Below, in pieces: positions 1 to 64,000 of a stretch of DNA of 64,000 nt (position 1 is its first letter; each line of letters starts with the position of its first letter). The notes beneath the pieces were generated by a model. The model saw only the letters and a program-made list of their open reading frames with translations. It was not told where the DNA came from and did no database searches. Both the position numbers and the translations under genes were made by a program. Source of the stretch: Histomonas meleagridis 2922-C6/04-290x (lineage: Eukaryota > Protista > Parabasalia); contig JAANOX010000106.1 in assembly GCA_020184695.1 (NCBI GenBank), positions 1-64,000 on the forward strand, given 5' to 3'.

Positions 1-201
1 TTATTTGTTAATTTGATAGAAATATATGCTTTTATGGAATATGGTGTATTGATCAATTAAAAAATAATAAAAAAAGAGTGTTAAAATCTTCAAACATGAG
101 ATGGAAAACATACGATAAATTTATGGGGGTGCCCCGATAGTTGCAACCAAATAAAATTGAATTCTTTACACCAGATAACGTGCGCTATGGTCAAAACTTA
201 A

Positions 202-498
202 ATGGAATCAGAAACTTCACCAAAACCTGACCCATCACAAGATTCTTCAACTCAAGAAACTGTTAACTTAACAATAAAAGACCCTCAAGGAGAAGAGATA
301 TATTTCAGAGTTAAGAAAAGGGCAAAGATGGGGAGATTATTCAACGTGTATTGTAAACGTACAGGAATTGATCCAACAACCATGAGATTTTTCCATCAGG
401 GTGAAAGGATCAATGAAGAACAAACACCAGATGATCTTAATCTCAAAGATGGTGATGTTATCGATGCATTTGTTCGACAAGTGGCAGGAATGGCATAA
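202..498 (+). CDS. SUMO: SUMO-family ubiquitin-like modifier (C-terminus QVAG-MA instead of di-Gly)
   Basis: Acidic/Pro N-terminal arm followed by a SUMO-type Ubl core (VNLTIKDPQGEEIYFRVKK, MRFFHQGERINEEQTPDDLNLKDGDVIDAF). Confidence 0.85.
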   Translation: MESETSPKPDPSQDSSTQETVNLTIKDPQGEEIYFRVKKRAKMGRLFNVYCKRTGIDPTTMRFFHQGERINEEQTPDDLNLKDGDVIDAFVRQVAGMA

Positions 499-1261
499 CC
501 AGCTAAACTTGATGTAATAAAAACAAAGTTTGATTATATTCTAAACAAATGGTTTTGTTAATTAATATTTCTTCTCTGCCAAACCAATTTATTAATTATC
601 ATGATGACCAATATATTTTAGGATGTTACATTTATGATAAAAACTTACAACGAAAAGAAGTCCTTCAGATAGAGTACTTACAAGGGTTTAAAAGGGAATT
701 TAAAAGATATTTTTCGGAAAAAGATTTTATTCTGGAAAAAGCTGATGTTTATCGTTAAAAGTGACATATTTCGAAAAAAGTACTTTGGGTGCGCTAAAGG
801 AACCGCCCGCAATTGAAAGGAATTGAACATATCGGATTTTCCCGATAGGTTTTGTTCGATTTTTAATCGGCAAAGGGTAATTCCTCGTTGTAAAAAAACG
901 ATGGGAAATTTCAATGAAAATAATTCAATAAAAAATGCTTAACATTTATGACAATGATTTTTGTGTGGATATGGTATGTGTCATGGTGATTTTCATTAGT
1001 ATGTGGCAAAATGTTATCAAATAATGTCAGAATAAATGAATCGTATATTGGTTATTATAACAGGATTCTGTTAATCATATTATTATTCATATTGTATTTA
1101 TCATATTGTTAATCATAAATATATATAAATAAAAATACATGAAAGATAATTTTTATTAAATCAAATATCAAATTATATCAATCAAATGAAAGATTTCTTT
1201 ATTATGATATTCTTTTTTCAAAAATTCAGAATTTTAAGTAAACCTATTGTTACATCTCTCT

Positions 1262-1487
<226 letters not shown>

Positions 1488-1521
1488 TAAAATAAAAATA
1501 ATTTCTAATTAATGTTTGATT

Positions 1522-2382
1522 TTATCTGAAAAGATTTTTCCAAATATATCCGAAATCTCTTCCATGATTGACCCTAAAACAAAATTCGTGAAGGTAATCA
1601 GATAATTTATTTTTATCTGAGTAACCTTTTTTTCTTCGCCAAAGTTTTGCCGCAGCCCATAAAGATTCGATTCGTTGTGTATGTGCTAAAGTTTGAGGAT
1701 CCACAAAGTTCTGAGAATGATTTACTGTTAAATGGGAATAAGAATCTTTATTTAAATAAGAATATGATTTCCATTCATCACTTACAATAAGTGATGAAGG
1801 AGCAATCATTAATTTAATAATGGGTTGGAGAGTTTATATCTTCCTGTTTGGAACAGAAAAAAAATAAACTCTTCCTCCTTTGTTCCCATCGCAACCTCCA
1901 AATACCCATTGTTGTGGGACAATTCTTCCCACATGGTTTTAACGTTTTGTAAAAACGCTTTCGTCGATCTGCATATAATCTTTTAAAGGATTGCTTGTCA
2001 TTTCATTTAAATTTTTTCTTATCATTTCTTGTCGGAAGATGTCAAACCAATGAATAATTGTTGGCATTGACATTCCGACAACCTCGTGGGTAGTGTGAAT
2101 CGAAAAATCGGCACAAAAGCAAGCGAATATAAATAGAATTTTATTGATATCAGCTTTAACTGATTCATAAGGGAGAGGAGAATAAGCATGAACGGTTGTA
2201 AAACATAATCGATTTGTACATCTAAAATTCATATTTTGTATGTTAAATTTCATATATTTCTGGCATTTTTTGCAAGTAACGATCTCTGTGCGAGAAAAAG
2301 ATGCACCTGTAATTTGAGTAATATATGAAGAATGAAATCCTTGGCTTATAAGACTGCTTATTGCTTGGAAATTTAAATCCAT
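1522..2382 (-). pseudogene. Merlin/IS1595-family transposase with two in-frame TAA stops
   Basis: Track ORFs 1939..2382 and 1522..1809 share one frame: Zn-ribbon CKKC..CTNRLC, QIDESVFTKR*NHVGRIVPQQWVFGG, HTQRIESLW, YLHEFCFR; stops at 1939-1941 and 1834-1836. Confidence 0.88.
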
Positions 2383-2397
2383 TTATTCCTATATTTT

Positions 2398-2517
2398 TTG
2401 AATGTGAATCATTTATTCTGACACTTTTGAATGTGTTTCATTTATTCTGACACTTTTTGAATGTGATTCGTTTGTTCTAATACTTTTTGAGTGTAATTCA
2501 TTTATTTCGACAATATT
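2398..2517 (+). repeat. Four ~29-30 bp subterminal tandem repeats of the Merlin element
   Basis: Degenerate units of TTGAATGTGAATCATTTATTCTGACACTT abutting the right TIR. Confidence 0.75.
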
Positions 2518-3139
2518 TGATAACATTTTGACACATATTATTGAAAATCACCATGACACATACCATATCCACACAAAAATCATTGTCATAAATGTTAAGC
2601 ATTTTTTATTGAATTATTTTCATTGAAATTTCCCATCGTTTTTTTACAACGAGGAATTACCCTTTGCCGATTAAAAATCGAACAAAACCTATCGGGAAAA
2701 TCCGATATGTTCAATTCCTTTCAATTGCAAGCGGTTCCTTTGACGCACCCAGTACTTTTTTATTCCTTTGAACGTTTTTCGTTCGAATCCGATTGTCACC
2801 CCCCTATTTCGTAGAACGGGGCGTCCCATAACGTTACAAATTTTTCTATTTTTTTTATTTGAATAACTAGTTGCAATCGTATTTTTTTTAGCAGATACAT
2901 CTTATTATTTTTTTAAGAATTAATATAAGAACCTTAATAGTAGTAGTTGGGCATAATGTATTACGGATCAATTACATAACCGCAGACCAAATTTCCAATT
3001 TATTTCAATCGATTTTTGAAAAATAAATTTCGAACGATCCCACTTTTTCAGAGAAATGGTTTGGAATGTTTCGAAAGATTTTGAAAGTTTAGTAAGTTAT
3101 GCAGAAATAAAAACCAAACTCATTCAAATTAAGCCAATG

Positions 3140-4865
3140 TTCTCAAACTTATGCCAAATTATTTATACTTTAATTAAATTAATTCAAATTTTGTTAAATA
3201 TTTCAAACTTCAGCAAAATTTTACGAACTTTTGTGAACTTATTCAATTTTGAAAACATGAATTTTTTTAAATTTTTCTAATGAATTTTAATCTTGAAACT
3301 TTCGAAGAAAATGAAAAACTAGTTTTAACAGGAAATTAATCTTGCTATTGATTGAATATCAAGTGATGATGAAGAAGATTAAATGAAATATGATGCAGAT
3401 TTTATTATTAGTCAAGAAGATGATCACATGATGAAAACATTGACAAATTTCAAATGTCAAGAATTCTTAATTTTTTTCCAAGTCATAGAACCTTATCTGG
3501 AAAATGCTCATACAAGTGGAAGAAAACCAAAACTTTCAATTAAAACAATGTTTTTAATAGCACTATGCTCTTGTAAGCATGCTTTGAGTTTTGTTTTCCT
3601 TCAAATGCAATTTGGTTATGACAATTCCTATTTGAAAAGAATTGTCTTTCAAACAATTTCAATTTGTCATAACATTTTATTCAATTTTGCAGTTCGATGG
3701 ATTTCACAAAAAGAAAATGAAAGAGATGGGATTTTATTTGAACATTTTCCATTTGCTACACGTGCTATTGATGCTTCTGTACAAGTATCAAAATCAAACT
3801 TAGATTGGTATTCAGGAAAACATAAGAAACATTGTATCAAAATGCAAGCAGCTGTTGGTCCAAAAGGATTGTTAATTGATTTAAGAGGATCAGTTAAAGG
3901 TTCTACACATGACTTCAAAATGTTCCAAAAAAGTGGATTACTAAATATCTATTTATCTGAAATGAATCGTTACATATCAATGTTCCCAAATAAATTTGCT
4001 CCAACAGCTATTTTTGATAAGGGATATATAGAAATTAAAAATATTTATCCTGGTGCAGAAACACCTTCAAGAAAACAAGAAACGGATTAACAACACAACA
4101 ACAAAATTACAATTAAAATATCAATCATGATAGAGTCATTGTTGAAAGATGGTTTGGTAGACACAAAAGTTTATGGAAAATCATGTTTTCAAGATTATCC
4201 TTTGAATTAGATAGATACGAAATGACGTATATCTTTTGTAGTGCTTTAACAAACTTTCATATTTTCAATTATTTTTTGACTGAAAATGATCCAGTGGTTC
4301 CAGAAATGCACTAAACCAAAAATTGAAAAATATTTTTTTTCTTATTCAGAAGAAATTATTCCATTTGTTTCTCACTTGCGCTTATTATATGAAGTGCAAG
4401 AGGTGGATATTAATAATCAATTATTAAATTGCTTATCAATATCAACAACAATTCGGTGAAAATTCCAAGTATTTTTTTATTTGTTGTCTAGTTTATTGTC
4501 TTTTTTGCTTTTCTTTCAACAAATCAGTATTTTGCTTCCATAATTCCAATTGCCCTTCATTTGAACTTATCATTTGAAGTTCAAAAGATTGATACTGATA
4601 ATCAATTCTTAAATTTCTTATAATTATCAATAGCAATTTTTTTTCCAAATATAAACTCACTATAGTATTTTTAGGCATACCTGTAAATGTCATTATAAAA
4701 TAATAAATGGTTATTCTAGAAATTTTGTTTTGAATTTTCCAATAACCGTAAAATTGTATTCAAATTTTGATAAGTTCCGTAAAATAAATTTGGCAAAAGT
4801 TTGAGAATTTTGGCCATCTCCAAATAGATTTTTCCGAAGTCAGAAATTTGGCATAAGTTTGAGAA
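3140..4865 (+). mobile_element. PIF/Harbinger or ISL2EU (IS5-like) transposon remnant, minimum extent
   Basis: A perfect 21-bp inverted pair (3140-3160 and 4845-4865, TTCTCAAACTTATGCCAAATT) flanks the DDE_Tnp_4-type transposase; true termini and TSD could not be resolved. Confidence 0.5.
3383..4314 (+). pseudogene. Harbinger/IS5-like DDE transposase (HTH_Tnp_4 + DDE_Tnp_4), frameshifted
   Basis: RAIDAS, YSGKHKKHCIKMQ, GSTHD and IFDKGY; after a frameshift near 4080 the frame continues DRVIVERWFGRHKSLWKI..ALTNFH and contains one TAA. Confidence 0.82.
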
Positions 4866-4974
4866 GATTAGTTAAAGTTTGAAATATAAAGTCAGAAATA
4901 AAAACTCTCGAAACTTCTCCATTATCATACCATCAATTTGATTTTCAATAAAATCATTGTATCTTCTGTAGATT

Positions 4975-5455
4975 TTTTTGGGAAAAATGAGCACCATAGA
5001 GGACATCCAGAGTGGATGTCAGTAGAAGGATCATGGGTCATGGGAGGAGTAGAAAGAACACCAGAAAAGAAACTTTTCGCACAAAAGGTAAACAATAGAA
5101 ACATCGAAACCTTATCTAATATGATTTTTTTGATGTAGAAAAAGGATCAATAATATATACAGATTGTTGAAGTGCATACATGCCAGCAATCGAATATTAA
5201 ACAAAAATCTAGATTTTTACAATTGTAATTACACTCAAACAAGTAGACCATCCCGAAGGATTTAAATCCGATGAAGGAATCATACCAATACCATTGAGGG
5301 AATATGGAATGGTATCAGATGTTACTGTGTTCAGTCCATAAAAATCAAAAATATATAGAAGGTCATTATTTATTTAGATTTATTTAGGAAAGACGAAAAA
5401 AAAAAAAATTTGTTGAATGCTTTTCTAATAGCACTCAAAGATATTCAATATGAAT
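4975..5455 (+). pseudogene. Second, divergent Merlin/IS1595 transposase fragment (C-terminal half)
   Basis: HHRGH..VEGSWVMGGVER..RNIETL, VEKGSIIYTDC*SAY and HTNTIEGIWNG in shifting frames. Confidence 0.75.
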
Positions 5456-7028
5456 AGAAAATCAATTTTTATTTATTTTTATTTGGATTTTTTATAATAA
5501 TTATTATTGTTTTTTTATTATGAGTTTCATTTTTTATTCATGCTTTGTTTTTATTCATATGGGAGCATATTTCACATACGCACTTTTATACGCGCTTTAC
5601 GTAATAAACCATTCAAATACTTACTTTTTTGAATGCATGCCGATTCAATCATAAAAAATTCCAATTATTTTAATTTTTTCTAAACTTCGTAAATCAAACT
5701 TACAGATCATAGATAAAATTAATTCATAATATAACTTATATAAAGTAATTAAATAATTTGATATTAAATCTTCAAAAAATTAATTATAAAATAGAATAAG
5801 ATCGATTTAAAAAAATATTTTTATTTTGAAATTCCGATAGCATTAATCGAATCTACACATTTAGCAACGTATATCTATAATGTTTTTTTTGATTAAAATA
5901 ATTTGTATTTATGGGAAGAAATGATGATATTTTTTGAAAAATTGAGTCGTATTCAATTATTGAATGAGTATTCAATTAATACGCGGAAAAACCGTAAATA
6001 AAAACGACACATTCAAAACAATTTGACATACGATATTCAACTCAAAAGTGATATTTTGTTTGTAATAAAAATATCTGAATTATAAATGATGAATTAATAA
6101 TTTCAGAATTATTATAATATTAACAAACATTAATAATTATTGATCATATCAAAGTTTCATTAATTTTATTAAAGTGAATTTTTTAATCTCAATTTGATTG
6201 CATTCGAAATTTAGATCTTATGATTATTATAAATAATACATACTAATATATGCATTCATTCTTTATTAATTATTTTATTCATTCATTATTATTATTGATC
6301 ATAATTCATTTTTAACATTTATCATTACTAATTAAATATAATAGTCATCATTAAACATTAGATTTATCATTCTTTATTATTAATTATTACTGATCATTTA
6401 TTATTATGTTCATTAATGAATAACATTTATGTATAACATTTGTAAATAACATTATGCACAACATTACATTATTAATAATATTAATAAATGACATTCGTAA
6501 AATATCGAATTTTGATCTGCTTAGTGTAAGACAATATGTGGTTCGTTTCATTTATTTATAGCTATGATTCCGCTAAAGTGTAGTTAGTCGACATGTTGAT
6601 GTTATGTTTTCTGAATGACATTTTTTCAGCTCTGAAAATTAAATGCATTCAAAATTGACAGCATAACCGTCAAAATATCCTCATCAAATCAAATTTTTTT
6701 TTATTTTAATGTTTTATCTATTTTTTTTTAAATTTTAAAAGCGAAAAGTTCACGTGATTAAATGATTTAAAAAAAATGGGGTCACATCCATGGGATAAAG
6801 CTATGATTTTTTTAAACTAAAAATAATCGTTCGTACAACTTTTTGTATGAACGATACATTTAATTTTTTTCGTTTTTTGAGAATCACAATATCTTTTAAA
6901 AAAATGCGAAAATGAAAATTTCGAATAAAAAACATTTTTTTGAAATTCCATACTTTGATGAAGCAGAAAATTGACACGCACTTGAAAAAATTTTTAAAAA
7001 TTATTCTGTGAATCTATTTTTTATATTA

Positions 7029-9091
7029 TAGTAAGGTCTGATTGGTGTGAAAATGTCTGAAATGAAGTGAAAATCTGTCACTCTGACATCTATCGGCCCT
7101 TCTCAAAATTGAATGAAGGCTAAACGTACGAGCAATTTTAAGCCAGTTTTCTGGGTGAAAATGCTAGTTATCAATGAATAAACAATATCCATTCAATACA
7201 TAATTTTTTTTCCTTTATGAATGTATCATAAAAACTCAAAAATCATCAAATTTTAAGAATAATTTCGATTTTGAAAATCTGTGTAAAACTCGAGTTTTTT
7301 GATATAATTCGATTGAAATATATGAGCGCATTTATAAGCATACAAAATTTTGTGAAAATTTCCTTTACTGATTCAATTTCACTTCATTTCTTGTTGATAA
7401 ATTTTTAGTTATCTGCAACATATTCATGTGTTGCTTCTCTTATTAATTTATCCCTAAATTCTTCTTCGAATTCAATGTCAATTACTTGACCATTGTGAAT
7501 TTTCAATTTAAATCCTGCAGCTTCCCACGAACTTCGAATCAATTCCTCATTGACAGAGGATTGATATGCCTTTTTGATTTTTTAAAGTGTTTGAGTAAAC
7601 TTGGAATATGCTTTGTCAACAAAAATTGTTGAATATTTTCTGTTCAGTGCAGAGAACAAAGACACATCAAGCATTTGAACTATATGACTTGAGTGAGACG
7701 GAATTGGAATAAATTCGATATCTCCGATTTCATTAAGTGCTTGCTCAATTTCGGGTCCAAAATGTGCCGTGCATCCATCAGCGATTATTACACAATGCTT
7801 GTTTCCTTCTATGTTATCACGAATTAATTTAACATATGGAGCAAGGTAATATTTGACCCAAAATAGCATCGAATCCTGCGTCATATATCCCTTAGGAGTA
7901 TAAATTCATGTCCCCCATCGACAAAAGAAAGTTTCTTTGAGATCTTGATCAAAAGTCTTCCTGGTAGACAGTAAAAGTGGTCGTATTGATAGAAATGAAG
8001 CTGTAATTGCTGCTACAAGAGATATGTGATGCTGTTCGACTGTTGCCCTCCAGTATGGTTTTATTTCACAATCATTGCATATAAAAACGCTTTTTGTTTT
8101 ACCCTTATCTGGTCGCTTGCTGAAACCCGTTTCATCGAAATTTATCAATGAATGCGGATTTGGAGGGTCAGTCAAAATGCGCTCGATATTGGCAATATAT
8201 TGATGAACTTGAGCAATATCAATTGAAGCTCTTTCTACATCTACGCATGGAACTTTGACTTTTGTAATTCGATCTTGATGTCTTTTACGAAAATTAAAAC
8301 ACCAATCTCGACTGAAATCACGATCTATAACTGTCCTTTTCTTATATATTTCAGATGCAATATCCCTGACTTCTTTTCCTGTGAGACAAGAATTGTGGCA
8401 TTGTCCATTAAAAATAGAATTAATAAATGAAAATTACTTCTTCTTCAGTTAGTAATTGTGCTGGTGGTGGAATTTTTTCTTTTATAACGTTGACATCATC
8501 ACCTCTATGCGCTATATAGTATTTGCGCGTAGATATGCCGAGAACTTGTCACAATTGATTTACAGTTATTGTTGGATGAAATGATTAAACATGCGAATGA
8601 GTAATGATTTTTCGGAACGAAATTCAGCACTACGACATGAAGTGTGGACCTTCATGCCATCACCAAAACCAAAAGTATTGCAGCATTGCGTCAATGTCGG
8701 AATAGAATTTGAATTCATCTCACAAATAAAAATGAAGTGAAATTGAATCAGTAAAGGAAATTTTCACAAAATTTTGTATGCTTATAAATGCGCTCATATA
8801 TTTCAATCGAATTATATCAAAAAACTCGAGTTTTACACAGATTTTCAAAATCGAAATTATTCTTAAAATTTGATGATTTTTGAGTTTTTATGATACATTC
8901 ATAAAGGAAAAAAAATTATGTATTGAATGGATATTGTTTATTCATTGATAACTACATTTTTTCACCCAGAAAACTGGCTTAAAATTGCTCGTACGTTTAG
9001 CCTTCATTCAATTTTGAGAAGGGCCGATAGATGTCAGAGTGACAGATTTTCACTTCATTTCAGACATTTTCACACCAATCAGACCTTACTA
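7029..9091 (-). mobile_element. pogo-like (Tc1/mariner superfamily, DDE_1) transposon with long TIRs
   Basis: TIRs at 7029-7389 and 8730-9091 start TAGTAAGG and are identical except for one small local difference; TA TSD at 7027-7028 and 9092-9093. Confidence 0.92.
7405..8719 (-). pseudogene. pogo/DDE_1 transposase, disrupted
   Basis: HTH region FSRDWCFNFRKRH, then INFDETG, IIADGCTAH and PSHSSHIVQMLDVSLF; in-frame TGA (7906) and TAA (7582) plus N-terminal frameshifts. Confidence 0.85.
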
Positions 9092-9433
9092 TAAAAAAGA
9101 TAAAATTGATCAGTTGTTAATTATGTACCAATATAATGTATTTGTTATATATGTGTTAAATGATAAAATTAATCAAATTTCTCTACAATAATATATATAT
9201 AATACTTAATTTCCATACGAATGAATGACTATGACACAGAAGCTAAAGGGAATATGATTTCATCATTTTGAAATTGCTTTTTTCATAACTGTTCATAAAT
9301 GGTCGCTGAAAAATTAAAAGCAGTTGTTTTTGAAAACAAATATATATAATAAATAACTGTCGAATAAAAATTGATATATTATGAGCAATAACCTCAGATT
9401 TTCATGCAGAAATATATCGTTAATTGTTAATTT

Positions 9434-10560
9434 TTACTTTTTCCCTTGGTTTTGAAAGAAATCCTCCTGGAAAATAGAAGCATAAACTCGTTTCCTCCAT
9501 TTCTTTATAATTTCACGAGAATTACCATCCAGATTAGCAAATTTTTCCTCTTCTATAACCACTCGATATATTTCCAATATTTGTAGCTCCAAGTGTCCTA
9601 CAACAATCTCTGGTTTGATCTCTTCAATTGTTTCTAGCATTTTAACATGAGTCGATATGTATTTGTTTTCCGCATCTAGATCGATTTGATAAAGTTTGAA
9701 TTTTTTCTTTTTCTGAACATCTGGCCATTCTAGATTTGATTTTTGATATCTAATGATCGGATCAGTGATATTAAAATGATCAAGAACAAATTCATCACCC
9801 TCTATATTTCTATAAGGACATAAGCAAGTGTGAAGGCAATCAGCGTCTTTTGATCCATATCTCTGCTCATTAATTTTTTTTGCATCACATGTGCAATCAT
9901 CCTTTGTAAAATTTTGAATATTTTCTCTTTTTATAATTCGAAACTCTGCTTTTATTCGAAGTCTATTTATGTTTCTTATTATTCCAGCTTTTCCATTCCC
10001 ATTGAAATTTCTATGAGATTCTATCACATAATCGACTAAATTAGCTATTCTATTAAATGTACTTAATTTACTTTTCTTTTTAATAGTTTGACAGAGCCTC
10101 GTTATTAGAAATTCTGCCAATGATTATGGGTTAAATAGTTCAATGAGGTGTCTATGACAAATGAACCTTTTCAGTGAATATTTTTCGCATGTTTTTTTCA
10201 AAGCCTTCCATAAATCGCATAGTACATCCATATTCGAATTTAAATTTAAGTTTCCTAATAATCTAAGTTGATATATTTAATTTGTTCATTTGTTAATTTT
10301 GAAATTTTTATCTCCCTACTCAGTTTGTTTCAACGTCATTTTCCTGTGAAGTGACCAATGAACTTGAATACTTTACTTGATTTTAACTCGATAGAGGACA
10401 TTAAAAAAATAATTACAGCTATGGTGCGCGGAAATGTCACTCCACTTTCGAGAACGATCAAAATCAATTGAAAAAGTGGTAATGTCAAAATATATACAAT
10501 CGATGGATCCAGAGCATCAAACAATGATGGAAATTTATGTTTAATCGAGACCAACAGCAT
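9434..10560 (-). pseudogene. Mutator-like (MULE) transposase C-terminal remnant with SWIM-like finger
   Basis: Just upstream of ORF 9434..10120 the frame reads DVLCDLWKAL..RFICHRHLIELF (MULE CxxH-like); the ORF contains DCTC..CLH (SWIM CxC-CxH pattern). Confidence 0.5.
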
Positions 10561-11465
10561 CAATACGTACTAGAGATTATTTTAATACTCACAAATGCAA
10601 TTAGTCAAGCTGCAAATGGTAACATTGATTCAGGTGATCATTCTTTTGATTTTATTAAATATCCTCCACATCAATCCTGTCTTACTACCACTGTGACAAG
10701 TGAGATGGCCAATAAACTTATTGCTGGATATTTAAAGTTCAATAATTTTGATCACACATTTTTCTTGTTTTGTAAGGAAGCAAAAATCAATGATAGAGAA
10801 ATTATTGATGAGCATCTAGTTGAAACTCTTCAAAATTCATTAGTATACACGAAAAATGAAAAGGAAGTGAAAACTAAAATTTCCGAAGAAAACATCTTGT
10901 TCAATTTTGGAAATCATCTTGAACTCCTCTCTAAAGTTAATATTTTGATAATAAATATGTTGCTTGAAGAAGAGCGAATTACTATGCGAGAAATTTCTTC
11001 TCACTTTAGGTGTTCCAACACTTCATTTCAGAAAGTTTTTCAAAAGAATAATATTGAATATCCAAAACTCAAAAGAGGGAGGCATTTAAAGAATGTAGAA
11101 CAAAATGCGATCGATATCATTTTGCAATACACTTAAAAATTCAGAGTTGGTTACAAAAGGATGACAGATGTTTCTCTAAGTAAAGGATAGAGTGTTTCTC
11201 AGAACCAGATCCGAAAGGTTTATGAAAGTAATGATTTATTTATGTTTGAAAAAGAATATAAACCTGAAAATGAACATAAACTTAGATTTGTTGCGCCATT
11301 TGTTAATCAGATTTGAAACACTGATCTTCATTACTTAGATAAAAGGTAAGGGGAAGAACAAAAATATTTAATAAGTTTCATCGATGATAGATCTCGAAAA
11401 ATTTTGTATCATGATAATTTCGACTTACAACAACTTTTGTGAAATTATAATCATAGAAATCATTT
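10537..11465 (+). pseudogene. LisH-like + HTH + rve-type DDE integrase/transposase, truncated next to the mariner insertion
   Basis: EMANKLIAGYLKFNNFDHTFFLFCKEA (LisH pattern) and ITMREISSHFRCS (HTH). The same frame continues through 4-5 stops to RFVAPFVNQI*NTDLHYL..YLISFIDDRSRKILYH (first Asp of an integrase core). The true start may be the ATG at 10706. Confidence 0.68.
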
Positions 11466-11467
11466 TA

Positions 11468-12751
11468 CAGGGGGGTGAAAAAGTACCCGACCCACCCCTG
11501 TAATTCTTTATTAAGAATGAATTAAAACATAAAATGGTATTTATATATAAGTATAAACTTTTGTGTATTTAAGTATATAAAAATTTTTAAAAAATATAAA
11601 TTCAGTAAAAAGTTATATACGTTTAAATTTTCGAACGTTTAAAATAATTGGTATTATGTCTATTGAGCAAAGGTATATCATTCATTTTTAAATGCTACAA
11701 GGCCAAGGTTGCAGGAAAATCAAAAAGCAATTAGATGAAACGTATAAGGAGGAAGCATACTCTGAAATCCAAATAAAATTTTGGATCAAAAGCTGGAAGG
11801 AGGGTAGAACCACAGGCGAAGATCTCCCAAGGAGTGGAAGGCCAAAAATCGATATTAAGAAATTAATTTTAAATTTTCTCAATGATGAACCTTATGCATC
11901 AACCAAGGTAATGGCAAAAGCTTTCCACGTTGATAAATTTTTTGTTAAGAGAAACTTATTAGTAATGAATTATAAAAAATATCCAAAAGAATGGATTCCT
12001 CATTTACTCACTAATGAACAAAAATTAAAAAGGGACCAAGAATCAGAAGAACTTTTAAAGATACTTAAGGCAGATGAACCAAACAATTTTGCCAATATTA
12101 TTACTGGTGATGAAAGTTGGTTTAATATGCATTATGATCATGTATTTCAATGGGCACCAAATCCAGATTCTGTTACACCAAGGTTGAGACAAAGTATCAA
12201 TACAAAAAAACGGATGGTTACAATATTCTTTACTGGTGTTGGCCTTGTAACAGTTAAGATTTTAGATTTGAGTTTAAAATTTAATTCAACACATTTTTGT
12301 GGATGCATTTTATCCAGCATCGTCAAAAATGGACGAATTGGTACTAGAAAAAAAAAGGTTAAGGAAATGTTTATTCATATGGACAACTGTCGCATTCATA
12401 ATTCAAAAGTGACCACTGATTGTATAAAAAAAAGCGGACTAATAAGAGCACCCCATCCGCCATATTCCCCCGATATTGCACCAAGTGACTTCTGGTTTTT
12501 CGGATACTCGAAAAACAAGTTCGCAGGTAAATCATTTAACGATGAAAAAGAGTTAAAAAGTGCCATTAAAGAAATATGGGACAATCTTACTTTCGAAGAC
12601 CTTCAAAATGTGTTCCATGAATGGATTAATTGATTGGAAGATGTCATTAGAAACAATGGTGAATACATTAATTAAAAACATTAACTAAATTTATTAATAT
12701 TAAGATTTTAGCATTTTTGAAAGGTGGGTTGGATACTTTTTCAGCCCCCTG
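11468..12751 (+). mobile_element. Mariner (DD34D) transposon, 1284 bp
   Basis: ~31-bp TIRs CAGGGGG(G/C)TGAAAAAGTA(C/T)CC(G/A)ACCCACC; TA TSD at 11466-11467 and 12752-12753. Confidence 0.93.
11656..12675 (+). pseudogene. Mariner transposase with two nonsense mutations
   Basis: ATG 11656 MSIEQRYIIHF*MLQ; WIPH, ITGDESW, HMDNCRIH, YSPDIAPSDF (34 residues between the 2nd and 3rd Asp); WIN*LEDVIRNNGEY. Confidence 0.9.
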
Positions 12752-13214
12752 TATTAGATCACAGAAAAAATGAAACCAAGATAATGAATTTTAAAACATA
12801 TTTTTTTGAGAAATAAAAAAACCATATGAAATGTTTTGAAAATGTTTGAAGATAATGAACAAAATATATCTTTAATTTGTATATCATAAAAATTTTATTA
12901 CAATAAAAACAAGTACCCATGTTTCGAACAGACAATGTACTAAATTTAATACTAATTCCGAAACAGACTTATTCCGGAATAAATTTATTGAAATAAAACT
13001 TATTCGGTAATAAGTCATTTTTACAGAAAAATTTTCATGAAATAGCCTAAAGTTTATAAAGTTTACATGCAAACTTTTCATTCAATTTTTTTCGGTTCGT
13101 TCACAACAAATTAAACGGTCTTATACCATAAACTTTTGAAAAGTGAAAAATTTTGCTATGAAAATTGGATTTCGGTTCTTGTGACCATTCCACATGTGAA
13201 AAACAAAAATTTTT

Positions 13215-13592
13215 ATGAGAGAGTTTGTTTCTTCGTCTGGTATACATATCAAGGTTGGTGAGAATGAGAAAGAAAATGGTTTTCTAATTAGACATTCTCA
13301 TCAAGATTTTATTTGGTGTCATTTGAAAAATCGTCCTTCTCCACATGTTGTAATCGAAAGTGCAGAACCTGACTCAGACACAATCTCAGATGCACTTCAA
13401 TTAGTGAAATGGTTTTCTAAAGCGAAAAATGAAAACTCGACTAATTGCATCATATCAAAAATTAGGAATCTTATTCGTGTTGATTACCAGCATCCTGGAC
13501 TTGTCCAACTGAAGAAAGCTCCAGTTACAAAAACAGTTAAAGTTGATTTTTCAGAACTTCGTCGACTTGGAATTGATCCTTCAAAACAATGA
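13215..13592 (+). CDS. Stand-alone NFACT-R (DUF814-like) RNA-binding domain protein
   Basis: KVGENEKEN, DFIWCHLKNRPSPHVVI and DALQLVKWFSKAK match the NFACT-R pattern (VG.N..QN, W.H....PGSH, A..AA.YSKA). Confidence 0.7.
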   Translation: MREFVSSSGIHIKVGENEKENGFLIRHSHQDFIWCHLKNRPSPHVVIESAEPDSDTISDALQLVKWFSKAKNENSTNCIISKIRNLIRVDYQHPGLVQLKKAPVTKTVKVDFSELRRLGIDPSKQ

Positions 13593-13619
13593 TTTTTTTG
13601 TTAAATATTATTATCCAAG

Positions 13620-13790
13620 TAATACTTCAAAAGGAAGCGGGGATGTAATCATCGATTGTGGTTATCCTAAATGTTTCGCACAAATAAGAACAGATGGAAC
13701 ATTTAGATACATATAAAACATTTCTGGTTGGACAGCATGACCAGAAGCACACATCAGAACAAATCCAGGAATAAAGTTTTGTATTTATTA
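13620..13790 (+). pseudogene. Short decayed coding fragment of unknown family
   Basis: Protein-like frame GSGDVIIDCGYPKCFAQIRTDGTFRYI*NISGWTA*PE with two stops. Confidence 0.3.
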
Positions 13791-14221
13791 TAATTTTTTA
13801 ACAAAAGATAAAAAATATCATGACATAAATTTTCCTTGTTTTTATATAGAATGTTTATGGTGATAAAGAATGTGAGTTATGTCGTGGTAATTTAGACTCT
13901 TTAATATTAATTTATTCATAGATTATCAAAATCATTTAAAAGTCTTCATGTATATAACTCACCCAATGTTATGAGAAGTGAAATACCATTTTCTTAGCGA
14001 ATGAAATATTAATTATAAATATTGACCCATGCCATAATTGTTTATTCTTTTCTTATTCTGAATCAAGTACCTCTTCATTCGTTCTTTAAAATCACTCTCA
14101 TCGAATTTTGTATAAACTCACATCTGATCTACAATTAATTTAACAATTTTTTTTTGTTATACTTTCAAACAAATTCACATCTATTCTATGGGAAAAAAGT
14201 GAAATCTTGATCATTAAGAAT

Positions 14222-15448
14222 TTATATTTTTATTTGCTTATTATATATCTGTAGTACTATCGGAAAGAAGTGCAGTTCGTATTCTATTCTTTTCTTGAGT
14301 TCGTCGTCAACATTTTTGAATTCATCGCACAAGAACTGCGCAATATGGAACGCTCCAATTTTTGCAGTGATTCCAATTAATTTCAAGAAAACGTTTCCGT
14401 TTGTTCTAAAATCGATATTTAACTCGTCCAGCAGCCAACTCGTCGCGTTTAAGTGATGATGACGAATTGCGCATTTGATGCATGATTCATTAAAAGCATG
14501 TCCCGATGATTTTAGAGCCTCTAAAATGCCTATGGAGCCACCTGCAGCTGCAGCTTCTTCGATTGTTTGGCATTCGAAGTTTTCTGATATGGTCGTTGAA
14601 AATGATTTAATGTTAAGCATGTTAAAACATGACTCAGCACCAAAATAAGCAGCAGCAAAACAAAGCGGAAGCCGAACAATGTGATTCGAACCATAACTAT
14701 AGATAATTTGTTGATCACTAGTGCTGATAAGATATTGCGAATCATCGTTAAGAAGCGCTGTGTAGGAACTGAAGACGGCAGTTTCATTGTCAGTCAAAGT
14801 TGACTTCAAATTTATATCAGAAGGAATGTTGAAAGTGGAAAGAATATCATCATCATTATTTGTGGTACCATATGAATAATAAATTAGAGAATTGGTACAG
14901 CCTTGTGGAGGTGGCTGGAGAATTCTGTAGCGATAAAGAAAGCCACGGAAAATTGGTTGAAGATCAGGTGAATTATCAAATAATTCTTTTAAAAATTGGG
15001 ATTTTTCACTAAGGAAATTGAAGAAAATCGAAACAAACTTGGCAATTGAACTGTAATTTTGTGGTCTTCGATAAACAGCTTGAATAATTGCATTTGCAAA
15101 ATATTGTAAATCTGATTCTGTGAATGTTACTGTAGCGACAATACCCGACTCACTGTATTGGGAATTTTGAGGTAATATAGACTTAAAGAAATAATCAGCA
15201 TAAATAAAAAGATTTGCTTGGTTAATATTAGATAATATGTTAAAAATAGTTACTTGAAAGTTTGTGTGAAAGTCATCATAAATTTTATAAGTATTTAAAA
15301 GGAATTTTTTGGAAGAATATGATTGATAATTATATTTTGTTATATTTTTATTAACAACTTTCTTATTTGTTTGAATTGGCTTAACCGCATTTGTTTGTTT
15401 TGTATTATCGTCATTTTTTGCTGCAATCTTTGAAATTCTTCGCAGCAT
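14222..15448 (-). CDS. Ankyrin-like/DUF3447-related protein
   Basis: C-terminal LCFAAAYFGAESCFNML, AAAAGGSIGILEAL and CAIRHHHLNATSWLL are degenerate ankyrin-like repeats; intact 408-aa ORF. Confidence 0.6.
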   Translation of the reverse strand: MLRRISKIAAKNDDNTKQTNAVKPIQTNKKVVNKNITKYNYQSYSSKKFLLNTYKIYDDFHTNFQVTIFNILSNINQANLFIYADYFFKSILPQNSQYSESGIVATVTFTESDLQYFANAIIQAVYRRPQNYSSIAKFVSIFFNFLSEKSQFLKELFDNSPDLQPIFRGFLYRYRILQPPPQGCTNSLIYYSYGTTNNDDDILSTFNIPSDINLKSTLTDNETAVFSSYTALLNDDSQYLISTSDQQIIYSYGSNHIVRLPLCFAAAYFGAESCFNMLNIKSFSTTISENFECQTIEEAAAAGGSIGILEALKSSGHAFNESCIKCAIRHHHLNATSWLLDELNIDFRTNGNVFLKLIGITAKIGAFHIAQFLCDEFKNVDDELKKRIEYELHFFPIVLQIYNKQIKI

Positions 15449-15575
15449 GGTTTAAAACGGACATGTTACATGAAATTATTTTATTCATTTTTTTTGGCCC
15501 GCCCCATATCCATATACAAAAAGTTCCCCGACCATATGACAACTAACCGCCGCAAATTGACTTGGCCTTGGCCGT

Positions 15576-15580
15576 CCTTT
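15576..15580 (+). promoter_or_regulatory. Candidate CCTTT (M5-type) core promoter motif
   Basis: CCTTT ends 8 nt before the RPLP0 ATG; this motif is known from trichomonad ribosomal-protein promoters. Confidence 0.45.
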
Positions 15581-15587
15581 ATCTCTG

Positions 15588-16535
15588 ATGCATCACGAGA
15601 AGAAAATCCCACAAAAGAAGCTTGATTTCTGCGCTAAATTCAAGGAAATGTTCCACAAGTATAACAAGCTTGCCCTTGTTTCCGCCGAGAATGTTACAGC
15701 TTCTCAACTTCTTGGAATCCGTCACGATCTTCAAGGTCTTGCCGAAATTGTTTTCGGTAAGAACTCACTCATGAGAAGAGTTGTTGAAGAACTTAAGAGC
15801 GAACTTAAGAACATCGAAGTTCTTGAACCACTTATCTACCACGGCGTTGGCTTCTGCTTCACAAACGGATCATTCTCAAAGATCAAAGATGTCATCGACA
15901 ACCACTGTAAGGGTTCACCAGCTAAAGTTGGTGCTATCTCACCATGTGATGTTGTTGTTCCACCAATGCGTACAACCCTTCCACCAACACAAGTTTCCGT
16001 TCTTCACGCCTTAAACATCCAATCCAAGATCTTCAAGGGTACCATTGAAATCACATCAGAAAAACTTCTTATCAAAGAAGGTGAAAAGGTTGGTGCCTCA
16101 GAAGCTAACTTACTCGGTCTCCTTAACATCATGCCATTCAAGTACACCCTTAAACTTGTCAAACTTTACGATAATGGAAATCTTTATGAACCAAGCATCC
16201 TTGAAATTTCCGATGAAGTCCTTTCTGGAAAGTTCGCCACAGCCCTCAAGAACGTTGCTGGTCTTTCCATTGGAATTGGCTATGTCAATGCTGCATCTGC
16301 TCCACATATGGTTGGCTCAGCATTCAAGGATATTGCATCAATTGCTGTTGCCATTGACTACCAAATGAAGCAAATCGCAGATGTCCAAGCACTTCTTGCT
16401 GATCCAGAGGCACTTGCTAAGATGCAAGCTGCAGCCGCTGCATCTGCTCCAGCTGGAGAAGAAAAGAAGGAAGAGAAGAAGGAAGAGGAAGAAGTTGTCG
16501 AATTAGCTGGTGGATTCGATGATCTTTTCGATTAA
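15588..16535 (+). CDS. RPLP0: 60S acidic ribosomal protein P0 (uL10)
   Basis: IVFGKNSLMRR, GSPAKVGAISPCDVVVP, Ala-rich hinge and acidic tail EEEEVVELAGGFDDLFD. Confidence 0.97.
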   Translation: MHHEKKIPQKKLDFCAKFKEMFHKYNKLALVSAENVTASQLLGIRHDLQGLAEIVFGKNSLMRRVVEELKSELKNIEVLEPLIYHGVGFCFTNGSFSKIKDVIDNHCKGSPAKVGAISPCDVVVPPMRTTLPPTQVSVLHALNIQSKIFKGTIEITSEKLLIKEGEKVGASEANLLGLLNIMPFKYTLKLVKLYDNGNLYEPSILEISDEVLSGKFATALKNVAGLSIGIGYVNAASAPHMVGSAFKDIASIAVAIDYQMKQIADVQALLADPEALAKMQAAAAASAPAGEEKKEEKKEEEEVVELAGGFDDLFD

Positions 16536-16896
16536 ATAATTTCTTATTCGTGAAGGATAAACATCACCTTCAGATTCCACTTTTTTAATGTTTTACATGT
16601 TTTAAATGTAATTTCATTCGGTTTATCTTATCGTGTACAGATTTTATCGTTGGTGTGTGAATTCTTTATATTTGTTGATGATTAAATTTTTATTGTAATG
16701 AAGCAAAATTATATTTTTAAATTGAACATCTTTTTTAGGGCGTTGTGCGTAAGTTTGGAGATATTTCATTATTTTTTCATGTGTCTCATTATGCAGCGAA
16801 ATATATTGATAATATTATACAGCGCAAAATAAAGCGAATATTTTAATTTATAGAAAAATATCCAATACAAGCACTCTTTTTTTGTTAAAATCAACA

Positions 16897-16969
16897 GGGA
16901 CTCTAGCTCACCTGGGAGAGCACACGACTGAAGATCGTGAGGTACGTGGTTCGAGTCCGCGGAGTCCCA
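16897..16969 (+). tRNA. tRNA-Phe(GAA)
   Basis: Acceptor GGGACTC/GAGTCCC, D arm GCTC/GAGC, anticodon stem CACGA/TCGTG with loop CTGAAGA (GAA at 16930-16932), T loop TTCGAGT, followed by T-runs. Confidence 0.95.
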
Positions 16970-17114
16970 ATTTTTAATTTTTTTCTTGCAGTCAAATTTT
17001 TATAGGAATTCATCACTGAATAATGAATACATAATAAGAAACATATTAAACACATTAAAAAATCTATAAATTATAAATTGTTATTGAGCAATAACACCAA
17101 GTTGTTTTATTATA

Positions 17115-18311
17115 TCAAATCTTATTCAACCATGGAGAGAAAAGCAGTTCTTCTGCGGATGGTCTCTGGCTCGGGATTATTGCCAGCATTGGCTCGATGA
17201 ACTCAGCTATATCAGCTGCGTCTTCCTTTGTCAAATTATATCCCACCAACAAGTTAAACAATGTTGTTTCACTTTCGCTTGTCTTATACCTTAGCTCGCC
17301 ATTCTCATTATATAACTCATCATAACAATGTCCTTCAAGAGCCCAGTCATGTGGTATCGGCCCCATAACCGTTTCGATCAGTGAAATGTGAAACGCATCA
17401 AAAACCGCCCGATTTTCAATGGTTTCTTCTTCTTCTTCCTCTTCTCCTTCGAAAACGGGGTCAAAGAGGTGGTGCCTAGTTGCGAGCTCGAATGTCATGC
17501 AAGCTAGGGACCATATGTCGGCAGAAGTGTTATATGGAAGACCAAGAAGAACTTCTGGTGAACGATATTGTCTGGTTTGAATCAAATCATTTAAAACATT
17601 GTTAACAAAACATGCATTCCCAATGTCACCAAGCTTAAAGCTAACTAAATTAGGATCATCTTCAAGTGGATGAAATACTTTTTGCGATAATCCTGGAAAT
17701 CCTTTGTATGGAAAAAGGGGTGATGTACACATAACATTTTCAGGCTTGAGATCTGTATGAATAACACCTTTCTTGTGCATGTATTCAAGTCCTAAAAGTG
17801 TATCTTTTGCAATCTTTTTGATGAGGGGGATTGGAAGTTGAATATAAGTGGCATCAAAATAATTGAGAAACGTAAGGATGTTGTGGGCAACAAGTTCAAA
17901 TACAAAACATGCATGCTTGTTGTGATGGAAAAGTCGATGAAATTTAACAAGTTTGACATCAGAAGACATGTTATCGCAAAGATAACTATTGATTATAAAT
18001 TCATCTTCATATTCTTCATCAGATGTGCCTTTGAGAATTTTTATTGCTACATTTTCTTTTAATATGAGATCATGTGCTAACCAAACAAGACAAAATGTAC
18101 CTCGTCCAATGACTTCTTTTAGTTGGTACCTGTGATCAAGAATTAAATTTTTAGGAAAGATGCAAAATCCTTCTTTGTTATCAATATCATTTAGCTCAAA
18201 AATTGGTTCCATTGGTTCGCCACTGTAACAACGATTAAATTCATCATCAATTTGAAGTTGGTCTGAAGATACTGAATGAATGTCTTCTTGGTCTGTTCTC
18301 GTTCCCTTCAT
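17115..18311 (-). CDS. SRPK: SRPK-like CMGC serine/threonine kinase
   Basis: GRGTFCLVWL, IHTDLKPENV, KLGDIGNAC and IQTRQYRSPEVLLG; first ATG at 18311 (the track start is TTG). Confidence 0.88.
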   Translation of the reverse strand: MKGTRTDQEDIHSVSSDQLQIDDEFNRCYSGEPMEPIFELNDIDNKEGFCIFPKNLILDHRYQLKEVIGRGTFCLVWLAHDLILKENVAIKILKGTSDEEYEDEFIINSYLCDNMSSDVKLVKFHRLFHHNKHACFVFELVAHNILTFLNYFDATYIQLPIPLIKKIAKDTLLGLEYMHKKGVIHTDLKPENVMCTSPLFPYKGFPGLSQKVFHPLEDDPNLVSFKLGDIGNACFVNNVLNDLIQTRQYRSPEVLLGLPYNTSADIWSLACMTFELATRHHLFDPVFEGEEEEEEETIENRAVFDAFHISLIETVMGPIPHDWALEGHCYDELYNENGELRYKTSESETTLFNLLVGYNLTKEDAADIAEFIEPMLAIIPSQRPSAEELLFSPWLNKI

Positions 18312-19139
18312 GGAATGGCAAACGAACTTCTTCAATTGTTTTGTTTTTTCGATAACTGCCAATAACGTTCGATAAAATGGGGTGCCCTATATTATTAACA
18401 ATTGTCATAAAACATGGAATTACAAAACTTAAATATACCAGGTATAGCATTTAATAAAATTTGATGAAAAAAGTGAATAATTTCTAGAGATTCATGAAAT
18501 GAACACAGTTTTAAACAATTATGATGTAGGTAAAAAAAAAAAAAAACACAAACCAATTGAGGGGAAATAGTTTGAACTTATTACATTTTTGTTTTTCATG
18601 ATTTTCTATAATATTACTTAGTTGATAATGGAGTTTTCATATATTACATTAGTAAATATCTTCAAATTAATATATGATACGATAGAATAATTTACCCATA
18701 ATCCATATTATGACACTTGTTCTATTCGATTTTCTTAATTTAATTTTATCTTGTGTAAAGCGTCATTTATAAAGTAAAAATTAAAAAATTCGAAAAAATA
18801 AATCATACAATAATTCAATAGGGGCCACCGTTATACCCTGGAAACATTTTAACCCTATAAATGATCGGAAATTCGATCGTACAATCGTGCAATATTCACC
18901 CAAATATCACAAAAACGCCGAACCTTTTACAAAAAGAACGAGGGTTTTCTAAATTGACACGAATTGAATCTGATTTGAGAACAAGAATGGGAGAAAATCG
19001 AGATAAAGCAAGGATTTTTCTTTTATAATATTAATGAAAATATAATTTTCCCTATTTTTTTTAGGATCATTTGTACGGCATGGCATAGTATAGAAAAAGT
19101 GGATTTACCTAAAATTTATATTGCTATTGAAAATTGTAT

Positions 19140-19597
19140 ATTCTTTTTGGCGCCAAATTCCAATTTGATCTAAGAATGAAAATGCTTCTAACTTTCACAT
19201 TTATGAATTTTCATGGTCTTGAAATATCACATTCCTGAACACTCATGCTCCTTAACTCTCATGCTCTTTTTCTTTTGTAAAATCGCTCATTTTTAAATAT
19301 ATGTAAAAATTTTTAGATTTGTGCAAGGCGCATAATATGTACCTTGGTCAATGTAATAGCTTCGCTATAACCGATTTATATGCTTGATCTTCATCAGTGA
19401 TGATAACCTTATTTAAAGCTCCAACATTGTCATCTGAGAAAATGCACTTCCATAGAAATTCCAAAACTTCTTCTGTCTCAAAAGCCACATAACAGAGACC
19501 AGTTGATAGTGTGTGGCGATTTGAATCTACTACACTAACTGGAATGGTTAGTCAATCATTGTCAAGATTGGACTCTGTTCTATGGAACATAATCACA
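19140..19597 (-). pseudogene. MULE transposase catalytic-domain fragment (not in the ORF track)
   Basis: Minus frame TIPVSVVDSNRHTLSTGLCYVAFETEEVLEFLW..VIITDEDQAYKSVI..*PRYILCALHKSKNF fits the MULE domain (TD.d.A and CxxH). Confidence 0.72.
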
Positions 19598-20484
19598 TCA
19601 GAAAATCTTAATAAATTTTAGATAACTTAGATTTTTACACATTTTTTCTTCATATAAATAATGAAAGATATCGTTTTGATGAAATTTAACTGCTGTTTCA
19701 TATGCATTTTCAAATGATGAATGATTTTGTTCACATAAATGAAGAATTTCTAAATTCCCACCTGCATTCGCATATTTACCTGTATTTTCTATATCAGAAC
19801 CATTCACAAGTAAATATTTGAAACATTTAACAGAAGAAAAAAATGCTGCATAATCAATTAATGTAACATTTTCTTTATTAACAAATGAACATCTTTCATA
19901 AAGTGATGGTTCAATTGTTTGGTTAAAATCAAAATTTGTTTGTGATGATATTTCTTGAAGTTTTTCTATTTCATCATTTCGAATTATTTTTGAAATTTCA
20001 TTTGGATTATGTCCTTCTTCAATTAATTTCTTATGCAGTTCAAAATCATTTTCTTTAAGTTCTTCTATTTGCTTGTTAGTGTTTTCTTTTTCTGGGAAAT
20101 AATGCATAAAATATGTTTGGATAATTTTTGGTTAAATTATCTCGTCTTCAATCAATTTTTCAAGAAGATAATTTGATTCTTGACTATCAGTTAATAATAA
20201 TAATTGAGTGAAAATGTTGATGATATTATAACTTGACTTTGTTTCGATTGTTTGTAAATACTTGAGACATAATTTTTCATAGCCACGTGATACAAAATAT
20301 GAATAAATAATTCTACAAATGATATGAAGAATAGAATATTTGAAATTGCTCCAAGAAAATGTACTTAGAATGAAGATTCAACTAATTGATCAATATTATT
20401 TTCATTTAAATCAAATATAATTTTTTCTAGATCTTGTAATATTTGGAGATTTCCTCTGTTAGTTGGCATGGCTTTGACTTCCAT
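19598..20484 (-). pseudogene. DUF3447/ankyrin family gene, frameshifted and 3'-truncated against the MULE fragment
   Basis: EGHNPNEISKIIRNDEIEKLQ and TLIDYAAFFSSVKCFKYL; paralog of 42993..44189 and 50451..51479. Confidence 0.8.
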
Positions 20485-20850
20485 ATTGGAGAAAACTCCG
20501 AAACTTGAGATAATGTCTTAGGGCACCCTAATTCATTGTTATAGAGTTTGTAATTGAATTGCATTTAATCGTAAGCAGTTATACATTCAACCAATTATCT
20601 TTTCAATTTAAAAGGTGATCAAAATGTGTTGAATTTTTAGTTAACTAATTTTAGATTTGAACAGTGTATGTATTTAAATATATTTTGAACAATTTTATTG
20701 ATTTTAAGCAAAATTTGTATTCTCATGAAAATGGAGAGAAAAAGTAAATATGCTCATCGCATATGTACCCCTACAGGGCAAAAAAATAATTAAGGCACAA
20801 ATAATTCAAATAAAGTGTTGTGTCAAATTTATTTTTATTCAATTTTTAAA

Positions 20851-21085
20851 TATTTACTTTTGTAAAGCAAGACACTTTTTTTTATAATCGTCACTTTTTT
20901 GCCAATTACTTTTGTGAAGCAAGAGAATCTTTTTGATAGGATAGACATTTTTTTTGTATAGCATATGTAAACTTCTCAATTTTAGACATTTACTTTTCCA
21001 AAGCAAGACAATATTTTTGTTAAGCAAGTGATTTATTTTGTAGATGTGTCACTTTTCGGATATTTAATTTTGTAAAGCAAGCCAA
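20851..21085. repeat. Four dispersed ~24-bp direct repeats
   Basis: Consensus ATTTACTTTTGTAAAGCAAGAC at about 20851, 20904, 20987 and 21061. Confidence 0.55.
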
Positions 21086-21244
21086 ACAAAAAGCAAACAG
21101 CTGTACCATTTATTTATTTATTCAGATGGAATTACTGTTATATGTTAAAATTCTATTCAGGATACAGTAAATCTCAAATTAGTTGAAGCGTTTCAACCTG
21201 ATTTCACTCAGTTTTATTATTTTATTCAAAATTATTAAATTTAT

Positions 21245-22850
21245 TTAGTTTAATTTTTCGTATTCGTTTGAAATACTCGATAAATTATTTTTCCGATTCA
21301 TCTTCTTTTTCCTAGCGATCAAAATCACTCCGATGACAATTATAACTCCAATTGGAACGCAAACTCCAACAACAATTTTCCATTTATTATTATCTTCGAC
21401 ACCATAACTTGGATTGCATTCATCGATTAATTTTCCTTTAGCTACATCTAAAGCACCAAATTTGCTACTTTTATATGTTTCTGATGTCATTACAATTTTT
21501 GCTCGAACTTGATTAAACGCATTCTCAGCAACTGTTGGTTTATTTTCACCATAAAAATAAATACATTGTAGTTTGAAGCACTCAGAAAACGCTAATGATT
21601 GAATTTCTTCCACATTTTCCCCGATATATAGAGTTGTTAAATTATAACATTCATTAAAAGCTAATTCTTCAATTATTTTTACGGAATTTGGAATTGTTAA
21701 GTTTACCAAAAATTTGACTTTAGAAAAAGCACTTTTGCCAATGTTAATTAAAGTATTTGGTAAAATTAAATCAGAAATTTCTTTAAATAAAGGATATACA
21801 ATTAATTTCGTAATATTTTTATCATAAACAACTCCATCATTTTCATAATTGGAATATTTTGGATTTGATTTCGATATGTTAATAATTCGAAGATTTTACA
21901 AGAGCCAAAAATAATTTTGTTGAATTAATGTAACTGATTCAGGAATTGTAACAATTTTAATGTTATTACAGCCAGAAAATGATTCATTTCGAATTGTATC
22001 AACTGAATTTGGTATATTAAATATTTCGTTTTTGTTTCCTTGTGGATATTGTATAAGATATGAAACATTTTTGTCGTATAAAATTCCGTCGTTTTCATAA
22101 TTGGAATATTTAAATGCATTTTCGGATATTGAAGTAACAGAACTCGAAATTGTTATGTTCTCAATTACCGAATATGAAAATGCAGCTTCAATCGTTTTAA
22201 CATTATCACCAATTGTAATTGACTTAAAACTTGATAACATAAATGCATTCGCTTCAATAATTAAGACATTATTTGGTATTATTAAATCTTGTGAATTTAT
22301 ACATTCAAAAAATGATAATTTGCCAATGGTTATGATTGTATCCGGAATTTGATATTCGGTTTTTTGGCAGATGGATAATTGTTGTGATGTCTTTATCATA
22401 TATAACACCATCGTTATTAATGTTGGAATAGTGTGCGTTGTCTTCAGATATTGCAATGTGATTAAGCTTATGACACCTCATAAATGAATCTGAGTTAATT
22501 GAAGAAACAGATTTTGGTATGCTAATGTTTGTTATTGGACACCCTGCAAATGCAGTGGCATTAATCGTCGTTAAATTTTCACCCAAAATAATTGTTATCA
22601 AATTGATACACGACATAAATGCACTCGTTCCAATTAAAGTAACTGAATTACCGATATCCACAGAAAGTACACCTATCCACAGTTCAAATGCATTTTTTGG
22701 AATTTCTTTGATTCCTTCTCCAATAATAATATGTAGAGTACTTAATTGGTAGTCATCATTAAATTCACTTGGATTATTTATTGTAAGCGTTTTTGTTTTA
22801 CTATCGTATGTCTGCAAAGAATGTGAAAAAAGAAGAAAAAAGAAAGTCAT
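21245..22850 (-). pseudogene. BspA-like leucine-rich-repeat (TpLRR) surface protein, frameshifted
   Basis: Three consecutive ORFs with IPNSVxxIxxxAF repeats, an N-terminal signal-like segment, a C-terminal TM and a tail ending YEKL. Confidence 0.85.
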
Positions 22851-23149
22851 TTTATGAACAGGAAGTTCAAATTTGAAAGCGCTTATGTCCGCACCAGATA
22901 AGGACTTTACATAAAAGTGGTAAAAAAAGTGGAAAATTCGAATTTCAAAATTAAAGCAGTAGACTTTGGTTTCCTTGGTCCTTTAAAGTTTCAAGTTGAA
23001 TGGTTGTGAATGTGTTATCAAGTGAGTCAACTGCTAATGTCGTTAATCAATATTATCCACAATTCAATTGTCAAAAATTTTTGTATGAATTTTGTTTTTA
23101 TTTGAATTAAAAGAGCTTATGTCAAGAGGAGAGCCTATGGGTGGATGGA

Positions 23150-23460
23150 GCAATCGGCGGCATGAAGAACATGAATTTCATTTTCGATATTTTTATCGAT
23201 AATAAAATCTGTATCAATTGTAGGGTGGTTGTGCCTAACATCCAAGGAGGAGAGGTGGAAGCCTTGTTTTGTCTTTGACACATTGATGAAGAATGGACAA
23301 CCTATTTTTTTGAAAATTTAGCAGTTGGGCTGGGAACCCAGAAAACTCGCAACAATATTGAACAAAATCCCCCGTTTTCCCCTTTTGGGCACATGGTGTG
23401 AAGCCATTTCGTGCAAGTCGTGATGATGAATTGTTCTACATCTTTCTCTTGCTCTTAAAA
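23150..23460 (-). pseudogene. MULE-type (FAR1/WRKY-GCM1-like) DNA-binding zinc-finger fragment
   Basis: Minus frame NC*IFKKIGCPFFINVSKTKQGFHLSSLDVRHNHP (GCP...HNH pattern). Confidence 0.45.
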
Positions 23461-24645
23461 ATATACATTAATTACATCTCCATTATAAAATTAATTATTA
23501 GCAATTTTCTTTTCCTCTTCCTGTATCCAATAATTATTTAAAATATGAAATATTATTAATTACTAATTTATACAATTTGTATCTGAAATGATCGAAACCA
23601 GTTCAGAAGATTTCCCAAACAAACATACTCAATTTATATGCCGATCAAATTACATAGAAATATATCGTATGAGTAAAGTTCACAATCGAGTGACGAACCG
23701 AAAACTTAATTTATGTAATATAAATGAATAAATTATTTTTTAACAAATTAGTGCACCACCATGGGGCAGATCCAACATTATTTGTGTGTATGAGTGTACT
23801 ATTCATGATGAGATATTTGAGAAATTTGGATTTTCAGATATATCTGAAAATCATGTGATTTGCTAACTCCTTAATTCCCATTCTTCTATTAGCTATAGTC
23901 AAACTTATTAGTTCTGATTCGAGTTCTGGTTTCCTCTTTTTTGGTCAACTTAGTTTTTTGTCTAAATTGAATATATTTAATTCACCTTAATTGATTTGTT
24001 CCCTTACATTACGAATAAAATTTCTACCGTGCTAATAAAATTAGAAGTTCCTTAACGATAGAATGCTCATCTTTTATGCAAGGACTTATGAATTCATTTG
24101 AATCAATTAAATGATTTGTAATTAATGAGATTTTTTCGTATACATAAAATTTTATGTTTCCATACAATCGTTGCGATATTATTGAAAGGAAGCCACATTT
24201 AAAAAGATAACAAGTGCACAGATAAGACGGAAAAAATAGAAAAACACATCTAAACGAGTTTGATTTCTTTATTTATCATTAAATTTAAATATTGTCTTCA
24301 GAATGCATTTGAACATGTTAAGAGTTGATAAACATCTTCACAACAAAAAGTATTTTATGTACAATGCATTACGAAGATTTTATCGTGATGGCTAATTGGT
24401 GCATGAAGAGAAAACAATCGAATTCTTTAGGATGCATAAAATTTTTGCTGGATTCATTAATGTGATCATTGATGGGAAAATATTTTTATTCTTCAATGTT
24501 AACATTAAATGTAAATTAAAAAGAATTTGTTACATTTAGTAAAAAATAATTAAAAATGATAATGAATTCGACGATGTAAAGAAATGTCAAATGAAGAAAT
24601 TCAAAATTTATATAAACATTGATGAATGATATAATTAAAAATTAT

Positions 24646-26352
24646 TTATATTTGAATGTGATTATCAAATTCATTATCTTGGAAATCATTCGCAAATGGA
24701 TCTTCTTCAATATGATTCATCTGAATGTTTATGATTTTGTGATCGATAACATTTCCTTCATTTTTATAATTTTTGTCATTTTCTTCGTTCATTTCGTTTT
24801 CTTCAAATGATGGTGAATTTTTTTTATGTTTTCGTCGATAAATATAAATAATGAGAATCAAACAAACAATGATTATAACAATAATAACAACACAAATAAT
24901 TATAAGAATATTATGTTCATTATCATTTTGAACATTTTCTTCGTTTTCTTTGATGATAAAATAATATTTTGAATAAAATGAATATGAAATTAAATATTGA
25001 ATAATTGTATATTTATAAAATATGAATTCTGAATACTTGAAATAACTATTTAAATTACTAAATGTTAAATATAATGATTGCGACAAAAATGTATTAATAA
25101 GAAGTGTTTTCGTATTTGTTACAGATTGAATTAATACAAATGAATAAGTTAAAGATTCACTGTTTAGAAATGTTTCATAAAATGTATTCGACTTGATAAA
25201 TGAATCTGACTTAGTAAATGTATTTGATTGTGTAAATGTATTTGATTTAGTAAATGTATTTGATTTAGTAAATGTATTTGATTTAGTAAATGTATTTGAT
25301 TTAGTAAATGTATTTGTTGGTCTATTCAATGTAAAATTATAATGACGTATCATTAGAGTTTTAATTTCAGCAGAATCATATCGTTTATAAAATGTTTCTC
25401 CATTTATTGTTGCTTTAATTGTTAATTCTTCATATTTTTGTTCAAGAGCATATACATTATAAACTCTTGTGCCTCTTGAAACATTATTCGTATATTCTCC
25501 ATTCGTAATTTCATAATCATTAATAATACTTGCATTGGAATCAGCACTGACTGCATGTGTCTTAACATTAAATGTGCCTTCGTGCTTTAATCCACTAATA
25601 TAAAATCGCCAATTCGTTGATGATATTTCATTCGGATCGAATCCAGAACCAAGTTGAATTGTAATTTCAAGAATTGGCGTTATAGTATACATTTGAATTT
25701 GAGGGTTTGGTTTTCCGTAATAAGTTTCTGATGTTTCTGCAATGATGTTTAATTGTTTCTTTGCCGATGATGTTTGCACTACATTAGTATTAATAATTTT
25801 ATATCCTTGTGAATTCACATCTGAAAAATATGGATAATATACAGTAAAGGTTATTGTTTCATCTCGATCTTCAAAATAAATACCAGTTCGTATTATATCA
25901 CTACTCCAAGTGCATTGCTTATTTATGTACTTAAATTCCATGTCACTCCTGGGTGCATCAACAATTGTAAACCCAAATTTGTCGCCGTTTTGGAATCTTC
26001 CATAAGAAATAAGCTCAAACCAAATTGTATCGTCTGACGCAAGAAGTTTTTCGTTCCTCACATTCATTTGTATATCAGTGTCATCGATTTTATCATTATT
26101 TTTGTTGAAAATTAAGCGAAAATTTTCATTTAAATTAGATGTTTGTAAGTTAGAAAAGAAATTTTTAATATACCTATCATACAGCTTTTTGGTTTTTTCT
26201 TCTAAAAGATTATTTTGTGTTTTATTGTGTTTGAAGAATCGAAAAAAATCTTTCGAAATTTTAAAAATTGATTGATGTAAACTTGAATTATTTACAACAC
26301 ATGAAGCATCTCTGCCAAATGCAATTATCAATATACTTAATACGATATTCAT
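24646..26352 (-). CDS. Type I membrane surface protein with SNTFTK-repeat stalk
   Basis: Signal-like N-terminus, (SNTFTK)n, TM ILIIICVVIIVIIIVCLILIIYIY and acidic tail EEDPFANDF. Confidence 0.8.
   Translation of the reverse strand: MNIVLSILIIAFGRDASCVVNNSSLHQSIFKISKDFFRFFKHNKTQNNLLEEKTKKLYDRYIKNFFSNLQTSNLNENFRLIFNKNNDKIDDTDIQMNVRNEKLLASDDTIWFELISYGRFQNGDKFGFTIVDAPRSDMEFKYINKQCTWSSDIIRTGIYFEDRDETITFTVYYPYFSDVNSQGYKIINTNVVQTSSAKKQLNIIAETSETYYGKPNPQIQMYTITPILEITIQLGSGFDPNEISSTNWRFYISGLKHEGTFNVKTHAVSADSNASIINDYEITNGEYTNNVSRGTRVYNVYALEQKYEELTIKATINGETFYKRYDSAEIKTLMIRHYNFTLNRPTNTFTKSNTFTKSNTFTKSNTFTKSNTFTQSNTFTKSDSFIKSNTFYETFLNSESLTYSFVLIQSVTNTKTLLINTFLSQSLYLTFSNLNSYFKYSEFIFYKYTIIQYLISYSFYSKYYFIIKENEENVQNDNEHNILIIICVVIIVIIIVCLILIIYIYRRKHKKNSPSFEENEMNEENDKNYKNEGNVIDHKIINIQMNHIEEDPFANDFQDNEFDNHIQI
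25211..25316. repeat. 18-bp coding tandem repeat (about 6 units, SNTFTK)
   Basis: Units of TTAGTAAATGTATTTGAT on the plus strand. Confidence 0.9.
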
Positions 26353-26498
26353 TTGACATTAAACTGTAAACGATGCGCACAGCCAAATCATTTTGAAAGC
26401 ATAAGAAAAGTGAAAAAAAAACGAAGCCAATAAATAAACGGTCACTTAACGTAACTTGAACTAAAAAATTAACCGCCAAATCTTCTATCGTCATTTTA

Positions 26499-27659
26499 AT
26501 GAAAAAACAGAAAAAAATCAGACAAAAATATAGATTTAGTCAACCAAAAACATCACAAAGCAGGTTTACATCCTTATCAATTTCCAGTAAATGTGACGTT
26601 TTATGCGCAGGTTCTCAATCTGGCGAGATGTTATTATTTGAAAAGTCATCTAATGGTGAATGGAATAAAACACTACAATGGATCGGTTCTAATGACGAAG
26701 TAGATCCAGCACTTCAAAAACAAATCAACGGTTGCATCTTAGATACAGATTTTTTTCAATATCAAGGGAAGCCAATTTTAGCATGTTGTAGCTCACGCAA
26801 AATTGGTATTTGGCTCATCTCTGAACAGCCCAAACCTATTTTAAATTCACCATATAACCCAAATGGATTAGAATTTCCATCATTTTCTATTCCAGAAAAG
26901 TGTGTTCTAACTGCAAAAGAAGTTGAACATTTCCAGCCCATCTCAGATTCATATTTTAACTCCATTTGTATTTGTAGAGACAATCTCACACTTTGTTATT
27001 CAGAAGGCAATGATGTATTTATTCGTCGCATTGATAATTTCGATCCACATTTAAATGTTTATACAAATGATTCACTTATTACACGTGTTGATTTCCATCC
27101 AACACAATATGATCTTCTTCTTTCAGGCGATGAATCAGGTTTTTGTAACATTATTGATTTACGAATTCAGCCAAAACAAAACAAACCAAATTTTCGTGCA
27201 GACGTAACTAAAAATATTGGAAATGATCTAACTTTTATTAATGAATGCAAGTTTTCACCTGATGGAACATATTTCTTCACGCGAAGTTTCTTTGATTTAC
27301 TTTTTTGGGACGTACGAAACACAAGTGAACCATTTTCTCATATACCTATTTCATCTAGTAAAGGTTTTAAGATGAATAAAATCAACAAATCTGGTAAGGA
27401 ATTCTTTCGGTCATCATGGATTAATGATGAATCCATTGGCACTGGATTTTACAATGGGAAATTATACATTGCAAAGAAAACAGGAGAAGTTGAAAAATTC
27501 AAAGTAGGAAAAGAATCTCGAAAAAATATATTTAGATCACCTGCAAAAGAAAGTGTAGATAAGAAAGGGAAATGTGTTAGTGCAATAGATATAGTGCCTG
27601 GAACAAAAACACTGGCAGTGGCGTGCGGAAACGAAGTGATTGTTTACGACTTTTTGTAA
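26499..27659 (+). CDS. WD40 protein, PP2A B55 regulatory subunit-like
   Basis: YFNSICICRD, ITRVDFHP, INECKFSPDGTYFFTRSFFDLLFWDVR parallel B55 blades; divergently transcribed from 26352. Confidence 0.7.
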   Translation: MKKQKKIRQKYRFSQPKTSQSRFTSLSISSKCDVLCAGSQSGEMLLFEKSSNGEWNKTLQWIGSNDEVDPALQKQINGCILDTDFFQYQGKPILACCSSRKIGIWLISEQPKPILNSPYNPNGLEFPSFSIPEKCVLTAKEVEHFQPISDSYFNSICICRDNLTLCYSEGNDVFIRRIDNFDPHLNVYTNDSLITRVDFHPTQYDLLLSGDESGFCNIIDLRIQPKQNKPNFRADVTKNIGNDLTFINECKFSPDGTYFFTRSFFDLLFWDVRNTSEPFSHIPISSSKGFKMNKINKSGKEFFRSSWINDESIGTGFYNGKLYIAKKTGEVEKFKVGKESRKNIFRSPAKESVDKKGKCVSAIDIVPGTKTLAVACGNEVIVYDFL

Positions 27660-27726
27660 GGAATGTCGGTGCATTCAATTTTTTCTACGTTGTTTAGAAA
27701 AAAAAATAACTTTTTGTGTGTAAAAA

Positions 27727-30345
27727 ATGGATGGCTTTTTATGGACTTATTCTCATGAAAATGGTGCTTCAATAAATTTAGCGTGCTCAAGAAATGGAAT
27801 TGTAGCATTATATTCCAGAAAGAATCTATTTACATATAAGATAATTAATAATAACTCAGATATATCTTCATTTTATTGTTCACAAAAGCTTAATTCAGAT
27901 ATAACTTGCGCTGCTTGGTGCAGAGCATATAAGCAAGAATCACTTATTCCTGATATTTTGTTTCTTGCATTTAAAGATGGAAATTCTTGCTTTATTGATT
28001 TTTCAGATAATACAATAATTGCCAAATATTCCGTTACCGGTACATATTTTACACAGTGCACATGGTCACGTGATTATATTAATCAACTTTTTTTAGGAAC
28101 TGCAGATGGCCGAATATTCAACATTTTATTAACCAAATCTAATGAACTTTCAGACACGTTAATGAGCATCTCAAAAATGTGGTCTACTCAATATGATTTT
28201 TCAATTGATTTTTTAGATATTGATGAAAATAATCATAATTCATTAATCGTAGGATCAAAGAAAGGAGAAATACGAATTCTTAATAACATATATGAAACAA
28301 ATCCAATATGTCTAATATCAGTTGACACAATTAAAGACAAAGATAAATGTGAACTTGCAAATTGTGGATTTCTTTCTCATGCACGAGAATCATTCTTTGT
28401 CCTCTCAACCAAAAAGATTTTATTTGGTTATATCAAAGATCGTTGTATCTTTGCACCAAAATTTAGTACCAATTTTTCTGAAATGCTTGGTATTTTTCAA
28501 CCGACATATTGCACACATCTTTTAGCAATTATACAGCGTAATTCCATATGTCTTACCAAGGTTAATGAATCAAGTGAATGGGAAACAATTCATGAAATTC
28601 AAATCAAAGACATTGGCACTTTTCAGCCGATAGACGAGCGAACGTTTATTATTTCAAGTTTAACACATGAATTAATGCTTATCAAGATATATAAAGAGAA
28701 ATTATTTGTGGCAAGTTTATATCAATCTATTCCAGACCAACCTACACATTTAATAGCATCGAATGATGATTTTGTCTCCATTACATTTAAAGATGGAAAC
28801 ATAAATCTATTTCAAAACACAATTTCAAATATAATTCCAAAGAAACGAATCAATTTATATATAGAACAAATCACCACGATCAATCAAACCGAATTTATTT
28901 CCAACACTCAAATGGTAATTTCATGTACGACAATTAATGAACATCATAAAATATATTTTATTGATTTCGAAACGATGGAAATTATTTCATTATTAAAACC
29001 ACAGATAGAGTCACTTTCCGCTAAACCTATCAAAATCATTCCTCAACAACAAGGTAAATATTTCATATTAGAAATCGAACCATTTTTATTATTATTTTAT
29101 ATGATCCAAAAAGGATCTAAACCTGAATTATTTAAACATTTCTTATTACCACGGAAATGTTCAACATATTTCACTTGTGATGGAAATGTTATCTTTTTCT
29201 TACGAAATGTTATTCAAATTATTTCATTACCGAATTTCGAAGTACAACAAAATATTCTCATACAAAGTATTAAAGGAGAACCTTTAACAATTATACAATT
29301 TGGTTGTGGTACATATTTATGTACATCAACTATTGGTGAAATATATTATATAGATTCCGAAAAAATGAGTTTAATATCAAATTCTAATAATAAAATTAAA
29401 TCAATCATTTCTTCACAAGATTGGTTTTCTTGCGTTATAATGTTTGACTCTGGTTCACCACTTCTATGTAAGACTGACGAAAATGGAAACATAACAACAA
29501 ATCAAATTAAATATCAATTTAAAAATTTGGCGTTTTTGACGAATGAAATTGTTATTGCATTAGTTAAAGGAATGAGTTCTTTTGTTTTGTTTCAGTTCCC
29601 TACTTTCGAGCCCATTCGGAATAATTTCAAGAAATCGGAATATTTAAGTTTCGATAAGTTCAAAGAAATCATTTCTAATGACTTAAGCATTAAAAATGTT
29701 TATGAAAATGCGAAAAAATTCGATTTGTTTTATATTGCAGATCGAATTAAACCTTTTATAAAGGATTCATTCGACTTTTCTGCTTATGGTGTTAACGTCA
29801 ATAATGAATTGTTCTTAAAACATTTAAATGAAATGATATTAGTGGGAGATTCATTGGAATTTATTTCACGAAAAATTCGATTGATGAAAGTGGTCGGAAA
29901 AGACGATGACGCGTTTTCGGTTTTGTTCTCAACTCCTTCAAATAATGAGAAGTTTACACAGAACATTTTGAAGGCCGGTTTGGTATCGGCGAAACTTGAT
30001 GAAAAAAGTGTCATGCTAGCCGTTGGATCGTTAATTAACTCGGAAAAGTTTGAAGACGCAATTGATATATTACATTTGGTGAATGATTATTTCGAGGCGG
30101 CAAAACATCTGTTGTCTGTTAATGATATCGAAGGTGCTTTAGTATTGTTTAAAACAAAACTTACCAATGATGAAAAAGAAAGATTAACATCAAAGCTAAT
30201 TGACACACTAAATTATATGAAAATGAAGGACCAGACCTACGCAATATTGGCAGCTTTAGGTTATACTGAAATGGCTTTAAAGGAGTTGAGAAATATGGGA
30301 GAAAATAGAGCAGCTGATTTGATCGAGTCGATAAAGTTCGAATAA
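27727..30345 (+). CDS. Large beta-propeller plus helical C-terminal protein, WDR11-like
   Basis: WD-like strands (ITCAAW, FTQCTWS); C-terminal GSLINSEKFEDAIDILHL..EAAKHL resembles the WDR11 C-terminus. Confidence 0.5.
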   Translation: MDGFLWTYSHENGASINLACSRNGIVALYSRKNLFTYKIINNNSDISSFYCSQKLNSDITCAAWCRAYKQESLIPDILFLAFKDGNSCFIDFSDNTIIAKYSVTGTYFTQCTWSRDYINQLFLGTADGRIFNILLTKSNELSDTLMSISKMWSTQYDFSIDFLDIDENNHNSLIVGSKKGEIRILNNIYETNPICLISVDTIKDKDKCELANCGFLSHARESFFVLSTKKILFGYIKDRCIFAPKFSTNFSEMLGIFQPTYCTHLLAIIQRNSICLTKVNESSEWETIHEIQIKDIGTFQPIDERTFIISSLTHELMLIKIYKEKLFVASLYQSIPDQPTHLIASNDDFVSITFKDGNINLFQNTISNIIPKKRINLYIEQITTINQTEFISNTQMVISCTTINEHHKIYFIDFETMEIISLLKPQIESLSAKPIKIIPQQQGKYFILEIEPFLLLFYMIQKGSKPELFKHFLLPRKCSTYFTCDGNVIFFLRNVIQIISLPNFEVQQNILIQSIKGEPLTIIQFGCGTYLCTSTIGEIYYIDSEKMSLISNSNNKIKSIISSQDWFSCVIMFDSGSPLLCKTDENGNITTNQIKYQFKNLAFLTNEIVIALVKGMSSFVLFQFPTFEPIRNNFKKSEYLSFDKFKEIISNDLSIKNVYENAKKFDLFYIADRIKPFIKDSFDFSAYGVNVNNELFLKHLNEMILVGDSLEFISRKIRLMKVVGKDDDAFSVLFSTPSNNEKFTQNILKAGLVSAKLDEKSVMLAVGSLINSEKFEDAIDILHLVNDYFEAAKHLLSVNDIEGALVLFKTKLTNDEKERLTSKLIDTLNYMKMKDQTYAILAALGYTEMALKELRNMGENRAADLIESIKFE

Positions 30346-30956
30346 TTTGTGGTTTGAAGAAGACAAATTTTAAATAAAATATTAATTTGAAAGTTATTTT
30401 TTTTTATGGAAAAAATGCTTTTTAAGGAGCATTCCTTATGATGTGACTTTTAAAATTTGTTTTTTTTTTAGATAAAAATACCTAAAGAAGGTGTAAAGAC
30501 GCAGTGAAAATCTGTCTACACTATCGTGAAAAGAAATGCTTGGGAAAATATATAATGATCCTTGTAACAGAAAATACTTATTGCCAAAAATACAGAAGAT
30601 TGTTGTAAAAAATGAAGATCCCTTAAACGATAGATCATTTAAAAAAGCATTGAGAGTGAAATGCACATACTACAAATATATACATATATACTTTATTATA
30701 GGTTGTATATAGTAGTAGAGAGTTTTTCATGGGGGCTTTAGGTATGATTGTGATGTATCACCAAAATAGAAAATAAGGATTGATTCCAATAAATTAATTT
30801 TGCAATTTCCAAAAAGAAATAATTTTCCTAATAGATAAATACAATTAAAATTAACAAATATGATTAATTGATTGAGAAAAATCTATTTAAAGTGAGTTCA
30901 TAAAAGAATAAAAATATTCAATTGATTTTGATCACACAATTCAGGAGGGGGTTTGG

Positions 30957-31532
30957 ATGGATTACTCTTGGGTTGATTGGTTTTTATCCCAACCAATTGG
31001 GAAATATTTTGTAAAAGTTGATGAACATTATTTAAATAATAGCTTTAATTTATATGGACTCGCGCAAAAAGTTCCTTATTTTAGATACGCTTATGAATTA
31101 ATTCAAGGAAAATATATTCCACAATCGGAAATGCCTGCTGAGTGGCCAAATAACATCGGAGAATATGCTATGATTCTTTATGGATTGATTCATTCAAGGT
31201 ATTTATTAACAAGCGAAGGTCTATCAAAAATGTACGAAAAATATAAAAACCATGAATTTGAAAATTGTCCAAGAGTTCTTTGCCATGAAACTCAATGTTT
31301 ACCATTTGGGCAATCTAATGATTTTGGTCAATCAAGACTAGCATTTTTTTGCCCAAACTGTAATGAAACATATTACCCAGAAAATGCAGATGATGCCTTA
31401 GTTGATGGATCATTTTTTGGTAATTCATGGGTTCATATATTTATACAAAAATACAATCACTTTGTTGTTCCTCAAGGCAATCCAGAACGGTTTGTTCCTC
31501 GCCTTTTTGGATACCGCCTATATGATGAGTAA
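30957..31532 (+). CDS. CKB: Casein kinase II regulatory (beta) subunit
   Basis: SWVDWFL, FNLYGL, LYGLIHSRY, Zn finger CPRVLC..CPNC and DGSFFG. Confidence 0.95.
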   Translation: MDYSWVDWFLSQPIGKYFVKVDEHYLNNSFNLYGLAQKVPYFRYAYELIQGKYIPQSEMPAEWPNNIGEYAMILYGLIHSRYLLTSEGLSKMYEKYKNHEFENCPRVLCHETQCLPFGQSNDFGQSRLAFFCPNCNETYYPENADDALVDGSFFGNSWVHIFIQKYNHFVVPQGNPERFVPRLFGYRLYDE

Positions 31533-31698
31533 GTTTTCATGTATGTTCAAATTTTTGATCACAAATGTTATTTATTTTTTGTGTTGTTCACCTTTCTATG
31601 AAGAGAAATAAAATTTCTAGATATAATAATTATGTGTTATTTATGAAAATTCTCTGATCAAAACTAAATTTTCGATATTTTTATAAATAAACTATATC

Positions 31699-33413
31699 CA
31701 GATATGAATAAAAATGTACTAACCCCTGTTGCACTTTTCACTTTTTTGAGAAAAATGCAAAAAACAAGCGATCTACGCAAAGCTCCAGCTATCTCGATTG
31801 ATATCTTAAGAGAAAGGCTAAATCACACTAGCTTAAGCCTATCAGATCGAAGAGCTTTATTAAGAAATCCTGATTTTTTGAAGCTACAAACTAGAAACGA
31901 ACAAGTCATTTTTATGCGCGAATATTGCGAATTAGAATGTCATACTTTGCTCAATAACAAAAGATTAGGAGAAATATTTGGCACAAGTCATGGCGTAATC
32001 GCAAATATTAGAAAAAAGGCAAAAAACATAAAAAAAGAGTTGGGACGTCCCAAAAATCTTGATGATTAAGAAGAAGAACAAATATTGAAATATATATTTG
32101 ATATAGCAGATAAAAACAAATTTGTTACAAAACAAGAACTTCTGCACTACATAAGAGAGCAGTTTCATCAAGTAATAACAAAAGGATGGCTCTCGGGATT
32201 CTTTGGAAGAAATGTTTCACAAATCAGTTCCACAAAAGCAATTCCATAAGATAACACAAGAGTGAGCGTACCAAGAATTTTTTTTGAACAAACATATTGA
32301 AAATATAAAGAAATATGTTGTTGGGAAAGCTGCTGAACTTGTGTTTAACATTTATGAAATGGGGTCAAGTGAGTGGGAAGATAAGAAGATAAAAACTGTT
32401 ATCGCCCCTAGAAATTTATGCCAAAAGCCAGTAATGGTTCCAGTAAAGCGCTCAGTAAGGCATCAAACATTAATGGCATGCGTTAGCGCAGCAGGGGATG
32501 CAATTGTGCAATGGTTATTGCTACCAGCCCCCAAGCGAAACAAATTTTTAAAACAGGTGTGAGGGAAGATATAGATTTAAAAATATCGAAATCTAATTCA
32601 CTCTATGTAACAAATAAGATATTATATGGATATATAATTAAAGTATTCCTACCATATGTAAGTCGTCAAAGGAGTATTGATGGATTTTCAAATGAATTCG
32701 CAGTTATACTAATGAATGATCATTCAACACATTGTGACCCCGAGATTTTGGAAATTCTCGCTAAAAATTGATTTTTAGCTCGTGATTACATTTCCTCCTC
32801 ATATCTCCGACATTTTCCAGATGCTTGATCTTGTAATATTTGGTGGACTAAAAAATGTAAAAAATAGACTTACTTCAAAGAAAAGTTTGAATGATGTTGC
32901 TGCTTTAACCGAAAAAATATTTCGGGCTTATGAACAGGTTACGACACGCACAAATGTACGCGCTAGCTTCGCGAGAGCTGGAATTATGTCTGAACTTGAT
33001 GATAACTTAAGGAGAATCATTTTTGATCAGGAAAAAGTGATAAATTCATTCGAATTTATTGAAATATGAAACATCAATTTTGATGAATCAAATTTATATC
33101 AAGAACAAAAAAACACCAAGTAAAAATTTATTACCAAGGAATACTTCCCAGAAGGTTCTTTTGAATAAACACACAAGATATTTAAAATATCTGATGTGTG
33201 AAGAAAAAAAGTGAAAATATCAATATTTCTGAAAATTTCCATATCACTTCATCTGAGGACAATATTAAGTTATAAACATAAAAACAATAAAATCTAATAA
33301 AAATTAACAACAAACATATTAGTTTATTTTCTCATTGAATAAGTAGATATAAGGATATTTTTGTTTTTTTCGAAAAAGTGCAACAGGGGTTAGTTCATTT
33401 TCATTCATATCTG
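31699..33413 (+). mobile_element. pogo-like (DDE_1) transposon, 1715 bp, defective
   Basis: 40-bp TIRs CAGATATGAAT(A/G)AAAATG(T/A)ACTAACCCCTGTTGCACTTTT at 31699-31738 and 33374-33413; TA on the right flank, TC on the left. Confidence 0.88.
31755..33166 (+). pseudogene. pogo/DDE_1 transposase with multiple stops and frameshifts
   Basis: FNIYEMGSSEWED (decayed first Asp), ILMNDHSTH and FPPHISDIFQMLDLVIFG across four track ORFs. Confidence 0.85.
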
Positions 33414-33736
33414 TAAGTATTCTCTATTATAGAAAATTGAGTTATTAATACTTGCTAAAGTTTTACATTGCATGTCTAATAAAAAAATTGGAGATTTTGC
33501 ATAAAAGTTTTGATATTTATATGATCCTTGGTAGACCCTTCAAAATGATATTATTAAAAAACAGCAGGAGCTATCTCAAAAATCTGTATCGTTGTCGTAA
33601 AGCAGAATGAATACTTTACACTAGTGTGAAGTTATAAAATGATTGGAAGCTGTCAAAATGTTCAAAAAGTTAAAATTCCTTTTCTTTGTTATTAAAAAGA
33701 ATATTAAAAGTGACATTATCAATTGATTCATTTTAA

Positions 33737-34793
33737 ATGGAAAAAACAAGCAATTCTAATAAAGAAGATAAAAAGCCAAAAATAAAAGAATTGGAAATTA
33801 TTGAAACAATTCAACAAGTTATATTAAATTTAAACAAAGAAAACATTTCTCAATCAGAATCAATTATTGCCAAATTTGATTATGACTATCCATATTCTTT
33901 TAATCAAGTAATAAGTCAATTTATATTTTCCTACAATTTTGTTGGATTGAATGATTTTGACATATGTTTTGATTTTATGAAAGAAATCCAGACACTTCAA
34001 GAAAGTAATAAGATCAAACCAAAAATTTTTGATGTTTTTTTCTCAATTTATTCTTCACTTTAATCAAGAAGTAAATTGTCCCCATTTAAAAATGATAGAA
34101 AATAATACAGTGGATACAGAAATATTAAAAAACAGATCAAAACCCTTTTTTTATACATTATATGACCAAAGAAGAAATTGAAAAGAATAAGCACGCACTC
34201 AGTTTTGAAAAAATATTTGCCAATTATGAAGAAATATCAAAGAATGATTGGAAGCTTCATAAAAAATATATTAAAGAAGGACATAATCCGAATGAAATCG
34301 CAAAAATGATTCGAAATGATGAAGTCGAAAAACTTCAAAAAATATCATCACAAACAAAATTTGATTATATATTTTCTTAAAGAAAATCCAATTCCGTAAA
34401 ATATTTTAATATGTTCAGTCGAATCAGGAAATATTGAATCTGTTAAATATATTTTAGATCAAGAAGGAATTGATATTAATGCTAAAGATATTTATTTGTT
34501 TTATTTGATATTTATTTTAATAATTTGATATATCAATATAATATTTGGAAATTATTTAAATTATTTTATACAGCACTTACATTAGCATCTAAATATGGTC
34601 ATACAGAAATATTTAAATTACTTCTTGAACAAGAAGGAATTGATATTAATGCTAAAACTATTTATTTCTTTTATTTGATATTTATTTTAATAATTTGATA
34701 TATCAATATAATATTTGGAAATTATTTAAATTATTTAAAACAGCACTTATGAAAGCATATTTAAATGGTCATTCAGAAATAGTTAAATTATGA
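33737..34793 (+). pseudogene. DUF3447/ankyrin gene, internally deleted, with two 80-nt spacers
   Basis: Paralog of 42993..44189; frameshift near 34060 and deletion near 34380; ankyrin exons separated by spacers 34490-34569 and 34660-34739. Confidence 0.8.
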
Positions 34794-35416
34794 AATAAGA
34801 GCAATCTTTATCATTGAAATATATTTTTTTTAATTAATATCAATAAACAATAAAATTATAATACAGTTTAATGAGTGGTCACTAAAAATAACGGGGCAAA
34901 TCTTCATTTAAATTTAATTTCTTGTATATGAAGGAAATTTTCACTCAAGCCGTGAGTAACTAAAAAGAAATGAAATTTCAACAAAATGAAAAACAAGAAG
35001 GACTTTTTAACCAATCTTAAGATTGAATTGAAAAGGATTGAATACTTATCGTCTTTTTATGGCGACGGTTAGCGTTTTTGTGTTGAAATTGATCGTTTTG
35101 AATTGGTGGGGATTAAAAAAACCATGTGCAAAAATAAATGAGGGGTTGCGTTAGCAGGCCTTCAGCTTCTGCAACAAAACTCCTCGGCATTGCACGTGGG
35201 GTACTTACCATCCTGTAATCAATTCCTCTGATTCCACCCAGGAGCTCTTGTTTTATGACGACGGTTTTCACCCCTCAAAATGTTTTTTTACAACAATTCA
35301 AACCGTTTGTAAAAAAACGCTGGCCTGGTTTTGAATTAAATTTAATTCAATATTGAATTATAATTCAAAGTTTGTGTGAGTTGAAAAAATATTTAAATCG
35401 GTATCAAATTGCCAAA

Positions 35417-35917
35417 ATGTTTTTTGCTCTCCTTGCTTTACGCTCAATAAGGATACCAATTAAACTTGAGCCAACAATTTTAACGACAGTCCCAACTGAG
35501 CCAATAATCCCACCAGTTTCTATTCAAAATGATGATGAATACGATTATGACGAAAACAAATTCAAGATTAAGAAAGTCATTAAGAAGATCAAAGATGTCG
35601 TTGACAAGACAAAGAAGGTTGTTGATGTAATTGATGAAGTTACAAACGATGAAGAAGATGATGATGAATATGAAGTTGAATATGTTCTCGAAGAAGCCCC
35701 AGAACTTGGTGAAAACAAATTTAGACTTAAGAAGTTCTTCAAGAAGCTTGGAAAGGTTATCAAGGTTGTTACTAAGGTTATCAAGATTGGTTCAAAGATC
35801 ATTTCAGTTATTGCAAATGATGATGAAAATGTATATAAAAGAATGCCAAAGAGATGCCGTAAGCTCTGCACAAAGTCAAATCCACCAGTCTGCAGGACAG
35901 TGTGCTACATCTCCTAA
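35417..35917 (+). CDS. Secreted polyprotein, candidate multi-peptide antimicrobial precursor
   Basis: First ATG 35417 (MFFALLALRS signal-like), Pro/Thr-rich pro-region, and acidic spacers alternating with cationic amphipathic segments and a 4-Cys C-terminal peptide. Confidence 0.75.
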   Translation: MFFALLALRSIRIPIKLEPTILTTVPTEPIIPPVSIQNDDEYDYDENKFKIKKVIKKIKDVVDKTKKVVDVIDEVTNDEEDDDEYEVEYVLEEAPELGENKFRLKKFFKKLGKVIKVVTKVIKIGSKIISVIANDDENVYKRMPKRCRKLCTKSNPPVCRTVCYIS

Positions 35918-36249
35918 GTAAACTAATTGAAATTTATTGTCTTTTGAATGATAACCGTTTACATAGTTCAATGAAGAAAACGGTTTTACCATGATGAAGT
36001 AAATAAAAGTGGAGTTTTGACACTTTTATCACAAAGAGCGCACGTTAATATAAATGAATTCATTTCTAAAAGTACCACCCAAACAGTTCGATTTGTTTCA
36101 ACTGGAAGCCCTTGTATTGGTAAGAAAAAGCTTTTAATCATATATGCCACTGGAAGTTATACGAATGAAACATAACCATATTTCAATGATTGTACAAAAC
36201 TAATGACATGTATTCTTATTAGCAGCAACTTTTTTTATATTGTCTAAAG

Positions 36250-36520
36250 TTTGTTTCAATAATTTTAAATTTATAAATAATATTTGGAATTTATTTTATT
36301 CAGTTGAAACAGCACTTATAAATGCATCACAGTCTGGAAATAGAAATAGTTAAATTTCTTTCTGAACAAAAAAGAATTGATATTAATACTAAAAATCCAT
36401 GTTTATTTTATTTGAGATTTATTTTAATAATTTAATATTTAAAAATAATATTTGGAAATTATTTAAATTATTTAAAACAGCACTTGCATTTGAAAAAGGT
36501 TTCCAAAATATCGAAAAAGT
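36250..36520 (+). pseudogene. Isolated ankyrin-repeat fragment with an 80-nt spacer
   Basis: TALINAS..EIDINTKN, spacer 36397-36476, then TAL; no 5' part of the gene. Confidence 0.65.
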
Positions 36521-36865
36521 ACTAACTAAAAAAAAAGTAATTGCACTTATTATCTCATGCATGATCTTAGTTTTTTTGCTGTTTATTAAGATATATCGAT
36601 CAAAATAAGTTATGCCTTATACTAATTAATTTTTTTAAAAAAAATGCAGATCTCAACCAGCCAATGCCATTCATTTTTAGCATGAATTATTGTTCATTGG
36701 CAATCAATCTTGTGAATTTTTTAAACATTGTATTTAGTAAAAGTCATTTCTAATAAATGGATTCTTGAATGTGTTTAAAATCAAAATGAAGAAAGTGTGT
36801 TAAATTTGTGATTTAACCTATTTTTCATTTTGCTGTTTTGAATACGTTAGTCAGACAAATTTTAA

Positions 36866-38152
36866 ATGGAGGCAAAACTTGCCCAACAAAAAGCAGAATT
36901 CGAAGCTTTAAAAGGCAAATACGATGCATTTATACAAAAGGCCTTAATAGTCTCTTCAAAGCACCAAGAAATTATTTCAATTTTCCTTGATAAGTACCAA
37001 ATATCATTAGAATTTATTAATGGTCTTCCTAAATTCGCTCTTGATGAAGCAGCAATTAGTAAAATGCCACCAGCTCCTGGAGTTCCTGGTTTCATAACCA
37101 AAAACTGTTCTGACTTTTTTTCTGTATTTCAACCAATCAGTAATACATTTAATCAATTTGCTCAAATGGTCAAAGAAAATTTTACCACCAAAAGAGTTGC
37201 CATGTTTTTTGACTTCGATTCTTTTATTGATTCTGAAATACAAAAAGTCAATGGCATTTTCGAAAATTACAAATCATTATATGAAAAGCTTATAAAGTCC
37301 AATGAAACTATAAATGGCCTTTATAACCAACTTATTTCAGCCCAAAAATCAAGTTCCAAACCAAAACAAGGACGTTCACCTAAAAAGTCACAAGATATTG
37401 AATCCAAATTCCGACACTATGCTATTCAGCTCACACTTCAATCATCCCTTGTTCGTAGAATCAATAATGAACATTCACGACATCTCATTACTATTTCAAA
37501 AAGTATGGTCACGATCAAACAAATGGAAAACGAGAAGCGTGCGTTCTTACTCAATATCTTTTTAATGTTTTGTGACATATGTAAAGGGGTCAAAATCCAA
37601 ATACCAGATACCTTTAAAGTTCATTTCTCGGATTCTTGGAAGAACTCTTTTGTTGAATTTGTTAAAAGAGAAGGTATTGTTCGTACCGATATCTCCCAAA
37701 GCTATTTCAAGCCATATAAGTTCTCTTTCCAAGAACATAAATTGACAAAAGCGTTTAAACGGCCGCGACTCTTACCAAAAAGTGCTCCGTGTTACTTTGC
37801 TGTCGCTATTCATAACTTTAAAGGGGAGAACCAAAGCGAACTATCATTAGAAAAAGGAGAGTACATATACCTTTATGAGTATCAACATGAATCTGGGTTC
37901 TGTTGGTTTTTGGCAAAAAATAAGAAAAACCAATTAGGATTTGTACCTTCAAATGCTATCAGACCAATACATTGCCAATACGCAATAATGATAAACCCAC
38001 AGTTGAAGTGTAAAGATAATTATTTGGGAGTACCTGCAACATCAATTGTAAATGTAAAGGATATAAATGATAAGACAATCACATGCAAAGACTTGAACCA
38101 AGATAGTGGTGATGTCTTCATAGATTCAATTATTCTTGACATTACTCAATAA
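36866..38152 (+). CDS. Coiled-coil (BAR-like) + SH3 domain protein
   Basis: Helical N-terminal ~250 aa; SH3 AVAIHNFKGENQSELSLEKGE..WFLAK..GFVPSNAI. Confidence 0.75.
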   Translation: MEAKLAQQKAEFEALKGKYDAFIQKALIVSSKHQEIISIFLDKYQISLEFINGLPKFALDEAAISKMPPAPGVPGFITKNCSDFFSVFQPISNTFNQFAQMVKENFTTKRVAMFFDFDSFIDSEIQKVNGIFENYKSLYEKLIKSNETINGLYNQLISAQKSSSKPKQGRSPKKSQDIESKFRHYAIQLTLQSSLVRRINNEHSRHLITISKSMVTIKQMENEKRAFLLNIFLMFCDICKGVKIQIPDTFKVHFSDSWKNSFVEFVKREGIVRTDISQSYFKPYKFSFQEHKLTKAFKRPRLLPKSAPCYFAVAIHNFKGENQSELSLEKGEYIYLYEYQHESGFCWFLAKNKKNQLGFVPSNAIRPIHCQYAIMINPQLKCKDNYLGVPATSIVNVKDINDKTITCKDLNQDSGDVFIDSIILDITQ

Positions 38153-38305
38153 TTATTAATATTTTTGAACTTCGTTTTATTCAACTACGAATGTCATCTG
38201 TCATGTAAAACATTTTTTTCTTATTATTTTTTTTAATGAATTTTATCATCTGTGCAAAAAATTTTTTTTTGCTAAAAGACGATTAAAACCGTCGTCAAGC
38301 AACAA

Positions 38306-40567
38306 ATGAACGAAAATTGTACTGTTTACCTTGGAAATATTATTCCAGAGTGTACAGAAAAAGATTTGTATCATTTATTTAAGCCATTTGGGTCTATAAA
38401 ACGAATCAAAATTATTACTCATAGATATAAAGATTATGATTATCCAATAGGATTTGGTTTTATAGAATTTGCTAAACGTTTGTCAAAAGAGGAATGCATT
38501 TCACAAAAACATAGTATTGTATTTAAAAATAATTTATTACATATTCATAGATCAAGACCAGATACAAAACTTGATTTATCGATATTTATCTTTTTTTCTA
38601 GTGAGAAAGTAACCAAAGAATACCTTAAAGCACGCTTTAGACCACTTCGCACTTCAGAAATTTCTGTTAAAATGAATTATTCCAATGAACATTTAGGCTT
38701 TGCCATTGTCAAATTTGTTGACCTTTTTTCATATGAAGCCTCATTTAAATATTCCATTGATTCACCTTTTGAAATTGTAAAGCCAGATCTTCCATTTTAT
38801 CCAGAACGTGTTACAGGAATATCATTTCAATTCAACCATATTAATCCCACTCTTGACGCCAATTTTTATGAGAAATTTTTAGACCTTAACTTAATCCATT
38901 GTGGTTTAATGTATCCGGTTAATTTATATCTTTCATATAATTATTCCACTCGAATTCAACATCTATACCTTAGTAACAATCTTTTGACTTCTGTACATTC
39001 CCGAATAACCGAAGAAGGACCTTTTGATTTAATTGCCAGTACGTTACTTGGCCAAGAAATCGAAGTCACTCCCGAAAACTCACGCTTCTTATACCTATTA
39101 TCCTGTGATTTTGGGATTGAAGACTTGATCAATACATCTTCTCAATTATTATATCCGCAATTAAACTTAACTTCATCTTTAAAGTTATTCAATGATTTAA
39201 TTTCCATTGACATTTCTACGGGACCACATATTCGATATCTAAGCACACATATCAATGAGTTAATTGAAGACAAATCACTTCAAACAGAATTACAGCCAAC
39301 TTTAGTTAACTCCATATTATATTATCACTTGAAATATATCAAAGATCCATTACCACCAGATTTTATGAGTTGGCTATATGATTATATCCAAATTAATCCA
39401 AACGAACGAAACAAAATGATACAATTTATGGATTCCAATTCATTAACACCACAAATATCAATGCAATTAATCCAAAATTCCAACATAAACATTAACATTA
39501 TTCGTAATCAACTTGTTACATATTTAAACAAAGATGTTAAATCGAACATTGGGAATTATCAAATCATTAATTGTCATCAAAAACTTGATAATCCGAGTGA
39601 AGGCGTTTTCTCTTATTTATGTAAAAGTTGTAATGGTAATCCGCAAGATTTTAACTTAATACGTATCACGTCACATAATAGTAAACATTTATTAGTAAGT
39701 CGCTCCAAGCAAAAAGATAACGACGTCGATCATAACGCGCAAAAGTATTGGTCTACGCCTGATATCCCTAATTCATGGGTATGTTTTAACTTTAAAGAAT
39801 ATGAAATTATCCCCACTGGTTATATGATGCGTACTTTCTTTGATAAGAAGCTTCCGAGTATGCATTCATGGCGCGTAGATGGCTCTAGTGATGGTATTCA
39901 TTGGTTCTTATTAGATGAAAGAAGAAGTACAATGAATACGAAAGATCATATTTGGGCTATACTCGATGTATCTAAGCCATGTAAATATATAAAAATTACT
40001 CAAATAGATAAAAACGGGTCGGGCAATTATTGTATGTTTTTGTTTGAGGTCGAATTCTTTGGTACTTTGCCTTTACAAAACGAAAGGATTTTACCAAATA
40101 ATAATAATAAAGGCGTCTTCGATTATATAACGAGAATAGAACAAGGGAACCCTTACGAACTTGGTAAAATAGATATAACAAGTTCTTGTGACCCAAAGTA
40201 TTTGGTGGAAGGTTCTTCTTGTTGGAGATCGCCAAGAGGAAAAGAAACTTGGATCAAAATAGACCTCCTACAAATGAAAGTGAAATTGGATTTGTACGCA
40301 TTGAGATCGCATTATGGTTCTGCTTTCTTTAAGTCTTGGAAAGTAGAGGTGTCGAATGATGATAAAAATTATACAGTGGTCGATATGAATATTAATAGAG
40401 AGAATTATAAAAGACAAAACCAAGAGTGCTATTGGCCAGTACTAAATATGTTGGACCCGGCAAGGTTTATTAAAATTACTTTGATGGACGTGGATAACGC
40501 TAAAACTGTGTTCTGGTTGTCGCATATAGAATTGTTCGGGGATTTGTTCAGACCATTAAATGAATAA
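38306..40567 (+). CDS. RRM + BTB-like + two F5/8 type C (discoidin-like) domain protein
   Basis: RNP2 VYLGNI and RNP1 IGFGFIEF; central BTB-like segment; two C-terminal modules NSWVCFNFK..SWRVDGSSDG..W and TWIKIDL..SWKVEVSND. Confidence 0.7.
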   Translation: MNENCTVYLGNIIPECTEKDLYHLFKPFGSIKRIKIITHRYKDYDYPIGFGFIEFAKRLSKEECISQKHSIVFKNNLLHIHRSRPDTKLDLSIFIFFSSEKVTKEYLKARFRPLRTSEISVKMNYSNEHLGFAIVKFVDLFSYEASFKYSIDSPFEIVKPDLPFYPERVTGISFQFNHINPTLDANFYEKFLDLNLIHCGLMYPVNLYLSYNYSTRIQHLYLSNNLLTSVHSRITEEGPFDLIASTLLGQEIEVTPENSRFLYLLSCDFGIEDLINTSSQLLYPQLNLTSSLKLFNDLISIDISTGPHIRYLSTHINELIEDKSLQTELQPTLVNSILYYHLKYIKDPLPPDFMSWLYDYIQINPNERNKMIQFMDSNSLTPQISMQLIQNSNININIIRNQLVTYLNKDVKSNIGNYQIINCHQKLDNPSEGVFSYLCKSCNGNPQDFNLIRITSHNSKHLLVSRSKQKDNDVDHNAQKYWSTPDIPNSWVCFNFKEYEIIPTGYMMRTFFDKKLPSMHSWRVDGSSDGIHWFLLDERRSTMNTKDHIWAILDVSKPCKYIKITQIDKNGSGNYCMFLFEVEFFGTLPLQNERILPNNNNKGVFDYITRIEQGNPYELGKIDITSSCDPKYLVEGSSCWRSPRGKETWIKIDLLQMKVKLDLYALRSHYGSAFFKSWKVEVSNDDKNYTVVDMNINRENYKRQNQECYWPVLNMLDPARFIKITLMDVDNAKTVFWLSHIELFGDLFRPLNE

Positions 40568-40873
40568 ATAAAATTTGATCGAATTTGTTATTCGTTTTCC
40601 TTTTAATGATTTATCATACATTTCGACAAAAAAAAAAATGATAAAATCTTAAAATAAATTGTACAAAACATAATCAATTTTTTTTTTCGAAAGTTATTAA
40701 AAGTAATTTAGCTACAAAATATTCAATCGATTGAACATTAATGTTATCACGAAAGAATAAAAACAAAAAATTTAATTATTGTTTCTAGTTGATAAGGTTT
40801 TATAATTTTAAAGCTTTATAATTTTATCATGAAAAAGATTTAAATTTAATGTTGTTAGATCTCTCTAAAAATT

Positions 40874-43800
40874 TTAAACGTATTGTTTATTAATGTGTAA
40901 TGTGATTATAACACAACAACTCATCAGTGAAGTTTGAAATAATGTGAATAAATTCCAAGTCTATGGGATAAATTTAAACGAAACAAAAAAATATCTTTTG
41001 CATTGATATCATTTCTATTATGTTCATCAAGTAGTTTTGCAATTTCAATGTAACCTTTTGTTAATGCTATCATAAGTGCTGTAATAAATATCTTTAATAA
41101 ATTTCAAATGGAATATTCGAATATTAAAACGAGAGAATAAAAATTAAAAAAATCTATAAAATAATTTTTGCATTAACATCAATTTCTTTATGTTTAAGAA
41201 GTAACTCAACCACGTCTATTTGACCATTATCAGACGCAATGAGAAGTGGTGTATAAAGTAAAATTAAAATATTTCAAACAGATAAATAAAATATAAAATT
41301 ATTAAAACATATATTAATTAAAAAATATTAATATCTTTTGCATTAATATCAATTCCTTTTTGTTCAAGAAGCAACTTAACAATGCTCAAGTTTCCAGTAT
41401 AAGATGCTAAAAAAAGTGATGTACATAATGAGATAAAATTATTCCAAATATTTAATTAGAATTTCGGATTTATGAATAAAATATTAATTAAAATATATTA
41501 ATATCTTTTGCATTAATATCTATTCCTTTTTGTTCAATAAGTAATTTTACTATTTCTGTATAACCATTTTCAGATGCTAATATAAGTGCTGTTTTAAATA
41601 ATTTAAATAATTTCCAAATATTATTTTGAAATATAAAATTATTAAAATAAATTTTAAATAAAAGAAATAAATAGTTTTAGCGTTAATATCAATTCCTTTT
41701 TGTTCAATAAGTAATTTTACTATTTCTGTATAACCATTTTCAGATGCTAATATAAGTGCTGTTTTAAATAATTTAAATAATTTCCAAATATTATTTTGAA
41801 ATATAAAATTATTAAAATAAATTTTAAATAAAAGAAATAAATAGTTTTAGCGTTAATATCAATTCCTTCTTGTTCAAGAAGTAATTTAACGATTTCTGTA
41901 TGACCATTTTCAGATGCTCTAATAAGTGCTGTTTTAAATAATTTAAATAATTTCCAAATATTATATTGATATATCAAATTATTAAAATAAATATCAAATA
42001 AAAGAAATAAATAGTTTTAGCATTAATATCAATTCCTTCTTGTTCAAGAAGTAATTTAAATATTTCTGTATGACCATATTTAGATGCTAATATAAGTGCT
42101 GTCCAAAATAATTTAAATAATTTCCAAATATTATTTTGAAATATAAAATTATTAAAATAAATTTTGTCTTTAGCATTAATATCAATTCCTTCTTGTTCAA
42201 GAAGCAATTTAACGATTTCAATATGACCAAGTCCAGTTGTAATCATAAATGCAGTATCAAATAATTCAAGTAAATTCCAAAATATCCTAATAAATATTAA
42301 ACAAAGAAAATAAAAATCAAACAAAACAAACATGTATTTTTTTCATTAATATTAATACCTTTTTGTTCAAGAAGTAATTTAACTACGTTAATATGATTAT
42401 TCTGACAAGAAAACATTAAAGCTGTAAACAATGAATGAAATAAATTCCAAATATACATTAAAAATATTCAAATATCTAATTAACAATTAAGTTAAATAAT
42501 GATATATCTTTTTCATTTAAATTAAATAAAATTTTCTTTTTTTCCAAAAATATTTTAACAATTTCAATAATACCACTATAAGATGCTAAAATAAATGCAG
42601 TTTGATACAATTATAAAAAAACTCCAAATATGAATTTTAATCAAAAAATTTTTATTATAATCAAGTAAATTAAATAAATTTTAAATAAAATAAATAAATA
42701 TCTTTAGCATTAATATCAATTTCTTTTTGTTCAATAAGTAATTTAACTATTTCTATATAACCATTCCAAGATGCTCTCATAAGTGCTGTAAAATACAAAT
42801 TAAATAAGGTCCAAATGATTATAATTAATTTCGTATTTTTAAAACAAATATCAAATTTTTTTTAGGTACATCTTTTGCATTTATATCAATTTCTTTTTTA
42901 GCAAGTAGAAATTTAACGATATCAACATAACCTTTTGAAGATGCAAGAATAAGTGGTGTTTCATAAAATTAAAATAAATTTCAAAAAAAGTTTTATTGAA
43001 ACATTAAAATATAAATATTTCTTCCATTAATATTGATCCCTTCTTGTTTCAGAATAAAATGAATTAATTCATAATTTCCAGAATTTATTGAATAAACCAA
43101 AATATTTTGCGGAATTTGTTTTTTCTTAAAAAAATATTTTACAAAGAATATATTTCCAACTCTTGCAAATTCATTTATAATATCATTGCTTATTTCCATC
43201 ATTTTCGATATCAAATATGAAAATAGCTCATAATTATCAAATCTAATACATCGGACTCCTAGATTAATCAATTTTTGAAAATCAATTTTTTCTTTATTGA
43301 AAAAATAATGAAAAATATCATTTTTATGGAATTTAATAATCGTATTGTAAACTCCTTCAAATGATGAATGATTTTGCTCACATAAATGAATTATTTCTGT
43401 ATTTCCTCCTACAATTGCATATTTTAATGTATTTTTTATATTTGATCCATTCATGAATAAAAACTTAAAACATTTAATAGCAGAAAAAAATGCTGCATAA
43501 TCAATTAATGTAACATTTTCTTCATTAATATATGAACATCTTTCATAAAGTGATGGTTCAATTTTTTGATTAAAATCGAAATCATTTTGTGATGAAATTT
43601 CTTGAAGTTTTTCTATTTCATCATTTCGAATTATTTTAGCAATTTCAGTTGGATTATGTCCTTCTTTAATTAATTGTTTATGGAGTTCCCAATCATTCTT
43701 TGATAGTTCTTCAATATTAAATTTAAATTCTTGATAAAATAATGGTTTCATTAGATAGGGTTTATCGAATTTTTTGATGAATTCTTTAGTTTGAAAGTGC

Positions 43801-44189
43801 GCAAAATATAAGCTTCTGACATCACTTATAAAACTTGGTTCAATTATTTTATTTTCAATCATCTGCTCAAGGAGATAATATGATTCTTGGGTATTCAATT
43901 CCAGAAGAGGCTTAAAAAAAGCTTCTTGATTAATTTTATTTTTGTTGATTTCAAATTTTGTTATCATTTTATTTATATATTCAATATATTTATAAGCATG
44001 ATTAAAATGAATTACAAAAGATGAATATATTAATCTTAAAATAATCTGATTAAATGTATATGGATAATGGGCATCTATTAATTCATAGGTTAATTCAACT
44101 GATGATTCAATGTTCTCTTCGTTTAAGTTTAATATAATTTTTGTTAATTTTTTCATGAAATGAATGAGCTCTCCAAGTTCATCGCCCAT
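40874..44189 (-). CDS. DUF3447 + ~13 ankyrin repeats; each repeat interrupted by a non-coding spacer (gene model needs removal of the spacers)
   Basis: An intact 398-aa first ORF stops inside the first spacer. It is followed by stop-free 90-nt exons (TAL..EIVKLLLEQEGIDINAKD type) separated by 13 spacers, nine of them exactly 80 nt. Confidence 0.6.
40934..43016 (-). repeat. Tandem array of ~170-bp units (90-nt ankyrin exon + 80-nt AT-rich spacer)
   Basis: Near-identical units at 41590-42100 and diverged units on both sides, with the same period. Confidence 0.9.
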
Positions 44190-44464
44190 TTTTTATCGAT
44201 AACCGTATTATTTATTCAATTTATCCAAGTCAAAGATCGACTTTTTGATATATTTACACCTTCTTCGAGCCTTGACGGTTATCAATCGGCGAGTCATGAT
44301 TGCATAATACCAATTAATTTGATACATCTAGTTGAATATTTGATATACACCAAACTTCAAAATACCCCCATATTTAAAACGCTTTTAATATTTTTAACAT
44401 AACAAGTAAAAAATTTTCTAAAACTGATTGACCATATGAATTTTTAAAAATGATTATTTTAAAA

Positions 44465-45830
44465 TCAATCATCGTTATGTGGTATTTGAGCTCTGCAAAC
44501 AGGGCATACAAACTTATCATCCAGCCATCTCGACAAGCAATCCTTATGAAACGAATGTTTACAAGGCGTAATCATCAAAATTTGACCCTTTTGACCTTGT
44601 TAAAGCAAATTGGGCAATCTACTTCTTCATCTGTGACTGTTTTATATTTATATTTTTTCATTTTGTACTTATTTGGAAAAAAAAAATTACCTCCGAAGAA
44701 GTGTTGACAAATTAAAATCGAATATTGTAACAATAAATAAATCAAAGATAATGTACATGTTAATGGGTGAGCACATCCCAAAACATTTGATTTCCTATAA
44801 CCGAAGTAAAAAAGATAAAAAATTCGATTTATAGTTATAAAAGTATTAAACCAAAAATCTTTTTTATATTTATTCGGATATATAATATTATATATTATTT
44901 GTGGAATGAAAAACGAATAAACTATAGGTAAAACAATATTAAAACATGAAGACAACAAGAAAAATAAAAGAACATGAACAAATAATGAAACAGTATATAA
45001 AATAGCAAGAGCTAAACATAGTTTTATCAATTTATTAGCCACACCACGTTGAATCCTCCAAACAAATTTTCTATAAAAAATAAGAAAAAGCACAAAAAAA
45101 CTTCCAAAAAGACAAAGAATTAAAGGGAAAAAATATAGAAAACCGCTCGTGTCAAAAACGGTTTCGGTTATCGTTTTACAACCCAGAAATATCGGCCGAA
45201 AGGCGCATTCAAAATTTGAATGCAGAACGATCCCAATGATGGAAACCTCCCAATATAGCGAATGAGTTTTATGAGGAAAAGCAAGAGATTTCCAAGCATA
45301 TATAGAAAAAATTAAGAAGAGATTGGATATAGTGTTGAAGAGAATTAGTTCAACATGATAATCGAATTAACGAAATTTAAAACCATGTAAAGAGATTGGA
45401 TTTTGTAAAGAAAAAATAGTACCATTTAGTTCTATTGGATCATAAAAATAGTTACTATCTGGATATGAAGCATTTGGAAAAAATTGAAAATAAAGACCTT
45501 TTACTTCAATTAGATGTTGTGTGGTTAAATTATGGTAAAAATTTAAAAATAAATCCAAAGAATAGTTTGGAATGCTATTGGTTATTTCAAAAATTAAATT
45601 TTTTGTTAAATTATTATCAAAGAAAGATAATCCATTAAAAATTAAATTCGTCGAATCAAATTTGCCATTGAACTGATATGAGATAATGTTTCTTTCTTCC
45701 CGCAATAAAACTTCCACATGTTGAATAGAGTTAGATTTGTTAAAATCGCAAAAATTTTTTGTTGAAATTGTAAATTGATAAGATCCAAATAGGGAAGTAT
45801 TGTTACCCCAACCTCCCAGATATGTCTCAT
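44465..45830 (-). pseudogene. Transmembrane RING-H2 E3 ligase (Tul1/Dsc1-like), frameshifted
   Basis: Multi-TM segment with FFIPQIIYN, then DCPICF and, after a frameshift near 44575, TPCKHSFHKDCLSRW..CPVCR. Confidence 0.72.
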
Positions 45831-46358
45831 TAGCTTTATATGAAAAAACTAATGGAATAAGAGTAAAACTTTAATCAGTTTCCACACTTCCAAAAATGAA
45901 CTTTTATAAAAATTAATTTTAAATTATGGACAAAGCCTGCTTCCAATTGACCATGATTCTCAAGATGTAGTAATGTATTGTATACAGCATGAACTCAGGC
46001 ATGCAAAAAATATAAGCTGATGGGGAAAAGTAGATAGTAATTAAAAAAAATGAAAACGGAAGTTTTGAGAAAGATATATTTTGTTTTCAAAAAAATGTTA
46101 AAAAATAACTATCCAAAAAATGTGCACTTGAATCGTAGAAAGCATGGATAGAAAAAAAATGAAAATTAAAAAATGCTTATATTCAATTTTATGGCATTTA
46201 AACAATCGTTAAAACTACCGGATTAGTAGTATCAGTAAGTTAATTGTTGCTTCTTTTTATTTGGTTCCGATGATATTCGATTAAAAAAGTTCTTAAAACC
46301 GCAATTGGGTTACTTAGATCATTTTGACACTTTTGATTATATAAACGGTTTCCAGTAA

Positions 46359-48392
46359 ATGGATTGCAAAAATGAAGAAATATTCCATTTCCTTAATTCA
46401 ACAGTTCCTTCAAATATTGAATCTGTTACATTTTCATGCAATTCATCTTTGAATGAAACCAGAAAAGAAATAATACGGAAACATAGAATAGTAAATTTAT
46501 ATAATTATTCTCTTGTTCATATTCGAGATGACAAGGACCCTGACCTCTCAGATCAGAGAGCTTCAGATGGGATTTTTAATCATACTGAAGTCAATACTTT
46601 TATTGGGGTTTCTCAACTCTCACAAAATGCGTCTTTTTTATTATCCTATCTACTAACCAATCCAGACGTTTTTGCCAAGGCTGTTTTAGACTATTCGAAA
46701 GTTTCAAATCGAAGGAACCATTTCAAACATATTATTTTTGTTTCAATTCCATCATTTTATGGCTTTTTTAGCAGCTCAGAACAACTTGATTATGCACATT
46801 GCTTCTATTACAACATTGTTGATCTTGCAACAGACCAAGAATTTGCAGCAATGATTATTGAACCATTTCTCACAAGTGTTGCAAGTTTTCGTTTTCTTGA
46901 ATCTGCTCTTACACGATTTTTTGATCAGTTTCTACTTGAATCCGTACCTAAAACCGAAGAAGAGATGATTTTGTTATCAGAAAAATATTCTCCAATTCTT
47001 CTCGACTATCTCACATCGTCTGTCAGTCTCCTTCCTGAGCAAATTCTACAGCTTTTTACCGCCATACAATCCAAAAATTGGTCACCTAAAGTATTTGCAA
47101 ATCTCGTCCTAGTTCGTTTTATATGGCCTGCAGCCCTTCGCTGGCTTGAAGCGTCGCATTGTACTACTCATCGTGCGGCTCTTAAGCGCGTTATTAGTAG
47201 TGTTGGGATCAAAAAAGATCTTTTACGCAATTTCTATCATGCGTTATTTCACACGCGTTCCACACTTGGCACGCCATTTCTGTTCCAAGACTTTAATATG
47301 TCATCCATTATGCTTTATGTATGTGTCAATGACATATTACTTATTGCGAAACTTCTCAATTCGCAAAATCTTTTATCCAAATCAGGAGTTGACATTTCTG
47401 ATTTCAAAGACATCGAACGTAATTACAAATTCACATGGTTTTGGTGTCATGCATATCCTAAAACTTCGTCCACATCAAAACCACAAGAAAACAAAATTAA
47501 GCTAAGCAAAAGAATTGTTTTCGATAATTATAAAGTGAATGAGATTGATAATCCCGAATTTTCGAGACAATTCAATGCAATGTATTCGGTCAATAGAGAC
47601 TTTTCGTTTTTATTACAACATTCTGGTAATGGTGATTTCTATAACTTCGTTTTTAACGAATGTTTAAATAAGTTAATTGGTGGCGCAAATTCATTTGAAA
47701 GTTTGATGGCATTAAAGCAAAAGCAGAAGGCACTTTTTGAATGGAAAAACGTTGCCGAATGTTGTCTATCGGTTTTGGTCGAATCGAACTTGAAGTTCTT
47801 TTCGGGGCGCCCCACAATTATGGAAAAAATGCCAAATCGGTTACAGGGTTTATGCTTCATATCGAAGATCGTACAAACAACCAAAAGTAAAATCAATGAA
47901 GAGCTTTCGAAAAGGTTTGAAGAAATAGGAAAATTTGGAGAGAAATGGGAAAAGATGTTTTCGAATATTGAAATTCAAAACGTACCATACTCAGAACAAA
48001 TTATCAATGAAATAAAATCATTACAAGAGGCGAATTTGCTACGGAAATATAAGGTGATCATGCAAGTAATGAAGGAAATGCATATTATATCAAGTGCAAA
48101 GAAAATTAAAGATAATGAAATGAGAAATATATTGAAGAAAGCACCTGGTGAAATACTCCTTAAAAGTTACGTACAAATCCACGTGCTCATCGCTAAAGAG
48201 ACATACTTCACGAAATTAAGGGGAAAAGAGGAAAGTAATTATTGGCAAATGTTCGAAGGTATGATACTCAAGTGCATATCCAAAGATAAGGATATGGCAA
48301 GCGAATTCTTTTCGAAGCAAATTGAACTATCTGAGTATTATGATAAGGTTAAAGGGAATTTGGTAAGAAATAATTCGTTTGGTCATTATTGA
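46359..48392 (+). CDS. Hypothetical 677-aa helical protein, possibly RasGAP-fold related
   Basis: Long intact ORF; SIPSFYGFFSS and NLVLVRFIWPA loosely resemble RasGAP-like folds; function not established. Confidence 0.55.
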   Translation: MDCKNEEIFHFLNSTVPSNIESVTFSCNSSLNETRKEIIRKHRIVNLYNYSLVHIRDDKDPDLSDQRASDGIFNHTEVNTFIGVSQLSQNASFLLSYLLTNPDVFAKAVLDYSKVSNRRNHFKHIIFVSIPSFYGFFSSSEQLDYAHCFYYNIVDLATDQEFAAMIIEPFLTSVASFRFLESALTRFFDQFLLESVPKTEEEMILLSEKYSPILLDYLTSSVSLLPEQILQLFTAIQSKNWSPKVFANLVLVRFIWPAALRWLEASHCTTHRAALKRVISSVGIKKDLLRNFYHALFHTRSTLGTPFLFQDFNMSSIMLYVCVNDILLIAKLLNSQNLLSKSGVDISDFKDIERNYKFTWFWCHAYPKTSSTSKPQENKIKLSKRIVFDNYKVNEIDNPEFSRQFNAMYSVNRDFSFLLQHSGNGDFYNFVFNECLNKLIGGANSFESLMALKQKQKALFEWKNVAECCLSVLVESNLKFFSGRPTIMEKMPNRLQGLCFISKIVQTTKSKINEELSKRFEEIGKFGEKWEKMFSNIEIQNVPYSEQIINEIKSLQEANLLRKYKVIMQVMKEMHIISSAKKIKDNEMRNILKKAPGEILLKSYVQIHVLIAKETYFTKLRGKEESNYWQMFEGMILKCISKDKDMASEFFSKQIELSEYYDKVKGNLVRNNSFGHY

Positions 48393-49351
48393 TTGGAAAA
48401 TGTAATAAAATATTATTTATGTTGATTTTATTTGGATTATTTCTTTACATTTAGTTCAATTTCTTTTTAGAGTTTAAAAATTAATTAAAAAAAATTCACT
48501 CAAAGATTTGGGCAATCGTTTTTTGCTACAGACAAACCTTGTCAATTTTAGTAGCAAAAAAATAATTTAGATGTCATTTTGCTGTAATTAAATTTGTTAG
48601 ATAAAAAATAGATGGAGCAAAACGTCAGATTTTGTTAAAAAAAATTATGATATTGAGATATGACCAAATAAAAAAAACAAATACATATCGTAAAAAACGA
48701 TATGCTCAATTGCATTCAATTTCGGACGGCTCCTAAAAATTTTTGATAATTATGAATGAATTGGTACCCTCCGATAGGGTACCCGGTAGCCACTTTTTTA
48801 TGTACACCCTATCGTTTTGTGACAGTTTTTACTCGTTTTTTTTACTAAGTACATGCTCGGATAAATAAACGGTCAAAAATTGTACGTTAATTTCATAAAA
48901 TAAGTGTTTTCTCGCTTGGTTGTTGTACCTGAACAGACATAAATTTAGTGAACTTCATCTACTTCTCAGAATATTGTCTCTTTAAAATTCAATATATATT
49001 TGGTCGAATCTATTATTTTTTTGATTGAACAATTGCAGATATCAAAATTTCGATTCAGTTGAACCCAAAGCAATTATTATAAAATATTTTTGCATTATCT
49101 TTGTAATGTTGTTTCCAAAATTTTTTGTTGAAGTTTTTCTTATAATGCACTTTATAATATTATTGTGTTTATTTATTTACATTTTGCTTTGTGGGGATAT
49201 TTGTTATGTTGTATATTGCCATTTCGATGATTTTCATATGTTTGTGTGTTTATATCAACTTTTGTTTTGATACAATTATTTAGATTGTTTTCTGCATACA
49301 TTCGATCTTTGAGTTGATTTTGATTATTAGCAATATATGCTTCACTATTTC

Positions 49352-51748
49352 TTAAAAATAAAGATTTGATTTTGTAGAAGAGGAATCTGAATTAGAATTT
49401 TCGTTTGTACTTTTTTCAAGGAGTAAACTTACTATTTCTGTGTAACCTAATTGTTGTGCAATTTGAAGTGCTGTTTCAAATTAGTAAAACATATTTCAAA
49501 TTATTAAAACATATTCCAAATTATTAAAACATATTCCAAATTATTAAAGCATATTCCAAATTATTAAAACATATTAAAAACTATTAAAATATATTCCAAA
49601 TTATTAAAACATATTACAAATTATTAAAACATATTCTAAATTATTAAAACATATTCTAAATTATTAAAACATATATAAAATTAATAAAACATATTCCAAA
49701 TTATTAAAACATATTATAAATTATTCAAATGAATATATTTTGCATTAACATCAATTCCTTTATCTAAAAGTAATTTTACTATTTCTATATTATTATTTCT
49801 AACTGCTATATGAAGTGCTGTTTCAAATTAGTAAAACATATTTCAAATTATTAAAACATATTCTAAATTATTAAAACATATTACAAATTATTAAAACATA
49901 TTCTAAATTATTAAAACATATATAAAATTATTAAAACATATTCCAAATTATTAAAACATATTATAAATTATTCAAATGAATATATTTTGCATTAACATCA
50001 ATTCCTTCTTTATCTAAAAGTAATTTTACTATTTCTATATTATTATTTCTAACTGCTATATGAAGTGCTGTTTCAAATTAGTAAAACATATTTCAAATTA
50101 TTAAAACATATTCTAAATTATTAAAACATATTACAAATTATTAAAACATATTCCAAATTATTAAAACATATTCTAAATTATTAAAACATATATAAAATTA
50201 ATAAAACATATTTTAAATTATTAAAACATATTTTAAATTATTCAAATGAATATATTTTGCATTAACATCAATTCCTTCTTTATCTAAAAGTAATTTTACT
50301 ATTTCTATATTATTATTTCTAACTGCTATATGAAGTGCTGTTTCAAATTATTAAAACATATTCTAAATTTTTAAAATATATTTCAAATTATTAAAATATA
50401 TTACAAATTATTAAAACATATTCCAAATTATTAAAGCATATTAAAAACTATTAAAACATATTCCAAATTATTAAAACATATTTCAAATTATTCAAATGGA
50501 TAATTTTTGCATTAACATCAATTCCTTTTTGTTCAAAAACATATTTCACAAGTTCAATATTTACTGATTCTGAAGCAAATGGCAAAATATCTTTTGGAAT
50601 GTGATTGTTTTGAAGGAAGCATTTAACGAGATATAAATTTCCATTTCTTGCTGATTCGTTTATATTATTAGCATTAACATTAATTCCTTTTTCTTCCAAA
50701 AATGCTAAAATTTCATAATTATCCTTTTTAATACAAAAACTTACTAAATCATAAGTTTTATCTTCAGACATTTTTGGTATTGATTGTGTTTTTTCTAAAT
50801 TATTTTCATAAAGATATTTAAAGATATCATTTTGATGAAATTCAATTGCTGTTTCATATGCACCTTCAAATGATGAATGATTTTGCTCACATAAATGAAT
50901 GATTTCTTCATTTCCACCTGCAACTGCATATATACCTGTGTTATTTACATTTGCATTATTCATAAGTAAATATTTAAAACAATTAATTGATCCAAAGAAT
51001 GCTGCATAATCAATTAATGTAACATTTTCTTGATTAATAAATGAACATCTTTCATATAGTGATGGCTCAATTGTTTGATTAAAATCAAAGTTTGTTTGTG
51101 ATGATATTTCTTGAAGTTTTTCGATTTCATCATTTCGAATTATTTTCGCAATTTCTCTTGGATTAACTCCTTCTTTAATATATTTCTTATGAAGTTCCCA
51201 ATCATTCTTTGAAAGTTCTTCATAATGATCCAAAAAGTATTTTTCTATTGTATCATTTCCATTAAACCCAAATGAAAAATGGTTTTGGTTTTCTTCTTTT
51301 GGTTTATAATGTGCAAAATATTTTGAATTAATGTTTTTAGTGATATTTTTATCAATTAAATTTTGTTCAATCATTTGTTCGATTAAATAATATGATTCTT
51401 GTGTGTTAATTTTAGATATACGTTTGATAAAAATTGGTATTAATTTAACTATGTTTTGATTAATTTCTTCTTCTTTCATTATGGAAGTGTCTTTAAAAAA
51501 TTTAAGAAAATATCAAATACACGCTTTTTTGATGAAAATGCATTATAAGCGATGCTACTTACAATAGTATTATATGTGTAGGAATAATTTGAATCGAATA
51601 ATTCCAATATTTTTTTAACTGACACCTGGAATTTTTCTTCAGTTAAACCGAATATAGTTTTCTCAAGCTCAATTAGGAATTTCATGCAGGTTGACAGATC
51701 ACCCAACTGTTGGTCTCCTATGTTTATGGCAGTATCATCATTAGTCAT
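49352..51748 (-). CDS. DUF3447 + ankyrin gene with minisatellite-expanded spacers (plus one frameshift near 51480)
   Basis: The ORF stops inside the first spacer; three identical or near-identical exons TALHIAVRNNNIEIVKLLLDKEGIDVNAKY; terminal exon TALQIAQQLGYTEIVSLLLEK..NLYF* ends at 49352. Confidence 0.55.
49475..50501. repeat. 20-bp minisatellite (ATTCCAAATTATTAAAACAT) forming four spacers of 260, 160, 180 and 160 nt
   Basis: Spacers at 49475-49734, 49822-49981, 50072-50251 and 50342-50501. Confidence 0.9.
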
Positions 51749-52286
51749 GTGCTTTAGCGAAATAATAAACCGGTTCAAATAATTCGACATTACGATAGAT
51801 TGAAAATTGACATGAATTTTTGTAAACAATTGGATTTGAATGGAAAACGTTTGAAGGAACACATTCGAACAAACTACTCAATTAAATTTTTGTCACTTTT
51901 TATCTGCCAACAACAAAAAAACATTTTTAATTAGAATAGACTACTGTAGTCATGATTATATTAGTAATTATTGTTTTGTTAATGAGAAACAAAAAGCATA
52001 AGAATATTGAAGAAGATGACGAAGTGAAAGTAATAGATTGGAATCGCGATATTTCAATGAATAATTCAACAACAATTTCTACAAAAAAACATTGAAGAAG
52101 ATAATAATATTTCTGCAAACTTATAAGTTTTGTAAGTAAATTCTGAATTGAATCCTAAAACAAATCTCACAGGTTAGCAGTGATATTACATAAAAAACAC
52201 AACATATCTCATGATAAAAATTTTATTCAACTAATAAATTTAAGTTTTACCGATTTTTACTTAATTAATAATCAAATATTTATATG

Positions 52287-53724
52287 CTAAACATGATTAA
52301 TGAATTTTTCTTCTTTAAAATCATCAGCAAATGGATCTTCATCAATATTATTTGTTGATGTTCCCATTGCAAATTTATTTTCTTTTTCATTTTGATTTTC
52401 TTCGAAACTTTTTGCTTCTTGTTCATTATTTATTTGTTTCTTATTATGAATTCGCACCAAAACTATGATAAGTATTGCAATTATTATAATAACGACAACT
52501 ACAACGCAAACACTTGTATTTATAATTGTGTTTTTATTATCATCTTTAATATTTTCATTTTGATATATAATTGTAAAGAAATTACTATGATAAGTAGAAT
52601 ATAAAACAACAGTATATTCTTAATAAATAAATTCACTCAAAACATATGTTAATTCAGAATTAAAAATAGAAACAGAAAATCAATTCGAATAAGTCGATTT
52701 ATAAATACTTATTGTTTGAGTAGTAGATAATGATTGTGTTAATGTTATTGTCTTCGAATATGAAAAAGTAATTGAATTTGTTACAACAAATGAAATTTCA
52801 TATGAATTTGTAAATGCATTAGATTTAATATATGCATTTGATTTCATTGATGTATTAGACTTGGTAAATGTGTTTGAGTATGTGAACGATTGCGTTGGTG
52901 GGAGACATTCATCAATGACTTGCATTTATACCGCAGAATGTTTGGCCCCTATATGAATCGATTGTTATGACACTTCTGATTAAATTATTATTATCAAATA
53001 CATTCGATGTATTCGTTGGTACTGTTTCGCCATAATAAAAAATACATGTGAGATTGCAGCATGATGCAAATGCATTGCTTCCAACTGATGTTATATTGCA
53101 TGAAATTTCGATGTTCTTCAATGAGATACAATTAGAGAATGCATTAACACCAATTGCAGTGACATTTATTGGGAATGTATATGTTTCGTTTGTGATCCCG
53201 CATGGATAACAAATAATTTTAGTGACGTTTTTATTATATAAAATCCCATCTTCATTATAATTGGAATAATTTGAGTTTTCGCCGGAAACTTTAATCATTT
53301 AAAGTTTGGAACAAAATGCGAATACAGAATTTCCAATTTCTGTTACTTTGTTTGGAATTGTAATATTTACCAACGACGTTCAATTATAAAATGCATTATT
53401 TCCAATTCTTTCCACATTTTCTCCAATAAAAACTATTTCCAAACTAGAACATGGTGTAAATGTAGAATTTGCAATTGCAGTGATTGATTGAATCATTTTG
53501 GCACTTTCCAAATTATTCTACTCATAAAAACATTCATCTTCAATTTCAGTGATGTAACCTCCAATAATAAGATTAATTGTTTCCTTTCTATATAACATTC
53601 TACTATCATAATCTGTTGAATTGGAAATAGAAAGTATTTTAGTTGAATTATCAAAAGTTGAGAATCTATTTGCGAACAATAAAACAAAAAACACTAAAAA
53701 CAAATTAATGTTTTTAGGTAGCAA
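52287..53724 (-). pseudogene. BspA-like surface protein with SNTFTK stalk, TM and DPFADDF tail, fragmented
   Basis: TpLRR fragments (FPINVTAIGVNAFSNCISL), a degenerate SNTFTK region, a hydrophobic TM, tail IDEDPFADDFKEEKFINHV*; several frameshifts and stops. Confidence 0.8.
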
Positions 53725-54104
53725 AAAGTTTTTGATAAATGAAATTTAATCAAAAACACAATAAATGTTATCATTTCTAAAAAATGAAAAATTACTTTCA
53801 TTTAATAAAAAAATTTAATGAATTTTTGCCCAAAAAATGAAAATTTCATTTTTTGTTTGTGTTGATAATAATATGTTTTTTGATCTCGTAAGGTCAATAA
53901 AGTTTGTTTGGTAAGTCGATACACAAAAAATATCTTTGCCTCGAGGCATATTTAAACATAACAAAGCCATGAGATATATTATATTATTATGCAATATTAA
54001 AACTTTTTATTAATGAAATCTTTGTCTGGTAATTACAAATAAACACCTCATTCGATGTTTATCGAAAAGTTAACAATATATTGCTGTTTATTTTACTTAT
54101 AATA

Positions 54105-57100
54105 TTATAAATCAATACTTAAAACATATTGATTATGATTTGGTTTTTCTTTTAACATATGTCCATATTTCTCGCCCATTATCTGTTTCGTGTTTTCGTC
54201 CACAGTAATTTCATTTTTCTCTGTCGTTGTTAACATTAAAATGACGTCGTTAATTACTGATCCAAAACATTGTACTTGTTTGCAACCACCAGAAACAACA
54301 GTTGCACAAAGCAAAGGTCCACCAGTAAACAAAGCCATCTTAAATCCACTACCAATTATTTCTGCGGATTCTATAGTAAAATCAACAATCGATTTCAAAT
54401 TTTGTTCAGCATTTTCTTGATCGATAACACCAGAAGCGAATATTGCAGTATCATGGATAAAGTTTACCTTCACCAAATTCGGGTATTTTAATGCAAGGTC
54501 ATGAATTCTTTTATAACCTTCTTCACTAATATTAATCGTTTCTTCATCGTAAACGTTCAACAGATTTTGAATGGCGACGACGGTTACGGTTTTCACTGTG
54601 AAGTTGATTTCTTCATTTTGATGTTTTTCGACCAGATTTTTGGGTATTAATTGTTCTTCCATTTCTTGACAAGTTTCTTTCAGCTTATTAATTCTTTTAG
54701 TTTCTTCAGCGTTTGATTTTTGTTTAGTGAACGAAATTATAAAGTTAGAGAACTTATTATGTTTCTTATCAATTACAGGGAAAACATTTGCATAAGTTGA
54801 AACCAAATCTCCATTACTATTAATAACATTTACAGGATAACTACATTGCATTTCATTATTTGTTTGGAACATAGTTTTAATCTTATCATACATATGAAAA
54901 GCGCCTTGTTCTTCAATAGACATTTCAGTATCATCTTGATTTGGGTTTTCTATTACAAGTGTTAATTTATGACCAACAATTTGTTCACTTAAATAATCGA
55001 AAGTTTTTTGGAACATTTGATTACAAGACTCAATAATATAACCTTCTCCTATACATATTATAGGGATTTCTGTTGAATTAAAAGTAATTTCACCAGTATC
55101 TAAAATTTCATCTTTACCATTAGTTTTTACGGATAATAATAAATTCTTTAATTCTGGTGTCTCTGCTATAGCTGGTGGAGGTAAATGTCTAATTAAAATC
55201 AAAACAGAATTTAATGTGTTTTGGAATCGATTTTCAATTGATAAATTTAAGAACCATAAAATAATTACAAATATTAATACTGTCAAAAGTATTAAAATGA
55301 AAGTTAATCGAATAGTAGTTATATAATTATTAAAATAATTTGATAACATCGAAGCAGAACTTGTAAAACCTCGATGAAGTTCAGCTATAGCTAAATGTAA
55401 TAGACTTATATAATTTTGTGTTAAGAAATTAGAAGTATCATCATTAATAATAATTTTAGCATAAGATAAATATAAATCAAATAAATGTTCAAGTGAATTA
55501 CAAGTGAAATATAAATGAATATTATCTGAATCAGTAGAACTACATTGGAAATCTAAATGTAAACTTTCGATTTCTGATACAATCGAATAAATTCCACTTG
55601 AAAATTTGGAATGAAATTCAGTAAATTGATTTGAATAATCATTAACTAAATTAATTAAATCTTCATCAGTAACTGTTGAAAATGATATCGAATTTATTTT
55701 ATTATACATTTTAATTTGGACAAAACTTAATATTTCAGTAATTATTGATTCTCGATAAGATCCATATATCGCTAAGTTAATGATATTCATAGATTTGTTT
55801 AATTCACTTCGAGTAATTATTACAGTAATTACAAATAATACAAAGAATAATGCAAAGATAATACCAAATGCTATCATATAACCAATTAAATTACCTCTGT
55901 TCTTACTAATTCGTGATTTGTTTTTAGTATTCGATTCATCATTTTCATAACATATTGGTTTAGATGCAGAATCTTTATATTCTGTTGATAATGTATCAAT
56001 AGCATTAAAGAATTTCTTTGTTGCACTATAAACTATATAAAACTGGATTAAACAAACAGGTAAAGCTATAAGATAAGCATAACATCCTAATATAATTATT
56101 ATAATGTTTGAATAACTTGATAATTCCCTATTATACATTTCAGGCGCACTCATTAAATCATCAATAATATAAATAGTTTCTCGATTCATACTTTCTTGTG
56201 AAGTTAATATTACTTCGAAATTATAATCATCAACAATATCTAATTGATATACATTAGTATAATCCCAAAATATATTTAAGAATGCATTCCGTAATGATAT
56301 ATTTACTCCTACTTTAGATATATTATTTAAAGTTAAAGCATCTAATACACCAAATAAATCATCGCCTTCTAAAAAGTATTTTGTTAATGAAGAATATATT
56401 AAATTATTATTATTAATAATTATATCACTCCAATATTCATAAGATGATTTATAATCATTTAAATCAATTGCTAAATTATCTTCATTTATTGCTTCTTCTG
56501 TTAATAAATTAACATAATCATCCATTGTAAATAATATATTTGTTAAATTTGCATTCTTCAAATATATTATATTCTTTAAATATGATAAACCTGTTTTAAT
56601 ATTAGCTATAGCATCATTTCGTTCATAAGAACCTATCATACCTTTTAATATTGTAGTTGCTACGAATATTAATACTATACAAACTATGATCCATACTATG
56701 AATATAATAATTTTTAATATCTTAAAGATATTATAATAATTTGGTGTATAATTCTTTGTAGCCTTTTCTAAATTATAACGTAATCGTGGCATTGAAAATA
56801 ACTTAGAAGCTATAGTTAATGATTCACCATTACCAATTTCTTCTGCTAATTTTTGTTGTACACTTTCCATAAAAGTTGTATGTGTAGTCGATGTAGACAT
56901 TATTGTAGATAATATACTATCAACATCAGCTTTCTCTAATAAGTTCCCATTTTTATCAACAATTTTCTCATAATAAATACGTGGATTTAAGATAACAAAT
57001 GAATGGAATAATTCATCATTACCTCCACGATAACCTTTGTTAAGTAATTTACTTTTCATGTTCCAATAGACACCTTTTTCATATTTACCCAAACATTCAA

Positions 57101-58649
57101 TTAAAAATCGTGAATACATTTGAGCTAATCGTGGATCACTTGGATAATGTTTAAGGATTTCTTTCCATTTAATTTTAAGACTTTTTAAGTTCGTATATAA
57201 AAATGTTAATGTGGATGGATTTAATATGTTTTCTCCATCTGCAATTTCTTTCCAAAATTGTCGTACAATATCAATTGAATTATTAGTTTCGATTTCCATT
57301 TCATTTATAAGTTGTGTCATTCCAACTGTTTCAAATGTTTCACGATTTTGTTGGATATGAATTAAACGATTCCGTAATAACTTTAATAATAATCCAGGAG
57401 ATGCATTAATCGATAATGCGTCAATACATTCTTGTAATTGGATTCGATTCGATGGTATAATAGCAATTAATGCGGCTGATTTGGCCCATAACATATCATT
57501 CTTCATTTGCTTACAGATTTGGATGGGTATAATACCATTAATAACTTTCATGTGTAAATTAGAAAATCCAACATGAATAATGGAATTGGCTTGAAATAAA
57601 GACGTAACTTTAATGTTCTCTTCTTCTTCATTTAATAAGTTTAATATCTTTTGTGACTTTTTCCCAAAAAAGATTCGATAGAATATGAACGATACATTAG
57701 CAATAAAAAATGCAATGATTATTTTGATGTAATCCGGAATGTGCACATACAAAGCAATGATATTGATGACATTATACCCAATAATCGATGTCGGAATTGA
57801 CGCAAATAATGAATTGTTAAAAAGGCTCAGAAATGGAAATGAGAGAACATAATACAAAGAAATGATCGCCCCAAAGTCTTGGAAGATGATTATGATGATT
57901 TTGAACCAACTTTCAAAAAATACTGAAAATCCATTTCCTAATATAACAATGCCAGAACAAATATATAGGTAAGTAAAACATGAGCTGTCATAAGGATTAA
58001 GATGTGAACTGGGTGTAAGTGACCCATTGAATATTTGTGTGGTATAATATACTAATAAGATACTGATGACTAAACATGGAATAAAAATTATAAAAAATGC
58101 TATGGCAATTGGGTTTTTCTCGGGTAATGATGAGAATGTGGAAGTGAACGCAAATGTTAATGGAATTACTTGGAATAATAAAACAATGTGACAAAAGAAT
58201 TTAAGAAAAAAACTCATTATTGGCTTCAACGTGCCTTTAAGTTTCACCCAAAAATATATAAATATTATGTATACTAACATTACAATAAAAATACAAAATG
58301 GAACTAATAGTCTTACAATGCTAAGGTTGTTTTCAGGGCCATATTGATAAAGTGCAAAAAAATCAAAATAGAACAAAATTCGACCAATTATATTATCTGA
58401 ACTGAAAAAACCTGGAAAAGTTGCCCAAGGTATTAAAGGAATAAATTGTAAGATAACAACTATAGCTTTTAAGATCATAAGATATTTGTCTTCAGCACTT
58501 GGTGCAACCAGTTGATCAAATAATAACGATAATGTAAAAAAGGAATCCTTCTTTTGTGTAGTTTCAAGGTCAACTTCACTTATCAATGTGTTCATTTCTG
58601 AGAATGAAGTCTGTGCTAGAATAGAACCTTCTGGTGATTGAACCTTCAT
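54105..58649 (-). CDS. Multi-pass transmembrane receptor with PAS domain and degenerate class III nucleotidyl-cyclase-like domain
   Basis: Intact 1514-aa ORF; N-terminal TM bundle, PAS IESCNQMFQKTFDYLSEQIVGH, C-terminal cyclase fold with altered motifs (VTVVAIQN, IHDTAIFASG, FTGGPLL, CFGSVIN). Confidence 0.78.
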   Translation of the reverse strand: MKVQSPEGSILAQTSFSEMNTLISEVDLETTQKKDSFFTLSLLFDQLVAPSAEDKYLMILKAIVVILQFIPLIPWATFPGFFSSDNIIGRILFYFDFFALYQYGPENNLSIVRLLVPFCIFIVMLVYIIFIYFWVKLKGTLKPIMSFFLKFFCHIVLLFQVIPLTFAFTSTFSSLPEKNPIAIAFFIIFIPCLVISILLVYYTTQIFNGSLTPSSHLNPYDSSCFTYLYICSGIVILGNGFSVFFESWFKIIIIIFQDFGAIISLYYVLSFPFLSLFNNSLFASIPTSIIGYNVINIIALYVHIPDYIKIIIAFFIANVSFIFYRIFFGKKSQKILNLLNEEEENIKVTSLFQANSIIHVGFSNLHMKVINGIIPIQICKQMKNDMLWAKSAALIAIIPSNRIQLQECIDALSINASPGLLLKLLRNRLIHIQQNRETFETVGMTQLINEMEIETNNSIDIVRQFWKEIADGENILNPSTLTFLYTNLKSLKIKWKEILKHYPSDPRLAQMYSRFLIECLGKYEKGVYWNMKSKLLNKGYRGGNDELFHSFVILNPRIYYEKIVDKNGNLLEKADVDSILSTIMSTSTTHTTFMESVQQKLAEEIGNGESLTIASKLFSMPRLRYNLEKATKNYTPNYYNIFKILKIIIFIVWIIVCIVLIFVATTILKGMIGSYERNDAIANIKTGLSYLKNIIYLKNANLTNILFTMDDYVNLLTEEAINEDNLAIDLNDYKSSYEYWSDIIINNNNLIYSSLTKYFLEGDDLFGVLDALTLNNISKVGVNISLRNAFLNIFWDYTNVYQLDIVDDYNFEVILTSQESMNRETIYIIDDLMSAPEMYNRELSSYSNIIIIILGCYAYLIALPVCLIQFYIVYSATKKFFNAIDTLSTEYKDSASKPICYENDESNTKNKSRISKNRGNLIGYMIAFGIIFALFFVLFVITVIITRSELNKSMNIINLAIYGSYRESIITEILSFVQIKMYNKINSISFSTVTDEDLINLVNDYSNQFTEFHSKFSSGIYSIVSEIESLHLDFQCSSTDSDNIHLYFTCNSLEHLFDLYLSYAKIIINDDTSNFLTQNYISLLHLAIAELHRGFTSSASMLSNYFNNYITTIRLTFILILLTVLIFVIILWFLNLSIENRFQNTLNSVLILIRHLPPPAIAETPELKNLLLSVKTNGKDEILDTGEITFNSTEIPIICIGEGYIIESCNQMFQKTFDYLSEQIVGHKLTLVIENPNQDDTEMSIEEQGAFHMYDKIKTMFQTNNEMQCSYPVNVINSNGDLVSTYANVFPVIDKKHNKFSNFIISFTKQKSNAEETKRINKLKETCQEMEEQLIPKNLVEKHQNEEINFTVKTVTVVAIQNLLNVYDEETINISEEGYKRIHDLALKYPNLVKVNFIHDTAIFASGVIDQENAEQNLKSIVDFTIESAEIIGSGFKMALFTGGPLLCATVVSGGCKQVQCFGSVINDVILMLTTTEKNEITVDENTKQIMGEKYGHMLKEKPNHNQYVLSIDL

Positions 58650-58912
58650 TGAGTTACAATAACGTTTTTTCGTAATTTTACAGTTTTTCCATACAAAAAT
58701 TTGTGATAAAGGTACTTTTCAATGGAATTGTTTGTGGGCTCATGATCGATCAATCTTGTGGTCTGGCTGCAATATTATAAAAACAAATCATTACATGTAA
58801 TTTTCTATTAAATGATAACATATTTTTGAATTTAAAAATGAGATATAGTTTTGATCAGAAAAGATTAAATTTTAACGAAAAAAAATACTTGTAAAGTTAA
58901 AAAAATGTTTAA

Positions 58913-60175
58913 TTAAACTTGTGCGTACATCATTAAAAGCTCAGAATCTTGTCTCCTCCTTTGACAGAAGAACTTGAATAAAATAACAGCTAACAAAATA
59001 ATAACAACAACAACAAGGATCACAACAATGATAGTTGTCGCAGAAGAACCACTTTTTTCAGGAGTAGAACTTGATGATGATTCATCAGATGAAGATGAAG
59101 AAGATGACGACGAAGATGATGATTCGGGTTCTGGAGTTGGCGTTGACGTTGGCATCAGCTGCCAGCAAAATTCAGATGGTCGATTCTCGATATCCAATGT
59201 TTCATCGCCATTTTCGAAAACGCAGTTACTGTTTATATACACATATGTGGGGAAAGTGTAATCAGTTCTCTTGTGGCTGAACTTGCAATTTGCAAACATT
59301 GCATATTTATTGATAACATTCTTCGAGTTATCGTTAACAAAATAACAATAAGTGAAATCACTTTCTGTGTTACCGACATACAGAAGGTATTCGGTACCTT
59401 CGTTCTTGACGAAGTTAATTTTGGTGATTGCATCTGTAGATTTATAAATACAAAAAATGTTCTTGCATTTGCATTGTGAAAAAATCGAAAAGCTGATGGA
59501 ATTTATGGTGTTTCCTTCAAAAATATGTTTTGCATTTGGAAGATTAATGTATGAATAATTACAAAATCTAACTTTGAGATTAGAACTTGAAAAATAGGTA
59601 ACGGAATCACTGTCTTGAGAAACAGAGTTTGAGAAGTAAACATTTTCAACTGTTGCAGCGTTATTCAATGTTGTTTGGCGATAATATCCAAATGAGTGCG
59701 AGCTAGCACTACAACCATCAACACATGAAAGTGTAAGCTCAAAGTTAGTGCATTGGATATAGAATGAGCCACCAAGACCTTCTGATTGACAATTTGTAAA
59801 TCCGGATTTATCAATGTAAACGGAATAAGATGCTGAATTAACTTCAACAGCTCCACCATTAGCAGCAGAACGACAATTTATGAATAGGCATTTGGAAATA
59901 CTAAGTGTACTAGTTAAATCGCGAAAAGATTTTCGTTCAGAAATTAATTGCCCTTCAATGTTTTCACTATCAATACGTATTGGGGTTGATAAAGAATTTT
60001 GAAATGTTGTACTAGATATTTTTTTTAATGAATTAGAATTGAATACAGATGAATATAAAACGTTCGAAAAAAAAGAATTAAATATGGAATGCTTAATAAA
60101 TATGTTTCTATTTGATGCCAAAAATGGACTTCTTGAAAGGCTTGTTCCTGCAAAATAGAGAATTGTCAGATTCAT
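58913..60175 (-). CDS. Type I membrane protein with beta-helix (Pmp-like) ectodomain and Ser-rich stalk
   Basis: NGGAVEV and GLGGSFYI repeats with CxF/FxNC spacing, TPTPEPE-poly-Ser, TM and short basic tail. Confidence 0.72.
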   Translation of the reverse strand: MNLTILYFAGTSLSRSPFLASNRNIFIKHSIFNSFFSNVLYSSVFNSNSLKKISSTTFQNSLSTPIRIDSENIEGQLISERKSFRDLTSTLSISKCLFINCRSAANGGAVEVNSASYSVYIDKSGFTNCQSEGLGGSFYIQCTNFELTLSCVDGCSASSHSFGYYRQTTLNNAATVENVYFSNSVSQDSDSVTYFSSSNLKVRFCNYSYINLPNAKHIFEGNTINSISFSIFSQCKCKNIFCIYKSTDAITKINFVKNEGTEYLLYVGNTESDFTYCYFVNDNSKNVINKYAMFANCKFSHKRTDYTFPTYVYINSNCVFENGDETLDIENRPSEFCWQLMPTSTPTPEPESSSSSSSSSSSSDESSSSSTPEKSGSSATTIIVVILVVVVIILLAVILFKFFCQRRRQDSELLMMYAQV

Positions 60176-60578
60176 TAAAGAACTTGTTGAACAAATTCAA
60201 ATTTTACTTGTAAAGTATATTGAATGTTTTATCAAGCGGTTCCACAGAACTTGTTTGACCATATATACATACAATTTCATCATTTTGGGATGTCTAGACA
60301 ATTTCTTGAACTAGTCAAATTCAAAGTTTACATAATTTTTATATGCTTTACTTATGTGATTTGAACTAATATTTGGTCAAGAACCAAAATAAAAAGTGTA
60401 TTTGTAAAGTTATGAAATGTTATTGGAAAAAATTCATTTATCTTCTCTAATAAATAGAAGATTAAAAAAATTTCATCTGCATATCTTTAACATGAAGGAG
60501 TAAATAAAATTTGCAAATTTTTAAAGCTTATAATAGAATAATTTCTTCGTTCAAATTGACTAAAAAAAATTAACTGAT

Positions 60579-60857
60579 ATGTCAATTTCTAAACAGAAAA
60601 TGAAATCTGCTTCAAAAGAAAACTATCGAGACGAAAACTCAAATATACAGATAGGCGAAAAGAAAATTTGTGCAAATGATTATTGGAAGCAAATTTCAGA
60701 ATACAGTAGTCAATATCTTCAATATAGAAATGAAATCAAATCTTTACAAAAAAAATCAAATTCTAGCTCTCCGCTACTGCTCTTTCTCATGGCCATCATT
60801 TTTGTTTTTGCCATTGCTTTGAAATTTTTTGATATATCTTCTATTTATTCAAAATAA
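60579..60857 (+). CDS. Small tail-anchored membrane protein of unknown function
   Basis: 92-aa ORF with one C-terminal hydrophobic segment PLLLFLMAIIFVFAIALKFF. Confidence 0.45.
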   Translation: MSISKQKMKSASKENYRDENSNIQIGEKKICANDYWKQISEYSSQYLQYRNEIKSLQKKSNSSSPLLLFLMAIIFVFAIALKFFDISSIYSK

Positions 60858-61202
60858 GCATTTATTTTCCATAATTTTCGATTAAAATTGCATTAATAAA
60901 GTAATAGATACTCTGTTTATGTTTTTTTTTCTAAAACAAATATTTAAAATAATTCGTTATTTGCCGTTTTTTCTTTTGTCTGCTTTAACTTTGGGAAACT
61001 TTTTACTGTTTTTGGGTAAATTTTATCTGCATTAAGATTAATCTTTCTCTGTATGTTTATAGTGTATGTTTTTCATGAAAAACAATGAATTATTTATTAC
61101 TCAAATTTTGAAAATCTTTTTACCTAAAGTTTTAAAGAATTGTGAAATTAGATTTGACAAAAAATTCATATCTTAATAGTTAAAGTGTGCTAAAAAAAAT
61201 AT

Positions 61203-61889
61203 TTACTTTTTTTCCATTGCCTCTCTTTGGTCTCTAACAATTTGTGGAACCGCATCAAACTTATAAAAATCTGAAAAAGATGTTTGGAAGGCTTCATCAC
61301 CTACTGTTATCAACAAGTGCATTGCTGGTGTGAAGAAGTCCTGTGTTGTGGACCAAAATATTGGTGGATCTTCTCCAGGTGGAATTTTTGTTAATAGAGG
61401 CTCTTTATCTTTGCTTAATTCTGGGTTTTCTAACTCCTCTACTTGATACCCTACATTATCTAAAGCACGCATATTGATGTCAAATGTATATTGTGGGAAA
61501 TTGTATAGTGCAGATAATTGAGAAAATTCATAATCACTACCACGGGTATCTTGTCCACCTTCACATAAGATTGGCGAAACAACGCGAGAGCCAGCATCTG
61601 CTTTTACACGCTTAATAAGACCTTCAACTTCATTGATTTCAGCATCCATTCCAATAAGCATATTATTCCAATCAATAAGCTGGGTCATACAGCGCTTTGA
61701 AAGGCTCATTACATAATCTTGAATTTGATTTAGATCTGTCTCTAATTCATTTTTGATACTTTGTGTATTAAATGGTTGGTTTGCATCAAGTTGTGCCTTT
61801 AGAGCGTCTCCATGTTTATTAATATTTTTAGATACTTCTTCAGAGTTAGATAAAAGTTGGTCTATTCCTTCATTGTTGTTTTCGCTCAT
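61203..61889 (-). CDS. Coiled-coil protein, possible divergent Abi (WAVE complex) homolog
   Basis: First ATG 61889; helical N-terminus followed by YTFDINMRALDNVGY, resembling the Abi motif Y.R.PIDY..LDDVG. Confidence 0.45.
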   Translation of the reverse strand: MSENNNEGIDQLLSNSEEVSKNINKHGDALKAQLDANQPFNTQSIKNELETDLNQIQDYVMSLSKRCMTQLIDWNNMLIGMDAEINEVEGLIKRVKADAGSRVVSPILCEGGQDTRGSDYEFSQLSALYNFPQYTFDINMRALDNVGYQVEELENPELSKDKEPLLTKIPPGEDPPIFWSTTQDFFTPAMHLLITVGDEAFQTSFSDFYKFDAVPQIVRDQREAMEKK

Positions 61890-62099
61890 CTGTAAACTTC
61901 GAAAAGAGAACCGAAATAAAGTTCTGAAAATATTCAAAAGTGCTCAATGTGATTGATTTTCTTATGCAAATTATTTTTTACTGAAAATATTAAGCTTGAA
62001 ACATATTTTTATTTTCTATCAGGCTACTAATTAAATTCCTCAAGCCTTAATGTGTATATTAATAGCACATAGCTTAGATAGAATAACATTATTTATGAT

Positions 62100-62660
62100 T
62101 TATTTTGAGTCCACATCGCTTTTTTCCCTCTGAGGCGAAGGAGATCGAGATGAATAGCTGGGTGGTGATCGGCTCCGTCGCCGATAACGTGGTGGAGAAT
62201 CTCTTCTTCTTCTCGAAAATGTTCTGCTGCTTCTCCTCCTTCTTCTATCATAATCAAAATCGTCATAATCACTATAATCATCCCTTCTATGATATCTTCT
62301 TCTTCTATAATAATCATCATAATCAGAATAATCATATTCATATCTCCTTCTCCTCCTTTCTGGTGAGTTTGATCTGCGGGAGTATCGCCTTGAAGATCTT
62401 CTATCATCACGATCTCTTGAAATTTGATTATTTTTTGTTATTTCAATACTTAAAGTAGAGCCATCAATTTCAATACCTTGGCTTCCATCGATGGCCTTTT
62501 GAGCGGCGTCTTCTTCTTCATAATCAATAAATCCATATGATCTCCTTCCATAAGCTCTGGGAATTCTAACTTCTTTAATTGTTCCGTATGTTGAAAATTT
62601 CTCTTTTAGCATGTCTACGCTTGCTGTCTTTGGTAAATTGTTAAGATAAATCGAAGACAT
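62100..62660 (-). CDS. SR-family splicing factor (RRM + RS/RD-rich tail)
   Basis: IYLNNL and RSYGFIDY RNP motifs, then RRSSRRYSRRSNSPERRR..RRSRSP; first ATG 62660. Confidence 0.85.
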   Translation of the reverse strand: MSSIYLNNLPKTASVDMLKEKFSTYGTIKEVRIPRAYGRRSYGFIDYEEEDAAQKAIDGSQGIEIDGSTLSIEITKNNQISRDRDDRRSSRRYSRRSNSPERRRRRYEYDYSDYDDYYRRRRYHRRDDYSDYDDFDYDRRRRRSSRTFSRRRRDSPPRYRRRSRSPPSYSSRSPSPQREKSDVDSK

Positions 62661-62979
62661 CCAACGTAGCCTTTGAGATTGTAAAGCATTCAAAAATCAT
62701 ATCGTTCATACCATTGGCATTCAAAAATATTTTTCAAAACAACCAAAAGAAATTAAAAGTGATTTGATCTGTTCCATTGAAAATTCAATACCTTATCACA
62801 GTTCAAAAAATGGGTGATACAAGCCCACATGTTCATTCGTTTTATATAATGATGCTGGTATTAATAAGATGCAAATGGGTTCAAAATAAAGAGTTTTTGT
62901 TAAGTTTTAATAGAATTTAAGAATTATATAAAATTGATGAAACACCTTTTTTTTTTCACATGCCAAAGTATAAACTGAA

Positions 62980-63190
62980 ATAGTTAACTATTCACTTCTT
63001 TCACAAAAAGATATTGGCATTAGTGCTCAAGGTATTTTCTCGTTTTATTTTAATGGTTTACATTATTTCTCAAAATATCGATTAAACATCACTTATAATG
63101 GTATCTTTATATGTTCACACTGAAATAGTGGCACTTCTTCTTGAACAAGGAATTAATATAAATGTTATAGATATTTATAATTTTTATTTA
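62980..63190 (+). pseudogene. Degenerate ankyrin-repeat fragment with a 52-nt spacer
   Basis: KDIGISAQG, spacer 63034-63085, then TSLIMVSLYVHTEIVALLLEQGININVID. Confidence 0.5.
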
Positions 63191-64000
63191 ATACACTTTT
63201 TGACAATATGACATATTCAAAGAATGCTTAAAATTTCTAAAAAAAAATTCATAAAACATTTGTAGTTTCACTCTGAAGAATTAAATCATAATAATATTTT
63301 TCGAACCTAATTTAGTTGGCATTGTTACTAAATAAGATAATCAAAAGGAAGCTAAATCAAAAGCTTAAAGAAAATTTAATACAACTATATTGTTAATTAG
63401 CAATTTGATAAACTTGGAAAGAATTTAAAATTTTAATTATTCAACGAAATTTTTAATCTTTTATTCTATAACTTGTTGTATACTTCTAATTTTTTTTAAT
63501 TTATATGAGTAGTTAACATTAATTTGTAGTTTATATTTTTACATGATTCGATGAACCTTCGATAAAAAATAAATTTAAACGTACGAACCACATTAATATA
63601 AGAACGTTATTCCGTGAACATCTGTAAAACCAACTTCAAAAGATTGAGAAGATAAGCATAAAAAAAAGGTTGCTACATCAAACTCGAAATAATCTCATTC
63701 GAATTTAACAATTGTGGGAAACACATAAAGTCTTTATAGAAAAAATAGATTAATCAATTCTTACAAATAGTTAAATTCCTCAATATACAAATGTATAAAA
63801 AGGGAAGCCATACTTTATATTTTAATTAATCTCAGATCACTACAAGATTTTTGAGAAAAATTCGATTTGTTATCGTTTTTGATCTGTAGAAAATTTTTCT
63901 GGCTTTTTGGCATTTTATTGAAAAATTTGTGCCAACAAACCTTTTTTTCAAAGCGTCGCCACACAAAACGAAATTAACGTACTATGTAGCTGCCAAAATT

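Follow-up and report, generated by a model that had tools for sequence, protein, structure and literature searches.

Precursors that hold several cationic peptides, with anionic linkers between them and a repeated short cleavage motif, are found in animals and plants; examples are the spider-venom precursors (latarcins and cupiennins) and the Impatiens Ib-AMP polyprotein, which carry Arg-based motifs or are cut at unknown sites. The gene described here comes from the parabasalid Histomonas meleagridis (Tritrichomonadida, Dientamoebidae), and its product has the same precursor layout as the latarcins, cupiennins and Ib-AMP without any sequence relation to them. Amphibian precursors, such as those of bombinin and dermaseptin, likewise combine a conserved leader and an acidic pro-piece with a cationic amphipathic peptide, and the bombinin precursors, as here, hold more than one peptide per chain. 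Amphibian peptides are also the nearest named neighbours of the Histomonas protein in a protein-language-model search. In a Pfam search of the whole protein no family reached the cut-off, and among the matches at E up to 1 there is no frog-peptide family; only two antimicrobial peptide (AMP) families appear there, clavanin at E 0.31 and pilosulin at E 0.48. A convertase frees the frog peptides at Lys-Arg sites; in the Histomonas chain the borders are single Asn residues.

Frogs also produce the Bowman-Birk-type peptides ranacyclin, OSTI and SL-BBI, and ranacyclin and OSTI carry a disulfide loop with T-K-S-I-P-P. It was shown that frog peptides of this type inhibit trypsin and that some of them act on microbes as well (PMC7565067, PMC5408667). 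Their loop is 11 residues long (CWTKSIPPKPC), while the Histomonas loop is of the nine-residue plant type with a predicted second, outer disulfide. Unlike the frog precursors, the Histomonas chain contains helices and a putative inhibitor hairpin together.

In plants, the reactive-site loop of the legume Bowman-Birk inhibitors (pea, soybean), C-T-K-S-N-P-P-x-C, is identical to that of the Histomonas protein, but the double-headed 14-Cys domain of the legume and cereal inhibitors is absent from the Histomonas tail. The sunflower peptide SFTI-1 and the Histomonas paralogue P0001 share the loop C-T-K-S-I-P-P-x-C, and in the whole loop P0001 departs from SFTI-1 at one position. SFTI-1 is a backbone-cyclised peptide of 14 residues with one disulfide, buried in the seed preproalbumin PawS1, while the Histomonas hairpin is linear, makes up the C-terminal 28 residues with four Cys, and lies in one precursor with cationic helices. 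For this loop likeness, convergence is far more likely than common descent. SFTI-1 is excised from its precursor by an asparaginyl endopeptidase, and for SFTI-1 it is established that an enzyme of this legumain family cuts after Asn or Asp in an acidic compartment (PMC5834244); the same may apply to Histomonas.

Among protists, the amoebapores, the naegleriapores and the saposin-like proteins of Trichomonas and Histomonas have the same presumed role, which is to kill or digest bacteria for a mucosal protist that feeds on them, and the naegleriapores also derive from multi-peptide precursors. Trichomonas has in addition laterally acquired lactococcin-972-like peptides and NlpC/P60, GH19 and GH25 enzymes (PMC12612818, PMC8529796). 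All these known effectors are either bacteriocins of bacterial origin or folded domains, saposin-like or enzymatic, whereas the helical modules of the protein described here are Cys-free linear cationic helices, and its only Cys lie in the C-terminal hairpin. The protein has no SapB match in Pfam and no fold match above Z 2.8, and with no Cys in its helical modules it does not belong to the saposin class.

A highly expressed gene of a seemingly undescribed family

The window, that is the whole stretch of DNA that was analysed, covers 64,000 nucleotides of one H. meleagridis contig, and the features discussed here are collected in Table 1. The reading frame is intact, and the exact 166-aa protein is found in NCBI, where it is present on two contigs. 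We take these to be the virulent and the attenuated assemblies, a pairing that is seen directly only for the paralogue P0002.

Table 1. Features of the Histomonas gene and its product (window positions)
Feature	Position	Strand	Basis
Duplicated unit common with the dispersed paralogue GPJ56_005646 (L001 5739-6572): gene, ~300 nt upstream and ~70 nt downstream	35122..35987	+	blastn, MAFFT
Parabasalid initiator-like element TCAAA, 11-13 nt before ATG	35404..35408	+	position, RNA contig start
Complete CDS, 166 codons and TAA	35417..35917	+	translation; identical protein in NCBI
Residues 1-38: hydrophobic leader MFFALLALRSI, then Pro/Thr-rich pro-region ending at Asn38	35417..35530	+	conservation
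Acidic spacer 0, residues 39-47, ending at Asn47	35531..35557	+	sequence, family alignment
Predicted cationic amphipathic helix 1, residues 48-77, net +5, ending at Asn77	35558..35647	+	muH, AlphaFold2
Acidic spacer 1, residues 78-100, motif Y-x-L-E-E-x-P-x-x-G-x-N	35648..35716	+	alignment
Predicted cationic amphipathic helix 2, residues 101-134, net +11, no acidic residue, ending at Asn134	35717..35818	+	muH, alignment, AlphaFold2
Mini-spacer D-D-E-N, residues 135-138, between Asn134 and Asn138	35819..35830	+	sequence, alignment
C-terminal four-Cys hairpin (predicted), 28 residues (139-166), net +8, C147-x3-C151-x7-C159-x3-C163	35831..35914	+	sequence, AlphaFold2
Inner loop C151-T-K-S-N-P-P-V-C159, P1 = Lys153	35867..35893	+	PDB, Pfam, motif scan, paralogue comparison
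Short 3' UTR, with TAAA right after the stop codon and the end of the cDNA-like contig	35918..35936	+	RNA contig, sequence

The gene is transcribed and highly expressed. An mRNA-sized, cDNA-like contig from RNA run X5 spans it (35392-35936), and a high-depth contig from run X2 begins at 35404 with a depth of 2791, compared with 41 for the contig upstream; the RNA depth of the gene surpasses that of the SH3 gene next to it by a factor of 5-150. The start of this contig coincides with TCAAA, the probable transcription start, which we take to match the Inr consensus of Trichomonas promoters. TCA is found at the same distance from the ATG in seven of the eight family loci compared and is absent at the P0002 locus (L004). 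The TAAA after the stop codon is presumably the poly(A) signal, by the Trichomonas consensus. The Lys codon bias is like that of RPLP0 and unlike that of any other ORF in the window. Both helices together use 16 AAG and 4 AAA, exactly as counted in the sequence-only reading of this DNA, which had deduced high expression from the likeness to RPLP0; over the whole gene the ratio is 19:6, and the AAG fraction of 0.76 stands beside 0.75 for RPLP0 (15588-16535), while the remaining 20 long ORFs reach only 0.00-0.41. The possibility of a spurious ORF is ruled out by expression, codon bias, dN/dS and family conservation.

A conserved, GC-richer block lies upstream of the gene at 35122-35330. Rfam and tRNA scans of 34000-37000 and 33000-38000 gave no match, so this block is not a known RNA gene.

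Paralogues were a point that the sequence-only reading had left to be searched. By tblastn there are none within the window, but H. meleagridis has nine family genes, which are dispersed on different contigs amid housekeeping genes, and together with six metagenomic relatives they make a family of 15 members, every one annotated merely as a hypothetical protein. The unit shared with GPJ56_005646 has an identity of 0.82 upstream, 0.97 over codons 1-137 and 0.74 downstream, and the genes that flank it are unlike those at the paralogue. Between these two genes, residues 1-137 show dN 0.006 and dS 0.128 (dN/dS ~0.05), the mark of strong purifying selection. With HMMER, no other named organism yielded a member and nothing further appeared among 1.84 billion representatives, searches with a profile of all 15 members and with the tail only added no members, and no paper was found when the literature was searched for the peptide sequences. 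The family has no name and looks undescribed, and so far it comprises only Histomonas and unnamed metagenomic relatives. Its common grammar is a conserved hydrophobic leader, acidic spacers, one to three amphipathic cationic helices and usually a four-Cys tail.

Leader, helices and asparagine borders

The leader is conserved in 12 of the 15 members and is kept across paralogues with 40-55% overall identity. Among the N-termini of the 79 ORFs scanned it is one of the most hydrophobic, beside a surface-protein leader, and it has only ~8 hydrophobic residues and lacks a classical small-x-small cleavage site. The motif of spacer 1 is the most conserved of the family, with Y89, G98 and N100 invariant in all 15 members.

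The translation reproduces exactly the two peptides of 30 and 34 residues, with their net charges, that had been picked out from the sequence. Helix 1 has a muH of 0.49 (z 2.8 against shuffles) and is helical at residues 48-76 in AlphaFold2; several of its residues are acidic, and some paralogues have it in degenerate form. Helix 2 is the core conserved peptide of the family, with K105, K106, K109 and K110 invariant, a muH of 0.51 (z 3.1 against shuffles) and an AlphaFold2 helix at 114-137; across the family its net charge is +9 to +14 and its muH 0.41-0.62. Both helices are thus amphipathic beyond shuffled controls (z about 3, p about 0.003), and when the modules of all 15 members were parsed, 24 of the 26 peptides gave a muH of 0.41-0.62 with z 2.2-4.0. 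The two that are not amphipathic are first-module peptides, those of P0015 (muH 0.31, z 0.9) and P0013 (muH 0.07, z -1.2). The layout of leader, anionic spacers, cationic amphipathic helices and Cys peptide, as it was first described, therefore held up and recurs in 14 homologues.

The charges of the precursor nearly cancel. It contains 32 basic and 29 acidic residues (net ~+3), the net charge is between -2 and +5 in 12 of the 15 members, and by charge count the anionic pro-pieces balance the mature cationic peptides. Prediction of the structure by AlphaFold2 from the 15-sequence alignment shows helices on both peptides and no globular fold, with low confidence (mean pLDDT 47.5), and the ESM Atlas model is likewise of low confidence, which is expected because the precursor is non-globular. 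An exhaustive VIA-align search of 48,161 PDB chains gave single-helix matches only (Z <=2.8), and a globular-fold assignment was rejected. As leads only, the protein-language-model neighbours of the protein are bombinin, dermaseptin, cecropin and melittin clusters, and the nearest named atlas clusters of helix 2 are those of dermaseptin, cecropin and melittin.

The modules end at Asn residues. N47 and N77 are Asn in 11 of 12 members, N100 in all 15 and N134 in 11 of 15, while in five members the neighbouring column 133 holds an Asn. The G-E-N|K-F junction also precedes the Cys peptide of P0003. Inside the modules Asn accounts for 0.4-2.9% of residues compared with 7.6% in the other ORFs of the window, and six of the seven Asn in the 166-aa protein are on borders; the seventh is at the P2' position of the loop and precedes Pro. 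N-glycosylation was considered as a cause of this pattern and rejected, as no border Asn lies within an N-x-S/T sequon. The concentration of Asn at the borders, together with its depletion inside the modules, points to a legumain-type release, and legumains are present in the H. meleagridis exoproteome and genome (PMC6391000, PMC8529796). Of the analogy with cecropin, cathelicidin and amphibian precursors that had been drawn, the masked-helix layout stands; the borders are single Asn and not dibasic or elastase-type sites.

The four-cysteine tail

The tail is the best part of the AlphaFold2 model, with strands at residues 145-151 and 159-165 (pLDDT 69-77), a moderate confidence from a shallow alignment. 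Its Cys spacing is in register for a two-disulfide ladder. The only PDB sequence match of the tail is the reactive loop of the pea Bowman-Birk inhibitor 1pbi, which is marginal (HMMER, E 0.92), and the only Pfam match is PF00228 at profile positions 8-17, with E 0.061 and 14.1 bits against a gathering cut-off of 20.4. With a score below that cut-off, and with four Cys instead of a double-headed 14-Cys domain, the tail is not a member of PF00228. In an atlas search it gave weak matches only (<=0.48) and no Bowman-Birk cluster.

By its sequence, the inner loop CTKSNPPVC is the canonical Bowman-Birk/SFTI-1 trypsin-reactive loop. It satisfies the nine-residue motif C-T-P1-S-x-P-P-x-C with Lys or Arg at P1, which a regex scan of 257,806 six-frame residues found only in this gene and its paralogue, and which is expected by chance at ~2e-10 per position, or ~1e-3 per proteome. 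The paralogues differ at the free P2' position, with Asn or Ile, and this matches the natural variants of Bowman-Birk inhibitors and SFTI-1. Between them the loop is identical at 26 of 27 nt, while the arms of the hairpin are only 53% and 29% identical and the non-coding flanks 74-82%. The arms have thus diverged more than the flanks with the loop nearly fixed, and therefore the constraint is on the loop itself. The full loop is found in two of the 15 members, and the remaining tails have other, different basic loops. A Cys peptide had been noted in the sequence-only reading as part of a lytic precursor; the four-Cys tail is indeed there, but because it carries a Bowman-Birk trypsin-reactive loop it is more likely a serine-protease inhibitor hairpin than another lytic peptide.

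Proposed processing, alternative explanations and biological meaning

We suggest that the protein is a pre-pro-polyprotein, from which cleavage at the Asn borders would yield antibacterial helices and a serine-protease-inhibitor hairpin, and we consider the balance to lie slightly in favour of this reading. The short hydrophobic leader, with what we read as a Pro/Thr-rich stretch after it, would carry the protein into the secretory or lysosomal route, while the acidic spacers, by the charge balance computed above, would neutralise the cationic modules. An asparaginyl endopeptidase (legumain, family C13) would then cut after N38, N47, N77, N100, N134 and N138, probably in the food vacuole or another acidic compartment, or upon release. 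The two freed amphipathic helices may permeabilise anionic (bacterial) membranes, and the freed 28-residue hairpin, stapled by two disulfides, may block trypsin-like serine proteases with a loop that mimics the Bowman-Birk site; such a block could shield the Lys-rich helices and the parasite itself in the gut. These functions, antibacterial for the helices and inhibitory for the hairpin, are deduced from the primary structure, as is the antibacterial or cytolytic effector role already proposed for the precursor. Histomonas takes bacteria as food and is dependent on them. No paralogue accession, locus-tag number or predicted tryptic peptide turned up in the surfaceome and exoproteome supplements, but this is weak evidence, because proteins are listed there under transcriptome contig ids and K-rich peptides are ill suited to tryptic detection. 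More tentatively, and with rather less than an even chance in our view, Histomonas and its close relatives may have evolved de novo a legumain "Asn code" of polyproteins, in which cecropin-like helices are combined with a convergent Bowman-Birk/SFTI-type hairpin that protects them.

One question is whether the Bowman-Birk likeness is coincidental and the tail is instead a cationic beta-hairpin AMP, similar to tachyplesin or gomesin, or a structural cap. We regard this as a serious contender, if on the whole not the probable answer: the C-x3-C...C-x3-C ladder and the net charge of +8 suit beta-hairpin AMPs, as is generally known of such peptides, the HMMER statistics are marginal, and both the presence of the full motif in so few members and the missing atlas cluster fit it as well. 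Yet all seven specified positions of the loop (Cys, Thr, Lys, Ser, Pro, Pro and Cys) are as they should be, and the low chance expectation, the natural variants at P2' and the constraint on the loop relative to its arms all speak for a true reactive site. Another option, which we find unlikely, is that processing occurs as proposed and the helices mainly lyse host cells, so that the protein is a cytolytic virulence factor in caecal and liver necrosis. H. meleagridis is indeed tissue-invasive and has saposin-like pore formers in its exoproteome (PMC6391000), and the presence of melittin among the atlas neighbours of helix 2 is a lead in the same direction. The high charge of helix 2 throughout the family and its low mean hydrophobicity (Eisenberg <H> ~0.0-0.1) argue the other way, since a very high charge with low hydrophobicity is typical of bacteria-selective and not of haemolytic AMPs. 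Moreover, the protein is identical in the presumed virulent and attenuated assemblies, so its sequence itself does not track virulence.

The protein might also stay uncut, as a highly charged, largely unstructured protein, for example a membrane-associated cytosolic one that binds membranes through its amphipathic helices and its polybasic, Cys-rich end with a CaaX-like C-Y-I-S. The last Cys is four residues from the end in six of the 15 members, or in six of 11 distinct tail types (CYIS, CLSI, CYTK, CYAK, CYAK and CDAN), the leader is unusually short, and the evidence for cleavage is indirect. Still, this spacing is missing from the other members, in the predicted hairpin the last Cys pairs in register with C147, and an uncut protein gives no role to the invariant Asn borders or to the Asn depletion between them. 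A variable number of modules is typical of polyprotein precursors and the conserved hydrophobic leader argues for entry into the ER, and for these reasons we consider an uncut protein improbable. Far less probable still is an N-terminus that acts as a hydrogenosomal presequence and directs import into the hydrogenosome. Trichomonad presequences are short and follow an Arg-2 rule, and the M-L/F start with an Arg two residues before a possible cleavage site has some resemblance to them: two paralogues start with M-L, and Arg9 is followed by Ser/Thr-Ile. However, Arg9 is replaced by Lys in P0010 and by Ser in P0011 and P0019, known presequences are far less hydrophobic than this leader, and a disulfide hairpin with cationic lytic-type helices would make no sense in a hydrogenosome.

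If the polyprotein reading with membrane-active helices is correct, it bears on an organism that causes blackhead disease of turkeys and chickens, for which we know of no licensed treatment, and which without bacteria neither grows nor colonises. The highly expressed, lineage-restricted family would then offer a molecular entry point to the question of how the parasite kills its bacterial partners, digests them or chooses among them, and the linked inhibitor hairpin could account for its survival amid gut proteases. The design of an anionic pro-piece with a cationic helix, and the Bowman-Birk loop as well, would extend to a protist in a striking convergence. Under the Asn-code reading this would be, to our knowledge, the first family of linear cationic helical AMPs in a protist and the third time that the Bowman-Birk loop arose independently, plants and frogs being the other two cases. 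The parasite-specific sequences of the family could serve as markers, and its Asn-bordered grammar is a simple testable rule that could reveal further processed polyproteins in parabasalid genomes.

A modular candidate precursor and its family

The candidate precursor gene is an uninterrupted ATG-to-TAA reading frame of 166 codons at 35417-35917 (+), and its translation gives the series of modules listed in the table. Retranslation bore out all the coordinates and charges that the sequence-only reading had given for this gene, and its claim of an RPLP0-like lysine codon usage also holds exactly: of the Lys codons in the two helices, 16 are AAG and 4 AAA, and the AAG fraction of RPLP0 in the same window is 0.75. 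Over the whole gene the AAG:AAA count is 19:6 (0.76), and the fraction is 0.00-0.41 in the other 20 long ORFs of the window. The protein has an exact match in NCBI, carried by two contigs (the longest 1.73 Mb), and the named relatives nearest to it are Histomonas meleagridis proteins annotated as hypothetical. This parabasalid belongs to the Tritrichomonadida, family Dientamoebidae.

Modules of the window protein, conservation of its border columns among family members, and nucleotide identity to the closest paralogue P0001 (GPJ56_005646)
Feature	Residues	Window position	Observation
Hydrophobic leader	1-11		MFFALLALRSI
Pro/Thr-rich stretch	after leader, up to Asn38
Acidic spacer	39-47
Cationic peptide 1	48-77	35558-35647	net +5
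Acidic spacer	78-100
Cationic peptide 2	101-134	35717-35818	net +11, no acidic residues
D-D-E-N	135-138
Tail	139-166		28 residues, net +8, four Cys
Border column	N47		Asn in 11/12 members
Border column	N77		Asn in 11/12 members
Border column	N100		Asn in 15/15 members
Border column	N134		Asn in 11/15 members; adjacent column 133 Asn in 5 members
Upstream flank			identity 0.82
Codons 1-137	1-137		identity 0.97
Hairpin arm before loop			identity 0.53
Loop			identity 26/27
Hairpin arm after loop			identity 0.29
Downstream flank			identity 0.74

Modelled as α-helices, 24 of the 26 peptides from the 15 family members have a hydrophobic moment of 0.41-0.62, which is 2.2-4.0 SD above shuffles of their own residues, while two first-module peptides, in P0015 (muH 0.31) and P0013 (muH 0.07), fail this test of amphipathicity. 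The net charge of helix 2 is +9 to +14 across the family and that of the whole precursor is -2 to +5 in 12 of 15 members; since the precursors are nearly neutral overall, the spacers balance the charge of the peptides. The AlphaFold2 model of the window protein, with the family alignment as input, is of low confidence (mean pLDDT 47.5). It places helices at 48-76, exactly on peptide 1, and at 114-137, on most of peptide 2, and its best-predicted region (pLDDT 69-77) is a β-hairpin (145-151/159-165). The protein is no globular domain; the PDB fold search gave no match above Z 2.8 and the whole protein reached the cut-off for no Pfam family. By protein-language-model search the whole protein lies near bombinin, dermaseptin, cecropin and brevinin clusters and helix 2 near dermaseptin, cecropin and melittin, with scores of 0.62-0.76 that are leads only by the method's calibration.

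Word-indexed and exhaustive HMMER searches, plus cluster look-ups, covered 1.84 billion cluster representatives. Nine members were found in H. meleagridis (the window gene, GPJ56_005646, GPJ56_006279, GPJ56_010382, GPJ56_000240, GPJ56_008424, GO595_000646, GPJ56_008089 and GPJ56_002557) and six more come from short metagenomic or SRA contigs; HMMER found none in other named organisms among these representatives. The Histomonas copies are dispersed over different contigs amid housekeeping genes (e.g., WD40, actin, DENN, RNA polymerase subunit, ribosomal L7Ae), and the stretch in common with P0001 is the gene, ~300 nt upstream and 70 nt downstream, and nothing more.

A common grammar can be found in all members: a leader, a Pro-rich stretch, an acidic block, a junction motif with a helix, an Asn with an acidic block, and a Cys-containing tail. 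The junction motif is Y-x-[LI]-E-E-x-P-x-x-G-x-N, followed by K-F-x-[LFI]-K-K-x-[FWI]-K-K and an amphipathic Lys/Val/Ile helix. There is one helix in P0014 and P0015 and there are two in most members; P0003 and P0009 have three junctions, with G-E-N|K-F also directly before the Cys peptide. Such varying copy number of a bounded module is the behaviour of polyprotein precursors.

Other peculiarities of single members are an additional Asn within helix 2 (P0011), a degenerate first module (P0002) and, as annotated, a missing hydrophobic leader (P0012). A single 557-kb contig carries the near-identical genes P0011 and P0019, whose accession numbers differ by four, and only one of these copies lies inside the 16.5 kb examined at locus L008. 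The 412-aa protein P0016, from an ENA contig of 1.27 Mb, matches the family profile weakly (E 1e-5); in it, a module made of a cationic segment (G-W-K-K-T-F-S-K-...) and an acidic E-E-E-E-D-E-N-Y spacer recurs several times in tandem, nearly unchanged, and the protein looks like an independent multi-copy cationic-peptide precursor. Right after the leader, 11 of the 15 aligned members have (at residues 10-14 of the window protein) [ST]-I-[RKE]-[ILVT]-[PT], e.g., S-I-R-I-P. The NPIR-type vacuolar sorting determinant of plant pro-peptides is Ile-centred; the family motif resembles it and might be a lysosomal sorting signal.

Borders, transcription and genomic surroundings

Six of the seven Asn of the window protein stand on module borders (N38, N47, N77, N100, N134 and N138) and the seventh is within the Cys loop, before Pro. 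In the family, Asn makes up 0.4-2.9% of the leader, spacer 1, the two helix interiors and the tail, vs 7.6% in eleven other window ORFs. One role considered for the border Asn was N-glycosylation, which was rejected as none of them lies in a sequon. The simplest reading of the borders would be that an asparaginyl endopeptidase (legumain, family C13) cuts after the Asn. The H. meleagridis genome encodes C13 peptidases and many inhibitors of C13 peptidases (PMC8529796), and legumains are reported from the exoproteome of the parasite (PMC6391000).

The gene is covered by contigs from four RNA-type public runs. A 551-nt contig of a 2013 run lies over 35392-35936, i.e., the ORF with ~25 nt upstream and 19 nt downstream, an extent that fits the very short UTRs expected of a trichomonad mRNA. 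In run X2 a depth-41 contig stops at 35433 and a depth-2791 contig starts at 35404, with the T of a TCA that precedes the ATG by 11-13 nt. TCA stands at equal distance from the ATG in 7 of 8 family loci compared and fits the parabasalid initiator element. RNA contig depth is 5-150x that of the neighbouring SH3-domain gene; because contig depth is a poor proxy for expression level, it is counted only as agreeing with the codon bias.

Compared with P0001, residues 1-137 have a dS of 0.128 and a dN of 0.006 (ratio ~0.05); the leader, spacers and helices are either under strong purifying selection or recently homogenised. For residues 138-166 dS is 0.63 and dN 0.54, over 28 codons only, and outside the loop the tail is hypervariable. 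The same pairing of a conserved pre-pro part and a mature end that evolves fast is known from frog peptide and conotoxin genes.

Upstream of the gene, 35122-35330 is G+C-richer than its surroundings and has ~82% identity with the P0001 upstream region; neither the Rfam nor the tRNA scan gave a match in it, and it may be a shared regulatory region or the remnant of an element that dispersed the gene. Short ankyrin-like repeat modules lie on either side (34364-34751 and 36304-36497), with RNA-run contig depth up to ~5.7e5 and dozens of alternative 'joints' between copies. The same repeats occur at 40968-43713 and 49415-51227 and at 9830-11368 of L001, the locus of P0001, and look like a massively repeated, transcribed module family. 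A 17-nt stretch at 33685, in an A/T-rich region just 5' of the ORF starting at 33737, is missing from the X2 contig (depth 27 of 27) and present in the covering contigs of runs X1 and X3, which could be a polymorphism or the removal of a 17-nt element. The domain found in the 568-aa ORF at 24646-26352 (-) is the bacterial fimbrillin-like Mfa_like_1 (PF13149, E 3.8e-15); the ORF also has a short hydrophobic leader MNIVLSILIIAFG and, at its C-terminus, a TM-like segment, and is a probable laterally acquired surface protein. DDE-transposase domains were found in two ORFs, 3383-4090 (+) and 11692-12633 (+) (DDE_Tnp_4, E 2.9e-10; DDE_3, E 1.4e-4, under cut-off), which are transposon remnants or active copies.

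The Cys tail and its Bowman-Birk-like loop

Searched against all PDB sequences, the tail has a single match, the pea Bowman-Birk inhibitor 1pbi (E 0.92), in which C151-T-K-S-N-P-P-V-C159 aligns to the first reactive-site loop (C-T-K-S-N-P-P-T-C) and more weakly to the second. Against Pfam (E up to 10) Bowman-Birk_leg alone is listed, at profile positions 8-17, which are the loop (E 0.061, 14.1 bits vs a cut-off of 20.4). As a sequence match this is statistically marginal, and the tail does not belong to the Bowman-Birk domain family. A chance likeness is unlikely because of the rarity of the motif, the SFTI-1-like loop of P0001 and the conservation specific to the loop. Based on composition, the probability of the strict motif C-T-[KR]-S-x-P-P-x-C is ~2e-10 per position and ~1e-3 per proteome, and in the six-frame translations of the window and the loci examined (257,806 residues) it occurs only in the window gene and P0001. 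The P0001 loop, C-T-K-S-I-P-P-V-C, is one change from that of sunflower SFTI-1 (string from the literature), and the Asn/Ile difference between the two Histomonas loops is the natural P2' alternative of Bowman-Birk vs SFTI loops. Based on the region-by-region identities in the table, the loop is held constant while the arms change faster than non-coding DNA, keeping the Cys residues and basic character and nothing else. With their spacing of x3, x7, x3, the Cys residues of the predicted hairpin are in register for a disulfide ladder, 151-159 and 147-163.

Tail loops of the other members differ from C-T-K-S-[NI]-P-P-V-C. The loop may have variants in P0015 (C-P-K-S-I-S-P-I-G-C, which matches a loose version of the pattern), P0003 (C-A-S-I-D-P-K-A-C) and P0011 (C-V-R-D-S-I-S-R-I-C). 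A related loop, C-W-T-K-S-I-P-P-K-P-C, occurs in frog-skin peptides that inhibit trypsin and in some cases are also antimicrobial, and their precursors contain an acidic pro-piece (PMC5408667, PMC7565067); SFTI-1 is cut out of its precursor by asparaginyl endopeptidase (PMC5834244).

Novelty and proposed mechanism

The analysis itself shows the gene and its transcript, how selection acts on it, the family with its grammar, and the motif. Our literature search found no mention of the family sequences, nor of any linear cationic peptide family of parabasalids. The Trichomonas antibacterial toolkit is described as laterally acquired enzymes and lactococcin-972-like peptides (PMC12612818), and in the Histomonas literature found, saposin-like pore formers alone are discussed as such effectors. 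In animals and plants both the design principle and the Bowman-Birk loop are already known; new here are the lineage, a sequence family unrelated to the known ones, a border code of Asn alone, and the presence of helices and inhibitor hairpin on a single chain.

The targeting, cleavage, and membrane-permeabilising and protease-inhibiting activities that we infer can be described in one mechanism, which as a whole we judge to stand slightly better than an even chance. The leader would take the precursor into the ER, and it would travel as a charge-neutral pro-form until legumain, in an acidic compartment or once the protein is released, cleaves at the Asn borders and frees the inhibitor hairpin and the two cationic amphipathic helices. 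The task of the hairpin would be to inhibit the trypsin-like proteases by which peptides so rich in Lys would otherwise be destroyed. The helices, chiefly helix 2 with its invariant core, would make anionic bacterial membranes permeable, a role in keeping with a parasite that takes up bacteria and depends on them to grow (PMC8529796).
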